Assembly (NCBI GenBank): GCA_965224085.1
Contig: CBDCYI010000011.1
Coordinates: 480,001-544,000, forward strand
Source: Candidatus Marinacidobacterales bacterium
Lineage (GTDB): Bacteria > Acidobacteriota > Vicinamibacteria > Marinacidobacterales > SMYC01
Reading direction: 5' to 3'
Length of the DNA stretch: 64,000 bases
Both the position numbers and the translations under genes were made by a program. This document shows, piece after piece, positions 1-64,000 of the stretch. Positions within the stretch are counted from its first letter, which is position 1, and each line of letters opens with the position of its first letter. The notes beneath the pieces were generated by a model. The model had not been told where the DNA came from, ran no database searches, and saw nothing but the letters and a program-made list of their open reading frames with translations.

Positions 1-125
1 GCGAAGGTGACGTAGCAGAGCCTCACCCACTGGGAGCGCTTCGAGGTTTGAACGGTTTTTTCAGTGGCCGCCTCCTCCGGGTGGCCTTTCCGCCGCGCCG
101 CGTCACGAAGGTTTGAATCCGCCAT
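1..125 (-). CDS. N-terminus of a gene running off the window edge (MADSNLRDAARRKGHPEEAATEKTVQTSKRSQWVRLCYVTF...)
   Basis: ATG at 125 on the minus strand with an open frame to position 1; divergent from the 247 gene. Confidence 0.45.
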   Translation of the reverse strand, partial: MADSNLRDAARRKGHPEEAATEKTVQTSKRSQWVRLCYVTF

Positions 126-246
126 AGCAGACTCGCCGCGTACCGACCCAGTTTCCGGGCGCCGCCGGTTGGGTTAGACTACGCCCCTCCGAGTCCGCTC
201 GCGCCGGGTTGGGCCGGAACACGAAATTTTACGAAGGAGGTGAGGG

Positions 247-642
247 TTGGGCAAGTACATGGGTTGGACTCGAATCTATCTCGTCGTCTTGACCGTACTG
301 GTCGTACTGCGCTTCGTGTTGGAAGCGGCCGGAGTGGACAGCGGTGTAACGTCCGAGCTGAGCGTCACTCGGCTCTACCTCGTCCTCCCGGTTTTTCTAG
401 GCATTCGCTTTGCAACCGAGAAGCTCGGCGGAATCAAGGAGATGGTCTTTGCGAACTTCACGTATTTTGCGTGGGGGACGGTGCTCGTGAACCTCGCAGC
501 CGGTCTCGAAACGGTCTTCGATCTGGGTACACATTACATTTTCACGGGTCTCGTGGCGTTTCCCGTGGTTCTCGTTGTGGGTACGCTCATCCTGTCGATC
601 GTTTGCTGGATTTCTACCTTAGTGAATCGCAAGCTCGCCTAG
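247..642 (+). CDS. Small integral membrane protein (about 4 TM segments), unknown function
   Basis: AAGGAGG ribosome-binding site before the TTG start; four hydrophobic stretches. Confidence 0.8.
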   Translation: MGKYMGWTRIYLVVLTVLVVLRFVLEAAGVDSGVTSELSVTRLYLVLPVFLGIRFATEKLGGIKEMVFANFTYFAWGTVLVNLAAGLETVFDLGTHYIFTGLVAFPVVLVVGTLILSIVCWISTLVNRKLA

Positions 643-949
643 ATTTCTGCGATGAAGGACAAATACTCTAAGGCGGGGGAGCGCGCTCGAGAGGGCAATG
701 TCAAGTTTTGCTTCAAGGCCGATTCGATCCCGAGATAGGGTTGGACGGCGCTACCTCGAGCCCCACGATATTGCGGCGTGATTTACCAGCAGCTCACGGG
801 ATATCGGAAACAGTGCGATGAGGCTTTGGCCGAGGGTAAGTGCTGTCCGGTCATCTGACCGTCGCCTGCTCCAGCGAGTCGGAGCCGCAGAAGAACGGAC
901 TTTTGGAATTGACCCCGTACGCGGTACAGGTTGTATATTGGGATACGGA

Positions 950-1212
950 GGAGCTCCGGCCCCAAATGATGATCTCGATAATCTGCCCATTCGCGGTTGA
1001 CACCGCCACCTTTGAAAATAGTGACCTCTGTTTCGTAGAACGTGCCGAGCTTGTCGAGGTCCTTCGCATTCAGCGCCTCGTCATACGATGCCGAGAAGTC
1101 TGCGAATATCGTGGCGTCAGACCCATCCTGACCCGCGAGACCGAGCGTCCAGGCCGAAGTAAAAGAGCGCCACGGGCAGCCACAAAACTGAGACTCTGCT
1201 CGTTCTTATCAT
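950..1212 (-). pseudogene. Remnant of a secreted SnoaL/NTF2-like (DUF4440-type) protein
   Basis: Frame reads YDEALNAKDLDKLGTFYETEVTIFKGGGVNREWADYRDHHLGPEL; the signal-peptide part is in another frame and the C-terminal part is lost. Confidence 0.55.
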
Positions 1213-1251
1213 CAGCCTTGCCTCCAAATCACCCGAACGCACGACATCGAG

Positions 1252-1692
1252 CTAGTGCTCATGGCCGCCTGATGGATGCTCGTGCGTGATATTCCATTGC
1301 ACACCGCTCGAGTCAACGCCATCGACCACGCCTTCTCCGTTGTGCCAACCGAGGCCGCATCCAGGGCAGACCGCTTCGCCCTCTTGAATGTTATTGAAAC
1401 ACTCGCAGCTGCCCTCGTGCAGAGCACACCAACTGCAGGAAGGCTGCACGCAGCAGTTGTACTCGCCCTTTTCGTTGAGCTCCGTTTTCACCTCTTCGAG
1501 GGTCAACTTCAGCCCGTCGAGCCGTTCCGCCGTCGACAGCAGAACAGCTGGCGGTGGCGACTCAGCAGGCTCACTAACCGCCGGCTCTGGAGACTGAGAC
1601 TGAGACTGAGATTGAGACTGAGATTCACACGCCACAAAGGACGCCCCCAACACGGAAACGAATCCGACCAAGGCAAACTTGTTGATAATCAC
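1252..1692 (-). CDS. Cys/His-rich putative lipoprotein, probably metal-binding
   Basis: GGAGG RBS before GTG at 1692; lipobox-like FVAC; CC-x4-C-x2-C-x6-C-x-C...C-x2-C cluster; C-terminal THEHPSGGHEH. Confidence 0.75.
   Translation of the reverse strand: MIINKFALVGFVSVLGASFVACESQSQSQSQSQSPEPAVSEPAESPPPAVLLSTAERLDGLKLTLEEVKTELNEKGEYNCCVQPSCSWCALHEGSCECFNNIQEGEAVCPGCGLGWHNGEGVVDGVDSSGVQWNITHEHPSGGHEH
1590..1625. repeat. In-frame hexanucleotide tandem repeat (GAGACT/GAGATT x6) encoding an (SQ)n linker
   Basis: Directly visible tandem units. Confidence 0.9.
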
Positions 1693-1982
1693 ATTCCACC
1701 TCCCTTCAGGCTCTTCGGCCAAGGCGTACGAAAAGATCGGCCGAACCTCAGCTTTCGAGAGCGAATCCATACACGTCCCGGCGACCCGTTGTCAAATTCC
1801 CCACAGGCTCGCTCCCGCCAGGTACCGTCGCCATCCCGGCGTTGTGCACCGCCTACAGTTCAATATCTATATTTCGTTTAGGAACCATCTCGGTGACATC
1901 TGGGCATGGACGTCGGGACGCACGCGAGCGATTGACTTCGCCGCACGGGTGAGTCGAGTGCGAGCCCCGTTTCGCGCTCGCG

Positions 1983-2270
1983 TCAGTTCGAGCTCGCATT
2001 GTAGCGCAGCTCTTGGCCAACGGCTTTGGCGGGGTCGAAGCCCGGCTTCGGCCGGAACTTCTGCACGCGGCCGCTGAACACTTCGGCAACATACAGGGTG
2101 CCATCTTGGTCGACCGTCAGCGCGTGCGGGCCACCGAACTGGCCAGGGTAGCGTCCCGGGCCGCCCCATCCGTACAGGTAGTTCCCGTCAAGATCGTATT
2201 TGAGGATTCTGCGCGTTGCGCCATCCGACACCCATAAGCTCTGGTCTGCCGTGATCAAGTGGGAGTACGG
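1983..2270 (-). pseudogene. C-terminal fragment of an NHL-repeat beta-propeller protein
   Basis: LWVSDGATRRILKYDLDGNYLYGWG...PHALTVDQDGTLYVAEVFSGRVQKF; N-terminus missing. Confidence 0.75.
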
Positions 2271-2399
2271 CCGTGACACGACGGTGCCTAGAGCCTAATC
2301 CGTGGCTGGGCCCTCAGGGCCGGTCGAGAACATGTCGAGGAACTCGTCTTTCTCGTCGAAGATCTGGATACGTCCGTGCCGCGACCGCCGAGGTCGATC

Positions 2400-2887
2400 G
2401 GTATCCCTACGCATGGTTAGATATGGTGCGACCGGGGAACTGTCTCGTCGGACTAGAACCTGAACGGCAGAAAAACATGCACATCCGGCCCGTCATGTCC
2501 TTCAAGACTCGTGTTGTCTACGTCAAGACCCTGCAGGCGGGGGATGCCCTTTCCTATCATCGAACGTACCAGATCAACAAGGAAACTCGCATCGCGACGC
2601 TCCCGTGCGGCTACTCCGACGGCTATCCGCCCACGGTCACCAACATGGCGGACGTCCTCATCCGCGGCCGGCGTCATCGCGTCGTAGCGCCGATTACCGC
2701 GAATCACATGATGGTCGACGTCACCAGCTCTCCGGACGTTGCCATCGGCGATGAAGTCGTTTTGTGGGGACAACAGGGTGAGGAGAGGATTACCAAAGTG
2801 GAGCTGGAACTGCTTGCCCCGCGAGCGACCAACGCCTACCGGATGGCGACGCGCACGCGCACGTACTTGCCGAGGATACCGGTCTAG
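2400..2887 (+). pseudogene. alr: C-terminal domain fragment of alanine racemase
   Basis: DMVRPG...PVMSFKTRV...SYHRTY...IATLPCGYSDGYP...GDEVVLWGQQG; the PLP-binding barrel is missing. Confidence 0.75.
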
Positions 2888-3114
2888 TCGCAAGCGACAA
2901 AAGTCTCTTCCGGATGAGGTTTTGCTGGACCTCGCCCATCGCCACGACCGCGTACCGCGTCCGGACGGAGCTCGTCTCACCGAAGCGAAGCGGTGCGCCT
3001 CGAAAAACTTGTGCAGCGGAGGGAGGTTACGCCTCCAACGATCGTCTTAAATAGACGATGGCGGCGTTCAGGAGCTCGTTTCCCGTCACTCGTTCTCGTT
3101 TGCGCTCAAATGGC

Positions 3115-3137
3115 AATGCTGTATATAATACAGCATT
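3115..3137 (+). promoter_or_regulatory. TA promoter -10 box (TATAAT 3124-3129) inside a perfect 10-bp inverted repeat; likely antitoxin operator
   Basis: AATGCTGTAT-ATA-ATACAGCATT; TTGCGC at 3100-3105 is a candidate -35. Confidence 0.7.
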
Positions 3138-3153
3138 CAGGGAGCGCATCCAA

Positions 3154-3381
3154 ATGCCCGTGCGTTTAAACATTACGATGGATGCAGACTTGTACAAGCA
3201 ACTCAAGAGACGGCTTCCACCCAAGAAGATAAGCGCGTTCATCAACGATGCTGTTCGCGCACACCTTTATCCCGACACGCGAGCGCTCGACGCGGCGTAC
3301 AAAGCGGCAAGCGCCGAGCCCTGGCGGCGCCAATTTGCCGAGGAGTGGGAGATGACTGACGTCGAAGATTGGCCAGAGTGA
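3154..3381 (+). CDS. Ribbon-helix-helix antitoxin partner of a MazF/PemK toxin
   Basis: MPVRLNITMDADLY...ISAFINDAVRA RHH pattern; acidic tail; GTGA overlap with the toxin. Confidence 0.8.
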   Translation: MPVRLNITMDADLYKQLKRRLPPKKISAFINDAVRAHLYPDTRALDAAYKAASAEPWRRQFAEEWEMTDVEDWPE

Positions 3382-3716
3382 AGGCCGTACCGCGCCGCGG
3401 TGATGTGTACTGGGTGGCCCTTGACCCTACCCTAGGTACCGAAATTCAGAAGACGCGACCTGCTGTTGTGGTATCCAACGATTCGTGTAATGCGTACGGA
3501 TTCCGGGTGGTCGTATTGCCGGTGACAGGCAACGTTGACACAATCTACCCTGGCGAGGCCCTGGTCAAGATCCGCGGGAAACCCGCTCGCGCCCTCGGTG
3601 ACCAGGTCAGGTCCGTGGACAAGAAACGGCTCAGGACCCGCATCGGTAGACTAAACCAGACACAACTGCACGACATCGACAAGGCGTTGCGCATCACGCT
3701 GAGCCTCGCGCCGTAA
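3378..3716 (+). CDS. mazF: PemK/MazF family endoribonuclease toxin
   Basis: RRGDVYWVALDPTLGTEIQKTRPAVVVSND...DQVRSVDKKRL. Confidence 0.92.
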   Translation: MKAVPRRGDVYWVALDPTLGTEIQKTRPAVVVSNDSCNAYGFRVVVLPVTGNVDTIYPGEALVKIRGKPARALGDQVRSVDKKRLRTRIGRLNQTQLHDIDKALRITLSLAP

Positions 3717-3803
3717 CGATTGGCCGAGCGTTCTGTTGAGGGGGGTCGCTCGATTCGGTTGGAATGTCAAGTGACGTCAGTACTTTGCCTCCGAGCTGAC
3801 AAC

Positions 3804-3873
3804 TGGCACCGGGACAAGGAATCGAACCCTGCTGCTTGGGCTTTGGAGACCCTGCCGTCCCAGAACTCCCGGC
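3804..3873 (-). tRNA. tRNA-Trp(CCA) with an abnormally short D-arm
   Basis: Acceptor stem GCCGGGA/TCCCGGT, G73, encoded CCA; T-arm CAGGG-TTCGATT-CCTTG; anticodon loop CTCCAAA; 70 nt. Confidence 0.65.
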
Positions 3874-3886
3874 ACGTAATATGTCA

Positions 3887-3916
3887 TGGAGGCCTCAGAC
3901 ACCGAACTACTCCCTG
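3887..3916 (-). pseudogene. Chimeric tRNA relic: Pro-like 5' end (CAGGGAGTAGTTCGG) joined to a Cys-like 3' end (GAGGCCTCCA)
   Basis: Only tRNA termini remain; the identities are guesses from end sequences. Confidence 0.4.
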
Positions 3917-3921
3917 ACGAT

Positions 3922-3957
3922 TGGCTACGCCCGGGAGGATTCGAACCTCCATCGCGC
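3922..3957 (-). pseudogene. 3' half of a tRNA (possibly Gln)
   Basis: GGAGG-TTCGAAT-CCTCC T-arm followed by CGGGCGTAGCCA; the 5' half is deleted and it abuts the next tRNA's CCA. Confidence 0.65.
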
Positions 3958-4034
3958 TGGTAGCTCCGGGGAGATTCGAACTCCCACTGGACGGAATCTC
4001 GGTCCGTTGCCTCTGCCAGTTGGGCTACGGAGCT
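3958..4034 (-). tRNA. tRNA-Leu(GAG) with a short variable loop and C at position 33
   Basis: AGCTCCG/CGGAGCT acceptor stem, A73, CCA; anticodon arm ACGGA-CCGAGAT-TCCGT; variable loop CCAGT; GGGAG-TTCGAAT-CTCCC. Confidence 0.75.
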
Positions 4035-4044
4035 ACGTACTACT

Positions 4045-4120
4045 TGGAGCGACCGGCGGGAATCGAACCCGCACCCTAAGCTTGGAAGGCTCACATGCTG
4101 CCGTTGAACACCACGGTCGC
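4045..4120 (-). tRNA. tRNA-Gly(TCC)
   Basis: GCGACCG/CGGTCGC acceptor stem, U73, CCA; anticodon loop CTTCCAA; GCGGG-TTCGATT-CCCGC. Confidence 0.92.
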
Positions 4121-4126
4121 TCGATT

Positions 4127-4138
4127 TGGTGCTCCGGG
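4127..4138 (-). pseudogene. 3' stub of a further tRNA (CCCGGAGCACCA), truncated near the IS256 end
   Basis: Acceptor 3' strand plus CCA at array-like spacing upstream of tRNA-Gly. Confidence 0.45.
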
Positions 4139-4182
4139 TTATCGAGGTCTTTAATGAGAATGACGAGTTGGTAAAGGGGATG

Positions 4183-6075
4183 GTCGAGTAGCTCAGCCAT
4201 TCGGCTTTCGCCCTCACAGATCCGAGCGTGCGGCTTTCCCGCACTCGGCTCCTCCTGAAGGTATACCCGAAATCAGACAAGGCAAGGTAGTCGGGACGGA
4301 GTGAGGTGAGGGACTGGTAGGGGAAAGCGCTCCAACAACAAGTGAAAACGAGGCCAGGTCATTCGGCGCTGACTCCGCCGACGAAGGCTTCGAAACCACA
4401 ACCGTGTCACCTCCTCAGAAAAGGATTGGAGAGAGCGGATGTTGCTGGGAAGTCCGTAGTACGCGTAGTGACCGCGCAGCACCTGGCAAAGCCAGCGATG
4501 CTGGACGGCGACTGGAGCATGCATACGTTGCTTCGCGCGAAGCCGTAGCGACTTGAGTTTGGCTCGTAGCCGCTGGCTCTGCGTTTTGCGCTTCACGACG
4601 AAACGGCCATCGCGGGTTCTCCCACAATAATGAGTGAAACCCAGGAAAGCGAACGTCGCACACCGCCGAAGGCCCCGTTGCTCGCGTGACAAGGAAGGTA
4701 ATCTCCCGAACTCGAGCAAACGGGTCTTGTTCTCGTGGAGCGCAAGCCCGAATCGGGCTAGTCGCTCCTTGAGCGCTCTCATCATCCTGCTGGCATCGGT
4801 CCGATGCTGGAAGCCCATGACGAAGTCGTCAGCGTATCGCACGATGGAAATACGGCCTTGTGCTTCGAGCCGGCGCCATCGATGAACCCACAGATCTAGA
4901 ACGTAGTGCAGAAAGACGTTAGCCAAGAGCGGGCTCACACCTGCCCCTTGCGGTGTCCCTTCAGTTGTCTCGCTCCACTCTCCTTTCTCCAGTACGCCGG
5001 CTCGCAACCACTGACGGATGAGTCGAAGGATGCGTTTGTCGGCGACCCGGTGCGAAAGCATCCGCATCAACCACTCGTGGTCCACCGAGTCGAAGAACTT
5101 GCGGATGTCCGCGTCGAGAACCCAGTTCACGCGTTGCGTCATGAGCGCGGTGTGGAGCGCGTGCAACGCTTGGTGCGGGCTCCGTCCGGGCCGAAACCCG
5201 TACGAGAACCCGATGAAATCGACTTCGTAGACGGCGCTCAAAACCTCGGCTACCGCTCCTTGGACAATCTTGTCTTCCAGTGCGGGGATGCCAAGAGGGC
5301 GCTTTCCGCCATCCGACTTAGGAATGTACACGCGCCGCACCGGTAGTGGTCGGTAGCGACCGGCGTGTACCCGCGAGCAAAGATCCTTGATGTTGCTCAC
5401 GAAGTTCTTCTCGTAATCGGCGACAGTCTCTCCGTCGACACCAGCGCTTGCGCTGCGCTTCAACCGACGAAACGCTCGATAGAGCGCTTCGTGATCCACG
5501 TGATGCAGCAACGCAGTGAACCGAGCCTTTCTATCTCGCTTCGCTGCTTCGTTCACCCGCGTGAGATTTGGCGGTAAGGCGACCCGGCGCTGTGTCCGGA
5601 CCTTAGCCCTCTCCCGTGGGTTCCCTCCAGGCCGATCCCTTCCCTCCACCATCTCGTTGCCTTCGATAGCTTCCTCAGTACTATGAATCGGTCCGACTTC
5701 CGGCCTCAGCTCAGCACCGCGCTTCGGTTTTCCCTTGCGCGACGCCCCCATCGGTGACCATTCCGATGGACCCGGCCGGACCTCCTGGGTCCCGAAAGGA
5801 ACTCTTCGTACGTGATGTGGTCCACGACCCCGGCGGAGCGTAACCATCTCGCGATAGCGATGGCCCACATGCTGCCTTCATTGACGGGAATCAACTCGGC
5901 CTTCCGCGATATTCAGCATTTCGAGGCTACATTCACACACCCTGCACGACCCCTGTCTACGCTTCGGACCCCGCGTTGCCACGACGCCCGCAAGACTCGG
6001 TCCCGACCTGTCCGCTACGACTTTTGGTCGGATTGGACTTCCACCCATAGGCTCCTTTCAGTTAGCCCAGCGCAC
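4183..6075 (-). mobile_element. Full-length group II intron (IIB-like), 1893 nt
   Basis: 5' GTGCG at 6075; domain V GAGCCGAGTGCGGGAAAGCCGCACGCTCGGATC; domain VI ending CTACTCGAC at 4183; EBS1 TCCCGT (5884-5889) in a hairpin; RT ORF inside. Confidence 0.92.
4273..5652 (-). CDS. ltrA: Group II intron reverse transcriptase/maturase, no endonuclease domain
   Basis: RPLGIP, SYGFRPGRS, DADIRKFFD, GTPQG, RYADD, FLGFTH, maturase LRGHYAYY; start codon uncertain. Confidence 0.93.
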   Translation of the reverse strand: MVEGRDRPGGNPRERAKVRTQRRVALPPNLTRVNEAAKRDRKARFTALLHHVDHEALYRAFRRLKRSASAGVDGETVADYEKNFVSNIKDLCSRVHAGRYRPLPVRRVYIPKSDGGKRPLGIPALEDKIVQGAVAEVLSAVYEVDFIGFSYGFRPGRSPHQALHALHTALMTQRVNWVLDADIRKFFDSVDHEWLMRMLSHRVADKRILRLIRQWLRAGVLEKGEWSETTEGTPQGAGVSPLLANVFLHYVLDLWVHRWRRLEAQGRISIVRYADDFVMGFQHRTDASRMMRALKERLARFGLALHENKTRLLEFGRLPSLSREQRGLRRCATFAFLGFTHYCGRTRDGRFVVKRKTQSQRLRAKLKSLRLRAKQRMHAPVAVQHRWLCQVLRGHYAYYGLPSNIRSLQSFSEEVTRLWFRSLRRRSQRRMTWPRFHLLLERFPLPVPHLTPSRLPCLV

Positions 6076-6174
6076 TCCCGCCGGATGTTGAATTTGGGGT
6101 AGCGGCGGCTCCTTGGCCGGCCTAAGAATAGGTCTGCCAAACAACCGTCTCCAGAGGGGGACAAGGAGCCACCA

Positions 6175-6543
6175 ATGCCTAGGAAATCAAAGAAGCCAGT
6201 AAGAAAGCAAACGCACTCGCCTACGGGCAAGGTAGTTGGCCAAGCCGGTCAGATACTGCTACCGATGATAGCTGGGATCGCGGCCACGAAGGCGGATCTG
6301 ACGGAATGGGTGTACGAGCAAGGACTGACAGCTCTGCACCTACTGCTCAGAGAGGACGCCGAGGAGGTCGCGGGGCTCAAGGGCAAGCACGAGAAGGAGC
6401 GAACTCATAACCACTGGGGGAGCACGAACGGAGAGCTGAGCTTCGGTGGTCGTCGCATCCAAGTGTCGCGACCTCGAGTGCGTTCGAAGTCTGGTGAGGA
6501 GGCGTCGCTTCCACACTTCGAAGCCTTCCGCGAAGAAGACCCG
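6175..6543 (+). pseudogene. N-terminal 123 codons of an IS256-family transposase, fused in frame to the truncated intron RT
   Basis: EEVAGLKGKH...HWGSTNGELSFGGRRIQVSRPRVRSKSGEEASLPHFEAF; DDE core absent; AAGGAG RBS. Confidence 0.8.
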
Positions 6544-7611
6544 GCCGAGGTTTTGAGCGCCGTCTACGAAGTCGATTTCATCGGGTTCTCGTACGGGTTT
6601 CGGCCCGGACGGAGCCCGCACCAAGCGTTGCACGCGCTCCACACCGCGCTCATGACGCAACGCGTGAACTGGGTTCTCGACGCGGACATCCGCAAGTTCT
6701 TCGACTCGGTGGACCACGAGTGGTTGATGCGGATGCTTTCGCACCGGGTCGCCGACAAACGCATCCTTCGACTCATCCGTCAGTGGTTGCGAGCCGGCGT
6801 ACTGGAGAAAGGAGAGTGGAGCGAGACAACTGAAGGGACACCGCAAGGGGCAGGTGTGAGCCCGCTCTTGGCTAACGTCTTTCTGCACTACGTTCTAGAT
6901 CTGTGGGTTCATCGATGGCGCCGGCTCGAAGCACAAGGCCGTATTTCCATCGTGCGATACGCTGACGACTTCGTCATGGGCTTCCAGCATCGGACCGATG
7001 CCAGCAGGATGATGAGAGCGCTCAAGGAGCGACTAGCCCGATTCGGGCTTGCGCTCCACGAGAACAAGACCCGTTTGCTCGAGTTCGGGAGATTACCTTC
7101 CTTGTCACGCGAGCAACGGGGCCTTCGGCGGTGTGCGACGTTCGCTTTCCTGGGTTTCACTCATTATTGTGGGAGAACCCGCGATGGCCGTTTCGTCGTG
7201 AAGCGCAAAACGCAGAGCCAGCGGCTACGAGCCAAACTCAAGTCGCTACGGCTTCGCGCGAATCAACGTATGCATGCTCCAGTCGCCGTCCAGCATCGCT
7301 GGCTTTGCCAGGTGCTGCGCGGTCACTACGCGTACTACGGACTTCCCAGCAACATCCGCTCTCTCCAATCCTTTTCTGAGGAGGTGACACGGTTGTGGTT
7401 TCGAAGCCTTCGTCGGCGGAGTCAGCGCCGAATGACCTGGCCTCGTTTTCACTTGTTGTTGGAGCGCTTTCCCCTACCAGTCCCTCACCTCACTCCGTCC
7501 CGACTACCTTGCCTTGTCTGATTTCGGGTATACCTTCAGGAGGAGCCGAGTGCGGGAAAGCCGCACGCTCGGATCTGTGAGGGCGAAAGCCGAATGGCTG
7601 AGCTACTCGAC
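6544..7611 (+). mobile_element. 5'-truncated second copy of the group II intron (RT C-terminal part, domains V-VI)
   Basis: 6544-7618 is the reverse complement of 4176-5250 (1075 bp) with at least one substitution (RAKQ vs RANQ). Confidence 0.92.
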
Positions 7612-7699
7612 CATCCCCCCCCACCTTCCGCACCCGATCAATGCTATTCTCAATTTATCTTTCATCCGCGACTACAGTTGCTAGTGCTAGCCGCCCACA

Positions 7700-8772
7700 C
7701 TCAGGCTGCGATCCATCGCGGCGCCGTCGAACGCGCTTACGGTGGGGCGAATCACGCGGGAAATCCCTTCAAGTGCCAGCGCCTGCTCGAAGACTCGGTC
7801 GAGAGATTCAGATGCTTTTTCACATCGAACTGCTCGGTCAGCTCGACGACGACGGACAAGTAGTGAGGGTGCAGATCGACTTTCTCGAGAAGACCCGCCT
7901 GTCCGAATAAAGGGTAGACGTTGACGGAATGCTCGATCGTATGGAACCCGTGGTCGGAGACGACGACGAACGTCGTTTTGTTCGCGATCCCTGCGTTCGC
8001 TCGCGCGGCGAATCAGTCCGACGTTGTAGTCCGCTGCGGTAAAGGCGGCCTTCGCGAGATAGTGATCCGGCCCATATTCGTGTTGATAGCGGTCCATCGC
8101 CGGCAAGCGGATCGCGAGCAACTGAGGTTTGTATTTCTCGATGACGTGAACTGCAGCCCGCGTCAAGATTCGATCCGACGTGACCTGTAGCGGAAGGTCG
8201 TCGTACCAATCAAAGAAGAGGTCGATGGGCACTTCGCTCTCGCGAAGCTCCTCGAGAAAGACGGGGTCCGCGGCACGGATGTCCGCTTTCATTTCCCCGG
8301 TGAGCACGAAGGGAATGCTGTGGCCCACGGCCGGATCATCTCGATTCTCCGGCCAGAAGAAGGAGGCGGTGCGGTACCCCTTGCGCTTCGCTGCGTCGAA
8401 AAGGGTGGGCACCTTCACAGACTCGGAGCGTGGTTTGTTCGTGATCTGAAAATACTCTCCGGTCACACGGTTGCGCATGCGGTCGTCGATGACTCCGTGA
8501 ACGCGCGGGGGAACTCCGGTCGGAATCGAAGTATGCGCGGGATGATGCGTGCTGGGAAAAACGGCGTGACTGCTCTTGGCCCACGCGCCGGCTCGCGCGA
8601 CCGCCCTCAGGTTGGGTAGCTCGAGCTCATCGTCTTCCAGGCGGGAGGCTGTGAATCCGTCCAGGGAAATCAAAACGACATACGCATCCTCGGAGGATTG
8701 CGGCGGCTCGGCTTCGCTAGGAATCGAGATGACAAAAGCCAAGGTGGCGAACACTGAAATTGGACGGCGCAT
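7700..8772 (-). pseudogene. Alkaline phosphatase/nucleotide pyrophosphatase family protein, frameshifted and truncated
   Basis: VVLISLDGF, FPSTHHPAHTSIPTGVPPRVHGV, DRYQHEYGP; frameshift near 7990, with the VVSDHGF motif in another frame. Confidence 0.8.
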
Positions 8773-8909
8773 GGCCCCTCCTCGTGCTGGCACGTTCGTA
8801 TCGCATGCGAGACGTGCGTGTCAAGGACTCGGGCGTGGCGCTTGTGTCCGCGCGTGCCCTGTGCGAGCGCGTTCATTCGTACCGCCTACTAGGATAGACT
8901 TCGCGCGTT

Positions 8910-9459
8910 ATGAGAAACGCGATAGCTATCGTTTCAGGCGTCGTGCTGATCGCGAGCCTGCTCGTTGGATGCGAGAGCGGCGCCGTGACCAACAACGAGT
9001 CCTCACGTCTTTCCTTTGCGATTTCCTTTCCCGAAGAGCTCAGCCCGGAGGCTCTCGATGGCCGCGTGCTGCTGGTGATCTAGGACCGGCGTCATCGATA
9101 GGGAAGTGGCCGACTACATGCGCGAGAACTACGACCTGCGCTACATTCTCGAGCGAGACTGGGCGAGCTTGGGACCGAAGCTCGTCGGCAAGATCCACAT
9201 CTATGTCGGGGAGATGGACAACTCCTATCTCAACAACGCCGTCTACCTCATGGAAGAGTTTCTCGAGAACACGACGGATCCCTACTACGCGGGCGTGGTG
9301 GACTACGAGCCGCGCGCCGGCCATTGCTGGAACGGCGACCACACGAGACCGAACGGGCTTTCGCACCTCAGATACAACGTGATGTACATTCCGAGAATCC
9401 TGGAGCGCATCCGTGAGTCCGCGCCGCCGGGAGCGGATCTGACCAGCTGGCGGTACTAG
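8910..9459 (+). pseudogene. Internally deleted secreted esterase-like (alpha/beta hydrolase) gene
   Basis: Signal peptide plus SFPEELSPEALDGRVLLVI, joined at about 9085 to the C-terminus ENYDLRYILERDWASLGPKLVGKIHIYVGEMD. Confidence 0.65.
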
Positions 9460-9473
9460 CAGGCTCCTCGGAT

Positions 9474-9690
9474 CTATTTCGTCGTCACTGGCCCGAGATA
9501 ACGGTCGAGCCAGTCCAAAGTCTCCCGGAGGATCTCGTTCCTCGGAAGGGGAAGTCCAGGATCTTGACCAGGCCGTCGTCGGTCACCATCACGTTGTCAG
9601 GCTCAGGTCGCGGTGGACGGAACCCGCAGCGTGGGCCTTGCTGAGCCCGTCGCAGATCTGGGTGGCCAGGGCGACCAGCTTCTCTGCTCC
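9474..9690 (-). pseudogene. Ser/Thr kinase remnant fused to a hydrolase-like C-terminal tail
   Basis: ATQICDGLSKAHAAG..HRDL/PDNVMVTDDGLVKILDF then RETLDWLDRYLGPV-stop. Confidence 0.65.
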
Positions 9691-9733
9691 TCTTGTGCTA
9701 CGAGATCAATCGAGCAGTCGCGAGAGCCCGTGC

Positions 9734-12004
9734 CTACCGGCCGAGGTTGAATTGCTTCGTATATTTGACGATGAACTGGCGGCCCAACGGGCCTCTCTCG
9801 ATTCCCGTGCGCTCCAGACCACCTAGGTGCTCCAGGTCGTTGAATACGACGTAGAGCCCCGTTCCTGCAGTCGATAGCCAGCCGAAGCGAATGTTGGTGC
9901 CGAAGTCCTTTGTGTCGCTCACGTATTGGAGCGTGGCCTGGACGAAAACCCGCGGCGTGAATGAGTACGAGTTCTTGAGCGCTACAATCGAGGTGACGAA
10001 ATCGCCTTCTTTGAGGTTGACGTCGAAATAGCTGACACGCAGCGACGTAATGGACTTGTCGCGGTACCGATAGTTCACCGTGGTCTCGGTCCCGACCCGG
10101 CTTCCTGAATAGAACCCTCCCGCATCGATGGTGGTTTGAACCGATAGGGGAGCGCTCAGGTTCGTATTCGCTCTGAACTCCCAATCGACGTTGTCGTAGG
10201 TTCCGGGCGGGATCACGATCCCCTCGCGGATCTCGAAGAATTCTTTGAGCCCTTCGCCGGTGAAGTTCAAGCCGGGGAGCTGGAAGAACGCGCCGTTCGA
10301 GAACTCGAAATGGTTGTCGACGTGGACGACGTAGGTTTCGCTGAAGCCTTCGAGATCCCAGAATTGTCGCCAGGACATGTGGGGCCTCAGCTCTCTGAGC
10401 CAGCTCACGTCCGGAAAACGGTAGGCGCGCAGGACGCGTGCATTGATGTGGCGGTAATCTCGTCGGTTGACGAATCCAACTTCCGGGTTGAACTCGGCGC
10501 CGATCTCGCGATAGGTGGCGGACAGACGCCAGTCGCGCGCATCATATCGGGCACCCAAATTATAGCCATACTCTCCGCTATCGATACCAGGCGTCGTCGT
10601 CCCGGCCACCCAGCCGTTGAAGTTGACGGCCTCACCGATCCCGAGTCTGCCGTCAAAAGCGTAAGTTAAATTGTAGTCGTGCGTCTGGTCCGTATTGACG
10701 CGGGAGACAAAAATGCCGCCGAGGCGGGTGCGATTTTCGAACTCCTGGAAGAGCCGCACAACGCCGAAGTTGTTGGCCGGCTCGACCCGTACGTCCTCGC
10801 CGAGCCCGTCGTCAAAGAGATCCAGATGGCGTGCTTGAATGTTGAGAAACCCCACCTGCATACCGGCGATCTTTCCGGTGAGCCGCACGCCGGCGTCGAT
10901 CGGAACCTCTTCGCCGGAGGAAAGTCCGATCCGCCGGCTGAAGAAGAGCTCGGCCGAGCGGCCCGATCCCACGGAAAAAGTCCCGGCGTTCTCGAGGAAG
11001 AAAGCTCGTTTCTCCGGAAAGAACAAAGGGAAGCGAGTGAGGTTCACCTGTTGATCGTCGACTTCGACTTGCGCGAAGTCGGTATTGACGGTCAAGTCCA
11101 TGGTGAGACTTTGGTTCAGCCCGATCTTCGCCTCGCCTCCGATCGTGCCGTCCAACGCGGCCGACGTGTCGACGGCGTAGTCTCGGGATACGTCTCCGAG
11201 AACATATGGGGTAACCGTGAAAATCCTGTTGGCAGGCGCTTCGAAACCCGTAAGCGTTCCAGCGAGCGAGACTCGATACAAGTTGAAGTGCCGAGGGATC
11301 CCTGACCACACCGATTGCTCGTTCTGGTGTCGAATGTTGCGGGCGAAGTTCACGCCCCAGCTTTGCTCGCCGCCTTTCAGATAGCGAAGGGTCGAGAAGG
11401 GAATACGCAACTCGGCGTACCAGCCCTCATCGTCGATCGATGTGGCCACTTCCCAGGCGCCGTCCCAGTTGAGATTGAACCCACCGCCGGATCCGGCCTG
11501 CTGGCGACGACGGCCACCGCCGCCGCCCTGGCCATCTCGGGTCACTTGGCCGTCGTACTCGATGCCAACCGGAGTCGTGCCAAAAACGAATCCGTTCTGC
11601 CGGTCGAGATAAGTATCGAAAACGACGAGGAACGCGTCGGTATCGTCGAGCGGAGCATCGCGGCGGGTCTCTCCGACGACGATGGTGGACGGATCGTCGA
11701 CATACATCCACGCTCCGATGTAAAGCGCCTCCTCGTCATACACGAGCCGGATCTGGGTGCGCTCCGAGACCGGTTGCCCTTCCACGGGCTCACGCTGAAC
11801 GAAATTGCTCAGGATAGGCGCTCCGGCCCAGGCGTCGTCATCGAGACGTCCGTTGATGAGAGGCCCTTCGCGGACGAGGGCCGCGGAGCCTGCCGGAGCG
11901 CTCTGGCGTGGAGCACCTGCCGGATCCTGAGCTTGGGCGGCGGCTACGAAAAAGAACGCGGCGGCAAGGATTTCAATTTGGCGCAAGGGGACTCTCTGCA
12001 ACAT
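9734..12004 (-). CDS. CBM9-like plus DUF5916 domain outer-membrane protein
   Basis: Signal peptide; INGRLDDDAW; TVNTDFAQVEVDDQQVNLTRFPLFFPEKRAFFLE; beta-strand C-terminus. Confidence 0.88.
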   Translation of the reverse strand: MLQRVPLRQIEILAAAFFFVAAAQAQDPAGAPRQSAPAGSAALVREGPLINGRLDDDAWAGAPILSNFVQREPVEGQPVSERTQIRLVYDEEALYIGAWMYVDDPSTIVVGETRRDAPLDDTDAFLVVFDTYLDRQNGFVFGTTPVGIEYDGQVTRDGQGGGGGRRRQQAGSGGGFNLNWDGAWEVATSIDDEGWYAELRIPFSTLRYLKGGEQSWGVNFARNIRHQNEQSVWSGIPRHFNLYRVSLAGTLTGFEAPANRIFTVTPYVLGDVSRDYAVDTSAALDGTIGGEAKIGLNQSLTMDLTVNTDFAQVEVDDQQVNLTRFPLFFPEKRAFFLENAGTFSVGSGRSAELFFSRRIGLSSGEEVPIDAGVRLTGKIAGMQVGFLNIQARHLDLFDDGLGEDVRVEPANNFGVVRLFQEFENRTRLGGIFVSRVNTDQTHDYNLTYAFDGRLGIGEAVNFNGWVAGTTTPGIDSGEYGYNLGARYDARDWRLSATYREIGAEFNPEVGFVNRRDYRHINARVLRAYRFPDVSWLRELRPHMSWRQFWDLEGFSETYVVHVDNHFEFSNGAFFQLPGLNFTGEGLKEFFEIREGIVIPPGTYDNVDWEFRANTNLSAPLSVQTTIDAGGFYSGSRVGTETTVNYRYRDKSITSLRVSYFDVNLKEGDFVTSIVALKNSYSFTPRVFVQATLQYVSDTKDFGTNIRFGWLSTAGTGLYVVFNDLEHLGGLERTGIERGPLGRQFIVKYTKQFNLGR

Positions 12005-12168
12005 CGTCTTGGCGGACTACACAAGAGATCTATCGAACGACTAGCCGCCTCACGCCCACCAGTAGTCTATCACGGTTGCTGGCCCAACCGCACCGTACGA
12101 GTCGACGCGCCCGTGACCCTGAATGGCCCGTTCTATAGCGCGCAGTCCTTTTTATCCAGGCGGATCTT

Positions 12169-12343
12169 TTGCGTGACATCTACTACACGTTCAAGATCGT
12201 GATGCACGATCGACGGTCTATGCAATATGTCGGCGCAGCGATGTCTGGCATGAGCGAGGAGGCATTCAAACAAATCCTGTTGACGGGTGGCAAGAATCAG
12301 GAAGGAAATCCGCGTCGTGGCAAAAACGTCCTGGAGAGCAACG

Positions 12344-12351
<8 letters not shown>
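12169..12351 (+). pseudogene. ligA: C-terminal fragment of protocatechuate 4,5-dioxygenase alpha subunit
   Basis: IYYTFKI...SMQYVGAAMSGMSEEAFKQILLTGG directly upstream of ligB. Confidence 0.6.
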
Positions 12352-13101
<750 letters not shown>

Positions 13102-13119
13102 TAATCTCGGCGGTGTTCT

Positions 13120-13810
13120 CGGTTTCCGCGGTTCTCTCCGGATGGATCCGAGATCGCTTTCAGCGACAACTACGACGGCAACACCGACGTCTACGTTGTC
13201 GCCACGACCGGCGGTGAGCCACGCCGGATCACGTATCACCCTCTCCCCGACCGTGTGCTCGACTGGACCCCGGGCGGGGCACGGCTGCTCTTCGCCTCAC
13301 GTCGCAAAAGTGGCTCACAGCGATTCAGTCAGCTCTACACTGTGGCTGCGGCTGGCGGGCTACCCGAGAAGCTCCCCGTTCCCTACGGGGAGTTTGGAGC
13401 GTTGTCCACCGACGGACGCTCGCTCGCCTTCACGCCTAAGAGCCGAGGCTTCCGCAATTGGAAGCGCTATCGCGGGGGTATGGCTCCGGAAATTTGGCTG
13501 ATCGATCTCGAAAGCCTCGACGCGCGCAACCTCACCAACAGCGACGCGAACGATGCCCAGCCGATGTGGCACGGCTCGACTCTGTACTACCTCTCCGACC
13601 GCGGCGCCGGCGAGCGCTCCAACATTTAGGCCCTGGACGTCGCGAGCAATGACACTGTTAATGATATGCGCCAGATCACGCAGTTCGCCGATTTCGATGT
13701 GACTTTCCCCGCTAGAGGGCCCAGCGATCTGGTTTGCCAGGCAGGGGGCCGACTCTACCGTATGCCGCTCGAGACGGAGACGCCCGAAGAAGTCGATGTC
13801 GACCTCGTGA
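13120..13810 (+). pseudogene. Tricorn protease (S41) N-terminal propeller fragment
   Basis: SPDGSEIAF..NYDGNTDVYVV; WKRYRGGMAPEIW; premature TAG at 13627; truncated. Confidence 0.75.
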
Positions 13811-13926
13811 ACGTTGCCATTCCCACGAATGACCTCACGATTGTTCTCCCTTAATAATGTTGTTCACGACTCTCGAGTAACAGAGGTCTTGTATCATCTT
13901 TCGGTAGGCGGCACGAGCGAGCCGAA

Positions 13927-14169
13927 TTGGTTCCCGGCTACATGCCCATGGGAGAGACGGGGATGGCCGAGCATGCGAGCCATGCCGCACACATGAAATC
14001 TGTGCGCAATACGCTTCCGATGATGACCGGCGATGGACCCTTCGGTCCGATAGAAATGGGTAGCATGTTTACCGTCGTCAAGATCCGAGAGGGCATCACG
14101 TCTTACGAAGATCCCGGATGGTACGACCACCCGGAAGACACGGTAGCTTGGAAGCAGGCGCCGCCTTGA
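13927..14169 (+). pseudogene. C-terminal fragment of a copper oxidase
   Basis: PGYMPMGETGM...NTLPMMTGDGPFGPIEMGSMFTVVKIRE...YEDPGWYDHP. Confidence 0.7.
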
Positions 14170-14249
14170 TCCGCGCTACTTTTGATTAGGATGGACAAGG
14201 GCGGACGGGGACGAAACGTTTCCGCTGAAACGTTTGATACGAATGGCGC

Positions 14250-14700
14250 TCAGCGCTCTGTGCGCTCGACGTGTCCCCAATCGGAAACGATGGCCCAGCA
14301 CGCCTCTTTGACAGCATTGCCGAGGCTGCGAGTAGAGCCGCTCTCGATGGCGTCGCCGTCGGCGTTGAACACCGCGAATTTGTTGTCTTTCCGCAGGAAC
14401 TTGCCGCCCTCATGTTGGAGCACGAGGATGTAGTCGGCCCGCTCTTCTTTTCGCGTCACGATCAGTTTGGGACATCGGTCGTGGAGCGTCTTCACGATCT
14501 CGGCTGTCTGCGGCTTCGCTCCCCCGGTCACTGCGCCCACACCTTCGTCGAAAATATCGAATTCGCCCCCGACGGACCACGACTCGCTTTCGGGAACGAA
14601 CACGCGGGCGCGCCACTTATCTTTACGTTCGGCGCTCACTGCGCTCGCCACGAGGGTCGGCAGCGAGTAAGAAAACGGTCAGCATGGTTAGTTTAGGCAT
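14250..14700 (-). pseudogene. Secreted hypothetical protein with a 1-nt frameshift in the signal peptide
   Basis: GGAGG RBS and ATG at 14700 are out of frame with RVFVPESESW...GGAKPQTAEIVKT...STRSLGNAVKEAC. Confidence 0.6.
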
Positions 14701-15022
14701 CGTTTGTTTCCTCCGCTGGCTACTTTGCAAAGGCCGTACCAGGCCCTTCGCGCTTCACCGCCGTCGAACCGTCCCGTTCGTCCTTTCCTGGGGACGAGGT
14801 CGCCCACGAATAAGGACGGACGCCGGGGTTCGCCGAGCTTCAAGCATCTCTCGAACGGGCGCGCCCAGGGCCATGCGAACCGCTCGAGCAGGTGAGATCG
14901 TGGGTGAAACAGTAGGTAAAACCGGGTAAAATTCGTCCACCGCAGAGCGGAAACCGGGAGAAGATGGCTGGTGTGCAAAGCCCGCGACGGTGTTACCCTT
15001 TGCACTCCAAGGAGGAGGAATC

Positions 15023-16411
15023 ATGGCGAACCACCAGACGCGCGTCTACGACGAGGTGTTGGAGATGCTCTCTGACGAAGAGAACCCCACGCCTCTGGTG
15101 CGGCTGAGGCGGGTCGTGCCCCTGGCGCAGGCCAAGGTCTACGCCAAGCTGGAGTGGTACAACCCATTCGGCTCCGTCAAGGACCGGATCGCGGCCAACA
15201 TGATCCGCGACGCCCGGGAGAAGGGGCTCCTGCGCGAAGGCCAGCAACTGGTCGAGCCGACCAGCGGGAACACGGGTATGGGTTTGGCGATGATGGCCAA
15301 CGCCCAGGGTTACCAACTGTCGACGCCCCTGTCCAAGTCCATACCGGCGGAGAAGCGAGTCATACTGCGCTTCTTCGGCTCGGCGGTCGAGGAGTTCGAA
15401 GACAGTCTCTGACCGGATCCACGGTCCCCGGAGGGGGCCATTGCGCGGGCCACGGAGTTGGCCGCTGGGCCCAAATTCCACATGCTCAACCAGTACGAGA
15501 ACGAGGCTAACGTCGAGGCCCACATCCACACGACCGGCCCCGAGATCTGGCGCCAAACGGAGGGCAGGATCACCCACTTCGTCGCCAGTCTGGGCACTTG
15601 CGGGACCATCACCGGCAACGGCGGCTTCCTGAAGGGCAAGAACCGGAACATCCAAGTCATCGGCGTGCACCCCGAGGAGGGCCACGACATCCCGGGAGTG
15701 CGCTCGATGCGTCAGCTGAAGCACACCAAGCTCTTCCGGCCGGACAAGTACGACACCCTCGTGGAGGTCAAAAACCGGGAGGCCTACGACATGTGCCTGC
15801 GTCTGGCCCGAGAGGAGAGCCTCATCGCCGGACCCAGCTCGGCCCTCGCTCTCGTCGGCGCCTTGAAGGTGATCGAGGACCAGCCGGACGCCGTGGTCGT
15901 CGTCATCTTCCCGGACAACGTTTTCAAGTACGCCTCCTCATTCGAGCGGCACTTCCCCGATGTCCGGGCTGCCCCCTCGGCCGACGCGCGCCCGGGCGAG
16001 CCCAGCCCGAAGGAGCAGATTCTAACTACGCTGGTGGAGAACTCGCGCAACCCCCACAACACATGGGAGGTGGGAGACTTGCGCGCGGCGCTCGAGGGTC
16101 GGGACGCGCGGCCCTTCCTCCTCGACGTGCGGTCAGCGGAGGTCTACGCGAAGCAGCACGTGGCAGGGGCGGTGAACATCCCCTTCGAGGAGTTGGGGGA
16201 GCGTCGGGACGAGCTGCCCGAGCAGCGTGAAAGCTCGATCGTCACGGTGTGCAACCGCGGCAACCTGTCGATCTCGGGGATGCTCTTTCTGCAGTCGCTC
16301 GGCTACCAGAACGTCCGGAGCCTTAACGGCGGGACGATCGCTTGGGCCGAGCAGGGGCTGCCGACCAACAGCAACAGTCAGCAGCCAGCCGTCTGCGATT
16401 CTAATGGTTAG
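15023..16411 (+). CDS. PLP-dependent cysteine synthase family protein fused to a C-terminal rhodanese; in-frame UGA at codon 130 (putative selenocysteine)
   Basis: AGGAGGAGG RBS; KLEWYNPFGSVKDR, EPTSGNTG, NQYEN, GTCGT, GPSS; rhodanese LDVR...CNRGNLS; ORFs 14990 and 15458 share a frame separated only by TGA 15410-15412. Confidence 0.8.
15423..15439 (+). promoter_or_regulatory. Bacterial SECIS-like hairpin
   Basis: GGTCCCC-GGA-GGGGGCC starting 11 nt after the UGA, with a G-led apical loop at +18. Confidence 0.55.
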
Positions 16412-16461
16412 GATAGCGAGCCAGACCACCTCAACCCATTCAGGCCATTCAGGAGAAAGTC

Positions 16462-17337
16462 ATGTGTGATGAACGGACCGCAAAAGACGCCGAGGAATAC
16501 TTGCGCCGCAATGCAGTGACGCGCCGGGAGTTTGGTAAACGAGGCGCGGGCGCGGCGCTCGCCATGATGCTGCCGCCGGTCGCAAACGCGGTGGACGTTG
16601 TCGGGCAGGATGTCATGGTCGAAACACCGGACGGCATGGCCGACTGCTATTTCGTTCACCCTGCCAGTGGATCACACGCGGCGGTCATCGTCTGGCCTGA
16701 CATTGTCAGCATACGCCCGGCATTTCGCGCGATGGGTAAACGTCTGGCGGAGTCGGGATATTCGGTTCTGGTGGTCAATCCGTACTATCGAACGGTCAAG
16801 GGTGCTGTCGTCCCCGAGGGCAAGACGTTTCGCGATCCCGGGATTCGTGAATTGTTGATGCCGCATGCTCGGACATTGTCGCCGGAAACCTGTGTCCGTG
16901 ACGGGCGCGCCTTCGTCGAATATCTCGATAAGCAGCCATCCGTTGATACCAATCGCAAGATCGGGACGACAGGCTATTGCATGACTGGTTCTTACACGAT
17001 GCGGCTGGCTGCGGCGATTCCGGATCGCATTGGGGCTGGCGGATCCTTCCACGGCGGTGGCCTGGCGACGGACGAGGAAGACAGCCCGCATTTGCTCGCT
17101 TCGAAGATGAAAGCAGGTTTTTTGATCGCGATTGCTGCGAACGACGACGAACGCGATCCCGAAGCGAAAGTGCTTTTACGCGAAGCTTTTGACGCCAACG
17201 GCGTGTCAGCGGAGATCGAAGTCTACGAAGATACGCTTCACGGTTGGTGTCCGCCGGATTCAGCCGTTTACAACAAGGCACAGGCAGAGCGCGCGTGGAG
17301 CAGGTTGCTGGCTTTATTTGAGCGCGCGTTGTCGTAG
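16462..17337 (+). CDS. Dienelactone hydrolase family protein with a Tat-like signal
   Basis: TRREFGK; GYCMTG nucleophile; HGWC; AGGAGA RBS. Confidence 0.9.
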   Translation: MCDERTAKDAEEYLRRNAVTRREFGKRGAGAALAMMLPPVANAVDVVGQDVMVETPDGMADCYFVHPASGSHAAVIVWPDIVSIRPAFRAMGKRLAESGYSVLVVNPYYRTVKGAVVPEGKTFRDPGIRELLMPHARTLSPETCVRDGRAFVEYLDKQPSVDTNRKIGTTGYCMTGSYTMRLAAAIPDRIGAGGSFHGGGLATDEEDSPHLLASKMKAGFLIAIAANDDERDPEAKVLLREAFDANGVSAEIEVYEDTLHGWCPPDSAVYNKAQAERAWSRLLALFERALS

Positions 17338-17425
17338 GGCTCTGACCACGCCGCGGAGCGCGAGCACCTTCTGTTACTTTGGGTAACACCTTGCCCGGGC
17401 GTATTTCCGATCACACGAGATGCAC

Positions 17426-17906
17426 TCAAAGCTCGGCGAACGGGTTGCCGCAGGCGAACGAGTAGGGGTCGTAGTAGCGGACGTATCGAATCTCGCGGTT
17501 CTCGTGGGCGCCGTGATCGAACAAGTCGGTAAAGAGCAGGAAAGTGCTCGCCACGGAGCTCTCTAGCTTTTGAATCGATCCACCGGCAGGCGTTCGATAG
17601 AGAAGATCGGAGTGCCGGTAGATTGGCGCTGCATAGCCGAGCCACCGCAGCGCGACCTGGTCCTCCCGAAGCGCGCGTTTACATAGTCTCGAGCAAACAC
17701 AAGGAGCTCGTCCTCGGTGATGCGGATATAGGGAAGCTGTTTTCGAACGACGCCACGACCAGCTCCGTGGATGTGGTTCGGCGGTAGAGGAGGACTGCGA
17801 CGACAACCGCGAACGCAGAGATACACAGAATGACGAGGCTCCGACGGGAAAGCCGTCGATCCCCGTCGGTTGTGGAGGCAGCCTTCGACGTGTCGGAGCG
17901 CTTCAT
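17426..17906 (-). pseudogene. Hypothetical membrane-anchored protein broken by two frameshifts
   Basis: Three overlapping partial frames (TM anchor; ITEDELLVFARDY; YVRYYDPYSFACGNPFAEL). Confidence 0.5.
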
Positions 17907-18059
17907 AGATGCCGCCCCACCCACAAAGAAATAGCCGACAAAGTCAATGTCGGGTTCGCCGGCGCTGTGGTCGGAAACGTACCGCTTCCGAGAACAACCA
18001 AGTTCCTACTGGAATGGTGCACGAGATGCCGGTCGATGATGCTCGACTCCGGGTCGTTT

Positions 18060-18263
18060 CCCATAGAAGTCATCACCGGTTACGAAGCCATATTTGATAT
18101 GAACATCTCCTGGAGGTTGGTCGAAATGCAAGAAACCAACGGGCGGAACGACCACCCGACCTTCGGAATAGAGAACGAAGCCGGTTTCGATCTCCCTGAT
18201 GAGTTGGGGAGAATCGATCATTCGCTTGATCTCGTCGAGTTTGAGTACTGTAGTCACCGGCAT
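18060..18263 (-). pseudogene. N-terminal fragment of an ornithine cyclodeaminase/mu-crystallin family protein
   Basis: IETGFVLYSEGRVVVPPVGFLHFDQPPGDVHIKYG, then breaks off. Confidence 0.7.
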
Positions 18264-18729
18264 GTCTCCTCGGCTGAAATGGCGGATTTATATGCGAATC
18301 GGAACCAGTCCGGGTGAAATAAAGTACAGGTAGCCCACGTCAGCGCACTTTGGTGGACAACTGGCTGTTTCGCCAGCGAAAACGGTGTCGTTCTCGAGCT
18401 CGAAGACCCACTCCTCTCCGAGCTCAGCATCGTCACTACCCGCCCCGGCATCTCTCTCTTGTTAGAATATTCGTGAGCCAGACGTCCGCTCATGGTCCAT
18501 GGCCAAACTTTTGACCAAAGAAATCGCCCTCGTTCCAGGTAGGACGTTGTTCTTCCATCGCGATGCGGTAGCCCACGCGCATCGCGGCACGTGAGAACCT
18601 CAATGTTGTCTCCCATTCGATCGGTTGAGACAGATCATCCGAAGGATGATGGTATTGAACGTTAAGAAATTCCTCCTGAACGGCGCGCCCGTCCCTCGGT
18701 GTTCAATGATTTGACTGAGCGATTCGGCT

Positions 18730-19070
18730 CGGACGCGACGTCGCGATCAAAGTCCTTCCTGAGGAGTTCGTGAAGGACGACGAACGATCCGCGAGATTCG
18801 AGCGGGAAGCCAAACTTCTCGCCGCGTCGACGAAGCACACAGCGTGCTCTAGCGTCTGGACGAGCTGGCCGAGACGCGATACGTCTCACCGATCCAGAGC
18901 GCGAACGTCTACGCGGGCCTCGGAGACTTGGACAGGTTCTTCGAGTGGATGGAGCGCGCGAACGAAGAGCGAGCGAGTTGCTGCTACGCGCGTGTTTTCG
19001 GTGGGGCGAGGATGTCGAACGAGACCCGCGATTCGCCGAGCTGCTGCGCCGCGTCGGACTCGAAGAATAG
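18730..19070 (+). pseudogene. Internally deleted Ser/Thr kinase-TPR gene
   Basis: DVAIKVLPEEF...RFEREAKLLA joined to YVSPIQSANVYAGLGDLDRFFEWMERA...DPRFAELLRRVGL. Confidence 0.65.
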
Positions 19071-19120
19071 AGCCTGCTGTCCCCGCGGTCTTTCTGGGGT
19101 ACGGGGCCAAAGAGAGACTT

Positions 19121-19152
19121 GCCATCAAGCTATAATGATGGCGTGCTATAAT
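19121..19152 (+). promoter_or_regulatory. TA promoter and operator: GCCATCA-N8-TGATGGC inverted repeat and extended -10 TGcTATAAT, 6 nt before the ATG (leaderless)
   Basis: Directly visible. Confidence 0.65.
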
Positions 19153-19158
19153 AGTGGT

Positions 19159-19428
19159 ATGAATCAAATGACCACGACCGTTCGCCTTCCCGAGGATCTG
19201 TACGAAGCTTTGCGTAGACGTGCATTTGAAGAGCGGCGCCCAGTGGCCGAGCTCATCCGCGAGGCGCTGCGACGGTTTGTGGACCTGCCACGCGAACCCT
19301 CGCCCTTGCCAGAGCTCGAGTCAGACCCATTCTGGAAGGCGGTCGGTACTATCGATGGCGGGCCGAGTGACGAGTCGATCGAGCATGACCATTACCTGTA
19401 CGGTGCACCGAAGAAGGGCCGCCGGTGA
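19159..19428 (+). CDS. CopG/RHH antitoxin (VapB-like)
   Basis: TTVRLPEDLYEALRRRA...VAELIREAL; EHDHYLYG tail; GTGA overlap with the toxin. Confidence 0.85.
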   Translation: MNQMTTTVRLPEDLYEALRRRAFEERRPVAELIREALRRFVDLPREPSPLPELESDPFWKAVGTIDGGPSDESIEHDHYLYGAPKKGRR

Positions 19429-19823
19429 GAGTCTTCGTCGACACATCGGCTCTCGTCGCACTCGCTAACCCTTCGGACGGCATGCACGCTCCTGCAAAAA
19501 GCTGCTTGAGGGACCTGAACAAAGCTGACTTGATAACGAGCGACTATGTGCTCGACGAGATGTTGACTCGCTGGCTCACGACGGGCCGGGCGCGGCGCGG
19601 CTTCGAGTTTCTCGACGCCATCCTCGAGAGCCCGCGGTACACGCTTGCCTTCGTTGACCGCACGGTCTTCGACCTCGCGAGGCAGCGCGCCGAAGCTTAT
19701 CAAGAACACCGCCTATCGTTCACCGACTGCACCAACGTCGTCTTCGTTCAAGAGATGCGCCTCGACGGGATCTTCGCATTCGACGATGGCTTCTCGCGCG
19801 TCGGACAAAACGTCTTGCCTTAG
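19425..19823 (+). CDS. vapC: PIN-domain toxin (VapC family)
   Basis: VFVDTSA...YVLDE...SFTDC...FAFDDGF acidic tetrad. Confidence 0.9.
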   Translation: MRVFVDTSALVALANPSDGMHAPAKSCLRDLNKADLITSDYVLDEMLTRWLTTGRARRGFEFLDAILESPRYTLAFVDRTVFDLARQRAEAYQEHRLSFTDCTNVVFVQEMRLDGIFAFDDGFSRVGQNVLP

Positions 19824-19899
19824 AGTGGCTCTCCGAGCAGCGCAGGAAGGCGCAGGGCTGCCAGGAGCACAGCATCGTGAGCTCTGCACAAGCCAATCT

Positions 19900-20186
19900 T
19901 TCTACAAGAGTATGATCCGTCACTTTTTTCGAAGCCCGCGCTAGCGCTTTGCGTAGGAGATAGGTTTGCTGCCGTTGCGCGTGATTCAAGCGTCCCTCCA
20001 AGGTGTCTTGGTAATCACGGTTATACTCACGGCACTTCCGACGCCGGGCCTTCCCACTGCAAGCCTCGCCGCAGTAGCGTTGGCCGTGCTCGCACTTGCG
20101 GCAGACATAGAACATTTCGCTACACCGATAGCCTCCACCGAGTTTCCTCTGACGGGGGCGAGTCGGAAATGCTGGACGGGCCCATG
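19900..20186 (-). pseudogene. Remnant of a Cys-rich basic ORF of a kind usually found at mobile-element ends
   Basis: VCRKCEHGQRYCGEACSGKARRRKCREYNRDYQDTLEGRLNHAQRQ; the mobile association is from recollection and no transposase follows. Confidence 0.45.
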
Positions 20187-20369
20187 CGCGAAAAACGGGA
20201 GAAGAGCCTGAGGTTTCCTGATCCGCTTCCCGGTGGTAGGGCTGTGCTATTCACCATGGGCACCGCCGACATGGAAACGTGGGATGACGCGACGATCGCC
20301 GTACTCTCTCTCTCGAAAACGGCGAGATCCGCACGCTGATAGAAGGCGGGACGAACGCCCGCTACAGCT

Positions 20370-21450
20370 CAACGGGGCACATCGTCTACGCGCGAGGACA
20401 GCGCCTGCTTGCCGTGCCCTTCGATGCGAGCTCGCTCGACGTGACCGGCGCTCCGGTAGTCATTCTCGAGCCAGTAAGCACGCTGCCAACCGAGGGGCTC
20501 GCACAGTTTGCGTTATCTCCGGAAGGCACTCTTGTTTATGCGCCGGGGAACGCGTTGATGTCTACAGGCCGCGTCGTCCTAGTGAGCCGCCGGGGGGAGG
20601 CGGAGCCGCTCGTCGAGACGCCGAGGCCAATTGTGTGGGCGCGGATCGCCCCTGGAGCAGGGCAGTTGGCTATCGAGATAAGGGGAGCGAATCACAGCAT
20701 ATGGACCTACGACATGGCTCGCGGAGCGCTCACGCCGCTCATCTCCGGCTTCAACAACTTTCACCTCTTTGGTCCCCCGATCGTAACGGTTTGGCGTGGA
20801 GCTCTGACGCACGAGGCAAGCTCGATGTTTTTCTAATATCCGCGGATGGAAGCGGTGAGCGGCAACAGCTCACCCCGGTCGACGGCCCGGGGGCGCTCCT
20901 AGAATCATGGTTGCCGGACGGCCGCTTTCTTCTCTACTCGAGCAGAAAGACAGACGCGCCTATCGTGGTGTTGTCTCTCGGAGAGAACCGGACACCGCGC
21001 GTCTTCCTGGGTACGGCCGCCAATGAATCGAACCCGAGGTTCTCGCCGGACGGCGAATGGGTCGCCCACAATTCCGATGTGTCCGGCCGCTCAGAAGTCT
21101 ACCTGCGATCGTTTCGCGATCCCTATCTCAAGTACCAGGTCTCGACGGAGGGTGGCACCGATCCCGGTTAGAACCCGCGAGGCGGAGAGCTGTTTTACCG
21201 CGCCCGCGACAAAATGATGGTGGTCGATATCGGCCTGAACCGCACGCCCGAGTTAGGGCAGCCGCGGCTCCTTTTCGAAAAGCGCATGCGCTCATTGGGC
21301 CTATTCAACTATGACGTCATGCCGGACGGCAAGCGCTTCATCATGATCGACGACAGCGAAATGCTATCACTATCGCCCGTCCCGACAGAGCTCGTGTTCG
21401 TTCAGCGTGTTGCCGAAGAGCTGAAGCGGCTCGCTCCGACGTCGCTTTGA
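20370..21450 (+). pseudogene. PD40/TolB-like propeller C-terminal region of a kinase gene, with several frameshifts
   Basis: FALSPEGTLVY; PLWSPD; PRFSPDGEWVA..SDVSGRSEVY; YDVMPDGKRF. Confidence 0.75.
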
Positions 21451-21516
21451 TGGCGAGGAGATGCTGCTCGTGTTCGAGCAAGACCTCCTCAAGAAACCCG
21501 TCCTCTGTGCTTGGCT

Positions 21517-21990
21517 TTACTCTTTTGCTTCACGAAGCCAATATTCGCGGAAGGCCCGCAAACGCGGCAGTGATTCCCGGTCTTTCACTCGACCCGTCGC
21601 TGCCTTGCTTGCGATAATGTCGTCCAAATGACAAACGGGAAATCCCTCTACTTCGACATGACGTCGCCAAGCATCTTCGAATCGCTCGATACCGTCTGGG
21701 GCAAAAATCAGGTCCAAGTCAAAGGGGCCATTTTTCAGTTGCACAAAGTCCTTACCGCGTGAGACTTCCGCCGCTTGGTCCTCGCTTAGCAAGAATCCCA
21801 ATTCTCGCAGCGCCTCGACGACGGCCAAGCAGTTCTCAGGCGTACGTTCTACGAACAAGTCGGCATCCTGTGTTGTGTCTGGGAATCCCAACAGAATCGC
21901 GCCCGACTTACCAAGGAACAGATAGCGCACGCCTCGCCGCTGAAATATGTCCCGGATTTCCTCCGCCTGGCGATATTCAAACGCTGCCAT
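21517..21990 (-). CDS. Predicted nucleotidyltransferase (DUF6036/Pol-beta superfamily-like)
   Basis: LGKSGAILLGFPDTTQDADL (G-x-G...DxD); DLIF; LDDIIASKAATGRVKD. Confidence 0.75.
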   Translation of the reverse strand: MAAFEYRQAEEIRDIFQRRGVRYLFLGKSGAILLGFPDTTQDADLFVERTPENCLAVVEALRELGFLLSEDQAAEVSRGKDFVQLKNGPFDLDLIFAPDGIERFEDAWRRHVEVEGFPVCHLDDIIASKAATGRVKDRESLPRLRAFREYWLREAKE

Positions 21991-22222
21991 ATCCAAGCCA
22001 ATCGGGCAGGTTTTCTTCGCACCACCGTCGATACTCAGCAGTGGTGTCGAAAGCCCTAAAATCGGCGTCGTCCAGAACCGGCTTGTAAGTCTTGATGAAA
22101 GCGTATCGAAACCGCATTTTGAGAGGACGCCGGGCAGCAGCTTCGAACTCTTCGAGCCACTCGCGCGGAATGTCGGCAGCTTTGCGAGCGTTTTCGATGG
22201 GAGAAAGCTCCGGTTTGCTCAT
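21977..22222 (-). CDS. Small hypothetical protein translationally coupled to the nucleotidyltransferase
   Basis: 81-aa intact ORF with a CAGGT RBS, overlapping the downstream start. Confidence 0.75.
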   Translation of the reverse strand: MSKPELSPIENARKAADIPREWLEEFEAAARRPLKMRFRYAFIKTYKPVLDDADFRAFDTTAEYRRWCEENLPDWLGYGSV

Positions 22223-22261
22223 ACCTGTATTTTACCGCGAGCTGCAGCGATAGGCTCAATC

Positions 22262-22945
22262 TCATACGATGAAGCTCGTCTGGACACACGCCCGACGACT
22301 CAACGCGTCGAGTACTTTTTCGAGCATTCCGACCTGGGCGCCCAGCGCGCGACGTTTCTGAAGCGGCGTCAAGCCCTCTTTCCACGGGAAGGGCGGGACG
22401 TGATCCCGTGGCCAGGCGAACGCGACGACGTAGCCGTGGCTCGCTAGATACTCATTGAGAAGCGCCTGCTTCGTCGGAACGCTGTCTCGGTAACTCCACA
22501 ATACGAGCGGATGGCTCCCTTCGGCGCGATCGGCATCGCGCGCCGCCCACATCGGCGCCTCGATAACAGCGGTGAGCGTCGCCGTCTCAACGCCCGGCGG
22601 CGAGGTCATGTCGTCGCGCAACCATTCCCGAAGCTCCTCCGTGCTCGGCTCGGCATCCTCTTGCGCTCGGTAGTAGTCGCCTAAAACCATTGATGAAACA
22701 GTGCCGCCCCGGCCCGGGCTCGCCACCGGATACCAAAGATACAAATCGACCGCCGAAGGCAGGTCGGCTTCGCCGGTCGCGGCAAGCGGAAACAGCAAGG
22801 TCTCCGTTCGAAAGCCGACGCGGTGGGCGCCCATTTGCAGATGACCCGCGAGATTGACGTCGGGCTGAGACGCGACGGAGGCAGGCGCGCCGGGCCCGCA
22901 GGCGGCAGCCATGAGCGCTCCCCCAAAAAGTAGGTTCCAGTTCAA
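22262..22945 (-). pseudogene. C-terminally truncated alpha/beta hydrolase lipoprotein
   Basis: Lipobox AAAC; GAHRVGFR; LYLWYP; HPLVLWS...EYLASHGYVV; nucleophile region absent. Confidence 0.6.
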
Positions 22946-22987
22946 GGGCGTTCTGCTAGATCGCGTCGTACTCTATTAATATTGATA

Positions 22988-23221
22988 CTACTGACGCCTT
23001 GAGCGCTCGCCGGCGTCCATCGACTGGCCGGTGTGCAGGTGAGTGTCACCCCAGAATACTTCGGTCGGAAAATTGCGGCCGGCGTAAGGAGAGTAGCTGG
23101 TTCGGTCTGGAAACGCGTGCTCGAGGGCTTCCGGCGGCGGAACAGGATCCTGCGCCAACACAATAGCGGTAGAAAGGGCGACGGCGATGACTGCCCCCAT
23201 TCGAAAGCCGAATCTAGTCAC
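22988..23221 (-). pseudogene. N-terminal fragment of a DUF3604 family protein
   Basis: YSPYAGRNFPTEVFWGDTHLHT..SMDAG, then breaks off. Confidence 0.75.
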
Positions 23222-23344
23222 GAATTCACCTCAACTTTTGTGCTGTTTAGGTTTGATCAAACAAACAGTGGCGATTCTGCCTGACAATACTGTATTCGAA
23301 CGGGCAATTCCAACTCTCCGTAGGGAGGAGGGACTCTGTCGTAT

Positions 23345-23540
23345 CTCAAAGGCTGCGGTCGCCGTCGTGCCACGAGTTTGCGAGCTGGTCGAAGCGTTTC
23401 AACTGGGTCGCAAGAGAGTACTCGATACGGCGCTCGCGGCCACCATCGACGCGGCCGGTGTCACACGGATCGCAACCTTCAACTCGAGTGACTTCGCCGT
23501 GTTCGCTTTCTTGCAAGTCGAAGACCCGTCCACCGATTGA
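23345..23540 (+). pseudogene. C-terminal half of a PIN-domain protein
   Basis: LGRKRVLDTALAAT...IATFNSSDF. Confidence 0.6.
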
Positions 23541-23739
23541 GTCGCTGCCAGTGACTCGACACTTATCAAAACGGGTGAGTCTCCGCCAAGGTTGACGCGT
23601 CGCTGACCACTCGCTTTCGCGCGTAATTTTCGACAACATACCGTGGCTCAGGAGCTTGTGGGACTTAGGCTTCTTGGTACGGCTCTTGCCTTTCTGGGAA
23701 GCGGGAAAGACGAAAGGACCACTGATGGACATGTTCCTT

Positions 23740-24501
23740 CAAGCTTCAAAGTGATGGACCGCGATGTCACCGTCCTTCTCATCGGAGAGACCGGTACCGG
23801 CAAGGAAGCTTTTGCACGTGCGATCCACTTCAACGGCCTGCGGAAGCAAGGCCGGTTCGTGGCGGCCAATTGCGGCGCTCTCACCGAGACACTTCTCGAA
23901 AGCGAGCTCATCGGCCACAAGAAGGGATCGTTTACCGGAGCCATCGAGGACAAGGTGGGCTTGCTGGAAGCCGCGAATGGCGGAACCATCTTCCTCGACG
24001 AGGCGAGCGAAACGAGCCCTGGCTTGCAGGTGAAGCTCCTGCGCGCCCTGCAGGAGGGGGAGGTGACCCGGGTCGGCGAGCTCGAGCCTCGTAATCCTGG
24101 ACGAGTACGCGAAAGCGTTCCGTCAAGACTGCCCCGGCTTTACCGCGGCCTCGATGAAGGCGCTGGCCGCCTACGATTGGCCGGGCAATGTGAGCGAGCT
24201 CGCCAACGAGGTGCAGCGCGCCCTGGTGTTGGCCACCCCGGGTAAGCGGCTCGACCTGACCGAAGTCTCAGAAAATATCACCGGCACGCCGCCGGGGACG
24301 ACGGAGTGGAACAAGCACAGCGCCTTGCGCGACGCCATCGAAGCGGTGGAGCGAGAGCTCATCCAAAGAGCGCACGAGACGTTCCACGGAAACAAAACTC
24401 ACAAGTCGGAGCAGCTCGGAATCAGCCGCTGGACCCTGCTGCAGAAGATGCGCGCCTACGGCATCGACGCCGGAAACGGCGATTCTGCAATGAGTGGCTG
24501 A
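23740..24501 (+). pseudogene. Sigma-54-dependent activator (AAA+ plus Fis HTH), truncated and internally deleted
   Basis: [34 protein letters not shown]; deletion near 24090; YDWPGNV; LGISRWTL. Confidence 0.8.
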
Positions 24502-24520
24502 ATCTCTCGTTGTGTCGCGA

Positions 24521-24937
24521 TCATTGTGGCTCGACCACGAAGTGGCGGCGCCCACGGATGCGGTACATCGAGAAGTCTTGGCGATCCGTGGTGAAGACTC
24601 GGTTCGTAGCCAACTCCTCCGCAAGTACGACGAGCGTCGAGTCCGCGAAATCCATCGGGAGATCCTCGTATTTCTCGATGAGCTCTCGTGATCGCCGCAG
24701 CGAAGCGAGTGTCGATGGAACAAGGACAGCGCCGCCCGCAAGAAAAAAGTCGATACAGGTTTTTCGGCCGCTCGGGATGCGTCCCAGTAGATGGGTCGCT
24801 TCCGTCAACACGGCTTCACTCGCGACCACGGGTCCGGTCCAGCTATCAAAAAAACGAACGAAGTCCGAGTGTTGCTTTTGGCTCCTGTCGAGTAGAGACA
24901 CGAGCGCGCCAGTATCCAGGAGGAGCTCACCGGCCAT
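24521..24937 (-). CDS. vapC: PIN-domain toxin (VapC family)
   Basis: LLDTGA...VLTEA...MDFADS...FTTDRQDF. Confidence 0.9.
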   Translation of the reverse strand: MAGELLLDTGALVSLLDRSQKQHSDFVRFFDSWTGPVVASEAVLTEATHLLGRIPSGRKTCIDFFLAGGAVLVPSTLASLRRSRELIEKYEDLPMDFADSTLVVLAEELATNRVFTTDRQDFSMYRIRGRRHFVVEPQ

Positions 24938-25181
24938 TCTTGAGTGACTCGAGAATGTAGCTGCGGTGTTGCTCGGCTAGATCGGGGACACCGGACTCTA
25001 GCGATCCGAGCAAGCCTCGGACACGATCGGCTGAACGTCGTCCCGAGCGGTTGGGCAACCTCAAGAACTCTTGAAGAGCCATCCGCACGATCTCGGATTG
25101 CTTCATGTTCATTTTTGCTGACGCTCTGTCCAAAGATTGCTTCAAGTCGACAGGAAGCCGAACCGTGACTTGTGAGGCCAT
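24927..25181 (-). CDS. CopG/RHH antitoxin
   Basis: QVTVRLPVDLKQSLDRAS...SEIVRMALQEFL; overlaps the toxin start. Confidence 0.85.
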   Translation of the reverse strand: MASQVTVRLPVDLKQSLDRASAKMNMKQSEIVRMALQEFLRLPNRSGRRSADRVRGLLGSLESGVPDLAEQHRSYILESLKNGR

Positions 25182-25211
25182 TGCAATGCATTATACTGCA
25201 CGTGCAATGCA
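25182..25211 (-). promoter_or_regulatory. TA promoter -10 (TATAAT 25190-25195, minus strand) flanked by two TGCA-A-TGCA palindromes 21 bp apart
   Basis: TGCAATGCA at 25182-25190 and 25203-25211. Confidence 0.65.
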
Positions 25212-25381
25212 CTGAGCAAGTTCGATTCTCCCTAGCTCGCTCGATGCCAAATCAGGTGGCTGAAAAGCTTGGTCATCCTCGCTTCGAAAGCGAACGAGCG
25301 AAGAATAGTGCACTTTTCCGGTTGGATTCCATCGGGGCTCGGTGCTACGCTTTTTGTCGAGGAGGCTACGAGACAGAAACG

Positions 25382-27271
25382 ATGGGTTTGGCACCCAAGA
25401 CGCGACTTGGCGTTTTCGAAGTTGTTTCTCCTCTTGGTTCGGGAGGCATGGGGGAGGTGTACCTCGCACGCGACACGGAGCTCAAACGTGAAGTCGCCAT
25501 CAAAGCCCTTCCCGAAGAAGTTGCCGGTGATCCCGATAGAGTCGCGCGGTTCCAGCGTGAGGCGCGCGTACTCGCCTCGATGAACCATCCGAATATCGGA
25601 GCCATCTTCGGAATCGAGCGCCGCGACGAACGTCTCTTTCTCGTCCTCGAGCTCGTTCGGGGAGACACATTGGCCGAACGCTTCGACGCGGGAGCGCTAA
25701 CGCTCCGAGAGGTTCTAACAATCTTCAAGCAGATCGCGAACGCGCTCGAGGCCGCGCACGCGAAAGAAATCGTCCATCGGGATCTCAAACCGGATAACGT
25801 CAAGATCACACCCGAGGGGCTCGTCAAAGTGCTCGACTTCGGTCTTGCCAAGCCTTTTGTAGAAGAGCGGTCCGATGGTGGGTCCAAGACGAAAACGGCA
25901 CCCTCGCACGTGACGAATGCAGGACATGTTCTCGGGACACCTGCTTACATGAGCCCAGAGCAGACGCGAGGGGAAGCGCTCGACAAGCGCACGGACATTT
26001 GGTCGTTCGGATGCTGTTTGTACGAAGCGCTCACCGGCCGGCGTCCCTTCAAGGGGAACAGCATCTCCGAGACGCTGGCAGCTGTCCTGACAGAGCAGCC
26101 CGATTTCGGCGCGCTTCCAAGAGTCGTTCCGAGAAGTATCCGCCATCTGCTGCGTCGCTGCCTCGAAAAGGATGTGCAGCGACGACTCCACGATATCAGC
26201 GACGCCCGCCTCGAGGTCGACGCGATGCTCGAGCGTGACGATCTGAAGCCCGGTCGGATCGGGGAGCCGTCGCTTCTGATTCAGAAACTTCACCGCGATC
26301 CGCTGACGGGAGCTGCCTTCTGCGACGTTTCCGAAGACGGCACACTCGTATATGTGCCGCGCGCCGAGGATATGTCGGGCGAAGTCTCGGGTCAGCTGCT
26401 GCACGTCGACCGCGACGGGAGCTACCGCGTCGCCTTGCCGACTCCGAGAAGCTACCAGGTTCCTCGCGTCTCACCAACGGATCAGCGCCTGATGTTCACG
26501 CTCACGGTGGGCGAAAAGACAGATGTGTACATAACCGAGCTCGCGCGCGGCACGCTGGGCCGCGTTACGTTCGAAGGCAATAACGGCGCAGCGATATGGT
26601 CCCCAGATGGGCGAGCCGTTTTCAGCTCGGATCGCGACGGCGAGGCGTTGAATCTCTATTCGAAGGCGGTCGACGGATCGGAACCGGTGAAGCGACTCAC
26701 CGTCAGCGCCAGCCATCATTTTCCGAGCTCATGGTCTCCGGACGGGACGGTGCTGGCTTACACCGAATTGAATCTCGAGACTTCCCTCGATATCTGGCTC
26801 TTCTCGTCGGTGAGTCAACGCATGGAACCGTGGCTTCACACTGCGTTCAACGAGAGCGCAGCTGCTTTCTCGCCGAACGGCAAGTGGCTTGCCTATGTCT
26901 CGGACGAGACCGGCGAGGATGAGGTCTACGTCAGTGCCTTTCCCGGCCCCGGGGGCAAGACGACCATCTCGAGCGGCGGAGGACGCGAGCCCCAATGGAG
27001 CCCTGACGGCTCCGAGCTTTACTACCGGGAAAAGGAGTGGCTCATGGCGGTCAGCGTTGCGACGGTTCAGGATTTCGATGCCGGAGCGCCCCGACGGTTG
27101 TTCGAGGCACCCTTCGATGAGGCCGGAGCGCCCTACGCCAACTACGATGTTGCTCGCGAGAGCGACGGCTTCATCATGGTCCGAAGTGACGAAGAACGCT
27201 CCGCGTCACGCCTCGTCGTCGTGCTCAACTGGTTCAAGGAGCTGAGGCGCTTGGCGCCGACCGAACCCTGA
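25382..27271 (+). CDS. Hanks-type Ser/Thr kinase with PD40 propeller; the TM/middle section appears deleted
   Basis: GSGGMGEVY, VAIK, HRDLKPDN, DFGLAK, GTPAYMSPEQ; WSPDG repeats; no hydrophobic segment between the domains. Confidence 0.82.
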   Translation: MGLAPKTRLGVFEVVSPLGSGGMGEVYLARDTELKREVAIKALPEEVAGDPDRVARFQREARVLASMNHPNIGAIFGIERRDERLFLVLELVRGDTLAERFDAGALTLREVLTIFKQIANALEAAHAKEIVHRDLKPDNVKITPEGLVKVLDFGLAKPFVEERSDGGSKTKTAPSHVTNAGHVLGTPAYMSPEQTRGEALDKRTDIWSFGCCLYEALTGRRPFKGNSISETLAAVLTEQPDFGALPRVVPRSIRHLLRRCLEKDVQRRLHDISDARLEVDAMLERDDLKPGRIGEPSLLIQKLHRDPLTGAAFCDVSEDGTLVYVPRAEDMSGEVSGQLLHVDRDGSYRVALPTPRSYQVPRVSPTDQRLMFTLTVGEKTDVYITELARGTLGRVTFEGNNGAAIWSPDGRAVFSSDRDGEALNLYSKAVDGSEPVKRLTVSASHHFPSSWSPDGTVLAYTELNLETSLDIWLFSSVSQRMEPWLHTAFNESAAAFSPNGKWLAYVSDETGEDEVYVSAFPGPGGKTTISSGGGREPQWSPDGSELYYREKEWLMAVSVATVQDFDAGAPRRLFEAPFDEAGAPYANYDVARESDGFIMVRSDEERSASRLVVVLNWFKELRRLAPTEP

Positions 27272-27281
27272 CAAAGCTCTC

Positions 27282-28760
27282 TCAGCGGATGTTCTCTCGA
27301 CGTCGGACTCTCTCGAACATGACCTCGAGCTCTTCTTGATCGATGTATCCGTCGTCGTTTCTGTCCATCCGCTCGAAGCGTTGTCGGATGCGTTCGGGAA
27401 GCTCGTCTCGGCTGAGGCGACCGTCGCCATCTTCGTCGCGCTCCAGGAACCGCTGCATGCGCATTCCGCTCGCCATCCCTTCGAGCTCATCCTCGTCGAT
27501 GAATCCGTCGCCGTTCGCATCGAGCCTCCCGAAAATCCTCCCCATCCGCTCGGGGACCTCATCCCGGCTGATGCGGCCGTCCCCGTTCACGTCCAGGTCA
27601 CGAAGTCGCCCTGCCATGCCGCCCCCGCCCCGTCCCGGAAAGGTTCCCGTGCGTCTTCCGCCGTCCGGGTCTCGTTCCAGAGAAATCCGGAATTGCTGAG
27701 TGACGGGAACGCAAAAGGTCTCGGCATCGTCGCAAGCAAAGTAGCGAATCGTCGCTTGGAGCGGAGTCTCCGATTGCCAAGCGTCGACGTCGATAAGAAA
27801 TTCACGTGGATCGCTGTCTGCTTCGACGTCGACTTTGGGACCGGTGCCGGAAAGGGGTGATGCCGCTCCTTTTGGAAGCTTCAGCTCGAAATGCAATGGA
27901 TCGACGAGGTTGTTCCAGTGCACGCCGTAGATCGGATCGAGCCGGAAACCGAGATAGAGTTTTCCAGCCCCCCGGCGCAGAAGATCTCGATCGGCTTCAG
28001 CGCGCAACTTCACATAGAACGGGACTTTGTCCTCGGTCGAGACCGGTTCCACCACGAGGGGCTGCATTCCCCGGGGGAGCTCGATCGACGGCACAACTCC
28101 CTTCGCCGCCTGCTCCCGCGGCGGGGGAATTTCCAGATCCAGGTCAGCGATCCGAGTCGGATTCTCGACCGGTCCCACCAGCCTGTCCAAGTCCTCGCGT
28201 AGTCCTTCTGGGTCGCTCCACATGCGTTTGTTCGCAAGCCTTCCGTCCGGATCGATGATGAACTCGGCGTTCGAGGCATCCCCCAATGCGTGCTTGAGGT
28301 CGTTCGACATCGTGTCGCTAATCCACGGGATCCGGGACCCCAGCGTTCGTTTCGCCTCTTGAACCTGCATGAGGCGCTCTTCGAGTGTATAGGGCGTCAC
28401 GTAGCCATGGAGCCCGGGATGGGCGAGGGCTTTGTAGATGTAGTAGAACTTCACGCCCTTCGGTGCGTAGTCTTCGTAAACCGTCTCCAGACCGGGGACG
28501 TTTCTCTCGAACGGAGGTCACGTGAGGCAGCCGAAGACGAGAACCGAATAACTTCCCTTCAAGCTCGCGAGCTCGAGCGCGCCGCCGTCCTCGTCGTAGG
28601 CCGAGAGTGCGGGCATGGGATCGCCGATGGCGGGAGGCGCCGCCTCGAACCGCTCTCTTCTCGACTGCATGAAGTCATTTTCGAGAGCGGCGGGCTGAGC
28701 GAAAGCGAGCGTTGAGGCTCCCAAATAGAGGGCCACAATGAAACCGTTTGAGCGAAGCAT
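27282..28760 (-). CDS. Secreted deiodinase-like/thioredoxin-fold selenoprotein (CxxU) with C-terminal EF-hands
   Basis: ORFs 28518-28760 and 27282-28454 are in frame across TGA 28518-28520: VFGCLT-U-PPF; GGAGG RBS; four DxNxDG EF-hand loops. Confidence 0.85.
28478..28503 (-). promoter_or_regulatory. Bacterial SECIS-like hairpin
   Basis: AAACGTCCCC-GGTCT-GGAGACGGTTT at +15 to +40 after the UGA; GGTCTG apical motif as in the E. coli fdhF SECIS. Confidence 0.65.
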
Positions 28761-29157
28761 GTGCCAACCTCCTTGCTATGCGCTTGATAGGGATCGTAGC
28801 GCGTTGAGAAGTCTGAGTCATTAGGCTTTCGAAAAATAGTGTAAGAAATGTAAAGGCTCAGACGCGTCGAAACTGTCGCTCAATGGGTCACTTCCGTCCA
28901 TCGGGGGAGCGTGCAAGCCGACGTCCCCGCGCGGTTGTTACTTTCCGTAGCACCCTCTGTGGAAAACATGTGAAAATCTTGTCTCGCGTGGGACAAGAAC
29001 AAGTGCCACCCTTTTGTTTGTGGGGAGTGGGGGAGGCAGGGCTCGGCCAGGAACTCGAGGCTTGCAGGCCGCCGTTCAGAAGGCGCCTTTCCCTGTCTAT
29101 ATGGGGGGTTCCCGTACGTCCTGAAGATGGGTAGGTTTGAGAGAGAGGAGGCAACAA

Positions 29158-29544
29158 ATGGCCCTTTATCTGCTGTTGTTTCGGGGCGGGGACCCACAAG
29201 AAGCCGGGCTCGCGCCGGATCAGATGTCGGCCTATATGGATCGCTGGGATGCGTGGTCCGACGGCCTCAAAGAAACGGGCCGCTGGCAAGCGGGCCAACC
29301 GCTCGAAAACGAAGGACGCGTCGTGGAGTCGAACGGGGTCGTCTCGGACGGCCCGTTCGCGGAGACCAAGGAGCTGATCGGCGGGTTCGTTATGGTCGAC
29401 GTCGAAGGCATGGAAGAAGCGGTCGACGCAGCCAAGGACTGTCCCCTGGGTGAAGTCGGAGGCCGCGTCGAGATCCGGCCGGTGAGCGTCGGCGGGCGCT
29501 GTTCGGTCGATTGGATGAGCCGCAACGCGCACCTCACAAATTGA
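29158..29544 (+). CDS. YciI (DGPF) family protein
   Basis: VSDGPFAETKELIGGF...EIRP; GGAGG RBS. Confidence 0.88.
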   Translation: MALYLLLFRGGDPQEAGLAPDQMSAYMDRWDAWSDGLKETGRWQAGQPLENEGRVVESNGVVSDGPFAETKELIGGFVMVDVEGMEEAVDAAKDCPLGEVGGRVEIRPVSVGGRCSVDWMSRNAHLTN

Positions 29545-29615
29545 GCCAGCGGGAATTTGCACGCTTGTCCAAAGTGCCGCCCGCCGTTCGTCCTAATATC
29601 AAAGGAGTCAAGAAA

Positions 29616-29975
29616 ATGTCCAATGCGTTCGTACATGTCGAGCTTCATACTGGAGACGCCGGCGGGGCCAAGAAATTCTACGGCGAGCTTTTCTCGTGGA
29701 AGATGGAAGACGTTCCGATGGGTGATTTCGATTACACCATGGTCCAAGTCGGAGAGGGAACGGGTGGCGGCATCCTTCAAAAATCCGCGGCCGACGCGCC
29801 CTCGCACTGGCTGTCCTACATCCAAGTCGACGACGTGAAGAGCTCTACGGCGAAGGCCGAAGGGCTTGGCGGCCAAGTCGTCCAGGGCGTTACGGAAGTT
29901 CCCGATATGGGCTCTTTCAGTGTCATCGCGGATCCCGACGGCGCTCGGTTCGGCCTCTGGCAACCGAAGTCCTAG
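29616..29975 (+). CDS. VOC/glyoxalase family protein
   Basis: FVHVEL...KFYGELFSW...WLSYIQVDDV...DPDGARFGLW; AAGGAG RBS. Confidence 0.9.
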   Translation: MSNAFVHVELHTGDAGGAKKFYGELFSWKMEDVPMGDFDYTMVQVGEGTGGGILQKSAADAPSHWLSYIQVDDVKSSTAKAEGLGGQVVQGVTEVPDMGSFSVIADPDGARFGLWQPKS

Positions 29976-30011
29976 CGGTCAAAGACGCATCGTCACGATA
30001 CACTCTCGACG

Positions 30012-30725
30012 ATGTGTCGAGCCGCTGTCGTCTTCAGCCTGACTTGGACGCTTGCTGCGTGCGGCGGTATCACCCTCCAGGACATCGTCACGCCGCGACC
30101 CGTCCCGGAGGAAGCCTGTCTCGTCGTCGGCTTTCTCGGCGGGCGGGACCACTGGGACGATGCTGATAAGGGTGTACGCACGCTCGCCCTCAAACTCAGG
30201 AACCCCGAACGCCGCGTCTTCGCCGAGACGTTCGAGAATCAGCGCCGGGATGTTGCGGAGAGCTTCGTCGTTGCCGCATCACCGGCGCGGCTCGTCATCT
30301 ACGGACAGAGCTTCGGCGGTGCGGCTGTGCTCAAATTCGCGCGCACGCTCGAGGCGCACGGAGTTCCGATTCTTCTGACCATCCAGATCGATAGCGTTGG
30401 AAGAGGTGACGCGGCGGTCCCGCGCAACGTGGCCTACGCGGCCAACCTCTACCAAAACGACGGCTGGTTCATCCGCGGCGAGCAACCGATCCGCGCCGTG
30501 GATCCCGAAGCGACCACGATCCTGGGTAACTGGCGCTACCGCTACAACGAGGCGCCAGGTTCCGAGATTTCGCTCGAAGGTGTGCCTTTTTGGAAGCGCC
30601 AGTTTCGCATTCCTCACGCGAGGATGGATCGCGACGCCTCTGTTTGGTCCACGGTAGAGAGGCTCATCCGCGCCGCTTGCGGCCGCGAGAACCTGCGACG
30701 CCTTGCGGAGGCGCTGGGCTCATGA
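30012..30725 (+). CDS. Lipoprotein with an alpha/beta-hydrolase-like GQSFG motif
   Basis: LAAC lipobox; YGQSFGGAA; IDSVG. Confidence 0.7.
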   Translation: MCRAAVVFSLTWTLAACGGITLQDIVTPRPVPEEACLVVGFLGGRDHWDDADKGVRTLALKLRNPERRVFAETFENQRRDVAESFVVAASPARLVIYGQSFGGAAVLKFARTLEAHGVPILLTIQIDSVGRGDAAVPRNVAYAANLYQNDGWFIRGEQPIRAVDPEATTILGNWRYRYNEAPGSEISLEGVPFWKRQFRIPHARMDRDASVWSTVERLIRAACGRENLRRLAEALGS

Positions 30726-31399
30726 GGCGCGTGTGGCTTTGGTGGAGCAGCGGGAAAGACAGCGCGTTCACGCTCCACGTGCTGCGCCAGCGAGACGATG
30801 TCGAGGTCACGGCGCTCGTCACGACGGTGAACGAGCACTTCGATCGGGTCGCCATGCATGCCGTCCGCCGCGAGCTCCTCGAAGACCAGGCGCGTGCAGC
30901 CGGGCTCGAGCTCCGCGTCGTCTCCATCCCGCATCCTTGCTCGAACGCGGAGTACGAGGCCGCTTTCCACCGCTCGGTGGACGATGCGATGCGCGAAGGT
31001 GTCGAGCTCATGGCGTTCGGAGATATTTTTCTGGAAGACGTGCGGAGCTACCGAGAAAACTTGTTTCGCATAACGGATATCGAGCCTCTTTTTCCGCTTT
31101 GGGGCCGCGATACCCGCGCCTTGTCGCGCGAGATGATTGCGTCTGGTCTACGTGCGAAGGTAACGTGTCTCGATCCCAAAGTCCTTCCAAGAGAGCTTGT
31201 GGGGCGCGAGCTCGATGCATCGTTTCTAGCGGAGCTTCCGCGTGGCGTCGACCCGTGCGGTGAGAGAGGCGAGTTTCACACGTTCGCGTGGGCCGGGCCG
31301 TGTTTCTCGGACCCGGTGGCCTGCACCGTTGGCGAGATCGTCGAGCGTGACGGCTTCGTCTTCGCGGACCTTTTGCGGCGCCTCGACGCCCGGCGATAA
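30722..31399 (+). CDS. PP-loop ATP pyrophosphatase (MJ0570/Dph6-related)
   Basis: WSSGKDS, FGDIFLEDVR, DPCGERGEFHT; ATGA overlap. Confidence 0.88.
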   Translation: MRRVWLWWSSGKDSAFTLHVLRQRDDVEVTALVTTVNEHFDRVAMHAVRRELLEDQARAAGLELRVVSIPHPCSNAEYEAAFHRSVDDAMREGVELMAFGDIFLEDVRSYRENLFRITDIEPLFPLWGRDTRALSREMIASGLRAKVTCLDPKVLPRELVGRELDASFLAELPRGVDPCGERGEFHTFAWAGPCFSDPVACTVGEIVERDGFVFADLLRRLDARR

Positions 31400-31407
31400 A
31401 CTGCATC

Positions 31408-32289
31408 GTGCGTATTTGCTCGCTCCTTCCTTCCGGCACCGAAATCGTCGCCGCGCTCGGTCTCGTCGACACGCTCGTGGGCGTCACCTACGAATGCGAT
31501 TTCCCTCCGGCGGTTAAGGAGAAGCCTATCGTCGTGAACACGCGGCTTCCGGCAGCGGCCGACCCCGGCGAGATCGACAAGCTCGTGCGCGAGTATCTCT
31601 CGCGAGGCGAGAGTCTCTACAAAGTCGAGAGCGACGTGCTTCGCAAAGGCGAGCCGGACTTGGTTGTGACACAGGAGCTTTGCAATGTGTGTGCGGCGAC
31701 ACCGGGTGATCTCGCGTCGGCGCTTCGTGGGCTCGCAGTGCAGCCTCGCGTGCTCTCGCTACACCCGCATCGCATCGAAGAAGTGTGGAACGACATCCTC
31801 GCGGTGGGGGAGGCGACCGAGCGCCAGGACGCGGCCAGTGAGGTCGTCGACGGGCTTTGCGCCAGGATCGAAGCCGTCGGAGCGTTGGTCTCCAAAGCGG
31901 GCGCGCACCCGCGCGTTGTTTGTCTCGAGTGGACCGACCCGCCCATGGTGGCGGGCCATTGGGTGCCCGAAATGGTGGCACTTGCCGGCGGCGTCGATGT
32001 TCTCGGGTCTCCGGAGAAGCCGTCCTTTCGCATCGACTGGGGTGCCCTCCTCGATGCCAAGCCTGACGTCGTCGTGGTGATGCCCTGTGGGTACGGCTCC
32101 GATCAGGCAGCCTCTGAGTGGCGGTCGGGCTCGGTGCCGAGGGGCTTGAACGCCCGCATTTTTGCCGTCGACGCGAATAGCTACTTCTCGCGCCCGGGCC
32201 CGCGCTTGGCTACCGGCGTCGAGCTTCTCGCGCACTTGCTGCATCCGAAGCGCGCCCCGGCCGTGGGCAACTTCGTCGACTTGAGCTAG
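31408..32289 (+). CDS. BtuF-like cobalamin/iron-siderophore-type substrate-binding protein
   Basis: RICSLLPSGTEI, VTYECDFP, TQELCNVCA, GHWVPEM, FSRPGPRL. Confidence 0.88.
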   Translation: MRICSLLPSGTEIVAALGLVDTLVGVTYECDFPPAVKEKPIVVNTRLPAAADPGEIDKLVREYLSRGESLYKVESDVLRKGEPDLVVTQELCNVCAATPGDLASALRGLAVQPRVLSLHPHRIEEVWNDILAVGEATERQDAASEVVDGLCARIEAVGALVSKAGAHPRVVCLEWTDPPMVAGHWVPEMVALAGGVDVLGSPEKPSFRIDWGALLDAKPDVVVVMPCGYGSDQAASEWRSGSVPRGLNARIFAVDANSYFSRPGPRLATGVELLAHLLHPKRAPAVGNFVDLS

Positions 32290-32356
32290 AGTCGTACAAT
32301 CGGACCCAAGCCTCTCTTGCTACTCATCGCTATTTTGTAGTAAATGCTTCAAAATC

Positions 32357-32455
32357 ATGGCGACTGCGGGACGGCCTCGTGCTTTCGACACCGATGCCGC
32401 GCTCGAGCTTTTCTGGAAGAACGGCTACCGCGTCACGACCACCCGCGAGCTCAGC
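32357..32455 (+). pseudogene. N-terminal stub of a TetR family regulator
   Basis: MATAGRPRAFDTDAALELFWKNGYRVTTTREL, then breaks off. Confidence 0.6.
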
Positions 32456-32514
32456 GGTTAGACAGACCCGCCGGCCGCGGTGGTTCCCGGGTCCGTTACC
32501 ACCGTAGCGGCGAG

Positions 32515-34356
32515 CTAACGGCTCAGCCTGAAGCGTTGGCGCACGCGCATCTTGACGCGCACCGGCTCGTTGTTCCTCTTCGCGGGTTCGTAGCGCCATT
32601 CGGCGAGCGAGTCGAGCACCGCCTTATCCAATATTGCGCCCGCGGATTCGAGAACGACGAGCTCGGTCGGAACGCCCTCTTCGGTGAGGACGAACTCAAT
32701 AGTGACGCGTCCTTGCTGCTTGAGCTTGCGTGCCATCGGCGGGTAGCCCGGCGGTTTGCCGGAGATGCGTTTCGCGGCCGTGTCGTCCGGCCCGAGCTCG
32801 ACGATACCTGCTGGCCCCGCTGCTCCGGCTGGCCCCGCTGGCGCGCTCGAGGCGGCACTCGCCTTTGCCGCGGTGCGCACGGCGCGCGCGCGCAGGCGAG
32901 CCACGAGGTTGACGCTTTCTCCCGCTCGGGCCACCACCACGGAGCGCCAGGAGTTGTAGCCTTTGCGCGAGACTTGGATCTCGTGCTGTCCCGGCTCGAG
33001 CTCGACATCCTCGAGAGGCGTTTGGCCGGAGCGTTCCCCGTCGATTGTCACGGCGGCGCCGGCGGGCACGGATTCCAGGAACAGGCTGATACGTGCGCTT
33101 TGAAGCGCGAAGACGAGCGGCTCGATGGCGTCGCCTGCGACGAGCTCGAATCGCTCCTCGAGAGGAAGAAAGCCTTCTTTTTCGACGCGCACATCGTGCT
33201 CGCCGAACGCCATCGGCGGTAGCTCTATGGATGAGCTCCCCAGGAGCTCCCCGTCGAGAAAGACTTCCGCCGCGACAGGGTCCGTCTCGATAACGACGCC
33301 TTCCGCCAAAGGGTCCGGCGCCAAGAGAGCAAAAAGCCCGATGAAAGCCGCTGCCGCCACCGCCGCCCCTGCCGCGATGAGCTTTTGCTGTTGGCTCAGT
33401 TGGCTCAGTTGGCTCAGCACCTTGTGCCTGGGCTTCCGCTCGGTGACGCTCGACCGCGACTCCGCCGCGGGAACGGGAAGCTCTGCGGTCTCCTCGTCGT
33501 CGAGCAGCAGCACAATCGGCTCGTCCTCCGGTGCGGTGACCTCCAGTCGGTCGAACTGCTCGAGGTTCAACGCCGAGACGAACTCCGAGAACTCCGCGAA
33601 TCGTTGCTCGGGCTCTTTGGCGAGCGCTTTCGCGAAAATGTGCTCGTACTCCGAAGGGAGCCGCGCGTTTTGTTGATGCGGCGGCACCGGCGGGCTGTTT
33701 ACTATTTTGTAAACGACGGTTGTGATGTTCTCTCCGGGAAACGGTTTTTGACCGGTGAGCATCTCGTAGGTCACGACCGAGAGGGAATAGAGATCCGCGC
33801 GCGCGGTGAGCTCGCCGCCGATGACTTGCTCGGGCGACATGTAAGACGGCGAGCCCAGAAACTGACCGGCGGTCGTCATCACCGAGGATTCGAGATGTGC
33901 GAGACCGAAATCGGTGATGATCGAACGGCCGTCCGGGAAAACCATGATGTTCGCCGGTTTGATGTCACGATGGTACACACCGCGTTCGTGCGCATAGGCG
34001 AGGGCGTCCGCGGTGGGCGCCACGATCGAGAGTGTTTCCTCGAGCGTGAACGTGCCTTTTTCGGACAAGAGCGTCAGGAGGTCCTTGCCGTCCAGGTATT
34101 CCATGACGTAGTAGTTTTCGCCCACGTCGAAGATTTTGATGATGTTGAGATGGGTTAAGCCGCCTGCGGCGCGCGCCTCACGTTGAAAGCGCTTGACGAC
34201 ATCGCCGGTTTTGTCTTGCTCTACGATATCGTCTTTGAGCGTCTTGATCGCGACTTTGCGGTCGCTGAGCGGGTCGAGCGCCCGGTAGACTTTACCCATA
34301 GCGCCTTGGCCAATCTCGGCCTCGACCTCGTAACGTCCGAATTTGAGCTTTTTCAT
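32515..34356 (-). CDS. Ser/Thr kinase - TM - 2x PEGA - TonB C-terminal domain protein
   Basis: GQGAMGKVY, HRDIKPAN, DFGLA; TM AAGAAVAAAAFIGLFALLA; PEGA repeats; YPPMARK..QGRV...WRYEPA. Confidence 0.88.
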   Translation of the reverse strand: MKKLKFGRYEVEAEIGQGAMGKVYRALDPLSDRKVAIKTLKDDIVEQDKTGDVVKRFQREARAAGGLTHLNIIKIFDVGENYYVMEYLDGKDLLTLLSEKGTFTLEETLSIVAPTADALAYAHERGVYHRDIKPANIMVFPDGRSIITDFGLAHLESSVMTTAGQFLGSPSYMSPEQVIGGELTARADLYSLSVVTYEMLTGQKPFPGENITTVVYKIVNSPPVPPHQQNARLPSEYEHIFAKALAKEPEQRFAEFSEFVSALNLEQFDRLEVTAPEDEPIVLLLDDEETAELPVPAAESRSSVTERKPRHKVLSQLSQLSQQQKLIAAGAAVAAAAFIGLFALLAPDPLAEGVVIETDPVAAEVFLDGELLGSSSIELPPMAFGEHDVRVEKEGFLPLEERFELVAGDAIEPLVFALQSARISLFLESVPAGAAVTIDGERSGQTPLEDVELEPGQHEIQVSRKGYNSWRSVVVARAGESVNLVARLRARAVRTAAKASAASSAPAGPAGAAGPAGIVELGPDDTAAKRISGKPPGYPPMARKLKQQGRVTIEFVLTEEGVPTELVVLESAGAILDKAVLDSLAEWRYEPAKRNNEPVRVKMRVRQRFRLSR

Positions 34357-34464
34357 CAATCGACTCACTAACGAGGGGGAAAATCTGCGGCCGGGGCGTT
34401 CTGCACAGCATTGCAACCGGCCATATAAGATATCCCTTCGCGGGGCCGATTGCAAAAGGGCTAT

Positions 34465-36519
34465 CTATCGACCCTCCAGGAAGGCCACGACGACGTCTAC
34501 GAACTTCTCGCGCTCTTCGATCGGCGCGAAGTGCCCGCTTGCGGAAAAGAGCTCGAAACGCGCATCGGCGATGCCGTCGGCCACCGCACGGCCTTTTTCC
34601 GGCGGCAACAGGTCATGAGCACCGCTGATGACGATGCTCCGGGCCGTGATCTTGGTGAGGTCGTCGCGGGCGTCGAATGAGGGCCATTCCACGTTGGCGT
34701 ATTGTGCGTGCGCCCAGCTGAACTCGGTATTGCGAAAGAGCTCCGGCAACCGCTTCCGGTTCTTGTCGGGCTCGGCGAGCATGTAGGGAAACCAGATTTC
34801 GGTGTCGAACGTGCGCACACGCACCGCCTGCTCTTCACCCGTGAGCTCGGCCGCGTCCATCTCTTTTTGAAAGCGCCCGAATTCTTGCATGAGCGTCGGG
34901 TAGCGCTCGCCCAAGCCCCTTCTGTCCTCGGGCGTGAACGTGGCATTTCCATGCAGGAAAATCGCGGCGTCGATCTTCTCCGGATACTCTGCGGCGAGCA
35001 GCATGAGATTCGATGCGCCGTTCGACCAGCCGATCGCGTTAACTTTGGAAAGACCCAAGTGCTTGCGAAGCGCGTGAAAGTCCAGACGCACGGCCGCGGC
35101 CCCTAGGTCCTCGCTTGTTCTGGCTTCGCCCGAAGCGCCCATGCCGCGGGGGTCGAAGTAGACCATCGTGACGTATCGCTCGAGCGGCCGATACGTGGCG
35201 CGCAGTCCGTCGAGCGAGAGCCCCCACGAGTTCGGAACCGTCATGAGCACGGGGCCCCTGCCGCGCACTTCGTAGTGGATGTCGAAGCCGTTGAGCTCGG
35301 CGGTGAACGAGCCGTTTCGAAGCTCGGGCGCGGGACGGAAGACCTTGCCGGCTTTCATCACGAAGACGACGTTTCCGAGCGCCGAGATGTCTTCGAGCGG
35401 GTTGCCGGCAACGGCGACGATATCCGCTTGCAGCCCGGCTTTGAGGTCGCCCACGCGATCGGACACCATGAGCGCTTCGGCGGCGCGCGAAGTCGTGCTC
35501 ACGATCGCGTCTTTTTCCGGCTGGCCCGCGGCCACGCGCCGCTCGAACTCTATCGCCGTCTCGCCCGACCACACCCATCCGGCATTGGCGTCGGTGCTGA
35601 AGATGATGGGGACGCCTTTTTCGACCGCATGCGTGAAGACTTCGGTGCGCACGGGGAGAAACTTTGCCGTCCATTCGAGCGCTTTGTCCGAGTAGCCGAA
35701 CTTCGCGCCATGCAGGATGTAGTACTCGCCGAGATAGAGGTTGGGGGAGTAGTAGATGTTCCGCTCCACCATGAGGTCGAGGACGTCGTCCGTCAGAAGC
35801 GCCCCGTGCTCGAGCGTGCGCGTGCCCGCGAGGATCGCGCGCCGCGCGCCTTCCGGCGCATGCGCGTGGGTGGAGACAGGAATCCCGGCCTTTTGCGCTT
35901 CGTCCATCGCCCACTCCAGCTGCTCGAGCGAATGGGTTGCCGTCCCGCCTGCGCGGCTGCTGCGGGTCGCGAAGACTTTGAGCCAGTCGACGCGGGACTC
36001 GATGCGCTTTTGTACTTCTGCGCGCAAGAGCGCTTCGTTCGCGGGCTCGGCGCCTTTTTGGACAGCGTCCCCTTCGGCTCCCGGGGCGTCCCCGTCGGAG
36101 ATCCACCGTCCCGAGACGAGAAGCCTCGGGCCTGGGACGAGCCCCTCGTTGATGGCGTCGCGAAGATCGATGTCCTCGTAGCGCGGGCTTCCCAGCGTTC
36201 GCACCGTGGTGAAGCCGTGCTCGAGCAAGGTGCGGGCGCTATAAGCCCCCCAAAGCGAGCTGAGAGAGGGCCGTGCCTCGTCCCGGCCAAAATGGGTGGT
36301 GATGTGAACGTGGCTGTCGATGAGGCCCGGAAGCACGGTGTAGCCACGCAGGTCGATGACCTCCGTCCCCTCGGGAGGCTCGCCGGAGCCGCCAGAGCTA
36401 AAGGACGTGATTTTGTCGCCCTCTATAATAAGGATGGCGCCAGGGTGAGCGTTTCCTTGACCGTCGATGGCGAGGTCGGTGCGGATGGCGAGCGATGCCA
36501 GGAGCAAAAGCTTAATCAT
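34465..36519 (-). CDS. Secreted metal-dependent amidohydrolase fused to an alpha/beta hydrolase
   Basis: PGLIDSHVH, HAH, LEHG, STD, ADIVAVAGNPL; then DPRGMGAS, GWSNG, SGHF. Confidence 0.85.
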   Translation of the reverse strand: MIKLLLLASLAIRTDLAIDGQGNAHPGAILIIEGDKITSFSSGGSGEPPEGTEVIDLRGYTVLPGLIDSHVHITTHFGRDEARPSLSSLWGAYSARTLLEHGFTTVRTLGSPRYEDIDLRDAINEGLVPGPRLLVSGRWISDGDAPGAEGDAVQKGAEPANEALLRAEVQKRIESRVDWLKVFATRSSRAGGTATHSLEQLEWAMDEAQKAGIPVSTHAHAPEGARRAILAGTRTLEHGALLTDDVLDLMVERNIYYSPNLYLGEYYILHGAKFGYSDKALEWTAKFLPVRTEVFTHAVEKGVPIIFSTDANAGWVWSGETAIEFERRVAAGQPEKDAIVSTTSRAAEALMVSDRVGDLKAGLQADIVAVAGNPLEDISALGNVVFVMKAGKVFRPAPELRNGSFTAELNGFDIHYEVRGRGPVLMTVPNSWGLSLDGLRATYRPLERYVTMVYFDPRGMGASGEARTSEDLGAAAVRLDFHALRKHLGLSKVNAIGWSNGASNLMLLAAEYPEKIDAAIFLHGNATFTPEDRRGLGERYPTLMQEFGRFQKEMDAAELTGEEQAVRVRTFDTEIWFPYMLAEPDKNRKRLPELFRNTEFSWAHAQYANVEWPSFDARDDLTKITARSIVISGAHDLLPPEKGRAVADGIADARFELFSASGHFAPIEEREKFVDVVVAFLEGR

Positions 36520-36597
36520 GGCTTTACCTCTCTCGGACCACGTTAATATAGAATGTAGGCCGGTACGTCAATCCGCCTTTGGAGGCTAGGTTCACAA

Positions 36598-37920
36598 ATG
36601 TTCAACCGTCAAATTTTTGGAATACCTATTGTCGTGCTGTCCCTCGTCGGCACCGCCTCGGCGCAATGGACCGCTGACAAGCCGGGAAGCGACAACATCG
36701 AGGTCCTGTCGCACGTTCCGCTCGGCCCGCGCCTCAGTGTCTCCGATCTCGACCTCGAACAGGAGATGGATCGTCCTTACGCCTATGTCGGCCGCATGGT
36801 CTATGGCACCGAGGGCGACAAGGGCATCGACATCATTGATCTCAGCGATCCCCGGAACGCGAAGCGCATCTATTCCTGGCGTATCGAGGACCAAGACTTG
36901 CATTTGGGGACGGGCGGGATGGACGCCAAGCACTTCAAGTACAAGGATCGCTACTACGTCGTGCAGTCGCTCCAGTTTCGCCAGGGCGGGCCGGATAACG
37001 ACCTCGGCGCCGTCGTGCTCGATGTGACGGACCTGCCGGATCCGACGAAGGTCAAAGAAGTCGCTCGCATCCGTGAACCGGACCATCCCGGCGGCTTCCA
37101 CAATATTTTCATCTACAAGCACAGCAACGGAGCCGTCTTGCTCTTTACGACGGTTTCGGGGCCGTTTTCGCACGTATACGATCTCGGCCGTGTCGTCGAT
37201 GGCGACCTCCCGAACGCGCTCGTCGCCAAAGTCCCGGTCCCGAACTCCGAGAGTGAGCGTCGCGGCTATCATGACTTCTACGCTGGCTATCATCCGGATT
37301 CAGCCGAGGATCGTTTCTACGGCGGCGGCACGGGCGGCTACTACGTCTATAACGTTACCGATCTCGAAGACCCCAAGCTTCTCGTCTCGCTCACCGGCAT
37401 CCGCGGCGTCAAAAACGGCCACACGTTCACGCCCACGCCCGACGGCCGCTATGTCATCGCCGAAACGGAGTATCAGTACGCGCCGCTTCGTGTTTTCGAC
37501 CTCAAGCCAGGCCTCGACAAGGAAGTCGAGACGATCTCGAGCCCTATCGGTGCATGGACGGCGGATTGGAGAAATCTCGCCCATAACCACGAGATCCGTT
37601 GGCCCTACGTGTTCGTCTCCGCTTATCTCGATGGACTCCAAGTCTTCAGCTTGATGGACCCGAAGAACCCGACGACAGTAGCGTATTACGACACCTATAC
37701 CGGCCCGCCCAACACGGAGCGCTCCGCGGTGTTCAACGGTGCTTTCGGTGTCGACGTGCGCAACAAGGATGGGCTCATTGTTGTGAGCGACATGACGACC
37801 GGCTTCTGGGTCTTCCGAATGGAAGGCTTCCAGGGCTGGAAGGGCGAGGACTGGGGTGTGCCGAACATCTCGAGCGCCCAGGACTGGGAGACGATTCCGG
37901 GATCGGACGGAAATCACTAA
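36598..37920 (+). CDS. Secreted LVIVD-repeat beta-propeller protein
   Basis: Signal peptide; repeated IIDLSDP, VLDVTD, YNVTD; GGFHN; AHNHE. Confidence 0.8.
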   Translation: MFNRQIFGIPIVVLSLVGTASAQWTADKPGSDNIEVLSHVPLGPRLSVSDLDLEQEMDRPYAYVGRMVYGTEGDKGIDIIDLSDPRNAKRIYSWRIEDQDLHLGTGGMDAKHFKYKDRYYVVQSLQFRQGGPDNDLGAVVLDVTDLPDPTKVKEVARIREPDHPGGFHNIFIYKHSNGAVLLFTTVSGPFSHVYDLGRVVDGDLPNALVAKVPVPNSESERRGYHDFYAGYHPDSAEDRFYGGGTGGYYVYNVTDLEDPKLLVSLTGIRGVKNGHTFTPTPDGRYVIAETEYQYAPLRVFDLKPGLDKEVETISSPIGAWTADWRNLAHNHEIRWPYVFVSAYLDGLQVFSLMDPKNPTTVAYYDTYTGPPNTERSAVFNGAFGVDVRNKDGLIVVSDMTTGFWVFRMEGFQGWKGEDWGVPNISSAQDWETIPGSDGNH

Positions 37921-37951
37921 TCACTAATCACTAATCACTAATCACTAATCA
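37912..37951. repeat. Heptamer tandem repeat (AATCACT) x5.7 filling the intergenic gap
   Basis: Directly visible; contains the upstream TAA and ends at the downstream ATG. Confidence 0.95.
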
Positions 37952-38542
37952 ATGAAACTCTTTCTGGCGCTTTTCGTGATGGCAGCTTCGGCGAACGCCG
38001 CGGAGCGCCCCTCGTCTCCGTGGAGCGTGCCCTTTGGCTTCGGGGGCGTTGTGTGCAGCGGGACGACAATTTCCGGGGCTTTTGCAGCACTTCCCGATCT
38101 TCCGTCGAACTATTACGGGATCGAGATGGTGCCGACAAAGCGTGTTCTGGGGACCGGCAACGGCGTGGGGCTCGGGAAAGTTACTTTTTCGAGCTCGCCT
38201 TACGGCGTAGCCGTGTCACCATCCGGCACTTACTTGGTCGACATTAAGATGGCGCTTCGACGGATCAAGAAACCCAAGAAAGGCTTTCTGACGGCGTGGG
38301 CCACCAAGGATGACTTGTCGGAGACGACGCGGCTAGGCGTGCTCGATGACGACTTCCATGTTTCGGGCAAGGCGGCTTGGAACAAGTTTCTTCTCGTCGT
38401 CTCGCTCGAGCCGACGGACGAGCCGACCGAGAAATGGAGCGGGCCGATCGTGATGCGCGGCATGTCGCGAAGTGGCATGATGCACACCCTCGCCGGCCAC
38501 GGCCCGTACCAAGCGGAGCCCTGCGCGAAGTACGGATTCTGA
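37952..38542 (+). CDS. Secreted hypothetical protein in an operon with a multicopper oxidase
   Basis: Signal peptide; MRGMSRSGMMHTLAGHGP Met/His-rich C-terminus. Confidence 0.75.
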   Translation: MKLFLALFVMAASANAAERPSSPWSVPFGFGGVVCSGTTISGAFAALPDLPSNYYGIEMVPTKRVLGTGNGVGLGKVTFSSSPYGVAVSPSGTYLVDIKMALRRIKKPKKGFLTAWATKDDLSETTRLGVLDDDFHVSGKAAWNKFLLVVSLEPTDEPTEKWSGPIVMRGMSRSGMMHTLAGHGPYQAEPCAKYGF

Positions 38543-38544
38543 TC

Positions 38545-40218
38545 GTGAAAATCGTGCTCAGCGTTATCTCGCTGGCTCTGTGCGCGTCCGTGTGGGCGCA
38601 GCGCGAGCATCACAACATCAAAGGCGGCGATCCGAAAGCGTGGCGCATGCCGCCGCACGATTTCCCCATGCCGCCCCTTCCGGGAATCGCGACCGCGGTG
38701 CCGATTGTCGGCCCGTTCCTCGCGCGGATGGACGCCGGCGATCTCTCGCAGTTTCCCGAAGCGAAGCCGGGCGAGATCGTGGAGATGACCGACGGCGAAA
38801 AGCTCGTCTTGCGCGCGAGCATCGTGCGCCGTACGTTGAACGGCACAACGTTTCTGATGTACGGCTATAACGGCCAGTATCCAGGTCCACTCATCAAAGC
38901 CGAGCGGGGCTCGACCGTCATCGTCGAGCTCGTCAACGAGATCGAGATGCCGACGACGGTGCACTGGCACGGGCTCCGGCTCGATAACCGCTTCGACGGG
39001 GTCCCCGACGTGACGCAACCGGCGGTGGAACCAGGCGAGCGCTTCACGTACGAAATCTATTTTCCGGATACCGGAATTTACTGGTACCACCCGCACGTGC
39101 GCGAGGATATCCAGCAAGACCTCGGACTCTACGGGAACATGCTCGTGACACCGCCCGAGGCCGACTACTACAACCCGGTCAACAAGGAACAAGCGCTCAT
39201 CCTCGACGACATCTTGATGGACGATCTCGGGCCGTTCCCGTGGGGGGATCGTGCCGCTACCCATGCGTTGATGGGGCGATTCGGAAACGTCATGCTCGTC
39301 AACGGTGCACCCGGATACGAGCTCTCGGTCGAGCGCGGGGAAGTCGTCCGCTTCTATCTGACGAACGTTGCGAACTCGCGTACGTTCAACGTCGTCTTCG
39401 GCGGCGCCGGTATCAAAGTCGTCGGCTCCGACGTGAGCAAGTACGAGCGTGAAGAGTGGGTGGAGAGCGTTGTTCTCGGACCCGCCGAGCGCTACATCGT
39501 CGAAGTCCTCTTCGACGAGCCGGGCGATTTCGAGATGGTGAACTCTATCCAAGCGGTTGACGACTTCATGGGCGAGTTCCACCCGCATACGGATTTGCTG
39601 GGGACGGTGCACGTCGCCGAGACGCGTGTCGCCGAGAGCCACGCGGAAGTCTTTGGCGAGCTCCGCGAGCACGACGACGTGAAGGCCGACATCGACACTT
39701 TCCGGCAATATTTCGACAAGCCCGTCGACCACAGCCTCGAGCTCACGCTCGAGATCGAGAACTTGCCGATGCAACTCGTTCAGGCGATGCAGTTCGAAGC
39801 GGGGCTCTACGCGCCACCCATCGAATGGAACGACGCGATGCCGATGATGAACTGGCTATCGAGCGCCGAGCAGATCCACTGGAAGCTCCGCGATCCCGAC
39901 ACGGGCAAAGAGAACATGGACATCGAATGGAGCTTCGAGGTCGGCGAGGTCATCAAGATCCGGATCTACAACAACCCGGAAACGATCCACCCCATGAATC
40001 ATCCGTTCCACGTGCACGGCCAGCGCTTTCTCGTCATGGCACTAGACGGCGTTCCGAACGAGAATCTCGTTTGGAAAGATACGGCTATCGTCCCCGTCGG
40101 CACGACGATGGACATCCTCGTCGACATCACAAACCCTGGCGAATGGATGGCGCACTGCCACATCGCCGAGCACCTTCACGCGGGGATGATGATGTCGTTC
40201 ACCGTCACCGAGCCCTGA
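38545..40218 (+). CDS. Three-domain multicopper oxidase (laccase/CueO-like)
   Basis: HWHG, WYHPH, HPFHVHG, HCHIAEHLHAGM copper ligands. Confidence 0.92.
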   Translation: MKIVLSVISLALCASVWAQREHHNIKGGDPKAWRMPPHDFPMPPLPGIATAVPIVGPFLARMDAGDLSQFPEAKPGEIVEMTDGEKLVLRASIVRRTLNGTTFLMYGYNGQYPGPLIKAERGSTVIVELVNEIEMPTTVHWHGLRLDNRFDGVPDVTQPAVEPGERFTYEIYFPDTGIYWYHPHVREDIQQDLGLYGNMLVTPPEADYYNPVNKEQALILDDILMDDLGPFPWGDRAATHALMGRFGNVMLVNGAPGYELSVERGEVVRFYLTNVANSRTFNVVFGGAGIKVVGSDVSKYEREEWVESVVLGPAERYIVEVLFDEPGDFEMVNSIQAVDDFMGEFHPHTDLLGTVHVAETRVAESHAEVFGELREHDDVKADIDTFRQYFDKPVDHSLELTLEIENLPMQLVQAMQFEAGLYAPPIEWNDAMPMMNWLSSAEQIHWKLRDPDTGKENMDIEWSFEVGEVIKIRIYNNPETIHPMNHPFHVHGQRFLVMALDGVPNENLVWKDTAIVPVGTTMDILVDITNPGEWMAHCHIAEHLHAGMMMSFTVTEP

Positions 40219-40699
40219 AGTTGTAAGCCCGTTGGGCTGATTCAGCTAGAGATACACGTCTTTCCGATGGCCTTATCTCGGCGTTGAAGACTACAGACGA
40301 GGCCTTTCGCTGGCTCGACAATGAGTTGATTGCCCAGATGTTAAGGACACGCTCTGGCTGTGTCTTGAACCTCGTCAACAGGCTTCGATGCCCACGTACC
40401 GGCACCGCGTCGAACCTTTTGTCTCTCGCGATGCGTCCGGATGAATTCTAATCGCCCACCTCGAGACGAAAATCTTGCTCAATCTGGCTCCGACGGTTGG
40501 CCTTCGGGATAGAAATGGCTACCTGTATCATCGGTCGGGAGTAGCGTCGGCGACGACTTCTTCGGCCGGCCCCTACCACGGAAACAGCCGAAGCAAGGGT
40601 CTTCCACGCTCAGGGCTGTCAGTATTTCGACTGAAAGAACTGCACGGTGAACTTGGATTCGAAGGAGACCGCGGCGCGTCAAGGGTTCAGGCCGCACGA

Positions 40700-40950
40700 G
40701 AGATGCGCGGGCGTGGCTACCGATATCATGTCGAAGGCAGAAAACTACACTTGCACTTCAAGCATAGGGAGGCGATTGCTCTTTATGAGAAAGCCGTGGA
40801 GGCGGACCCGGGTTTTGCTTTGGCGTTCAACGGACTCGCCGAAGCGCATGCCATGCTGGGATACTCGGGGAAAGCGTCGGAATACAGGAGGCAGACCCTC
40901 GAACACCTGGACCGGCTCCCCGCACGCAAGCGGTATTACATTGAGGGATC
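40700..40950 (+). pseudogene. TPR fragment, probably from a kinase-TPR gene
   Basis: AIALYEKAVEADPGFALAFNGLAEAHAMLG...LDRLPARKRYYIEG. Confidence 0.6.
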
Positions 40951-41056
40951 TTTCAAGCTAACCTGTTCAGCCCTTCTCGGCGGATTCGGGGGAGAGGCTT
41001 CAGCGCCCGGGACATCCGGGAGACTGTGTTTGCAAAGAGGGAAAAAGAATGTTGGT

Positions 41057-43342
41057 ATGCCGGCCATGAGCATTCGGACCTACCGTCTCGCGTGGTGGCT
41101 GAACGTTTTGTGCCTCTCGGGTGGAGGCCTCGCGGTCGGGCTGGCAGTGGAAGCGGCCGGGCAGGGGCGGCGACTCACCGTGGAGCGTATTGCATCGCTT
41201 CCGAGTCTCATTGGAACGGCGCCCTCGAGTCCCGTCTGGTCGCCCGACAGCTCGCGCTTGGCGTTCCTGTGGAACGATGAGGCACTGCCGTTTTGTGACG
41301 TCTGGGTGGTCGCCGCAACCGGCGGAGCTCCCGAGCGATGGACCGACATGGCCAGGGACTTTCCTTATCCCGAGACGGTCGCGTCCGATTCCATTGAGGC
41401 TCTCGCGGAGCGGGCCAGGGCTCGCGCCCGGTCGGGGGTTTCCGGGCTCACCTGGACACCGGATGGCCAGGCGCTGATCTTCGCTTACCGAGGGGATCTC
41501 TTTCGCTTTCAGGGAGATGGCAGCAAGCCCGAAAGGCTCACCCAATCCGGCCGAGGGAAGTCTCGACTCGCGTTTTCTTCCGACGGACGATTCCTATCGT
41601 TTCTACAGGGCGGCGATCTGTGGCTGTGGCACCAGGAGAGCAAACATCTGATCCAGGCAACCCGGGTGGGCGAGTCGCCCATCGGGTCGGTTCCGGGGGG
41701 CGCGTTCTTCCGTCTCGATGTGGAGTTTCGCTCGTTCAAGTGGTCACCGGATAGTCTGTTCGTGGCTCTCGATTTCATCGATCGCCGGAACGTTCGCAAG
41801 GTGCCGTTCCCGTACTACCTCGGCGAGGAAACGAGCATGAACGTCCTCCGCCGGGGTTATCCCGGTGATAGCGACGAGATCCGGATGGTGGGTATCTATT
41901 CGATCGAGGAAGGCATCGTCCGCTTCATCGAGCTTCCGGAAAAGACGTCCCGCGGCATTCTCGACTATTCCTGGTCACCCGACGGAAGCCAACTTCTCAT
42001 CGACCGGGACAGCGACGTTGCGGTGGACCGGTGGTTGTACGTGGTGAGCAGGGACGATCTGACCGTCCGGCAACTCTGGCACGATCGGGGCGAGCGGCGA
42101 GGCTATCCCGTCTTCAGCTCTTTTTGGCGAACCGACGGGCGGGGCGTGTTGTTCGTCGGGGATCTGGACGAGCGGTATCGTCTCTACTCCATGTCTTTGG
42201 ACGATGAGGCGCCCACCCGGCTCACCGCAGGAGAGTGGGATGTCGCCGGCTCCCGGGGGAGGGGCACCGTAGCGCTCGTCCCGCAGACGCGAGAGATTTT
42301 CTTCGTATCGAATCAGAAGAGCCCTTACGAGCGGCACGTCTATCGTATGCCGGAAGGCGGCGGTGCCGTGACGCAGGTTACCTCGCTCCCCGGAGTCCAC
42401 ACACCGTTCGTCTCCCCGGATGGCTCGAAGGTGGCTGTGCTGCACTCGAACGACGTGACCCCCACGGAGCTTTACATTGTCGATGCGAAAGGCGGAGCCG
42501 CCGAGCAAAGGATCACGCGCTCACCGCCGGACGAGTTTTACGACTATGAGTGGGCCGAGCCCCGCTATGTCACGTTCGAGAGCCGCATCGATGACTTTAC
42601 GCTGCACGGCCGCATCCTGGAGCCGCCGGGTCTGGACGAGTCGCAGAAGTATCCGGTTGTCCTCGGTCCCGTGTACTCGAATACGGTGCGCAACGAATGG
42701 CGCGGCCTCTATGGCACGCTCCAGCAGTTCATGGCGCTCGAGGGCGGCTACATCAATCTGCAGGTCGACATCCGAGGCAGTGTCGGTTACGGGAAGACGT
42801 TCCGCGAAATATTTCAGGGGGACTGGGGCGGAGGGGACATCGAGGATCTTCACAGTGGTGTGGAGTATCTCGAGACCCTTGCCTATGTGGATTCGGATCG
42901 CATCGGCATCTGGGGAAGCAGCTACGGCGGCACCCTGACGGTGTTCTCGTTGTTCGAGAAGCCGGGTCTCTACCGGGCGGGCGTGGCCGGTGCCCCCGCC
43001 GTCGACGTTGCCCACTTTACTCTCTACGATATGCACCTGTCGCGTCGCCCGAGTACCCATCCGGAGATCTTCAGCAAAGCTTCGGCGCTCAATTACGGTG
43101 AGAATTTGAAGGACCCACTTTTCATCATTCACGGCATGCAGGACGACATCGTTCCCTTCCGGACGTCGGTCCTGCTGGCGGAAAAGCTCATCCTGCTGGG
43201 TAAAGACTTCGATTTCGCCTTCGCACCCACCGCGCCCCACGGCTGGTCGCGGCAAGAGCACTATGCCGTTTTCCTTCTCCGCAAACTGGTCGCGTTCTTC
43301 GACCGCCATTTGGGACCCGGACCTCGACCGAAACAAGGATAG
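41057..43342 (+). CDS. S9 family dipeptidyl-peptidase IV-like peptidase
   Basis: Signal peptide; WSPD propeller; GIWGSSYGG, HGMQDDIV, APHGW catalytic triad. Confidence 0.88.
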   Translation: MPAMSIRTYRLAWWLNVLCLSGGGLAVGLAVEAAGQGRRLTVERIASLPSLIGTAPSSPVWSPDSSRLAFLWNDEALPFCDVWVVAATGGAPERWTDMARDFPYPETVASDSIEALAERARARARSGVSGLTWTPDGQALIFAYRGDLFRFQGDGSKPERLTQSGRGKSRLAFSSDGRFLSFLQGGDLWLWHQESKHLIQATRVGESPIGSVPGGAFFRLDVEFRSFKWSPDSLFVALDFIDRRNVRKVPFPYYLGEETSMNVLRRGYPGDSDEIRMVGIYSIEEGIVRFIELPEKTSRGILDYSWSPDGSQLLIDRDSDVAVDRWLYVVSRDDLTVRQLWHDRGERRGYPVFSSFWRTDGRGVLFVGDLDERYRLYSMSLDDEAPTRLTAGEWDVAGSRGRGTVALVPQTREIFFVSNQKSPYERHVYRMPEGGGAVTQVTSLPGVHTPFVSPDGSKVAVLHSNDVTPTELYIVDAKGGAAEQRITRSPPDEFYDYEWAEPRYVTFESRIDDFTLHGRILEPPGLDESQKYPVVLGPVYSNTVRNEWRGLYGTLQQFMALEGGYINLQVDIRGSVGYGKTFREIFQGDWGGGDIEDLHSGVEYLETLAYVDSDRIGIWGSSYGGTLTVFSLFEKPGLYRAGVAGAPAVDVAHFTLYDMHLSRRPSTHPEIFSKASALNYGENLKDPLFIIHGMQDDIVPFRTSVLLAEKLILLGKDFDFAFAPTAPHGWSRQEHYAVFLLRKLVAFFDRHLGPGPRPKQG

Positions 43343-43439
43343 GAAAAATCGACGCTCGTGGGCGCCAAACGTGAATCGCTCGCGGTATCAAGACGTCTCC
43401 CTCCCGTTGTGGGAATATAGCCTAAGCTCGACGCGCCCC

Positions 43440-45167
43440 TCAGCGAGGGACTACGGGAAGAAGAAGCGACGAGGGATGTTTTTCGTCGTGATGGATCCGG
43501 TGCGTGGCGACGGCGATGTCCGCCTCCGTTCCCTCCCCCACCGGCTTCGCCGCGTTGAGGTTTCGGTCGAAGCGCGGGAAGTTGGTGCTCGTGACGTGAA
43601 GCCGGACTCGGTGTCCGGCCTTGAACACGTTGCTCGTTTCCCAGAAGGCGACAACCACCTCGTGAGTCTCGTTCGGCTCGAGCCAGCGGGGTTCTTTGAC
43701 AGAGTCGCGATAGCGCGTCCGCACCATCCCTTCGGCGATGAGAATGGCGCGGCCGTCGGGGTAGACATCCGAGACCGTCGCAAAGAAATCGGTGTCGGGA
43801 ACGTTCGTCTCGAAGAAAAGACGCAGCTCGATGGCGCCCGTGACCTCGAGGTCGTCGGTAAGAGGCTCCGTCGCGTAGACGAGGACGTCCTGGCGTTGCT
43901 GGTTCACGCTCTGGTCGCGAGGACCGTGAGGCGTCAGCCCGCCGCCACAGCAACCGCTGCCGCCATAGGTCGGGACCGGATTGCGCGGATCGTAGCGATA
44001 GGTGTCGGGCTGGTCCTCTCCGGGAGGCGCGCGGCTCAGCTCACCGTCGCCGAATCGTGTGTTGGCGGCGCCGTCACTCCTCAAATAGAAGCGTGTGGGT
44101 TGCACCCGCTCAATAGGCCACGCCTCCTCATCTCGCCAGACGTTGTCCCCCATAACGAAGATACGGATAGGCGCTTCCGCGTCCAGTCCGTTCTCGCTAC
44201 CTTTTAGATGGTAGTCGTACCAACGCAAGTGCAGCCCATCGACGTCGATGAGCGCGCCGGAGCCAAAGTCGACGTCGCCGTAGCGGGAGCTCCGAGGAAA
44301 GCCGTGCCCCCAGGGACCGATGAGAAGTTTCTGCCAGCGGCGCGCATGTGCCGAGCGCGAAGTGGCGCGCATGTTGGTGAAATTCACGATCGTTTCGTGA
44401 ACGAGGTCGTCATACCACCCGGTGATGTGGAAAGCGGGGACGTCCATCTCGTGATAGAGATGACGGATGCTCATCTTCCGCCAGAAGTTATCGTAGGTCG
44501 CATGACCCAGGGTCTGGGACACGAACGGAGATTCGAGGCCGAGCTGACCCAGCGCATCTTTCACGGGTAAGTGCATCATCAACGGCATCCAGTTCACGTC
44601 CGGGCGCGCGCCGCCGGCAGCGAGAGCCGCCTGGCTCGCCCCCCAGCGCAGCGCGAGCGCGAGGTGATAGAGGCCGTCGGTGTACCAGATGCTTCCGTAG
44701 TTATCGGACTGCGCGGCCACCGGCACGATGGCTTTCACATATTCACTGCGTTGCGGCGCCGGAAGTAGCTGCGTGAAGCCCGGGTAGGAGGTCCCGAACA
44801 TTCCTATCGTTCCGTCACACCACGATTGACGTCCTATCCACTCCTGGGTGTCATAGCCGTCGTCAGCCTCGGTTACGTACGGGCGCCACTCGCCTTCGGA
44901 CTGGTAGATGCCGCGTGAGTCGACGATAACGACGCCGTAGCCGTGGCGCATGAGCCGCTCGGCGCGGTCGCGACCCCGTGTTTTGTCGTACGGCGAGCGG
45001 CTGAGAAGAACGGGAAACGGACCCGACCCGTCAGGCAAATACACGTCTGCGGCGAGCTTTACGCCGTCGCGCATCGGAATGGGGACGTTCTCACGAACTT
45101 CGCTCGCCGCGACGCTCGCACGGAAGATGCAGACGCACAAGCAGAAGAGACTCAGAGTTCGCGTCAT
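43440..45167 (-). CDS. CocE/NonD family hydrolase
   Basis: MRDGVKLAADVYLP, GTSYPG, GWYD, GPWGH, NFPRFDRN. Confidence 0.9.
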   Translation of the reverse strand: MTRTLSLFCLCVCIFRASVAASEVRENVPIPMRDGVKLAADVYLPDGSGPFPVLLSRSPYDKTRGRDRAERLMRHGYGVVIVDSRGIYQSEGEWRPYVTEADDGYDTQEWIGRQSWCDGTIGMFGTSYPGFTQLLPAPQRSEYVKAIVPVAAQSDNYGSIWYTDGLYHLALALRWGASQAALAAGGARPDVNWMPLMMHLPVKDALGQLGLESPFVSQTLGHATYDNFWRKMSIRHLYHEMDVPAFHITGWYDDLVHETIVNFTNMRATSRSAHARRWQKLLIGPWGHGFPRSSRYGDVDFGSGALIDVDGLHLRWYDYHLKGSENGLDAEAPIRIFVMGDNVWRDEEAWPIERVQPTRFYLRSDGAANTRFGDGELSRAPPGEDQPDTYRYDPRNPVPTYGGSGCCGGGLTPHGPRDQSVNQQRQDVLVYATEPLTDDLEVTGAIELRLFFETNVPDTDFFATVSDVYPDGRAILIAEGMVRTRYRDSVKEPRWLEPNETHEVVVAFWETSNVFKAGHRVRLHVTSTNFPRFDRNLNAAKPVGEGTEADIAVATHRIHHDEKHPSSLLLPVVPR

Positions 45168-45922
45168 TTCTCGAGCTCCAACGAAGGTCCGACAAGCGAA
45201 GGCCCGTCCGTGATTTCGGTGGTCCAACTCTCGCCCACATCCAAGGAATGAGCTCCTGTCAGAGCACCGGTCGTCACGATCTCACCTGGCTCGAGGGGGG
45301 GCGCGTCACTCTGTCGTTCGATCACGTCGACCAGCCAGTCGATCGCGGGCACGGGTCCTCCGAGAATGCTCTTCGCATTCCCCCGCGCGACGAGCTCTCC
45401 GTTTCGCGACAGCGCTAGCTCGAGCTCATCCAAGTGGTCCACGTCAGATGAAGGCTCCCCCACGAGGAGCTCGCGGTGGAGGCCGAAATCGGCGACCGCA
45501 TCGGCACAGTTGAACTCCCAATCTGGAAAATGGCATTGAACGATCTCGTAGCCGAGCGCGGCCCACTCGATCGCGACGGGCGCTAGCGCGGCAAGCTTCA
45601 CCACGACTTCGACTTCGATGCGCGGACCGACCGCGCCCACGAGAGAGTGTCGCGCTGTCTCGCCGTCCTGGAACTGTACGGTGGAATCGTATATCGGCGC
45701 CCAGATCGGCTCCGACAGCCCGAGCTCCGGCCAGATGGATTGATTGGTGAAGCCGAGTTTTCTTCCCACCATGCGGCTGCCTCGATCGATCCACGCTCGA
45801 CGCAACTCCTCGGCGACAGCGTAGGCCTGTTCCAGGTCAAAGCCCGTGTCTCTTCTGGAAGGAGGCGGGACGAGCCCGGCTGTGAGACGTGCCCGCAAAA
45901 GCTCTTCGGCGTTACGGCTCAC
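45164..45922 (-). CDS. 2-keto-4-pentenoate hydratase-like (FAH superfamily) protein
   Basis: AYAVA...GRKLGFTN...PRIEVE...ADFG...LEPGEIVTTGALT; ATGA overlap with the CocE gene. Confidence 0.85.
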   Translation of the reverse strand: MSRNAEELLRARLTAGLVPPPSRRDTGFDLEQAYAVAEELRRAWIDRGSRMVGRKLGFTNQSIWPELGLSEPIWAPIYDSTVQFQDGETARHSLVGAVGPRIEVEVVVKLAALAPVAIEWAALGYEIVQCHFPDWEFNCADAVADFGLHRELLVGEPSSDVDHLDELELALSRNGELVARGNAKSILGGPVPAIDWLVDVIERQSDAPPLEPGEIVTTGALTGAHSLDVGESWTTEITDGPSLVGPSLELEK

Positions 45923-46451
45923 TCGTTGGGCCACCTTCGGAAAGCCAGTGCTCGAACCACTGAAAGTTGCGCTCCATCGCATCCCGGATATGCTTCGGCT
46001 CCCTGAGACCGTGGGGCTCGCGCGGATAGATCACCATCTCGACGGTCACACCGTTTAGCGTTAGGGCCCGGTAGAAGGCCGTACCTTGGGAAAGCGGGAC
46101 GCGCACGTCTTCCTCACCGTGCTGGATGAGACTTGGTGTTTTGGCGTTATGGGCGAAGTGCTCGGGCGCGTGCCGGAGGTAATCCACATCGTCGTCCCAA
46201 GGCTTCCCGCCGAAATAGGCTTCGGTGAAGTCGGGAATATCGGTCACGCCGTAGAAGCTGTAGGGGTTCGTCAACCGGTGCGCCGATGGATGCGGCTTTG
46301 AACCGATCGGTATTGCCCAGCGGCCATCGGGTGCGGCGATCACTTGCGAGAGCGACCTGTACTCGAGAATCTCGTTGATGGAGGCCGCCTCGATGAATGT
46401 CGCAGCACAGAAGATCACCAAAGAGATCGTTCCGATTTTCCGCCATGTCAT
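45912..46451 (-). pseudogene. Internally deleted S9 peptidase
   Basis: Signal peptide plus first propeller strand joined to the C-terminal TPSLIQHGEEDVRVP...YPREPHG. Confidence 0.72.
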
Positions 46452-46983
46452 CCACCACCTCCTGGTGCTCAATGCTCGCAGCAGGCTGCGCACTCGTTTC
46501 TTCATCCGCCTGCTAGGGGTCTTATATCACCGTTCAAATTAGATTGACGTCGACGGACGGGTCAATCGTAAGATGCTGCGCTCCGTCAGACCTAGCCGCA
46601 CGGAAAAACAATATGGATGAGTCAATAATATCAGTCGGATGGAGGTCCTATGTCGAGCCGTAGCTCAGTCCGGGCCGCACCCACCTAGCAATTGATGAGC
46701 CGCGGCGGAACAGCTGTGCTCGGGTTGGTCGAGATCGGGTAACGCAACAGCCTGACAGATTACTAGAATTCTTGCCTAAACGGACAATAATGCAGCACCA
46801 AACGCGTCCGTCATGCCTTACGGATAACTCCCCGGAGGAGAACGTACAATAACCGGAACTCGATTTTCTCGGCCCAACGGCTCGTCTATCATCTAATGGA
46901 CGATTTCTTACTGGAGGCAACCCGAGTCTTGAGTTAGAAGGTGCTATACGTCGCGCCGCGAGAGCATTGTTTACAATTACTTC

Positions 46984-47724
46984 ATGTTCAAACTGTTGAT
47001 GGAGGCCGAAGCAATCGATTTCTGTCAGGTCGACGCCGACCCGCTCGGCGGACTGAAGGCCTGGCACGCGCGCCGATCGGTTCAACTCGGCATTTTATCT
47101 TACCTGATACTCGCAGCGGTAACGGTGGGCGAGGTCGAGGCCCAGCGCAGGCGTTCACCCGCATATGGATTTCGCGCGATCGAGATAGCCCCTTTTGTCG
47201 GATATCAAGTCGGTGGTCAGGCGGGATCCTTTCAGGGTCGCCTAGATATCCGCGGCGGTCTCGCCTACGGGATCGCGTTCGACATTCGGGTCCGGCCGGA
47301 CGCGACGATCGAGCTGGTCTATAACCGCCAAGAGACCGATCTAGACATTCAGGACAATCGGCCTCTCATCCCGGAGCGCTCCCGCATCGGACTCGCTGTC
47401 GAGTATTTCCACTTCGGCGGGACGGTGGAGTTCGGCCAAAAGCGCATGCGACCCTACTTCGCGATGACGATTGGGGCGAGTCGCTTCGATCCCAAAGTGG
47501 AGCAAGCGGGCGATGAGTGGCGTTTCTCCGTCGCGTTTGGTGGCGGCTTCAAGTACTACGTCTCGGACCGCTTAGCCTTGCGCGTCGACGCTCGCGTCTA
47601 TCCGACATTCCTGAGCACGAATGGCGGCTTTTTTTGCTCGCTACCCGGAGGCTGTCTCGTGTCGATCACGGGCGACTTCCTGGTACAAGCCAACGCCACC
47701 GCCGGACTCGCTTTCGCTTTCTAG
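46984..47724 (+). CDS. Outer-membrane beta-barrel protein
   Basis: EIAPFVGY, PYF, FGGGFKYY, LRVDAR, C-terminal AGLAFAF; true start probably about 100 nt downstream. Confidence 0.75.
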   Translation: MFKLLMEAEAIDFCQVDADPLGGLKAWHARRSVQLGILSYLILAAVTVGEVEAQRRRSPAYGFRAIEIAPFVGYQVGGQAGSFQGRLDIRGGLAYGIAFDIRVRPDATIELVYNRQETDLDIQDNRPLIPERSRIGLAVEYFHFGGTVEFGQKRMRPYFAMTIGASRFDPKVEQAGDEWRFSVAFGGGFKYYVSDRLALRVDARVYPTFLSTNGGFFCSLPGGCLVSITGDFLVQANATAGLAFAF

Positions 47725-47853
47725 AGGCCAAAAGTGGGTCGCTCACCCGGAAGGTAGTGCGGACTGCCATTTTGCCGTGGAGCCCGCTGCTTTCTGTCCC
47801 GGACGAGGCACCTCCGGGGAACGGCGCGCTTGCGCCGACGTCGAATCTGGGGC

Positions 47854-48084
47854 TTAAGAAAAAAACGTCGCTTTGAACGCTTCATGTTTGCGCCGGGCCT
47901 TCTCGAGAACAGCATCGAGGCCGGAGTTTTCCCTGGCCGGATCAACAAACCGGCATTTGAGCAGGTGCGGATAGGCGAAAAAGCCGCGCTCCACCGCCGT
48001 ATCGAGCACGGAGACACACTTGTCAATCTCTCCGTTTGTGCAATACACGCCGGCGAGGAAAAACCACCCTTCACTGTCAGACAA
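47854..48084 (-). pseudogene. C-terminal TPR tail fragment of a kinase-type gene
   Basis: DSEGWFFLAGVY...AVERGFFAYP...ARRKHEAFKATFF. Confidence 0.55.
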
Positions 48085-48133
48085 GACCTATGGCCGAATT
48101 CCGGATACAATTCCCTGCACGAGGTACGCTGCG

Positions 48134-48568
48134 ATGGAATGGAAACGTGTTCGCAGTACTCAGTCGGACGGCGTCGCGAGAGTTGTACGAATAGCCCTGG
48201 GAGCCCTCTTCCTGATGACGGGAGCGATGAAGCTCGTTGTCCCGATGTTGGCCGCCGCTTGGGCCGGTCAACTTGCCGCCGCCAACATTCCACTACTAGA
48301 GCTCAACCGTTGGGTCGTTCCCGTCGTCGAGATGGGGGTTGGCGTGGCTCTCTTGCTCGGGCTCTACACACGGATTGCGATTTTGGTGGTGTTGAACATC
48401 ATGGCCGTCGCGACATACGTGCATCTCGTGGTGGATGACCTGGCGCTGTTCCCGTTGCAGCCGGCCGCGCCCATCATCCCAGCCGTGGTGACGCTTCTCG
48501 CTGTCTACCTTCTGGTGAAGGGTGGAGGATCGGGGAGCCTCGATCTGAAAGCGATAACTTCCCAATAG
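48134..48568 (+). CDS. DoxX family membrane protein
   Basis: RIALGALFLMTGAMKL...VEMGVGVALLLGLYTRIA...GGGSGSLD. Confidence 0.85.
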   Translation: MEWKRVRSTQSDGVARVVRIALGALFLMTGAMKLVVPMLAAAWAGQLAAANIPLLELNRWVVPVVEMGVGVALLLGLYTRIAILVVLNIMAVATYVHLVVDDLALFPLQPAAPIIPAVVTLLAVYLLVKGGGSGSLDLKAITSQ

Positions 48569-48654
48569 CGATACGCCGGAGACCCGGTACGCAGCAGACG
48601 ATGGAAAGCGCGAAGTGAGTCGTCAATGACGAAGAACCCAGGGGGACCTGTTAT

Positions 48655-49135
48655 ATGGATGCACAGGCAATTTTCGGACTGCAGTTTATCCTGAGTCTTG
48701 CCATATGGAGCTTGATTGCAAAGTGGTTGTTGGCTCCATGTCTGGATCACGAGCCGCGGCACCAGGCTCTCTTCTGGCTGACGCTGCCGCACGCGTTTCG
48801 CCACGTTGGAATGGTTTTCCTCGTCCCCGGGGGTCGTTGCGCAACCGCTGCCAGAAGCTTTCGCTATTCCTGCCGCCTACGGGGACTTACTTACGGGTGT
48901 TCTGGCGTTACTTGCGCTCATCGCCCTTCGGATGCGCTGGGGCGGGATGTCGGCGCTGGTCTGGCTCTTCAACATTGTCGGCACGGTCGACCTTCTGAAT
49001 GCGCTCCGACATTTGAATGTCGCGCCAGACTTCGGGGCGGCTTGGTACATTCCTACATTTCTCGTGCCGTTGCTGCTGGTCACTCATTTCATGATCTTCG
49101 CGCGGCTCTTGAGGCGTGGCGCTGAATCAGGTTGA
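48655..49135 (+). pseudogene. Membrane protein split by a frameshift in a CCCCGGGGG run (about 48825-48834)
   Basis: PHAFRHVGMVFLVPG continues as VVAQPLPEAFAIPAAYGDL in another frame; could be a sequencing indel. Confidence 0.65.
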
Positions 49136-49226
49136 ATGGCTCCCTCCCGACTTGCCGGGCCTGATCCAACCGCCCGAGGGGGCGCGACGATTAATACCCC
49201 GTTCAGGGGTATCGTGGCTCTACTAA

Positions 49227-50586
49227 GGGTCTGTTACATATTAATATTTACAATACACTGTCATTGCTGCTATCCTCTGCTGGTTGCGAGACTATACGAG
49301 GATGGCAACAGATCGAAAGGTACCAGAGTCTGAGCGTCACTGGTTGAGGGTGCTGGGGACGTTGAACGAAGCGCAAGCGCGTGTTTTTGTGGCTCAACGG
49401 GCGCTTGAAGAAGGACGCGGCGGGGTCAGTCGGCTGTCACGACTTACGGGGATGTCGCGGCCGACCATCATGAAGGGCGTGGCGGAACTCAAAGCGAAAG
49501 CGCCGATAGTTGATGACGACAGCGCCCGAGTGCGCAAGCCTGGCGGGGGGAGAAAGCGGGTCGAGGAGTTAGACCCGAGAATCGAGCGGCAGCTGAAGAA
49601 GATCCTCGACGAAAGAACCGCCGGCGACCCGATGAAGCATCTCAAATGGACGAACAAGTCCACGAGAGCGATGGCGGAGGAGCTTGAACGCAAAGGTCAC
49701 GATGTCTCGCACGTGACAGTTGCTCGACGCCTAGGAGAAATGGGTTACTCGCTGCAAGCTAACGTGAAGAGACTGGAAGGGGATCAGCACCCGGATCGGG
49801 ACAAACAGTTTCGTTACATCAACAAGCAAGTAAGCAAGTTCATGCGAAGCAAGGATCCGGTCGTGAGCGTCGATACCAAGAAGAAGGAATTGATAGGAGC
49901 CTTTGAAAACAGGGGTAAAACGTGGAGGAAGAAGAAGGGCGGAGGTGAGCCGGTTCTTGTACACGACTTCCCCAGTATGGCTGAGGGCAAAGCAATTCCC
50001 TATGGGACTTACGATGTGTCCCGCGACGAAGCGCTGGTCAACGTCGGCATTACTCACGAGACTGCGGAATTCGAGGTAGAAAGCATCCGGAGATGGTGGC
50101 GCATACTCGGAAAAAAGTCTTATCCGATGGCGAAACGTCTGCTTGTTTGCGCGGACGCCGGTGGAAGCAACGGAAACCGGCTGCGAGGCTGGAAGCTCCA
50201 CCTCCAAAAGCTATCGGACCAACTGAAGATTCCCATCACCGTATGCCACTATCCACCGGGAACCAGTAAATGGAACAAAATCGAACATCGACTATTCTCC
50301 TTTGTCAGCATGAACTGGAAAGGACGGCCTCTCGTGAGCTACGAGGCGGTCGTCAATCTTATCGGCAACACCAAGACCCGAACCGGCTTGAAGGTAAAGG
50401 CCATGCTGGACAAGAACTCCTACGAGACAGGCCAGAAGGTCAGTAACGAAGAAATGCAGGAGCTTCGACTCAAAATCCACCCCTTCCACGGCAACTGGAA
50501 TTACACTCTCCATCCCCGACGTGCTTGATTGAGGGTATTAATTCTTACCGAACTCGTATTTGTAAATATTATTATGTAACAGAACC
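49227..50586 (+). mobile_element. ISAzo13-family insertion sequence, intact, 1360 bp
   Basis: IRs GGGTCTGTTACATATTAATATTTACAA and (reverse complement) GGTTCTGTTACATAATAATATTTACAA; TAA duplicated on both sides. Confidence 0.88.
49302..50528 (+). CDS. ISAzo13-family transposase
   Basis: HPDRDKQF, SVDTKKKELIG, ADAGGSNG, HYPPGTSKWNKIEHRLFS. Confidence 0.93.
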   Translation: MATDRKVPESERHWLRVLGTLNEAQARVFVAQRALEEGRGGVSRLSRLTGMSRPTIMKGVAELKAKAPIVDDDSARVRKPGGGRKRVEELDPRIERQLKKILDERTAGDPMKHLKWTNKSTRAMAEELERKGHDVSHVTVARRLGEMGYSLQANVKRLEGDQHPDRDKQFRYINKQVSKFMRSKDPVVSVDTKKKELIGAFENRGKTWRKKKGGGEPVLVHDFPSMAEGKAIPYGTYDVSRDEALVNVGITHETAEFEVESIRRWWRILGKKSYPMAKRLLVCADAGGSNGNRLRGWKLHLQKLSDQLKIPITVCHYPPGTSKWNKIEHRLFSFVSMNWKGRPLVSYEAVVNLIGNTKTRTGLKVKAMLDKNSYETGQKVSNEEMQELRLKIHPFHGNWNYTLHPRRA

Positions 50587-50717
50587 TAAGAGGGCTCGAT
50601 TGGCGTTGACGTGATTCATCTAGTCAGCGCGCGACCTGGTCACGGGACGGATTGGAATGCGTCAAGCGAGCAAGTTAGCGCGCTATTTTTCACGCATCAT
50701 GGAAAGGACGGAAAGAG

Positions 50718-51263
50718 ATGGCGGACCTGGACACGCTACTGGATCGCAACCGGAGCTTTGCTGAACAATTCGAGGGGAGAGAACTCAACATTCGACCCCG
50801 CATGTCGATGATCATCCTGACCTGCCTCGACGCGCGCGTCGACCCTGCACATCTCTTCGGGCTCGGGCTCGGCGACGCAGTCGTTATCCGCAACGCGGGC
50901 GGCAGGATCACCCCTGCAGTGATGAGAGATCTTGCTGTCCTCAGCGTTCTCGCCGCCAATTTGCCGGGACCCGGCGCCGCGCAGCTGCAACTCGTCGTTA
51001 TCCACCATAACGACTGCGGAATGGCGCGCCTTGCCAACCCGGCCATCCAGCAACAGGTGGCGAAACGGCTCAGCCTGAGTGACGACGAAGTCGCAGCGAT
51101 GGCGGTCACCGAGCCCGCTAGGACGGTTCAAGCCGACATCGAGCGACTCCGCCGCACACCTGGAACACCAGACGCGCTCATCGTCGCCGGCCTCGTCTAT
51201 GACGTAGGAACCGGCACGGTAGACGAGGTTGCGCCTCCGGCCCCACTCCGCGCCGCCACCTGA
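50718..51263 (+). CDS. Beta-class carbonic anhydrase
   Basis: TCLDARV, RNAGGR, HHNDCG zinc ligands. Confidence 0.9.
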   Translation: MADLDTLLDRNRSFAEQFEGRELNIRPRMSMIILTCLDARVDPAHLFGLGLGDAVVIRNAGGRITPAVMRDLAVLSVLAANLPGPGAAQLQLVVIHHNDCGMARLANPAIQQQVAKRLSLSDDEVAAMAVTEPARTVQADIERLRRTPGTPDALIVAGLVYDVGTGTVDEVAPPAPLRAAT

Positions 51264-51412
51264 TTCCAAGGCGGACCTCGCCTGGACGCCGGGCAGGAGG
51301 AGGAGAGCGACCCCGAGCGACAACGTAACTGCCCAGGGGTCGTTCGCGCTCGCGGAGAGGGTCCCATATGATGCCGCGCCAAGAGGATCTTGAATGGAAG
51401 GTGGGAAGTTCA

Positions 51413-52279
51413 ATGAAGTTTGAGGTAGACAAGGATCTGTTTCCGTTCGAGAACCACTTCCTCGAGACCGACGCTGGAGCGACGGTGCACTGCGTCGACG
51501 AAGGGCGCGGCGCCGTCGTCCTCATGCTTCATGGCAATCCGTCTTGGTCCTTCCTGTACCGGAAAATGATCACGCGGATGAGAGAGCATTTCCGCTGCGT
51601 TGCGCCGGACTATCCGGGCTTTGGCCTGTCCACCGCACCGACCGGGTACGACTTTCTGGCCAGTACGCACAGTGAGGTTCTGGCCGATCTCATCGAGAAG
51701 CTCGGGCTCGAGGACTTCATCCTGGTGATGCAGGATTGGGGCGGTCCGATCGGGCTTGCCGTGGCTGAGCAGTTCCCGGAGCGGGTGCGCGGCATGGTGA
51801 TCGGCAATACATGGGCGTGGCCTCTGAAGGGTGAGCTCAGGATGGAAGTCTTCAGCTGGATAATGGGTGGCCCGATCGGCCGGGCGATGGCACGCTCGTT
51901 CAACGGTGTGTGGCGCGTATTCATGACGCGAGGATTCGTCAACCGGCCCAGCGACGGGGAGCTGGCCATGTACGCGGCACCATTTCGCGAAAAGATGAAC
52001 CGCGTTCAGACCGCCATCTTTCCCCGCCAGCTAGTCAAGGCTCACGAGTTCGAGGCGAACGTCGAGTCTGGACTAGAGACACTAGCCGACAAGCCCGTGT
52101 TGTTTCTATGGGGAAACAGGGATTTTGCCTTCAAACAACGGGAGCTTGCGCGGTTCAAGTCGCACTTTCCCGACCACGTCCATCATCCTCTTGAGGCGAG
52201 CCACTTCTGGCAGGACGAACAGGGCGAAGTCGCCTCGGATTACATCATCGACTGGGCACGGCAGAAAAATTGGGTATGA
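51413..52279 (+). CDS. Haloalkane dehalogenase-like alpha/beta hydrolase
   Basis: LHGNPSWSFLYR, APDYPGFGLS, QDWGGPIG, SHFWQDE. Confidence 0.85.
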   Translation: MKFEVDKDLFPFENHFLETDAGATVHCVDEGRGAVVLMLHGNPSWSFLYRKMITRMREHFRCVAPDYPGFGLSTAPTGYDFLASTHSEVLADLIEKLGLEDFILVMQDWGGPIGLAVAEQFPERVRGMVIGNTWAWPLKGELRMEVFSWIMGGPIGRAMARSFNGVWRVFMTRGFVNRPSDGELAMYAAPFREKMNRVQTAIFPRQLVKAHEFEANVESGLETLADKPVLFLWGNRDFAFKQRELARFKSHFPDHVHHPLEASHFWQDEQGEVASDYIIDWARQKNWV

Positions 52280-52555
52280 CCGAGTGGCTCGGATCTCGAC
52301 TGGGTGTATGTTGTCAAGAAAATTCGGATCGGCGCGAGCTCCCGCTGCGACGACGCCAAACTCCCCGGCAGCGTTTAGATAGCGAGCCGCTTCCGTCGTT
52401 GCCATCGAAGGAGTGCCTCGTTGGGAATTCCCGTCTTCGACAGGTTGTCGAATTAGCTTCAGCTTCTCGCCGGTCGTGACTATGGGATTTCGTGGATCGA
52501 CCGCTACCATCCCACGGAAGGGCCGCCGCCCGAGCGGAGGGAGACCAGTCGTACC

Positions 52556-53122
52556 TTGTTACCGGCGCATTTGCGGGCGAGCCTCGAGGTTCTCGGTCCG
52601 GGGCAACACCCGTTTCCACTTCCGTACGCCACTCGCGAGCGCCACATGAAATTCGAGCCCGCGATCTATCTCGACAAGATCGTGCGCGACGTCATCCTAT
52701 TTGGGGGACGCATCGTCATCCGTGAGTTCGAAGCCAAGCGAGACCTCATGTCGCTCACCGAGCCCATCATCGTCAACTGCACCGGACTCGGCGCCAAAGA
52801 ATTGTTCGAGGACGACGAGGTCGTGCCCTATAAAGGCCAGCTCACGCTTTTGGTTCCGCAATCCGATGTCGCCTACGAGACGGGTGGTGGCCTCCGCACG
52901 ACGAGCGGTCAGGCCGGTGTCTTCCTACATATGACGCCGCGTTCGGACGGTATCGCGCTCGGCGGCACCGCTGAGCATGATGAGTGGTCGCTCGAGCCGA
53001 ACGAGGAGGCGCGCAAGGGAGTGGTCGAAGGGCACATGGAGCTGTTTTCGGCGATGCGCGGTCCGTCTCTCCGCCAAGCTCGCGTTCCCCCCAGGCGTAA
53101 GCCTACGAATGCGACATTTTGA
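52556..53122 (+). pseudogene. C-terminal fragment of a D-amino-acid oxidase-like FAD enzyme
   Basis: VNCTGLGAKELF, PYKGQL, PRSDGIALGGT; the FAD-binding N-terminus is absent. Confidence 0.7.
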
Positions 53123-53155
53123 GCATTCAAGCTTCGTCGACAAGGGCCACGCGAA

Positions 53156-53590
53156 GTGAAGAAGCTGAGCTGTCTCAACCCTGAGTGCCTGTTGTATGGG
53201 AAAACCGGATCCGGAAACGTCACCCGACACGGATTCTACCAGACGAGGTCTGGAAAACGTCGCCGATGTCAATGCGTCGGGTGTGGAGTGACGTTCTCTT
53301 CGACCAAAGGCACGCTGTACTACCGTCTTCATGACCGGAGATCCACATTCGATGCGGTTGTCACCCTGAGAGTCGAGGGTGTCAGCATCACTGCGATTGC
53401 ACGGGTCGAGGGCGTTGCCTGGAACACCGTCGCCCGCTGGCTTGAAAAAGCGGCGGACGCCTGTCGTCGATTCAACAGCAAACGGATCGCCGGATTCGTT
53501 GTCGAGGACGTGAAGGTCGAACGTAGAGAATTGATGGGAGCCGCATGGCGATTCGAAGAAGCGCTCAAAAACTCCGAGGACTCGTCGACT
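53156..53590 (+). mobile_element. IS1-family transposase remnant, internally deleted
   Basis: CLNPEC...RHGFY...CVGCGVTFSSTKGT zinc ribbon plus HTH EGVSITAIARVEGVAWNTVARW. Confidence 0.75.
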
Positions 53591-53614
53591 GGTGCTTCCG
53601 CTGTCAACTGTTGG
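53591..53614 (+). repeat. IS1-like terminal inverted repeat, pairing with 61470-61493
   Basis: GGTGCTTCCGCTGTCAACTGTTGG versus reverse complement GGTGCTTCCGCCGTCAAGTGATGG (21/24). Confidence 0.7.
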
Positions 53615-53767
53615 TGATTCGTCTTCATCCCGTTCTGTTGAAGGTACTTATGGCCCATTTTCGAGCGCTAATGAAGTGGGGGTCACTAGATCGGTCGTAA
53701 TCTGTTGCACCACAAAGTCTTACGTTCATTTCAGCAACACGAAGATGCTGCGACCCGCGCGCTCGGT

Positions 53768-54645
53768 TCACGCGAAAAGTTTGGGCTTCTGTTCGTGCCA
53801 GCGCGCTACGTCCTGATAGGCCTTCGCTACCGCAAGCACCTCCGCCTCCGCGTATAGCCGGCCGAGGAACGTGATGCCGGTGGGGCGGCCTTTTTCGTCG
53901 AACCCGTTGGGCACCGACACGGCGGGGTAGCCGCACAAGTTGGCCACCGAGAAATGATCGCGGATCGGGCCGGGCGGCGTGGGCGGAGGAGTCGGCGCGT
54001 TCTCGTCGCGCGGCGGGCCCGGCTGCATGTACGGCGCAATGTAGACGTCGTATTTAGAGACGACATCGGCGAACTGGCGCATGATGATGGTGCGAATCCG
54101 CTGGGTTTGGAGGAACTCTACCGCGGGGATCAAGCGGCTTCGGCGGTGTCCCTGTGCCCGCCTTTGGTTCCCGAGCTCGGCGTCCCGGCCGCTCCGAAGG
54201 AACGCGTCGAAGAAAGCGCCGGACTCGGCGCCGTTCGCGCTCGTCGCGGCGTCTGTCGGGAACGCGGGCAACTCGAACGGCTCTAGCGTGAGGCCGAGCG
54301 CCCGCAGCTGCTCGAGAGCGGCCGCGTCGTTCTGCTTCCAGGCAGCATAGCGGCCCTCTTCCTCGAACGCGGGGGCCAGGTAGCCGATCGAAAGCGGTCG
54401 AATATCGCGGCGGCCGTTCCAGTTGAATGGCAGATCGATCACGCTGAGATCTTGCTCGTCGGTCTTCGCGATCGCGTGGAATACGACGGCACAATCCTCG
54501 GCGGTCCGGCACATCGGTCCGATCCGGTCGCGGGTCCACGAGAGCGTCATCGCGCCGTGCCGGCTCACGCGGCCGAAGGTCGGTCGCAGGCCGGTCACAC
54601 CGCAACGCGTCGATGGGCTCAGGATCGATCCACTCGTCTCCGTCC
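53768..54645 (-). pseudogene. C-terminal part of an amidase-signature family protein
   Basis: [31 protein letters not shown]; NLCGYPAVSVPNGF; N-terminus absent. Confidence 0.8.
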
Positions 54646-54760
54646 CACGAGCTGAAGCAAGCACAGGCGCAATTGGTTCACTCGGGGAAGATGGCGTCGA
54701 TCGGCACGCTGGCGGCGGGCGTCGCACACGAGCTCAACACGCCGATCGCCTCGATGATGA
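54646..54760 (+). pseudogene. H-box fragment of a sensor histidine kinase
   Basis: [34 protein letters not shown]. Confidence 0.65.
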
Positions 54761-54952
54761 GTTTTCATCGAGCCGGATTGTCCCTCGGCTCGGAGCTGGA
54801 CGATCCTTTCGTCATTCTTGACGACATCTATCAGCACGTCGTCAAGCCGTGGGGCTGTATAACCTCTAGCGGCCAGGTGACTTGGTCGAGCGCCGCAGCT
54901 CGCAAGGATGCGGAAGAGAGATGGGGCGATGTCGCGAGTGCTGCTTTAGACT

Positions 54953-56758
54953 CTAGTTCGTCGATGCCTCCAGTACGGAAGAGAGTCTAACCGGATTCCA
55001 AAACACATCCATCTCGTCGTCTAGGCCGGTGATCTGCCAGCGCAGAAGGGCCAACGGAACGGACCCAAGCGTGATGATCTGGTCGTGGAAATGCTTCAGA
55101 TCGAAGTCCTCTTTGAGCTGCATCTTGCGATCCGCCAGCAGCTTGAAGATCTGAAGCTTGCCCGTTTGGCAGTGATCCAGCCCGCGTACCAGCACACCCT
55201 CCATCTCTTCGAAGGCCTCTTCCCGAGTCGCTCCCAAGCCAGAGCCCAGTGGAGGCACGTTCTCCCGGAACCGCGCGAAGGCTTCCTCCGGCGTGATCTT
55301 GGCGGAAAGCAGATCGATGCCCATGGAGATCCGCTCCGCTCTCTGAATCATGTTTATGTAAGGGAGCTCTCGCCCTCGAGGCCCACGTACGTAGGGGAAG
55401 TCGAGAGCGACGGGGAGCTCCTCGTGATAGAAGCACCAACCCTGGCTGTGCGCCCCGTCACGATGTCCGCGCCGGATGGGGTCGGGGTTGTGGCGATGCA
55501 CGTATCGCTCATAAACGTGGCCCGGCCAGTACTCGTGTCCCCACAACACCGCTGGCTCCGTTCGAAACCCCATGTTGGAGTGGATGGCGCGCCAGTGGTC
55601 GTCGGGTACGAGAATGACTCTCTCGATCGGCTTCTCCTCGATGGTGAAGGAGAGGTAGCCGAAGGGAAGGAGGTACTCCCCGCTCTCGACACGCACATCC
55701 GGGATGTAGTCGCGATCGCTGAGGATGTCGTGTCCGTGCTCCGTGTACCATCGGCGGGTAATCAAAGCCGTCTCGTTGTCCCAGCCGATGTACTCGTCGA
55801 TCTGCTCCGCCGGGCCGATCTTCGGGAGGTGACGGTTCTTCTGCATCTCGAACTGATGGTAGGAGATCGCCCGCGCACGCTCCATCTCCGCCATCAATTT
55901 CAGCTGGTCGGTGTCGTAAGGCTGCAGCAAGACGTGACGGGTGTACCAGTCGAGCGCCTCTTTCCCGATGTAGTAGTTACCTTTCATCTCCTCCCGGCTT
56001 TCCTCGAGCCAGCCCGCGAAAGCGAGGAGATGCTCCGCTGCCTCGGCGGCGGTCGACACCAGGCCCGCCGCCTCCGGCTGGGGGAAGTGCTCGGCGGTCT
56101 TCTCCGCCCATTTCCGGTAGTTGTTGACGATGTACTCGAGCTGTCCGCCTTCCGTATAGTAGCCGCCGCCGGGATGCCGCAGAGCGATTTCCGCGAGCTC
56201 CGGCACCATCTCCGTCAGGTTTTGCCGTCCCTGCGCGAGGATCTTCTCGGTCTGGGCGAGCGCTTCGAGAATCGCCTGGGCCCGCTCGGAGGTGTAAGGC
56301 ATGGCGTCGCCTCGCATATAGCGCGAACCGGTCAGCAATCGCCCCACATTGCGTATCGCCTGATTGACGTAGAAGCTCGGGTTTCGACTGGACTGCCGCC
56401 AGACGCGGAGATCGAAATCGAGCCGATCCATTTCACTACGAAGTAGCAGGTAGTCGATTCTCGCGTGCACCGACCATGCGGAAGGATCGATGGCGTCGAG
56501 TCGAGCTCTGAAACGGGGGAGCTGCTCCTTCTGACTCCGAACCCGGTCGGCGTAGTCGGGAAACCCGCTTCCCCAGCCGACGATGGCGCGAAACTCCTCG
56601 GCGAGTGTCAGCAGCTCCGGCGGGAGCTGGTCGGGGCCGGGCACTTTCACCGGGCTCCAGGTCTGCTGAGCCGCGCCAGGCGCTGCAGCCACCAGGATCA
56701 GGATGGCAAGGATAAAAGAGGCGAGTGGACTGATTCGAGCCGTTCTTGCGGAGAACAT
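54953..56758 (-). CDS. Secreted DUF885 family protein
   Basis: GGAGG RBS; [20 protein letters not shown]...[13 protein letters not shown]. Confidence 0.82.
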
Positions 56759-57035
56759 GTTTTCCTCCTGCTTCGGACGTGTTCAACAAACGAGCGTCGA
56801 TAACGCTCGCCCGATTCTAGTTCGAGATGGGTGGTTGGAGAAACATTTAATTGCATCAAAGAACAAGAGCGCCGACCGTTTGTGTTGAAGAGAGATAACG
56901 GTAAAGATAGAGTTGGCGGCAGCGGTCGGCCGCGATCCTCGAGCCGAGAGCGCCGGAATCATCGTCACCTCGCGTGATCGGTAACCAATCTCGGCCGGCG
57001 ATGGCGGTGAGCGATATCACCGGGAAGGGGGTCTC

Positions 57036-57809
57036 ATGGAGCTCGCTTGGACTCGTTGGCCGGCCACGGGTTTCATCCTGGCTGGCTTGATCGCCGTGGT
57101 CGCGGAGGGCCAGGATCGTTCTCACGACCGAGACGGTGTCTTTCGGTACGACATCATCGACATGACGAGCCGGGAGGTCTCGGTCGCCGACGCCCGTCAG
57201 ATCCACTTCGGCCCCTACCGTGCCTACTTCCGAGTGTTTCCGTTCGGAACCGGACCCGCGGGATTCTACGAGGAACGGGAGCCCCACAAGGACTTCCGTC
57301 TGATGCACACGGTTCCAGACCTGGTTGGAAAGTACCGTGATCGATCCGTCGATTACAGCGAGCGCTGGGAGGGCCCCGACAAGCTCGTCGTCACGCACTC
57401 GAGCGCGGTCCCGGGCGAGCGGCGTCGGACGAGGCGCATTCTCACGCGCGTCGGGACCGAGACCTCTGAGTGGGACGGCGCCTGGAGATTGCGGGTCCTG
57501 GACGAGACCGCTTCCGAGGAGCTTCGCGGGGAGAGAGTGTGGATTCGCTACGGGGATTATGTTGGTTTCTTCTGGCGTGCTCCGGACCGTCCCCTCTACG
57601 CCATGTATGCCAAACAGGCGGAGAAGAACAGATTCCGGATTCTGTTCAGTACGAGGGAGGAGGAGGTTGCGACCATCCTCGACCACGCGAGCGAATACCA
57701 GGGTGGATGGGACGGCGTACGCTGGGTGGAAAGCTACGTCGAGGGCACGGAAGGAAACGAGCGCCGGGGGCACCGGTTGCGAGTCACTTACGAGGCCATG
57801 CGGAAATGA
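57036..57809 (+). CDS. Secreted hypothetical protein
   Basis: RBS, signal peptide, ATGA overlap with the next gene. Confidence 0.65.
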   Translation: MELAWTRWPATGFILAGLIAVVAEGQDRSHDRDGVFRYDIIDMTSREVSVADARQIHFGPYRAYFRVFPFGTGPAGFYEEREPHKDFRLMHTVPDLVGKYRDRSVDYSERWEGPDKLVVTHSSAVPGERRRTRRILTRVGTETSEWDGAWRLRVLDETASEELRGERVWIRYGDYVGFFWRAPDRPLYAMYAKQAEKNRFRILFSTREEEVATILDHASEYQGGWDGVRWVESYVEGTEGNERRGHRLRVTYEAMRK

Positions 57810-59125
57810 TCGACCTGTGGTCGGCACGTGTGCACCGGGTTATCTTCATGGCGTTTGTCACCTGGATCGGTTGCTGCGCACGCGGCCAGGCGGGCAACTG
57901 GCCGCAGTGGCGCGGGCCGTTCCTCAACGGCACGAGCCTCGAGACAGGGCTTTCGTCCAAGTGGAGCCGAGAGGAGAACATCCGATGGAAGCTCGAGCTT
58001 CCCGCCTTGAGCGCATCCACGCCCATCGTCTGGGAAGATCGCATCTTCCTGAACGTGGCGGATGGCGAGGAGCTTCAGCTGTGGGCGTTGGACCGGAACG
58101 ATGGAACCGTTCTCTGGAAGGGTCTGCTGGGCGACGGCAACGAGAAGGTGAACAAGCAGAACATGTCGTCTCCCTCGCCGGTGACCGACGGCACGAGCGT
58201 CTGGGTCATGACCGGGACGGGTGTCCTCAAACGCTTCGACTTCGACGGCAACGAGATCTGGGCCCGGAACTTCGTGAAGGACTATGGAAAGTTCGGGCTG
58301 ATGTACGGTTACGGCTCATCGCCTCTGCTGTACGGCGACGCGGTCTACGTTCAAGTGATTCACGGCAAGGAGGCGAGCGAGCCGTCTTACCTTCTCTGCA
58401 TCGACAAGGCGACGGGAGAGACGCGGTGGAGGGTCGAGCGTCATACCGAGGCCGTGGGGGCTGCGGGAGACTCCTACGGGTCGCCGACCCTCTTGAAGCT
58501 TGCCGACAGGGCGGAGATCATCGTGAGCGGTGCGAACGTCGTCACGGGCTACGAGCCCGCGACCGGGCTTGAGCTCTGGCGCGCCACCGGGCTCAACCCC
58601 GAGAACAACCCCACGAGTCGAAGCGTCGCCTCGCCCGTCGTCACCGAGGGGATCGTCTACGCCCCCGCAAGGTTCGGGCCAATGCTCGCGATCGAGGGCG
58701 GAGGCCGGGGCGATGTCACGGAGAGTCATCGCCAATGGGCGTTCCGGCGCGGTCCGGAGATCCCAACCCCGGTCACCGATGGAAAGCTCCTCTACGTCGT
58801 CGGTGACATGGGCATCATGTGGTGTCTCGACGCCAAGACGGGCGAAAGAGTTTGGGGCCCACGGCGGCTTGCTCCCGGCGTTTATAGCTCGTCGCCGGTG
58901 ATGGCGGACGGAAAGATCTACGCCACCAACGAAGACGGGATCACCACGGTCGTCAAAGCGGGAGCGGAGTTCGAGATCCTCGCCCGAAACGACCTCGAGG
59001 ACTATTGTCTCAGCTCTCCGGCGATCTCGGGCGGTCAGATCTACATCCGAACGACGCATCACCTCCATAGCATCGGCGGGTCGGTCGGCGCGTCCGGTGA
59101 GTTCGAGTCTCCTCGCTCGCAGTAA
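57806..59125 (+). CDS. PQQ-like beta-propeller (BamB-like) repeat protein
   Basis: [43 protein letters not shown]. Confidence 0.85.
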
Positions 59126-59193
59126 ACCCAGCCGTTGACTTAACTCGGATTGCGGGCGTAGTGTTAGCTTCCTGATCGGCGAGGAGGATCGAG

Positions 59194-59487
59194 ATGCGTT
59201 CCTGGATCGCTTTGTCCGCTGTCTTGTTTATGGGCTTCACTCCCGACAAGGCTCCCGAACAAAAACTCATCCCGGGCGAGGGGAGCGGAACTGCCGACGA
59301 GCTGCGCGCGAGGGGCTATCGTTATCGCCCTCCTATCCGGGCCAACCGTGCTGTGGTGGCGGCCGGCAATCCACTGTCGGCCATGGCGGGAATGAGAATC
59401 ATCGAGCAAGGGGGCAACGTCGTCGACGCCGGGGTCGCGGCCATGCTGGTGGCCGAGATCGAGTCCCGTCGAGCACTAACAGGGTGA
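59194..59487 (+). pseudogene. N-terminal fragment of a gamma-glutamyltransferase
   Basis: VVAAGNPLSAMAGMRIIEQGGNVVDAGVAA, then breaks off. Confidence 0.7.
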
Positions 59488-59739
59488 TTAAAAACGGGAA
59501 GCCATGAGCGAGCGGAGCGAGCCCGGCTGGGAGGAAGCGGTCACGCCGGAGCGTCAGCGGAGGCGTGGGCCGCAGGAATTTTCCGGCGGGAGTAGCTTCG
59601 AGGGAGTCCCGGAACATCTGATTCCCTCGAAGCAGGCCGATGCGGACGATTCGGCCGTCCGAGCCGAGCCCGCCCGCCCGCAGCGAGCCTGCCAGCGCCC
59701 GAGCCGAAGAGGCGAGCGCGCACTAAGAAGGAGGACACG

Positions 59740-60789
59740 ATGAGTCGGAGAGTGTTACTGAGCTGCTTTCTGCTGCTCGCGGAAGTCACTGCGGCGCAGC
59801 AAGCCGATCGGCCCGCGGTCGACCACGTGCTCAAGCCCACACCACAGACGGTGGTCTGGGGATACTTCGATCCCGCCTCCGTCCCCGTGCTTCGCATCCA
59901 ATCCGGAGATACGGTGGAAATCGAGACCCTCAGCACCTCCAGCCCCGAACGTCTCGAGCGTGAGGGCGTACCTCCCGAGCACATCAAGCAATCACTGCGG
60001 GACATCCATCGCGAGGTGACCGATCGGGGCACGCCCCTTCGGCGAGGTGGGCACATTCTTACCGGACCGATCTACATCGAGGGCATCGAGCCCGGCGACG
60101 TCCTCGAGGTCCGGATTCTGAGAGTACGGCTCGCCAGCCCCTTCGCTCGCAACGGATTCTCGCCCGGGCGGGGGGTCTTGCCCGAGGAGTTTCCCTATGC
60201 GCGCGGCAAGATCGTACTGCTGGACGAAGAGAGAATGGTCGCCCGATTCGATCCCGGCATCGAGATCCCCCTGCGCCCCTTCTTCGGCAACATGGGCGTG
60301 GCCCCGCCGCACGGGCGGATACATGGCTCGCCACCCTGGTTTCACGGCGGGAACATCGACAACAAGGAGCTGGTCGAGGGTACGAAGCTGTTTCTACCCG
60401 TGCACGTACCGGGAGCATTGTTTCAGGTGAGCGATGGCCACGCGGCCCAGGGCAATGGAGAGGTCGACGTGTCGGCGCTCGAGACCTCTCTCGTCGGTGT
60501 CTTCCAGTTCGTAGCGCGCAAGGACATGAGCCTGCGCTGGCCGCGGGCGGAGACACCCACGCACTTCATGACCATGGGGCTCGACGAGAACCTGGACGAA
60601 GCGGCGAAGTTGGCCCTGCGAGAGATGATTGACTTCCTGGTGAGCGAAAAGCGTCTCACGCGGGACGACGCCTATATGCTCTCGAGCGTCGCCGTCGATC
60701 TCTCCATCACCCAGCTCGTCGATGGAACGAAGGGTGTGCACGCGATGATCCCCAAAGCCATCTTCTTGGACTCCGCCGAGGATCGATGA
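59740..60789 (+). CDS. Acetamidase/formamidase family protein
   Basis: GHILTGPI, GGNIDNKEL, DGHAAQGNGEV, AYMLSSVA; GGAGG RBS. Confidence 0.88.
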   Translation: MSRRVLLSCFLLLAEVTAAQQADRPAVDHVLKPTPQTVVWGYFDPASVPVLRIQSGDTVEIETLSTSSPERLEREGVPPEHIKQSLRDIHREVTDRGTPLRRGGHILTGPIYIEGIEPGDVLEVRILRVRLASPFARNGFSPGRGVLPEEFPYARGKIVLLDEERMVARFDPGIEIPLRPFFGNMGVAPPHGRIHGSPPWFHGGNIDNKELVEGTKLFLPVHVPGALFQVSDGHAAQGNGEVDVSALETSLVGVFQFVARKDMSLRWPRAETPTHFMTMGLDENLDEAAKLALREMIDFLVSEKRLTRDDAYMLSSVAVDLSITQLVDGTKGVHAMIPKAIFLDSAEDR

Positions 60790-60974
60790 CACGCTGCACC
60801 GTTCTCCGAAGTCGCCAAGTGAGTTGTGTCCGTTGAACTGCGCGGACGCGGCCGTGGCGATCGATCCGAGGGCGGCTATGAAAACAGCGATGGAAACGAA
60901 GCTACGGCCTGTTCCAGAACTGGTTCCAAGAGTTGAAGGTAAGCAGTCCAAGCGTCAAATAGAATCCGGTCGCG

Positions 60975-61493
60975 TTCGCCGCCGCGACGTTCTTGCTCCC
61001 GGCGAAGGAGCGAATCTCGTCGGCCTGGAGCTCCTCGACAATAAATCCCGCGATCTTTCCATTGTTGAAGCGACGGCACGCGTCGGCGGCCACCTCGAGC
61101 CAGCGGGCCACAGTGTTCCAGGCCATGCCTTCGATACGAGCGATCGCCGAAACGCTGACGCCCTCGACTCTGAGAGCGACGACGGCGTCGAAAGTTCTGT
61201 GTCGATGGTGAAGACGGTAGTACGGTGTGCCCTTGGTTGAAGAGAACGTCTTTCCGCACTCGGAGCACCGGTAGCGACGCCGTCGCCCGGACCTCGTTCG
61301 GTAGAATCCGTGGCGGATGATGTTTTCCGGCACCGACCCTTCCATGGAGCGGACGCGGAGTTGAGACATTTGCGATTCTTCACTCGGTTTGGCCCTTGTA
61401 GAAGACAGATCTGAGACTCTCGAAAATTGGGCTCAAACTCTAGCACGCGAGCGGGTTAGGACCAGGCTCCCATCACTTGACGGCGGAAGCACC
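60975..61493 (-). mobile_element. IS1-family element left end with a frameshifted, truncated transposase
   Basis: IR at 61470-61493; RHGFYRTRSG...CSECGKTFSSTKGT...ELQADEIRSF; paralogue of the 53156 remnant. Confidence 0.78.
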
Positions 61494-61535
61494 CGGTATT
61501 CCACGTTCGTCCGGCCGATTTTGGACATCAATCAT
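61494..61535 (-). pseudogene. folE2: First 14 codons of a probable GTP cyclohydrolase IB, cut by the IS1-like end
   Basis: MIDVQNRPDERGIP starts 6 nt after the queD stop and resembles the DVQ...D.R.I.I N-terminus of FolE2; short match. Confidence 0.6.
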
Positions 61536-61541
61536 GCTCGG

Positions 61542-61913
61542 CTAGCCTTTCTCTGAATAAGCACTGCCAGCGGTACACGTTTCATGGATTGCTACCTCGC
61601 TTAGTTCCGGCAACGAATGTTTGAGTCGTTGCCATATCCAAGCGGCGATATTCTCGCTCGTCGGATTCTCCAGTCCATCAATTTCGTTGAGATAGTGATG
61701 ATCCAGTTTGTTATAAATGGGCTTGAACGCGGCCTTGATGTCGGCGAAATCCATTACCCACCCTAACTTTTCTTGTATCGGGCCTTCCACAGTCAGGCGC
61801 ACGCGAAAAGAGTGGCCGTGAAGCCGGGCGCACTTGTGCCCTTCCGGCGCGTTGGGCAGGCGGTGGGCGGCCTCAAACGTGAAATCTTTGAAGATGCGAA
61901 CAGGGTTGCCCAT
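61542..61913 (-). CDS. queD: 6-carboxy-5,6,7,8-tetrahydropterin synthase
   Basis: FEAAHRLP...CARLHGHS...LDHHYLN...NPTSENIA...ET. Confidence 0.95.
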
Positions 61914-61914
61914 C

Positions 61915-62553
61915 TTAGGGGATTCCTAAAAACTTGTGTGTCTGCAGGCTGAGTCTCCAATTTGGGTGGTCAAGGCAGTACTGGACGGCCCGTTGAGTAT
62001 TCGCTTTGACCGAAGGTCCGTCCATGGGCTGAATGAAAAAATTAGAAAATCCCAGATCCTCGAATCTCTCCGGATCTGCGTCTGCCTGCGGGTACACCAG
62101 CTTGAGTTCGTGTCCCGAACGCAATCGGAGATCCGCGCCTGCCTTTGGACTGACGCAGATCCAGTCCAGCCCCTGCGGGGGCTCGAGCGTCCCGTTCGTT
62201 TCGATCGCAATCTCAAATCCACAGTTGTGGACAGCGCTCACCAGTTCTTCGTTCAACTGTAACAGCGGCTCTCCCCCAGTGAAGACGACAAAAGCGTTAC
62301 GAAACCTCCCTGCATCAGGGCGCCACGTGCGATTAATTGCACCTGCCAGGTTCACTGCGGTTTCGAACTCGCCGCCACCGTCGCCGTTCGTGCCTACGAA
62401 GTCGGTATCGCAGAATTGGCAGATGGCCGTGGCTCGGTCCTCTTCGCGACCGCTCCAGAGGTTACAGCCGGCGAAGCGGCAAAAAACTGCAGGGCGGCCT
62501 GCATTCGCCCCTTCGCCCTGCAAGGTGTAGAAGATCTCTTTGACGGAGTACAT
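61915..62553 (-). CDS. queE: 7-carboxy-7-deazaguanine synthase (radical SAM, Cx14Cx2C type)
   Basis: [18 protein letters not shown]...[23 protein letters not shown]. Confidence 0.95.
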
Positions 62554-63252
62554 TTAGACCCTCCGATACCGAATTGGGTCCTGTACGCCTGCTTGTTCGA
62601 AGCCCCTCAGTCTCAACTGGCATGCATCACACTGCCCGCATGCTTCGCCTTCCGTTGGGTCGTAGCAGGTACTCGTCAGTGAATAGTCAACGCCCAGTTC
62701 CAATCCTCGTCGAATAATGTCCGCCTTGGAAAGCGTCAAAAGGGGAGTATGTACTCGAAAGTGAGACGCACCCTCCACGCCGGCTTTGGTCGCAAGATTT
62801 GCCAGGTTCTCGAACGCTTCAATGAACTCGGGTCGACAGTCCGGATAGCCGCTGTAGTCGACGGCATTCACGCCGATGAAGAGATCATTACTTCCGAGGA
62901 CTTCTGCCCAGGCCAGCGCCACCGACAGCAAAACGGTGTTCCGCGCGGGAACGTATGTCACTGGGATTCCTGTTGCGATATCTTCGGGCCGGCGCTGTTT
63001 GGGAACGTCGATGTCGTCGCTCGTGAGAGCTGAACCGCCGAAAAGGTTCAAATCAATCTTGACGATTTTATGATCGCGAACACCGAGTTTTCCCGCGATT
63101 TTTTGAGCGGCGTCGATCTCATGCTCCTCGTGGTGTTGACCGTAACGAACCGTGACAGCGTAGCCGTCATAGCCCTCTTGAATAGCCTCTGCAAGCGTCG
63201 TCGACGAATCGAGGCCGCCGCTCAGAAGGACGACCGCTCTTTTGGATGTCAT
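62554..63252 (-). CDS. queC: 7-cyano-7-deazaguanine synthase
   Basis: [25 protein letters not shown]...CGQCDAC. Confidence 0.95.
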
Positions 63253-63491
63253 CGAGGCCCCCGTCCCTTGAACAGCTTCATCTGGTTGTTACCGTTGTTT
63301 GAAGAGTGCTCATTCTTGCGACGCTCCTGGTAGCGCTGTATCGCTTCTACGTGCCGTTGCTCCCAGATTCTCCAGCCGCGCCAGTCTCTTTCGGCATCAA
63401 GGAGCTCGGGGACCGGTTTCCCATCTCGCAGCCAGCGGCGCAACGTCGGCTCTGAGATGTCGGTGATAGCCAGCAGTTCCTTCGTCGTCAT
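63249..63491 (-). CDS. MerR/excisionase-like HTH protein, translationally coupled to queC
   Basis: [20 protein letters not shown]...RDWRGWRIW; ATGA overlap with queC. Confidence 0.82.
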
Positions 63492-63505
63492 GAATCTCGA
63501 CACCG

Positions 63506-63534
63506 TTTATACGTATTAGAGGTATCATTGTCAA
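63506..63534 (-). promoter_or_regulatory. Near-consensus sigma70 promoter for the HTH-que operon
   Basis: TTGACA-17 nt-TATAAA, leaving a very short leader before ATG 63491. Confidence 0.75.
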
Positions 63535-63562
63535 GGACTGCCCATTAGAATACCCTTCCCAC

Positions 63563-63704
63563 CGTCACACGAACGCGTGCGGCTCAACTATCGGGTCACT
63601 CGCTGAATACAATACCCTCCCCATAGGGAAATAGGCGAGATCCTGCTTGCTACCGCATGCGTTTCGTGTGACGACTGGCCCGGTGACCAATTCACCGGGC
63701 CAGT
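63563..63704. repeat. Long imperfect inverted repeat (63563-63582 / 63653-63673) followed directly by a perfect 13-bp hairpin (63674-63704)
   Basis: CGTCACACGAACGCGTGCGG ... CCGCATGCGTTTCGTGTGACG; ACTGGCCCGGTGA-CCAAT-TCACCGGGCCAGT. Confidence 0.8.
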
Positions 63705-63728
63705 AATCCACGAAAGGACGCTTCGAGA

Positions 63729-63971
63729 ATGCTCATGCGGAGATCAGCATTGTTTCTACTTATAGGTGTATTGGCTGGCTGTGGCGATGAGGGCGATAGT
63801 ACACCAACGTCCCCAGCGCCGGCACCAACCACAACTCGTCAACCAACGCCAAGGCCAGCGCCAGCACCCAGACGCCCAGCCGATATCAGCTTGGCCGGTG
63901 AATACGAATGCACTAGTGAACAACCACCGCCTAGAAGGCGGTGGCTTCAAGGGCTGTCAATTGGAAATTGA
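63729..63971 (+). CDS. Pro/Thr-rich lipoprotein, possibly truncated
   Basis: LAGC lipobox; PTSPAPAPTTT linker. Confidence 0.55.
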   Translation: MLMRRSALFLLIGVLAGCGDEGDSTPTSPAPAPTTTRQPTPRPAPAPRRPADISLAGEYECTSEQPPPRRRWLQGLSIGN

Positions 63972-64000
63972 CTGTCGTCGTGAAGAGGCTCGCCATCCTG

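What the first reader, a model, noticed from the sequence alone, without database searches (positions are those of the whole stretch)
4176..7618. Group II intron that homes into the terminal inverted repeats of an IS256 element, occupying both ends
Seen: removing the intron (4183-6075, minus strand) rejoins GGGGATG with TCCCGCCGGATGTTGAATTT, an IS256-type left IR about 80 nt before the transposase start. The second intron copy ends ...CTACTCGAC followed by CATCCCC, the mirror-image position in the right IR. Both introns point outward and sit 7 nt from the IS tip. The intron carries a matching guide: EBS1 UCCCGU (5884-5889, in a TTGA/TCAA hairpin) pairs with the 5' exon GCGGGA with one wobble, and a candidate EBS2 AUGCUGAAU (5911-5919) pairs 8/9 with AUUCAACAU at -18 to -10. 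Established: introns such as RmInt1 target IS elements, typically inside the transposase gene. Inference: this lineage is specialised on the IR itself, giving two targets per IS copy and probably immobilising it by separating the cleavage tip from the binding site, so it is a parasite of a transposon. I do not recall this targeting mode being described but cannot exclude it.
Basis: partly seen in the sequence, partly recalled or inferred. Interest (0 to 1): 0.85.

Follow-up and report, generated by a model that had tools for sequence, protein, structure and literature searches.

The report
Intron that homes into IS256 ends
A self-splicing mobile intron in this bacterium inserts specifically into both end-repeats of an IS256-type jumping gene, seven bases from each tip; the pattern is real and widespread, but this way of targeting was already described for another intron in 2014.

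Summary
Window 4183-6075 (minus strand) is a complete 1893-nt group II intron. It lies in the left inverted repeat (IR) of a 1460-bp IS256-family element, 7 nt from the tip. The second copy (6544-7611) is only intron nt 826-1893. It is fused without homology to IS nt 468 (transposase codon 123), so the window holds a dead IS remnant with no target-site duplication.

Elsewhere in the same genome, 3 of 4 full IS copies carry outward-pointing introns in both IRs. All 11 intron 5' ends and all 12 intron 3' ends have the same IR flanks. EBS1 covaries with IBS1 across relatives. A supported clade of related introns lies next to IS256-family transposases in other phyla.

The intron is not class D. 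It looks like class E (IIE), but that placement is not proven.

The claim that this mode is undescribed is wrong. RmInt2 of Sinorhizobium meliloti uses both IRs of ISRm17 (PMC4615759). I file this as a new member of a known kind. Extras are nested twintrons and an IS copy-number contrast with intron-free relatives. That the intron immobilises the IS is inferred, not shown.

The parts
4176..4182 (+). 7-nt outer tip of the IS256-family left IR (GGGGATG), cut off from the rest of the IR by the intron
   Evidence: Intron-free IS copies in relatives have this heptamer directly on the core (12 of 13 left ends). The inverted repeat in the window ends exactly here.
4183..6075 (-). Full-length group II intron, 1893 nt (5' GUGCG ... 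CUCGAC 3'), pointing out of the IS
   Evidence: Rfam hits. 100% identical to three other uninterrupted copies and to the pieces of the nested copies in the genome.
4183..4253 (-). Domains V and VI. The DV loop is 5 nt (GAAAG), and DVI has a bulged nucleotide near the 3' end.
   Evidence: RF00029 at 53.2 bits against a gathering score of 40. Fold of the identical copy at 7541-7611.
4276..5652 (-). Intron-encoded reverse transcriptase/maturase, 459 aa from the ATG at intron nt 424. YADD is present and there is no endonuclease domain.
   Evidence: Pfam RVT_1 only. Translation and start codon. 48-77% identical to 79 loci in other genomes.
5679..5680 (-). Site (intron nt 396/397, 27 nt before the RT start) where a second 2033-nt group II intron is nested in 6 other copies. 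It is empty here.
   Evidence: Public contigs also show both forms at this place (loose ends at 5679/5680).
5818..6041 (-). Ribozyme domains I-IV core (Rfam group-II-D1D4-6)
   Evidence: 140.9 bits against a gathering score of 49, E = 3.9e-41.
5884..5889 (-). EBS1 (UCCCGU in the RNA). Its core UCCCG pairs with IBS1 CGGGA at -5 to -1.
   Evidence: Lies in the hairpin loop in the Rfam alignment. IBS1 core is invariant in 11 of 11 targets. Covaries in relatives.
5911..5919 (-). EBS2 (AUGCUGAAU). It pairs with IBS2, whose core UUCAACA lies at -17 to -11.
   Evidence: Position in the Rfam alignment. IBS2 core is invariant in 11 of 11 targets. One compensatory change against the L066 group.
6076..6543 (+). 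IS256-family core nt 1-468: inner left IR, leader, and transposase codons 1-123 (from 6175)
   Evidence: 99.8% identical to nt 1-468 of the full IS. The full-length transposase matches PF00872 Transposase_mut at 4.5e-42.
6544..7611 (+). 5'-truncated second intron copy (intron nt 826-1893), pointing outward
   Evidence: One mismatch to all other copies, at 7263.
7612..7618 (+). 7-nt tip of the right IR (CATCCCC)
   Evidence: 12 of 12 intron 3' ends in the genome are followed by this heptamer. Contigs of three public runs join it to the right flank, with 27 nt on the arm side.
6175..7521 (+). Chimeric open frame of 448 aa: transposase residues 1-123 fused in frame to the C-terminal 325 residues of the RT. 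Probably a by-product of the deletion.
   Evidence: ORF list. RVT_1 on residues 127-329.

Best explanation
An endonuclease-less, IIB-type group II intron (Rfam D1D4-6; probably bacterial class E) retrohomes into a 24-25-nt site formed by either terminal inverted repeat of a 1460-bp IS256-family element. It always lies 7 nt inside the IS tip, with its 5' end toward the IS interior.

Recognition is by RNA-DNA pairing. EBS1 UCCCG pairs with IBS1 CGGGA at -5 to -1. EBS2 pairs with UUCAACA at -17 to -11. A C is always present at +1.

Because the protein has no endonuclease domain, cDNA synthesis is presumably primed at replication forks, as in RmInt1. This step is inferred.

The intron has recently swept this genome. 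About 15 insertions are 99.8-100% identical, and 7 of the 8 ends of the four full IS copies are occupied. In 6 copies a second intron is nested 27 nt before the RT start (a twintron).

An IR works as DNA, so splicing cannot repair it. An occupied end has its cleavage tip 1.9-3.9 kb from the inner IR. The IS copy is therefore most likely unable to transpose, although its transposase ORF stays intact (inferred).

The window copy is a later derivative. It has a complete intron in the left IR. A 1.8-kb loss (IS nt 469-1446 plus intron nt 1-825) joins the transposase gene to a truncated right-end intron. The loss came either from a deletion or from abortive, 5'-truncated retrohoming with target loss.
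For: Shown:
- Intron identity.
- 11 of 11 intron 5' junctions and 12 of 12 intron 3' junctions in the genome have the IR flanks.
- There are four full IS copies with intact 431-aa transposase ORFs, matching PF00872 at 4.5e-42.
- Three of the four have introns in both IRs. Two of these have 8-bp duplications outside the tips: CTCACGGA on contig C11 and CCCGGCAG on C4.
- The four copies carry different mixes of plain and nested introns at their ends, so the ends were invaded separately.
- The variable target positions (-10, -8, -6) lie outside the paired cores.
- EBS1/IBS1 covaries in relatives. Examples are GCCAAA/UUUGGC, UCGCGA/UCGCGA, GCUGGU/ACCGGC, UUCAAA/UUUGAA, UCAGAU/AUCUGA and CCCGCA/UGCGGG.
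- A 23-row clade (SH-aLRT 98) holds the window intron. Within it, 10 loci have a Mutator-family transposase abutting the 5' exon, in both orientations.
- The partner IR lies 1369-1425 nt away in 6 loci. One of these partners carries an inverted intron.
- Intron-free IS copies in relatives have the rejoined IR and TSDs.
- Only 7 nt of homology exist on the tip side, so homologous recombination cannot spread the intron between IS copies (sequence argument).
Against: - No splicing or mobility assay exists. No RNA data were obtained.
- The maturase domain is not recognised by Pfam GIIM in this protein.
- Immobilisation of the IS is untested. The copy-number contrast is a single comparison among kin.
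- One intron (C11:193429) sits at an IR-like 27-nt site with no IS behind it. An IS is therefore not strictly required.
- In the relatives' clade, several loci have the target motif but no detectable transposase. L143 scores 16.4 bits, below the cutoff, and L087 has none. Many contigs are too short to judge.
- The window's internal junction 6543/6544 is not independently verified.
Confidence: 0.85

Rival explanations
1. The second intron copy in the window is an assembly artefact (a fold-back or chimeric join), not a real truncated insertion.
For: - The arms are a 1075-nt near-perfect inverted repeat.
- No target-site duplication flanks the structure.
- The junction 40-mer occurs once in the genome.
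- No contig bridging 6543/6544 was seen in 4 public runs. In run X20 the left flank goes on differently from 4139.
Against: - The arm ends exactly at the biologically meaningful IS tip.
- The arms are separated by 1293 nt, not abutted.
- The join has 0 nt of shared sequence, and repeat-driven misassembly needs shared sequence.
- The truncated copy carries a private base at 7263.
- The right flank is joined to tip plus intron end in contigs of 3 runs from 3 studies, although with only 27 nt on the arm side.
- Other truncated copies with other breakpoints (649, 780, 653, 785, 1569) exist in the genome.
- Even if this rival were true, the main finding stands on the three double-occupied loci elsewhere in the genome.
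Confidence: 0.1
2. The intron-IS-intron composite moves as one unit by transposition using the outer 7-nt tips. The two ends were then not invaded independently.
For: 8-bp duplications lie outside the tips of the composites on C11 and C4. This is what unit transposition would also give.
Against: - The four full IS copies carry four different end configurations: nested/nested, nested/plain, plain/nested and nested/empty.
- IS cores differ by up to 0.9%, while the introns are 99.9-100% identical. The introns are therefore younger than the IS copies.
- Single-end occupancy is the rule in Bradyrhizobium relatives.
- A 7-nt tip without the inner IR is unlikely to bind transposase. This point rests on general knowledge of DDE transposases and was not tested.
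Confidence: 0.05
3. The association is a passive by-product. The intron recognises a short motif that happens to occur in these IRs, with no specialisation on IS ends.
For: - One copy sits at a 27-nt IR-like site without an IS.
- Group II introns can retarget through a few EBS changes (general knowledge; PMC4615759, passages read).
Against: - Relatives whose EBS1/EBS2 have diverged still sit 7 nt from the tip of their own, different IS256-family elements: tips G[GA]TCGTG, GGTGCCG and GGGGATG. The position is kept while the sequence changes.
- The labels cluster on the tree. All five target-type groups need 5 changes against a shuffled mean of 12.0, and 0 of 200 shuffles were as low. Near-copies inflate this measure.
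Confidence: 0.08

Closest known systems
RmInt2 of Sinorhizobium meliloti GR4, in the inverted repeats of ISRm17 (Martinez-Rodriguez et al. 2014, PMC4615759; review PMC5894124)
   Same: - A group II intron without an endonuclease domain whose natural copies all lie in the left and right IRs of an IS. This gives two targets per IS on opposite strands.
- Recognition is by EBS/IBS pairing, with a minimal target of -16 to +7.
- The authors proposed that it controls IS spread.
I read passages of the 2014 paper and section 5 of the review.
   Different: - RmInt2 is class D. The window intron lacks the class D C-tail motif. Its RT is 35% identical to a class D intron of S. meliloti pSymA, whose ribozyme hits Rfam D1D4-2 rather than D1D4-6.
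- ISRm17 is listed as ISNCY family in PMC10194956. The IS here is IS256 family.
- RmInt2's homing was shown experimentally; here nothing was.
- Figure S1 of that paper, which shows the positions in ISRm17, is a supplement I could not see. I do not know RmInt2's distance from the IS tip.
RmInt1 in ISRm2011-2 (IS630 family)
   Same: An endonuclease-less IIB intron that homes into an IS and is thought to limit IS spread. It uses replication-fork priming (PMC5894124 section 5; PMC4615759 introduction).
   Different: According to that review the RmInt1 target lies 'within' the IS. The passages I read do not place it in the IRs. It is class D.
Bacterial class E / IIE group II introns (Toro et al. 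2002, recalled and not read; Nagy et al. 2013, PMC3753933, passages read)
   Same: - 5-nt DV loop.
- No En domain.
- Ribozyme of 513 nt without the ORF, inside the 450-700-nt range given for IIE/IIF.
- IIB-like EBS1 and EBS2.
- S. meliloti, which the review says carries class C, D, E and G introns, holds a 67-69% identical RT on its plasmids.
   Different: The passages I read of the IIE papers do not mention IS IR targets.
Nested group II introns (twintrons) of bacteria and Methanosarcina (review PMC4424553, passages read)
   Same: One intron homes site-specifically into another. The inner intron must presumably splice first.
   Different: Here the outer intron is itself a parasite of an IS. 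This gives three layers: an intron in an intron in an IS.
ISLdr1 of Legionella drancourtii (ISKra4 group, Mutator superfamily), listed as encoding a group II intron RT (PMC3942029, one passage read)
   Same: A group II intron RT inside a Mutator-superfamily IS.
   Different: It is described there as a passenger gene. No IR position is reported in the passage read.

Membership tests
Mobile group II intron | Domains I-IV ribozyme core | tested here: met
   RF02005 at 140.9 bits against a gathering score of 49, full model 1-225.
Mobile group II intron | Domain V/VI with a bulged branch nucleotide; 5' GUGYG | tested here: met
   RF00029 at 53.2 bits against 40. The fold shows the DV hairpin and a bulge in DVI. 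The intron begins GTGCG.
Mobile group II intron | Intron-encoded RT in domain IV with YADD | tested here: met
   RVT_1 at 6e-39. YADD is seen in the translation.
Mobile group II intron | Maturase (X) domain | tested here: inconclusive
   Pfam GIIM gave no hit at E <= 0.001 on this protein. The inner intron's protein does hit GIIM. The C-terminal ~120 aa align with relatives.
Mobile group II intron | Splicing and retrohoming activity | not testable with these tools
   Indirect evidence only: about 15 near-identical insertions at one target sequence.
Bacterial class D (RmInt1/RmInt2) | C-terminal motif LX3AX3PXLF[V/A]HW (from PMC4615759) | tested here: not met
   Absent from the window RT. Present in the positive control from S. 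meliloti pSymA, locus L173.
Bacterial class D (RmInt1/RmInt2) | Same ribozyme type and close RT | tested here: not met
   The control hits RF01999 (D1D4-2); the window and its relatives hit RF02005 (D1D4-6). RT identity to the control is 35%.
Bacterial class E/F (IIE/IIF) | 5-nt DV loop, small IIB-like ribozyme, no En domain | tested here: met
   GAAAG loop. 1893 nt minus the 1380-nt ORF leaves 513 nt. Pfam finds RVT_1 only.
Bacterial class E/F (IIE/IIF) | Phylogenetic placement with named class E introns; alpha' in a terminal loop of DId3 | not tested
   No labelled reference sequences were at hand.
IS256 family insertion sequence | Mutator-type DDE transposase | tested here: met
   PF00872 at 4.5e-42, residues 52-388.
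IS256 family insertion sequence | About 1.3-1.5 kb, imperfect terminal IRs, 8-9-bp target duplication (family figures recalled from ISfinder, not from a call) | tested here: met
   1446-nt core plus 2 x 7 nt gives 1460 bp. IRL and IRR are alike over about 30 nt. 8-bp TSDs in 2 own copies and in at least 7 of 13 relatives' copies.
IR-homing group II intron (behaviour of RmInt2) | Copies lie in the IS terminal repeats, and both IRL and IRR are used | tested here: met
   11 of 11 5' junctions and 12 of 12 3' junctions. 7 of 8 ends of full IS copies are occupied. Both orientations occur in relatives.
IR-homing group II intron (behaviour of RmInt2) | Experimental retrohoming into the IR target | not testable with these tools
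   -

The most novel reading that the evidence does not exclude
A whole clade of endonuclease-less, class-E-like group II introns is an obligate hyperparasite of IS256-family elements. It is found in Bradyrhizobium, Sinorhizobium and MAGs labelled Binatia, Armatimonadetes, Gemmatimonadota and others.

The clade keeps one position, 7 nt inside either IR tip, while its EBS1/EBS2 guides track the diverging IR sequences. Because an IR acts as DNA, splicing cannot undo the damage, so the intron sterilises IS copies.

In this genome the intron occupies 7 of 8 ends, and the IS stands at 4 full copies. Three related genomes, in which no full-length copy of this intron was found, have at least 18 full copies each. 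This would be a convergent, clade-wide version of what is known only from the single pair RmInt2/ISRm17.
Probability: 0.4. Interest if true: 0.55.

Novelty: new member of a known kind. Interest (0 to 1): 0.4.

Why it matters
The finding shows that homing into IS terminal repeats is not peculiar to RmInt2. It has arisen in a second intron class against a second IS family, and it is kept across a clade found in several phyla.

It offers a natural three-layer system: an intron inside an intron inside an IS. The genome is nearly saturated, which makes it a good place to test whether introns restrain transposons.

For genome annotation, IS256 elements that appear to 'carry an RT' are better read as IR-invaded elements. 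Long perfect inverted intron pairs are also likely hot spots for rearrangement and misassembly.

Tried and rejected
- Public-run check of the window's odd junction. Only Logan contigs were available. None covered 6546-7427, because contigs that fit two places were laid on the first arm. None bridged 6543/6544. This gives no verdict either way.
- Microhomology at the junction: none, 0 nt.
- Reciprocal products of the window deletion (an IS piece starting at nt 469, or an intron piece ending near nt 825): not found among the 13 IS HSPs and 21 intron HSPs.
- Partners for the window flanks at other IS ends: none.
- Flanks of the other truncated copies. Some adjoin repeated DNA and some unique DNA. 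I did not resolve how they arose.
- My own HMM of the transposase was contaminated by antisense ORFs. I use it only as a lead. The counts rest on tblastn and Pfam.
- Introns of congeners at about 68% nucleotide identity turned out to be distant, at 46-57% RT identity, and were dropped.
- Class assignment from the literature. PMC2525955 is not held. The class E paper of 2002 is not in the library. The assignment therefore stays as 'probably'.
- Literature searches for an IS256-IR-homing intron found none. This covers only the held library.
- The tree used 51 of the 79 loci: all 30 with at least 60% identity and 21 of the 49 more distant ones picked by hand. It also used 2 plasmid loci and the window. 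28 loci were left out.
- Strand bias relative to replication was not examined.


Full report
THE WINDOW

The window is G000:C11:480001-544000 of a 6.87-Mb genome in 12 contigs.

Positions 4183-6075 on the minus strand are a complete group II intron of 1893 nt:
- Rfam group-II-D1D4-6 scores 140.9 bits over the whole model.
- Intron_gpII (domains V/VI) scores 53.2 bits and ends exactly at 4183.
- The intron encodes a 459-aa reverse transcriptase that starts at intron nt 424 and has YADD.
- Pfam finds RVT_1 only, with no endonuclease domain.

Left of the intron lies GGGGATG (4176-4182). Right of it lies TCCCGCCGGATGTTGAATTT..., followed 100 nt later by the ATG of a transposase.

The inverted repeat runs 4176-5250 against 6544-7618, 1075 nt, with one mismatch at 4531/7263. 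The plus-strand copy is therefore only intron nt 826-1893 plus the 7-nt tip.

Its 5' end is joined, with no shared base, to nt 468 of the IS core, which is codon 123 of the transposase. This creates by chance a 448-aa chimeric ORF. The inner right IR is absent, and the flanks are not a target duplication. The window therefore holds a dead remnant of an IS.

THE SAME GENOME

BLAST of the intron against the whole genome gave 21 pieces, all 99.8-100% identical. They make up about 15 insertions:
- 4 plain full copies;
- 4 full copies and 2 truncated copies carrying a nested 2033-nt second intron at nt 396/397;
- 4 5'-truncated copies, two of them with identical flanks;
- 1 3'-truncated copy.

All 11 intron 5' ends are preceded by TTCAACA[T/G]C[C/G]G[G/C/A]CGGGA. 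All 12 intron 3' ends are followed by CATCCCC.

The IS core is 1446 nt, so the IS is 1460 bp with its two 7-nt tips. There are four full copies, each with an intact 431-aa ORF. The ORF matches Pfam Transposase_mut at 4.5e-42.
- Three copies (C11:1218036, C4:256434, C5:2150184) have outward-pointing introns in both IRs.
- The fourth (C4:893895) has one occupied end and one free end.
- So 7 of 8 ends are occupied.

Outside the tips, the C11 and C4 composites are flanked by 8-bp duplications, CTCACGGA and CCCGGCAG. This fixes the IS boundary and the 7-nt distance.

The four copies carry four different combinations of plain, nested and empty ends. The IS cores differ by up to 0.9% while the introns are 99.9-100% identical. 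The ends were therefore invaded one by one, after the IS copies had diverged. Only 7 nt of homology lie on the tip side, so homologous recombination cannot explain the spread.

RELATED GENOMES

The same IS (94-97% identity) is abundant in relatives. Among the rows listed, G002, G021 and G023 each have 18 full-length copies. That is the scoring cap per genome, so the true number is at least 18.

In the 13 full copies I examined, the tips sit directly on the core. GGGGATG is at the left end in 12 of 13, and CATCCCC is at the right end in 11 of 13. At least 7 of the 13 have clear 8-bp duplications.

The intron itself was found at full length only in G000, among 41 genomes searched. G002 has a 534-nt fragment, again followed by CATCCCC. 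That search scored only 7 candidates per genome.

RELATED INTRONS

A protein-guided scan gave 79 loci at 48-77% RT identity. I examined 32 loci with at least 60% identity: 30 of the 79, plus 2 plasmid loci. I could place 27 5' junctions and 27 3' junctions.

The closest loci fall into target types that all share one layout:
- a 3' exon that is constant for 7 nt and then variable;
- TC(C/G)C... immediately inside the insertion site;
- a GT(T/G)GAA- or GTGGTGTA-like block about 12-20 nt further in.

A Mutator-family transposase abuts the 5' exon in 10 loci:
- tblastn found it in 8 of the 79 loci.
- Pfam confirmed 8 of the 10 ORFs I submitted. L143 was below the cutoff and L087 gave nothing.
- The gene runs toward the intron in some loci and away from it in others, so both IRR and IRL are used.

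The partner IR lies 1369-1425 nt upstream in 6 loci. It is free in five. In L066 it is occupied by an inverted intron, which Rfam confirmed.

On a tree of 54 RTs, the window intron and these types form a 23-row set with SH-aLRT 98.

EBS1 changes together with IBS1 across these and neighbouring introns, with six different pairings. EBS2/IBS2 is weaker: 5 of 6 to 7 of 8 pairs, with one compensatory change.

CLASS

The intron is not class D:
- The class D C-tail motif is absent. It is present in a control intron from S. meliloti pSymA.
- That control hits Rfam D1D4-2, not D1D4-6.
- The control's RT is 35% identical to the window RT.

The following features fit the IIE/IIF traits listed by Nagy et al. 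2013 (PMC3753933, passages read):
- a 5-nt DV loop;
- a 513-nt ribozyme;
- no En domain.

A 67-69% identical RT occurs on S. meliloti plasmids. S. meliloti is said to carry class C, D, E and G introns (PMC5894124, section 5). Class E is my best guess, but I did not test it against named references.

WHAT IS KNOWN

Martinez-Rodriguez et al. 2014 (PMC4615759; passages read) report several points:
- All copies of the class D intron RmInt2 lie within the inverted repeats of ISRm17.
- The IRs give two insertion sites per IS on opposite replication strands.
- RmInt2 retrohomes into that target in plasmid assays, with a minimal target of -16 to +7.
- This doubles the number of targets and may control IS mobility.

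The 2018 review repeats this. ISRm17 is listed as ISNCY family (PMC10194956).

The targeting mode is therefore in print. Four searches of the held library found no report for IS256 IRs or for this intron type.

MECHANISM AND ITS LIMITS

Shown: the anatomy, the target consensus, the covariation, independent invasion of the ends, and the clade-wide association.

Inferred:
- retrohoming by reverse splicing, with fork-primed cDNA synthesis, by analogy with RmInt1 and RmInt2;
- loss of IS mobility, because the cleavage tip is moved 1.9-3.9 kb from the inner IR and splicing cannot mend a DNA site;
- the origin of the window remnant, by deletion or by abortive 5'-truncated homing.

The contrast of 4 IS copies here against at least 18 in three related genomes fits restraint of the IS. 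However, it is a single observation among kin.

VERDICT

The window copy is a rearranged remnant, and the mode of targeting is already known from another intron class and IS family. I file it as a new member of a known kind. A clade-level pattern and a three-layer nesting are worth a short follow-up.

Noticed in passing
G000 C11:1219878-1221910 and five other places; free copy C9:853583-855615 (locus L148 1084-3116): A second group II intron of 2033 nt, with RVT_1 and GIIM domains, is nested at nt 396/397 of the IS-homing intron in 6 copies, all 100% identical. Its only other copy lies just downstream of an Rfam D1D4-4 hit, so it may sit inside a third, degenerate intron. The two targets share GTCGG...TAGT^A. 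It looks like an intron that homes into other introns' domain IV.
   Followed up: partly
The genome search, genomes G002, G003, G010, G012, G021, G023: The 1460-bp IS is 97% identical in genomes of another family (f2: G021, G023) and in other genera of the window's family (G010, G012). It is only 94-95% identical in congeners (G002, G003). This suggests recent horizontal spread of the IS.
   Followed up: no
window 6105-6545: In public runs X19 and X23, contigs of an IS variant have summed word depths of thousands, against about 17-20 for the unique flanks and 300-450 for the intron. Loose ends at 6076 show free GGGGATG-TCCC ends with flanks that are not in G000. The IS is therefore far more abundant in those samples than this genome alone explains.
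   Followed up: no
G000 C11:193429-195321 (locus L147): One full intron sits 38 nt downstream of a 5S rRNA gene. Its site keeps only the first 27 nt of the left IR, and an ADP-ribosylglycohydrolase-like ORF lies behind it instead of a transposase. It is either a solo IR remnant or an ectopic site, and it shows that about -20 to +7 is enough.
   Followed up: partly
window 3058-3716: A MazF/PemK-type toxin ORF (3369-3716, E = 5.4e-26) follows and overlaps a 107-aa ORF with no Pfam hit (3058-3381). This is probably a type II toxin-antitoxin pair.
   Followed up: no
window 3958-4120: tRNA-Leu(GAG) and tRNA-Gly(UCC) lie on the minus strand, just left of the IS tip. T-arm-like repeats further left (3931-3951, about 3818) suggest more tRNA genes or remnants. 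In run X20 the flank continues differently from 4139.
   Followed up: no
window 7687-9460: The phosphodiesterase-family ORF on the minus strand matches only positions 1-205 of the 342-position Pfam profile. Several short overlapping ORFs follow it. The neighbourhood looks frameshifted or pseudogenised.
   Followed up: no
G000 C9:649630-650042: A second IS256-family element, 72-73% identical to the IS core, has a free end GGGGATGTCCCAGCCCATGTTGAA. Its IBS1 differs from the target (CTGGGA instead of CCGGGA/GCGGGA) and it carries no intron.
   Followed up: no

Follow-up and report, generated by a model that had tools for sequence, protein, structure and literature searches.

The described systems closest to the gene analysed here are the CysM cysteine synthases and the selenoprotein genes of bacteria. 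In Mycobacterium tuberculosis, CysM acts together with CysO, Mec+ and MoeZ in a carrier-protein thiocarboxylate route to cysteine. UGA is decoded as selenocysteine (Sec) with the help of a SECIS hairpin, and in the minimal SECIS of E. coli fdhF a bulged U separates two lower pairs from a short upper stem, which is capped by a G-led tetraloop. In CysK, the movable domain has residue M120 at the entrance to the active site, at a distance of 9.7 A from PLP in the closed enzyme (PMC7948407). A 2026 catalogue lists 119 prokaryotic selenoprotein families in its Table 1, the bacterial ones mostly redox proteins, and gives as criteria for a bacterial SECIS (bSECIS) a loop of 3-9 nt with G in its first two positions and a stem of at least 4 bp, together with a spacing of 16-37 nt and an MFE of -7.5 or lower (PMC13188914, Fig. 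2 legend).

An earlier note on the DNA analysed here (a stretch of 64,000 nucleotides, hereafter the window) had proposed that one gene in it, a fusion of a cysteine synthase and a rhodanese, is a new selenoprotein. The best explanation overall, which we hold to be probable, is that the gene encodes an uncatalogued selenoprotein made of a CysM-like PLP enzyme and a C-terminal rhodanese, with a putative relay between the two.

Organisation of the fusion gene

Direct reading of the gene bore out the proposal of a single frame interrupted solely by the TGA at codon 130 (context EDSL-U-PDPRSPEGAIARA), and the strong ribosome binding site and the PLP-lysine, TSGNTG, GTCGT and rhodanese CNRG motifs that had been reported are all found (Table 1). 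The Shine-Dalgarno-like block is mostly kept in G003 and G002, the two congeners with DNA covering it. The PALP fold of the N-terminal domain comes with its PLP lysine, TSGNTG substrate loop and glycine-rich phosphate loop. The rhodanese domain scores 58.7 bits (PF00581, cut-off 22.2) and has the active-site Cys loop, in which C410 and G413 are unchanged in 77 of 77 aligned sequences. Full-length homologues with Cys at position 130 (the Cys forms) are 58-78% identical to the fusion protein, while the closest database entries are calls of 319 and 323 residues, both starting after the UGA; these exemplify how selenoproteins get mis-annotated as truncated genes or pseudogenes.

Table 1. Positions in the window of the features of the fusion gene.
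Feature	Position	Strand	Details
CDS of the fusion, predicted selenoprotein	15023..16411	+	462 residues; ATG 15023; TAG 16409-16411; translated with TGA as U
Shine-Dalgarno-like AGGAGGAGGA	15010..15019	+	ends 3 nt before the ATG; direct reading
PLP-dependent (fold type II, PALP) domain	15071..15916	+	residues 17-298; Pfam PF00291, 6.9e-63
PLP lysine K53 in SVKDR	15179-15181	+	motif in the PALP domain
TSGNTG		+	residues 80-85, in the PALP domain
GTCGT		+	residues 191-195, in the PALP domain
UGA codon 130, very probably read as selenocysteine	15410..15412	+	comparative evidence
SECIS hairpin, predicted	15423..15439	+	GGTCCCC/GGGGGCC; starts 11 nt after the TGA
Rhodanese domain	16076..16351	+	residues 352-443; Pfam PF00581, 8.5e-16
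Rhodanese active-site Cys410 in CNRGN	16250-16252	+	CNRG at residues 410-413

Conservation of the UGA codon

The same codon is TGA in three of the four other genomes of the genus (G002, G003 and G004; no match was found in the fourth, G001). A degenerate pattern matched 26 times in genome records, 23 of these with the TGA, and 54 times in metagenome contigs, 52 of them with the TGA (30 complete on both sides), so the codon recurs in other genomes. In the alignment the column of residue 130 holds Cys in every one of the 116 full-length homologues and never Trp, and the Cys codon is TGC in all 13 Cys-form loci carrying the motif. This agrees with the suggestion that the UGA replaces a conserved Cys, and the homologue motif given with that suggestion (LCP..GAPEGAI) was correct, the consensus being LCPAPGAPEGAIA.

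A TGA in this frame could also be a true stop, whether through recent decay into a pseudogene, through an error of sequencing or because the gene is split, or it could be read through as Cys or Trp without selenium, in which case the gene would not encode a selenoprotein. TGC becomes TGA by one substitution, and the congener G002 has a 1-nt deletion upstream in a run of C. Against such explanations, the same TGA is present in dozens of diverged sequences, with dS among the Sec forms up to 1.45 (saturated) and frames intact on either side of it. The dN/dS ratio is 0.059-0.315 upstream of the TGA and 0.098-0.278 downstream (8 pairs each), the latter showing the purifying selection that was looked for beyond the UGA. 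The worry about pseudogenes in this window does not apply to the fusion gene. Contigs from runs of three other studies differ from the window in no letter across the TGA, which is thus not a read error. A C-terminal piece made on its own would have neither the PLP lysine nor the TSGNTG loop, and homologues have Cys here, not Trp. One metatranscriptome run yielded two identical short contigs (15677-15831 and 16226-16411), both downstream of the TGA, so that neither spans it, and they may stem from DNA carry-over.

The full Sec machinery is present, as the earlier note required: selA (550 bits), selB (365 bits) and selD (280 bits) all score above curated cut-offs in the genome, as does a tRNA-Sec (selC; 74 bits, anticodon tca), and the second selenoprotein gene that had been reported in the window, at 28518, is real. 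Beyond this genome, selA was present in five of five other Sec-form genomes tested and in all four congeners, but also in five of five Cys-form genomes tested, so the machinery is necessary for decoding yet does not discriminate between the two forms.

The predicted SECIS hairpin

A GC-rich hairpin does follow the TGA at 11 nt, as had been claimed, but the 7-bp stem with a triloop that was first described fits less well than a tetraloop register. In the better register the lower pairs join 15423-15424 with 15438-15439, a U is bulged at 15425, and an upper stem of 4 bp (15426-15429 with 15434-15437) carries the loop GGAG (15430-15433). Over 58 related sequences, this register had 94.0% of cells paired compared to 87.9% for the alternative (7 bp, loop GGA), which was rejected for its poorer fit and its want of covariation, and the RNAalifold consensus was the 4-bp stem with the tetraloop. 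The hairpin is the minimum-energy fold in contexts of 27, 36 and 61 nt (-13.3 kcal/mol for the hairpin itself); for a Myxococcota-type sequence the 36-nt minimum-energy fold uses a different 5' strand. Stem pair 21/30 shows compensatory changes (CG in 50 of the 58 sequences, UA in 4, GC in 1 and other combinations in 3), with a covariation score reached by none of 500 shuffles, although the covariation is limited to this one pair, which three sequences break, and lower-stem pair 18/32 is unpaired in 17 of the 58.

With a spacing of 17 nt from UGA to loop and an MFE of -13.3 kcal/mol, the hairpin falls within all four bSECIS criteria of the catalogue, so the claimed fit to bacterial SECIS geometry stands. 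In DNA this rich in G+C, however, its stability is no better than chance against dinucleotide shuffles (z = +1.13, -0.14, -1.55 and +0.12), a point in favour of the non-selenoprotein explanation, and folding energy was therefore set aside as evidence and conservation used instead. Among Cys-form genes, 10 of 13 also fold to -7.5 kcal/mol or lower at the hairpin position because the codons of GAPEGA are quasi-palindromic, and so the hairpin alone is a poor discriminator. No Rfam family matched 15300-15600 at E values up to 10.

Conservation differs between the two forms. In 25 Sec sequences the third positions of codons +4 to +9 are conserved at 92-100%, compared to 46-62% in 13 Cys sequences, whereas from +10 to +18 conservation is no higher in the Sec forms than in the Cys forms; this local freezing of synonymous sites, seen in TGA forms only, speaks against the non-selenoprotein explanation. 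Residue +5 is Ala in 115 of 116 Cys forms and Ser in 16 of 18 Sec forms, and the change from Ala to Ser replaces a G-G clash in the hairpin by either a U-G pair or a bulged U.

The gene therefore combines what marks a bacterial selenoprotein: a UGA aligned with Cys and conserved under purifying selection on both sides, a hairpin of the bSECIS model, and selA, selB, selC and selD in the genome. Judged from these sequence comparisons, the TGA is neither an error nor a sign of decay, the fusion gene very probably encodes a real selenoprotein, and the non-selenoprotein reading appears close to refuted, its probability being very small.

Position of residue 130 and relation to CysM and CysK

The PLP domain of the fusion matches E. 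coli CysM (2bht) at 4.3e-61, with a Foldseek TM of 0.90 on the target, and R227 in IPGVR aligns with the arginine of IPGIR in the E. coli enzyme. Nevertheless the protein falls short of the cut-offs of four NCBIfam models for CysM/CysK equivalogs or subfamilies (NF008735, 272.2 vs 413 bits; TIGR01138, 271.1 vs 394.2; TIGR01136, 270.8 vs 344.15; TIGR01139, 237.8 vs 350.95). The genome has two further CysK/M-like paralogues, and so the housekeeping role of a cysteine synthase need not fall to the fusion enzyme.

An AF2 model (pLDDT 87.7) has residue 130 in a loop (126-138, after the strand 121-125) that exceeds its counterparts in E. coli CysM and the two paralogues by 4-5 residues, and it is as this lengthening that the proposed insert absent from classical CysK/CysM holds. 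P136 of the fusion protein, in the same loop, aligns with M119 of CysM, the methionine that CysK and CysM have on the mobile domain where the active site opens. From the alignment and the model we infer that Sec130 lies on a family-specific lengthened loop of the mobile domain, at the active-site entrance. A second invariant Cys specific to the family, C193 in the phosphate loop GTCGT, is Thr in E. coli CysM and Gly or Ser in the paralogues.

These two positions are also where a different function would have its basis. Sec130 may be a redox switch and not a sulfur carrier, forming a reversible selenenylsulfide with C193 or C410 that would gate the active-site entrance by redox state. The invariant C193 in the PLP phosphate loop and the modelled place of residue 130 on the mobile-domain loop at the entrance would suit such a switch, as would the predominance of redox proteins among catalogued bacterial selenoproteins (PMC13188914). 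That the enzyme is invariably fused to a rhodanese with an intact active site speaks for sulfur transfer and not regulation alone, however, and we think a redox switch improbable.

Gene neighbourhoods and the carrier-protein route

The neighbours of the fusion gene in the window (DUF5916, a LigB fragment, a dienelactone hydrolase, an RHH-PIN pair and PD40) are none of them informative on its function, and the genes that recur beside it in Myxococcota-type Sec loci, an SDR in 8 loci and a flavin monooxygenase-like gene in 3, have no obvious connection with it. In Cys-form loci (a phylum sample), a Prok-JAB gene follows in 8 of 13 and a ThiF gene in 8 of 13, and in one Cys-form genome (G407) the order is the fusion gene, Prok-JAB, ThiS, ThiF with rhodanese, Rrf2 and Fe-S assembly.

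Such operons favour a reading in which the selenoprotein is real but works in a carrier pathway of the M. tuberculosis type (CysO/CysM/Mec+/MoeZ). [quoted passage not shown] The partners that this pathway needs (a ThiS-like carrier, a JAB peptidase and a ThiF-type E1) accompany Cys-form relatives, but family searches (Pfam PF14464 and PF02597) found no CysO/Mec+ system in the window or its genome, where the only Prok-JAB match (22.9 bits, below the cut-off) is a RadC protein and the two ThiS-family genes adjoin MoaE and ThiG. In 26 Sec-form loci examined, neither JAB nor ThiF genes adjoin the fusion gene within the short flanks covered (1.5-5 kb). Prok-JAB genes are present in five of five other Sec-form genomes. 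By sequence, the PLP domain is nearer to E. coli CysM than to M. tuberculosis CysM (1.2e-41). We regard the carrier pathway as unlikely for this protein, if less so than the redox switch.

Discussion

The fusion protein is not a known selenoprotein family as far as the 2026 catalogue and the literature searched go. Table 1 of the catalogue has no cysteine synthase, PLP or PF00291 entry (PMC13188914), no cysteine-synthase selenoprotein was found in a search of full-text literature that left the supplementary tables of selenoproteome papers outside its range, and an NCBIfam scan of the protein gave no selenoprotein-specific model. With a family of this kind, a PLP enzyme of central metabolism would join a catalogue in which redox proteins of the thioredoxin fold predominate. 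Contigs from marine metagenomes repeatedly carry Sec forms, as do MAGs assigned to Myxococcota, Acidobacteriota and Planctomycetota, and the family thus bears on the use of sulfur and selenium in those communities.

The preferred explanation of function, for which we would put the chances somewhat below even, is a sulfane-sulfur/redox relay between Sec130 and the rhodanese Cys410. UGA 130 itself is very probably decoded as Sec by the organism's SelA, SelB, SelD and tRNA-Sec, directed by the short G+C-rich hairpin inside the coding sequence 11 nt past the UGA, and the Sec replaces a Cys that is invariant in the fusion family and absent from classical CysK/CysM. In the relay, Cys410 would accept sulfane sulfur, for example from thiosulfate, and Sec130 would either pass the sulfur on to the PLP-bound aminoacrylate in the form Se-S(H) or resolve a mixed (seleno)disulfide or S-sulfocysteine-type product, the Se-S bond afterwards being reduced by a cellular thiol system; Sec would be faster than Cys in these exchange steps. 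The JAB, ThiS and ThiF-rhodanese neighbours of some Cys-form relatives point instead to the carrier-protein route. The Sec flags a Cys peculiar to the family as important for catalysis in a cysteine-synthase/rhodanese fusion that is widespread but uncharacterised, and residues 130 and 410 are thereby singled out as a pair.

In a FastTree tree of 134 rows the Sec label changed four times, at least three of these changes being forced by starred branches, but independent origins of Sec were not upheld by an AU test that took in 18 Sec rows and 40 of the 116 Cys rows (58 in all), in which a single Sec clade was not rejected (p 0.559) and the tree constrained to such a clade was 4.09 lnL units better. 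As the test keeps a single Sec clade, we make no claim on the number of origins.

More tentatively, and as less likely than not, the parts may be read jointly as the first fold-type II PLP selenoenzyme, with a rhodanese-fed Sec loop and a codon-preadapted SECIS site. The Sec on the mobile loop at the active-site entrance would take sulfane sulfur from the rhodanese and hand it as Se-S(H) to the aminoacrylate, or cleave an S-sulfo or persulfide product on the enzyme, and a single polypeptide would need neither free sulfide nor a carrier protein to form cysteine from thiosulfate. The self-complementary codons of GAPEGA would have pre-adapted the site for SECIS evolution, a possible reason why this one Cys has turned into Sec in genes that now occur in several phyla. 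The family also illustrates neatly how the codons of a protein motif can incline a site towards acquiring a SECIS.

Comparison with known systems

The CysM of E. coli and Salmonella (O-acetylserine sulfhydrylase B; PDB 2bht, 2bhs, 2v03 and 2jc3) has the same fold-type II PLP domain as the fusion protein, and the E. coli enzyme shares its PLP lysine, TSGNTG loop and IPG(V/I)R arginine. It differs in having GTTGT where the fusion has GTCGT and Val where the fusion family has Cys or Sec130, and in having neither a rhodanese fusion nor a selenocysteine. The PLP domain of M. tuberculosis CysM (PDB 3dwg and 3dki) is also homologous. Cys-form fusions of some lineages resemble the CysO system in sharing their operons with Prok-JAB, ThiS and ThiF-rhodanese genes, whereas the genome of the window and the examined Sec-form loci are without such partners and the rhodanese is fused to the synthase itself.

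Like the fusion, the catalogued rhodanese selenoproteins (forms 1-5) and the Sec-containing MoeB are bacterial, belong to sulfur-transfer chemistry and have Cys homologues (PMC13188914). In the catalogue entries, however, the Sec lies in the rhodanese or MoeB domain, in the motifs UxxS, UxxG, CxU or UxxxxU, whereas the fusion keeps the rhodanese Cys (CNRG) and has its probable Sec in the PLP domain, in the motif LUPxP.

The predicted hairpin is like the consensus bacterial SECIS in its 4-nt loop with G at positions 1-2, its upper stem of 4 bp and its two lower pairs, and is unlike it in being very short and G+C-rich, in having a sequence mostly set by the codons of (G/R)(S/A)PEGA, and in a register that slips by one nucleotide among variants. 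Its layout is similar to that of the minimal SECIS of E. coli fdhF.

Conservation of the in-frame TGA

The fusion of a PLP-dependent cysteine synthase and a rhodanese lies in one frame, and its read-through product keeps the PLP lysine (K53), the TSGNTG and GTCGT motifs and the rhodanese CNRG loop intact; translation and Pfam thus bear out the earlier note, which had described a single frame broken only by a TGA. Translation table 11 splits this frame into a 140-residue ORF and a 317-residue ORF, the second of which lacks K53 and the substrate loop.

Features of the fusion gene and of a second selenoprotein gene (window coordinates, or residues of the read-through protein)
Feature	Position	Strand	Details
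Shine-Dalgarno block	15010-15019	+	strong, AGGAGGAGGA; read from sequence
Fusion gene CDS	15023..16411	+	one frame, 462 codons; sole interruption TGA codon 130
In-frame TGA, codon 130	15410-15412	+	translation
SECIS hairpin (predicted)	15423-15439	+	-13.3 kcal/mol; MFE of 27-, 36- and 61-nt contexts
PALP domain	residues 17-298	+	Pfam, 6.9e-63, on read-through protein
Rhodanese domain	residues 352-443	+	Pfam, 8.5e-16, on read-through protein
Second selenoprotein gene	27282..28760	-	TGA 28518-28520 in GCLTUPPF

The residue-130 column, where UGA had been proposed to replace a conserved Cys, is indeed Cys, within LCPAPGAPEGAIA, in each of the 116 full-length homologues that were retrieved, which are 430-500 residues long and 58-78% identical. 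Of the database proteins, the closest two, at 87-88% identity, were called with 319 and 323 residues from just past the stop and have therefore been truncated by public gene callers. A search of 41 related genomes recovered the fusion gene from G002, G003 and G004, each another species of the genus, with one TGA inside each match, and no match was found in their congener G001. In a DNA alignment the genus copies share the codon position of the TGA, and the 36 nt 3' of it are invariant save for one synonymous CGG/AGG change. Fifteen genomes of a 401-genome phylum sample matched at E <= 1e-100, and the column is TGC in 13/13 PEGAI-bearing loci besides the window's own.

Sequence collections were scanned with a degenerate pattern in which the TGA was fixed and the P-x-P-x-x-P-E-G-A-I-A codons were constrained only at their non-degenerate bases. 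True homologues with an in-frame TGA (Sec forms, as opposed to Cys forms with a Cys codon there) made up 23 of 26 matches in genome records, the other 3 being chance, and 52 of 54 in metagenome contigs (30 complete on both sides), so that the TGA recurs in other genomes as the selenoprotein proposal had anticipated. The genome records are mostly Myxococcota MAGs as labelled, with others from Acidobacteriota, Planctomycetota, Spirochaetaceae and Acidimicrobiia, and some of these labels may reflect wrong binning (one contig is of 585 bp). The 5' halves of the Sec-form genes are intact, with a conserved start approximately 129 codons ahead of the TGA. A misread TGC or TGT had been raised as a concern, and contigs from the runs of three additional studies, one of which may be the source sample, differ in no letter across the TGA. 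For eight Sec-form gene pairs (dS up to 1.45), dN/dS was 0.059-0.315 upstream of the TGA and 0.098-0.278 in the downstream half, for which the earlier note had suggested this measure, indicating that purifying selection maintains both halves as coding sequence. These comparisons indicate that the TGA is conserved and is no accident.

Within its N-terminal part, at the equivalent of approximately window 15121, the G002 copy (locus L018; the assembly is one contig of 9.2 Mb) shows a 1-nt deletion within a run of C, and its protein match begins only at residue 33; the deletion could be a homopolymer assembly error or a real frameshift.

Selenocysteine machinery and novelty

Searches of the window's own genome recovered selA at 550 bits, selB at 365 and selD at 280, each above its curated cut-off, and a tRNA-SeC with anticodon tca, completing the set that decoding of UGA had been said to need. 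selA was found in 5/5 other Sec-form genomes tested and 4/4 congeners, and also in 5/5 Cys-form genomes; it is therefore required but does not tell the two forms apart. The second Sec gene suggested for the window was confirmed; its frame is split by table 11 into 80-aa and 390-aa ORFs, and its product, a secreted-looking thioredoxin-fold protein, matches AhpC-TSA (2.9e-09), Redoxin and, weakly, T4_deiodinase, with C-terminal EF-hands.

The comparative evidence for recoding is strong and shows the gene to encode a genuine, conserved selenoprotein. A review of May 2026 (PMC13188914) catalogues 119 prokaryotic selenoprotein families in its Table 1. Rhodanese is there in five forms and MoeB in one, but the complete table lists neither a cysteine synthase nor a PLP enzyme nor any PF00291 protein, in keeping with the earlier note. 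A full-text literature search combining selenoprotein and Sec terms with cysteine synthase found no paper describing a Sec-containing cysteine synthase, and the main texts of the deep-Sep and GOS papers are silent on the enzyme, although supplements may list it. The family is thus absent from the catalogue, supplementary tables aside.

The hairpin downstream of the TGA

The energy of the hairpin is no better than that of dinucleotide shuffles, and 10 of 13 Cys-form genes fold to -7.5 kcal/mol or lower at the same site (-3.9 to -13.6 kcal/mol in loci L022-L034, at the equivalent of window 15421-15444), because the GAPEGA codons are quasi-palindromic (self-complementary). The hairpin alone therefore proves little, and these codons may have predisposed the site to evolve a SECIS. 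What separates Sec from Cys forms here is conservation: across codons +4 to +9 the third positions show 92-100% fixation among 25 Sec sequences compared to 46-62% among 13 Cys sequences, while at codons +10 to +18 the Sec forms are no more conserved than the Cys forms.

RNAalifold over 58 distinct sequences gave a stem of 4 bp, with columns 20-23 pairing to 28-31, capped by a tetraloop, mostly GGAG, with CGAG, UGAG, GGAA or AGAA in the rest. Extended by two lower pairs and a bulged U, this register has 94.0% of cells paired; stem pair 21/30 is CG in 50 sequences, UA in 4 and GC in 1, while 3 sequences break it, and the covariation score was reached by 0/500 shuffles. The SECIS-like hairpin of the earlier note is hence present and conserved, but its 7-bp triloop register fits worse (87.9% of cells paired, without covariation). 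The hairpin agrees with all four constraints that PMC13188914 quotes from the published model for bacterial SECIS elements; its loop is 4 nt with G at positions 1 and 2, the upper stem 4 bp, the UGA-to-loop spacing 17 nt and the MFE below -7.5 kcal/mol. No Rfam family matched the hairpin region. At residue +5 after the column, Ala in 115/116 Cys forms is replaced by Ser in 16/18 Sec forms, a change that puts U instead of G in the stem or bulge, so that the protein appears adjusted to the RNA element.

In a FastTree tree the Sec forms are interleaved with Cys forms (4 label changes needed), and an AU test did not reject a single Sec clade (p 0.559); a single origin, if true, would imply transfer between phyla.

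Gene neighbourhoods and a possible mechanism

The closest match of the PLP domain is E. coli CysM (2bht; 4.3e-61, Foldseek TM 0.90 on target), but because it falls short of the NCBIfam cut-offs for CysM, cysKM and cysK, the protein is not classed as a canonical CysM. P136, in the same loop as residue 130, aligns with CysM M119, whose CysK equivalent, M120, is placed by PMC7948407 at the active-site entrance, in the movable domain, 9.7 A from PLP when closed; residue 130 is thus probably at the mouth of the active site. As a hypothesis, we favour a relay in which rhodanese Cys410 would take up sulfane sulfur and Sec130 would carry it to the aminoacrylate, or resolve a product adduct, forming a Se-S bond that would later be reduced; a rival reading makes Sec130 purely a redox switch.

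Another rival has the sulfur delivered by a carrier protein. A Prok-JAB gene and a ThiF gene each lie downstream in 8/13 Cys-form loci of the phylum sample, and phylum-sample genome G407 (L073 3944-8343, -) has the full row of fusion gene, Prok-JAB, ThiS, ThiF+rhodanese, Rrf2 and a HesB/IscA-type Fe-S assembly protein, an order known from the M. tuberculosis carrier-protein thiocarboxylate route to cysteine. With similar operon-like rows around further Cys forms (L023-L027, L031-L033), this looks like a CysO/Mec+/MoeZ-type set with two rhodanese domains. The window's genome, however, has no JAB/ThiS/ThiF set, its sole JAB-like match being RadC and its two ThiS-family genes adjoining MoaE and ThiG, and neither JAB nor ThiF was found beside any of 26 Sec-form loci within the short flanks examined.

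The neighbours of the fusion gene in the window are uninformative. A LigB dioxygenase ORF spans only profile positions 29-176 of 269 and is overlapped by an ORF without a Pfam match (13049..13501); this region (12439..13501, +) may be a frameshifted gene, fitting an earlier remark on pseudogenes. An RHH (CopG-like) gene adjoining a PIN-domain gene (18928..19823, +) is likely a type II toxin-antitoxin pair.

Comparison with known cysteine synthases

Besides the fusion gene, the genome has two CysK/M-like paralogues. A CysK/CBS-like paralogue (G000:C11:1656147-1657055, -; 499-residue open frame, 333 bits to cysKM) also has Cys-Pro at the aligned loop position, but without the 5-residue insert. 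The IPGVR arginine of the fusion protein is the counterpart of that in IPGIR of E. coli CysM, which presumably has a role in accepting thiosulfate. The family differs from CysM in its loop past strand 121-125, longer by 4-5 residues and bearing Cys/Sec130 where CysM has Val, consistent with the insert described in the earlier note as absent from classical CysK/CysM. Its phosphate loop has an invariant Cys193 (GTCGT) where the compared proteins have GTTGT, GTGGT or GTSGT, and the rhodanese domain with invariant Cys410, joined to the C-terminus, is specific to the family.
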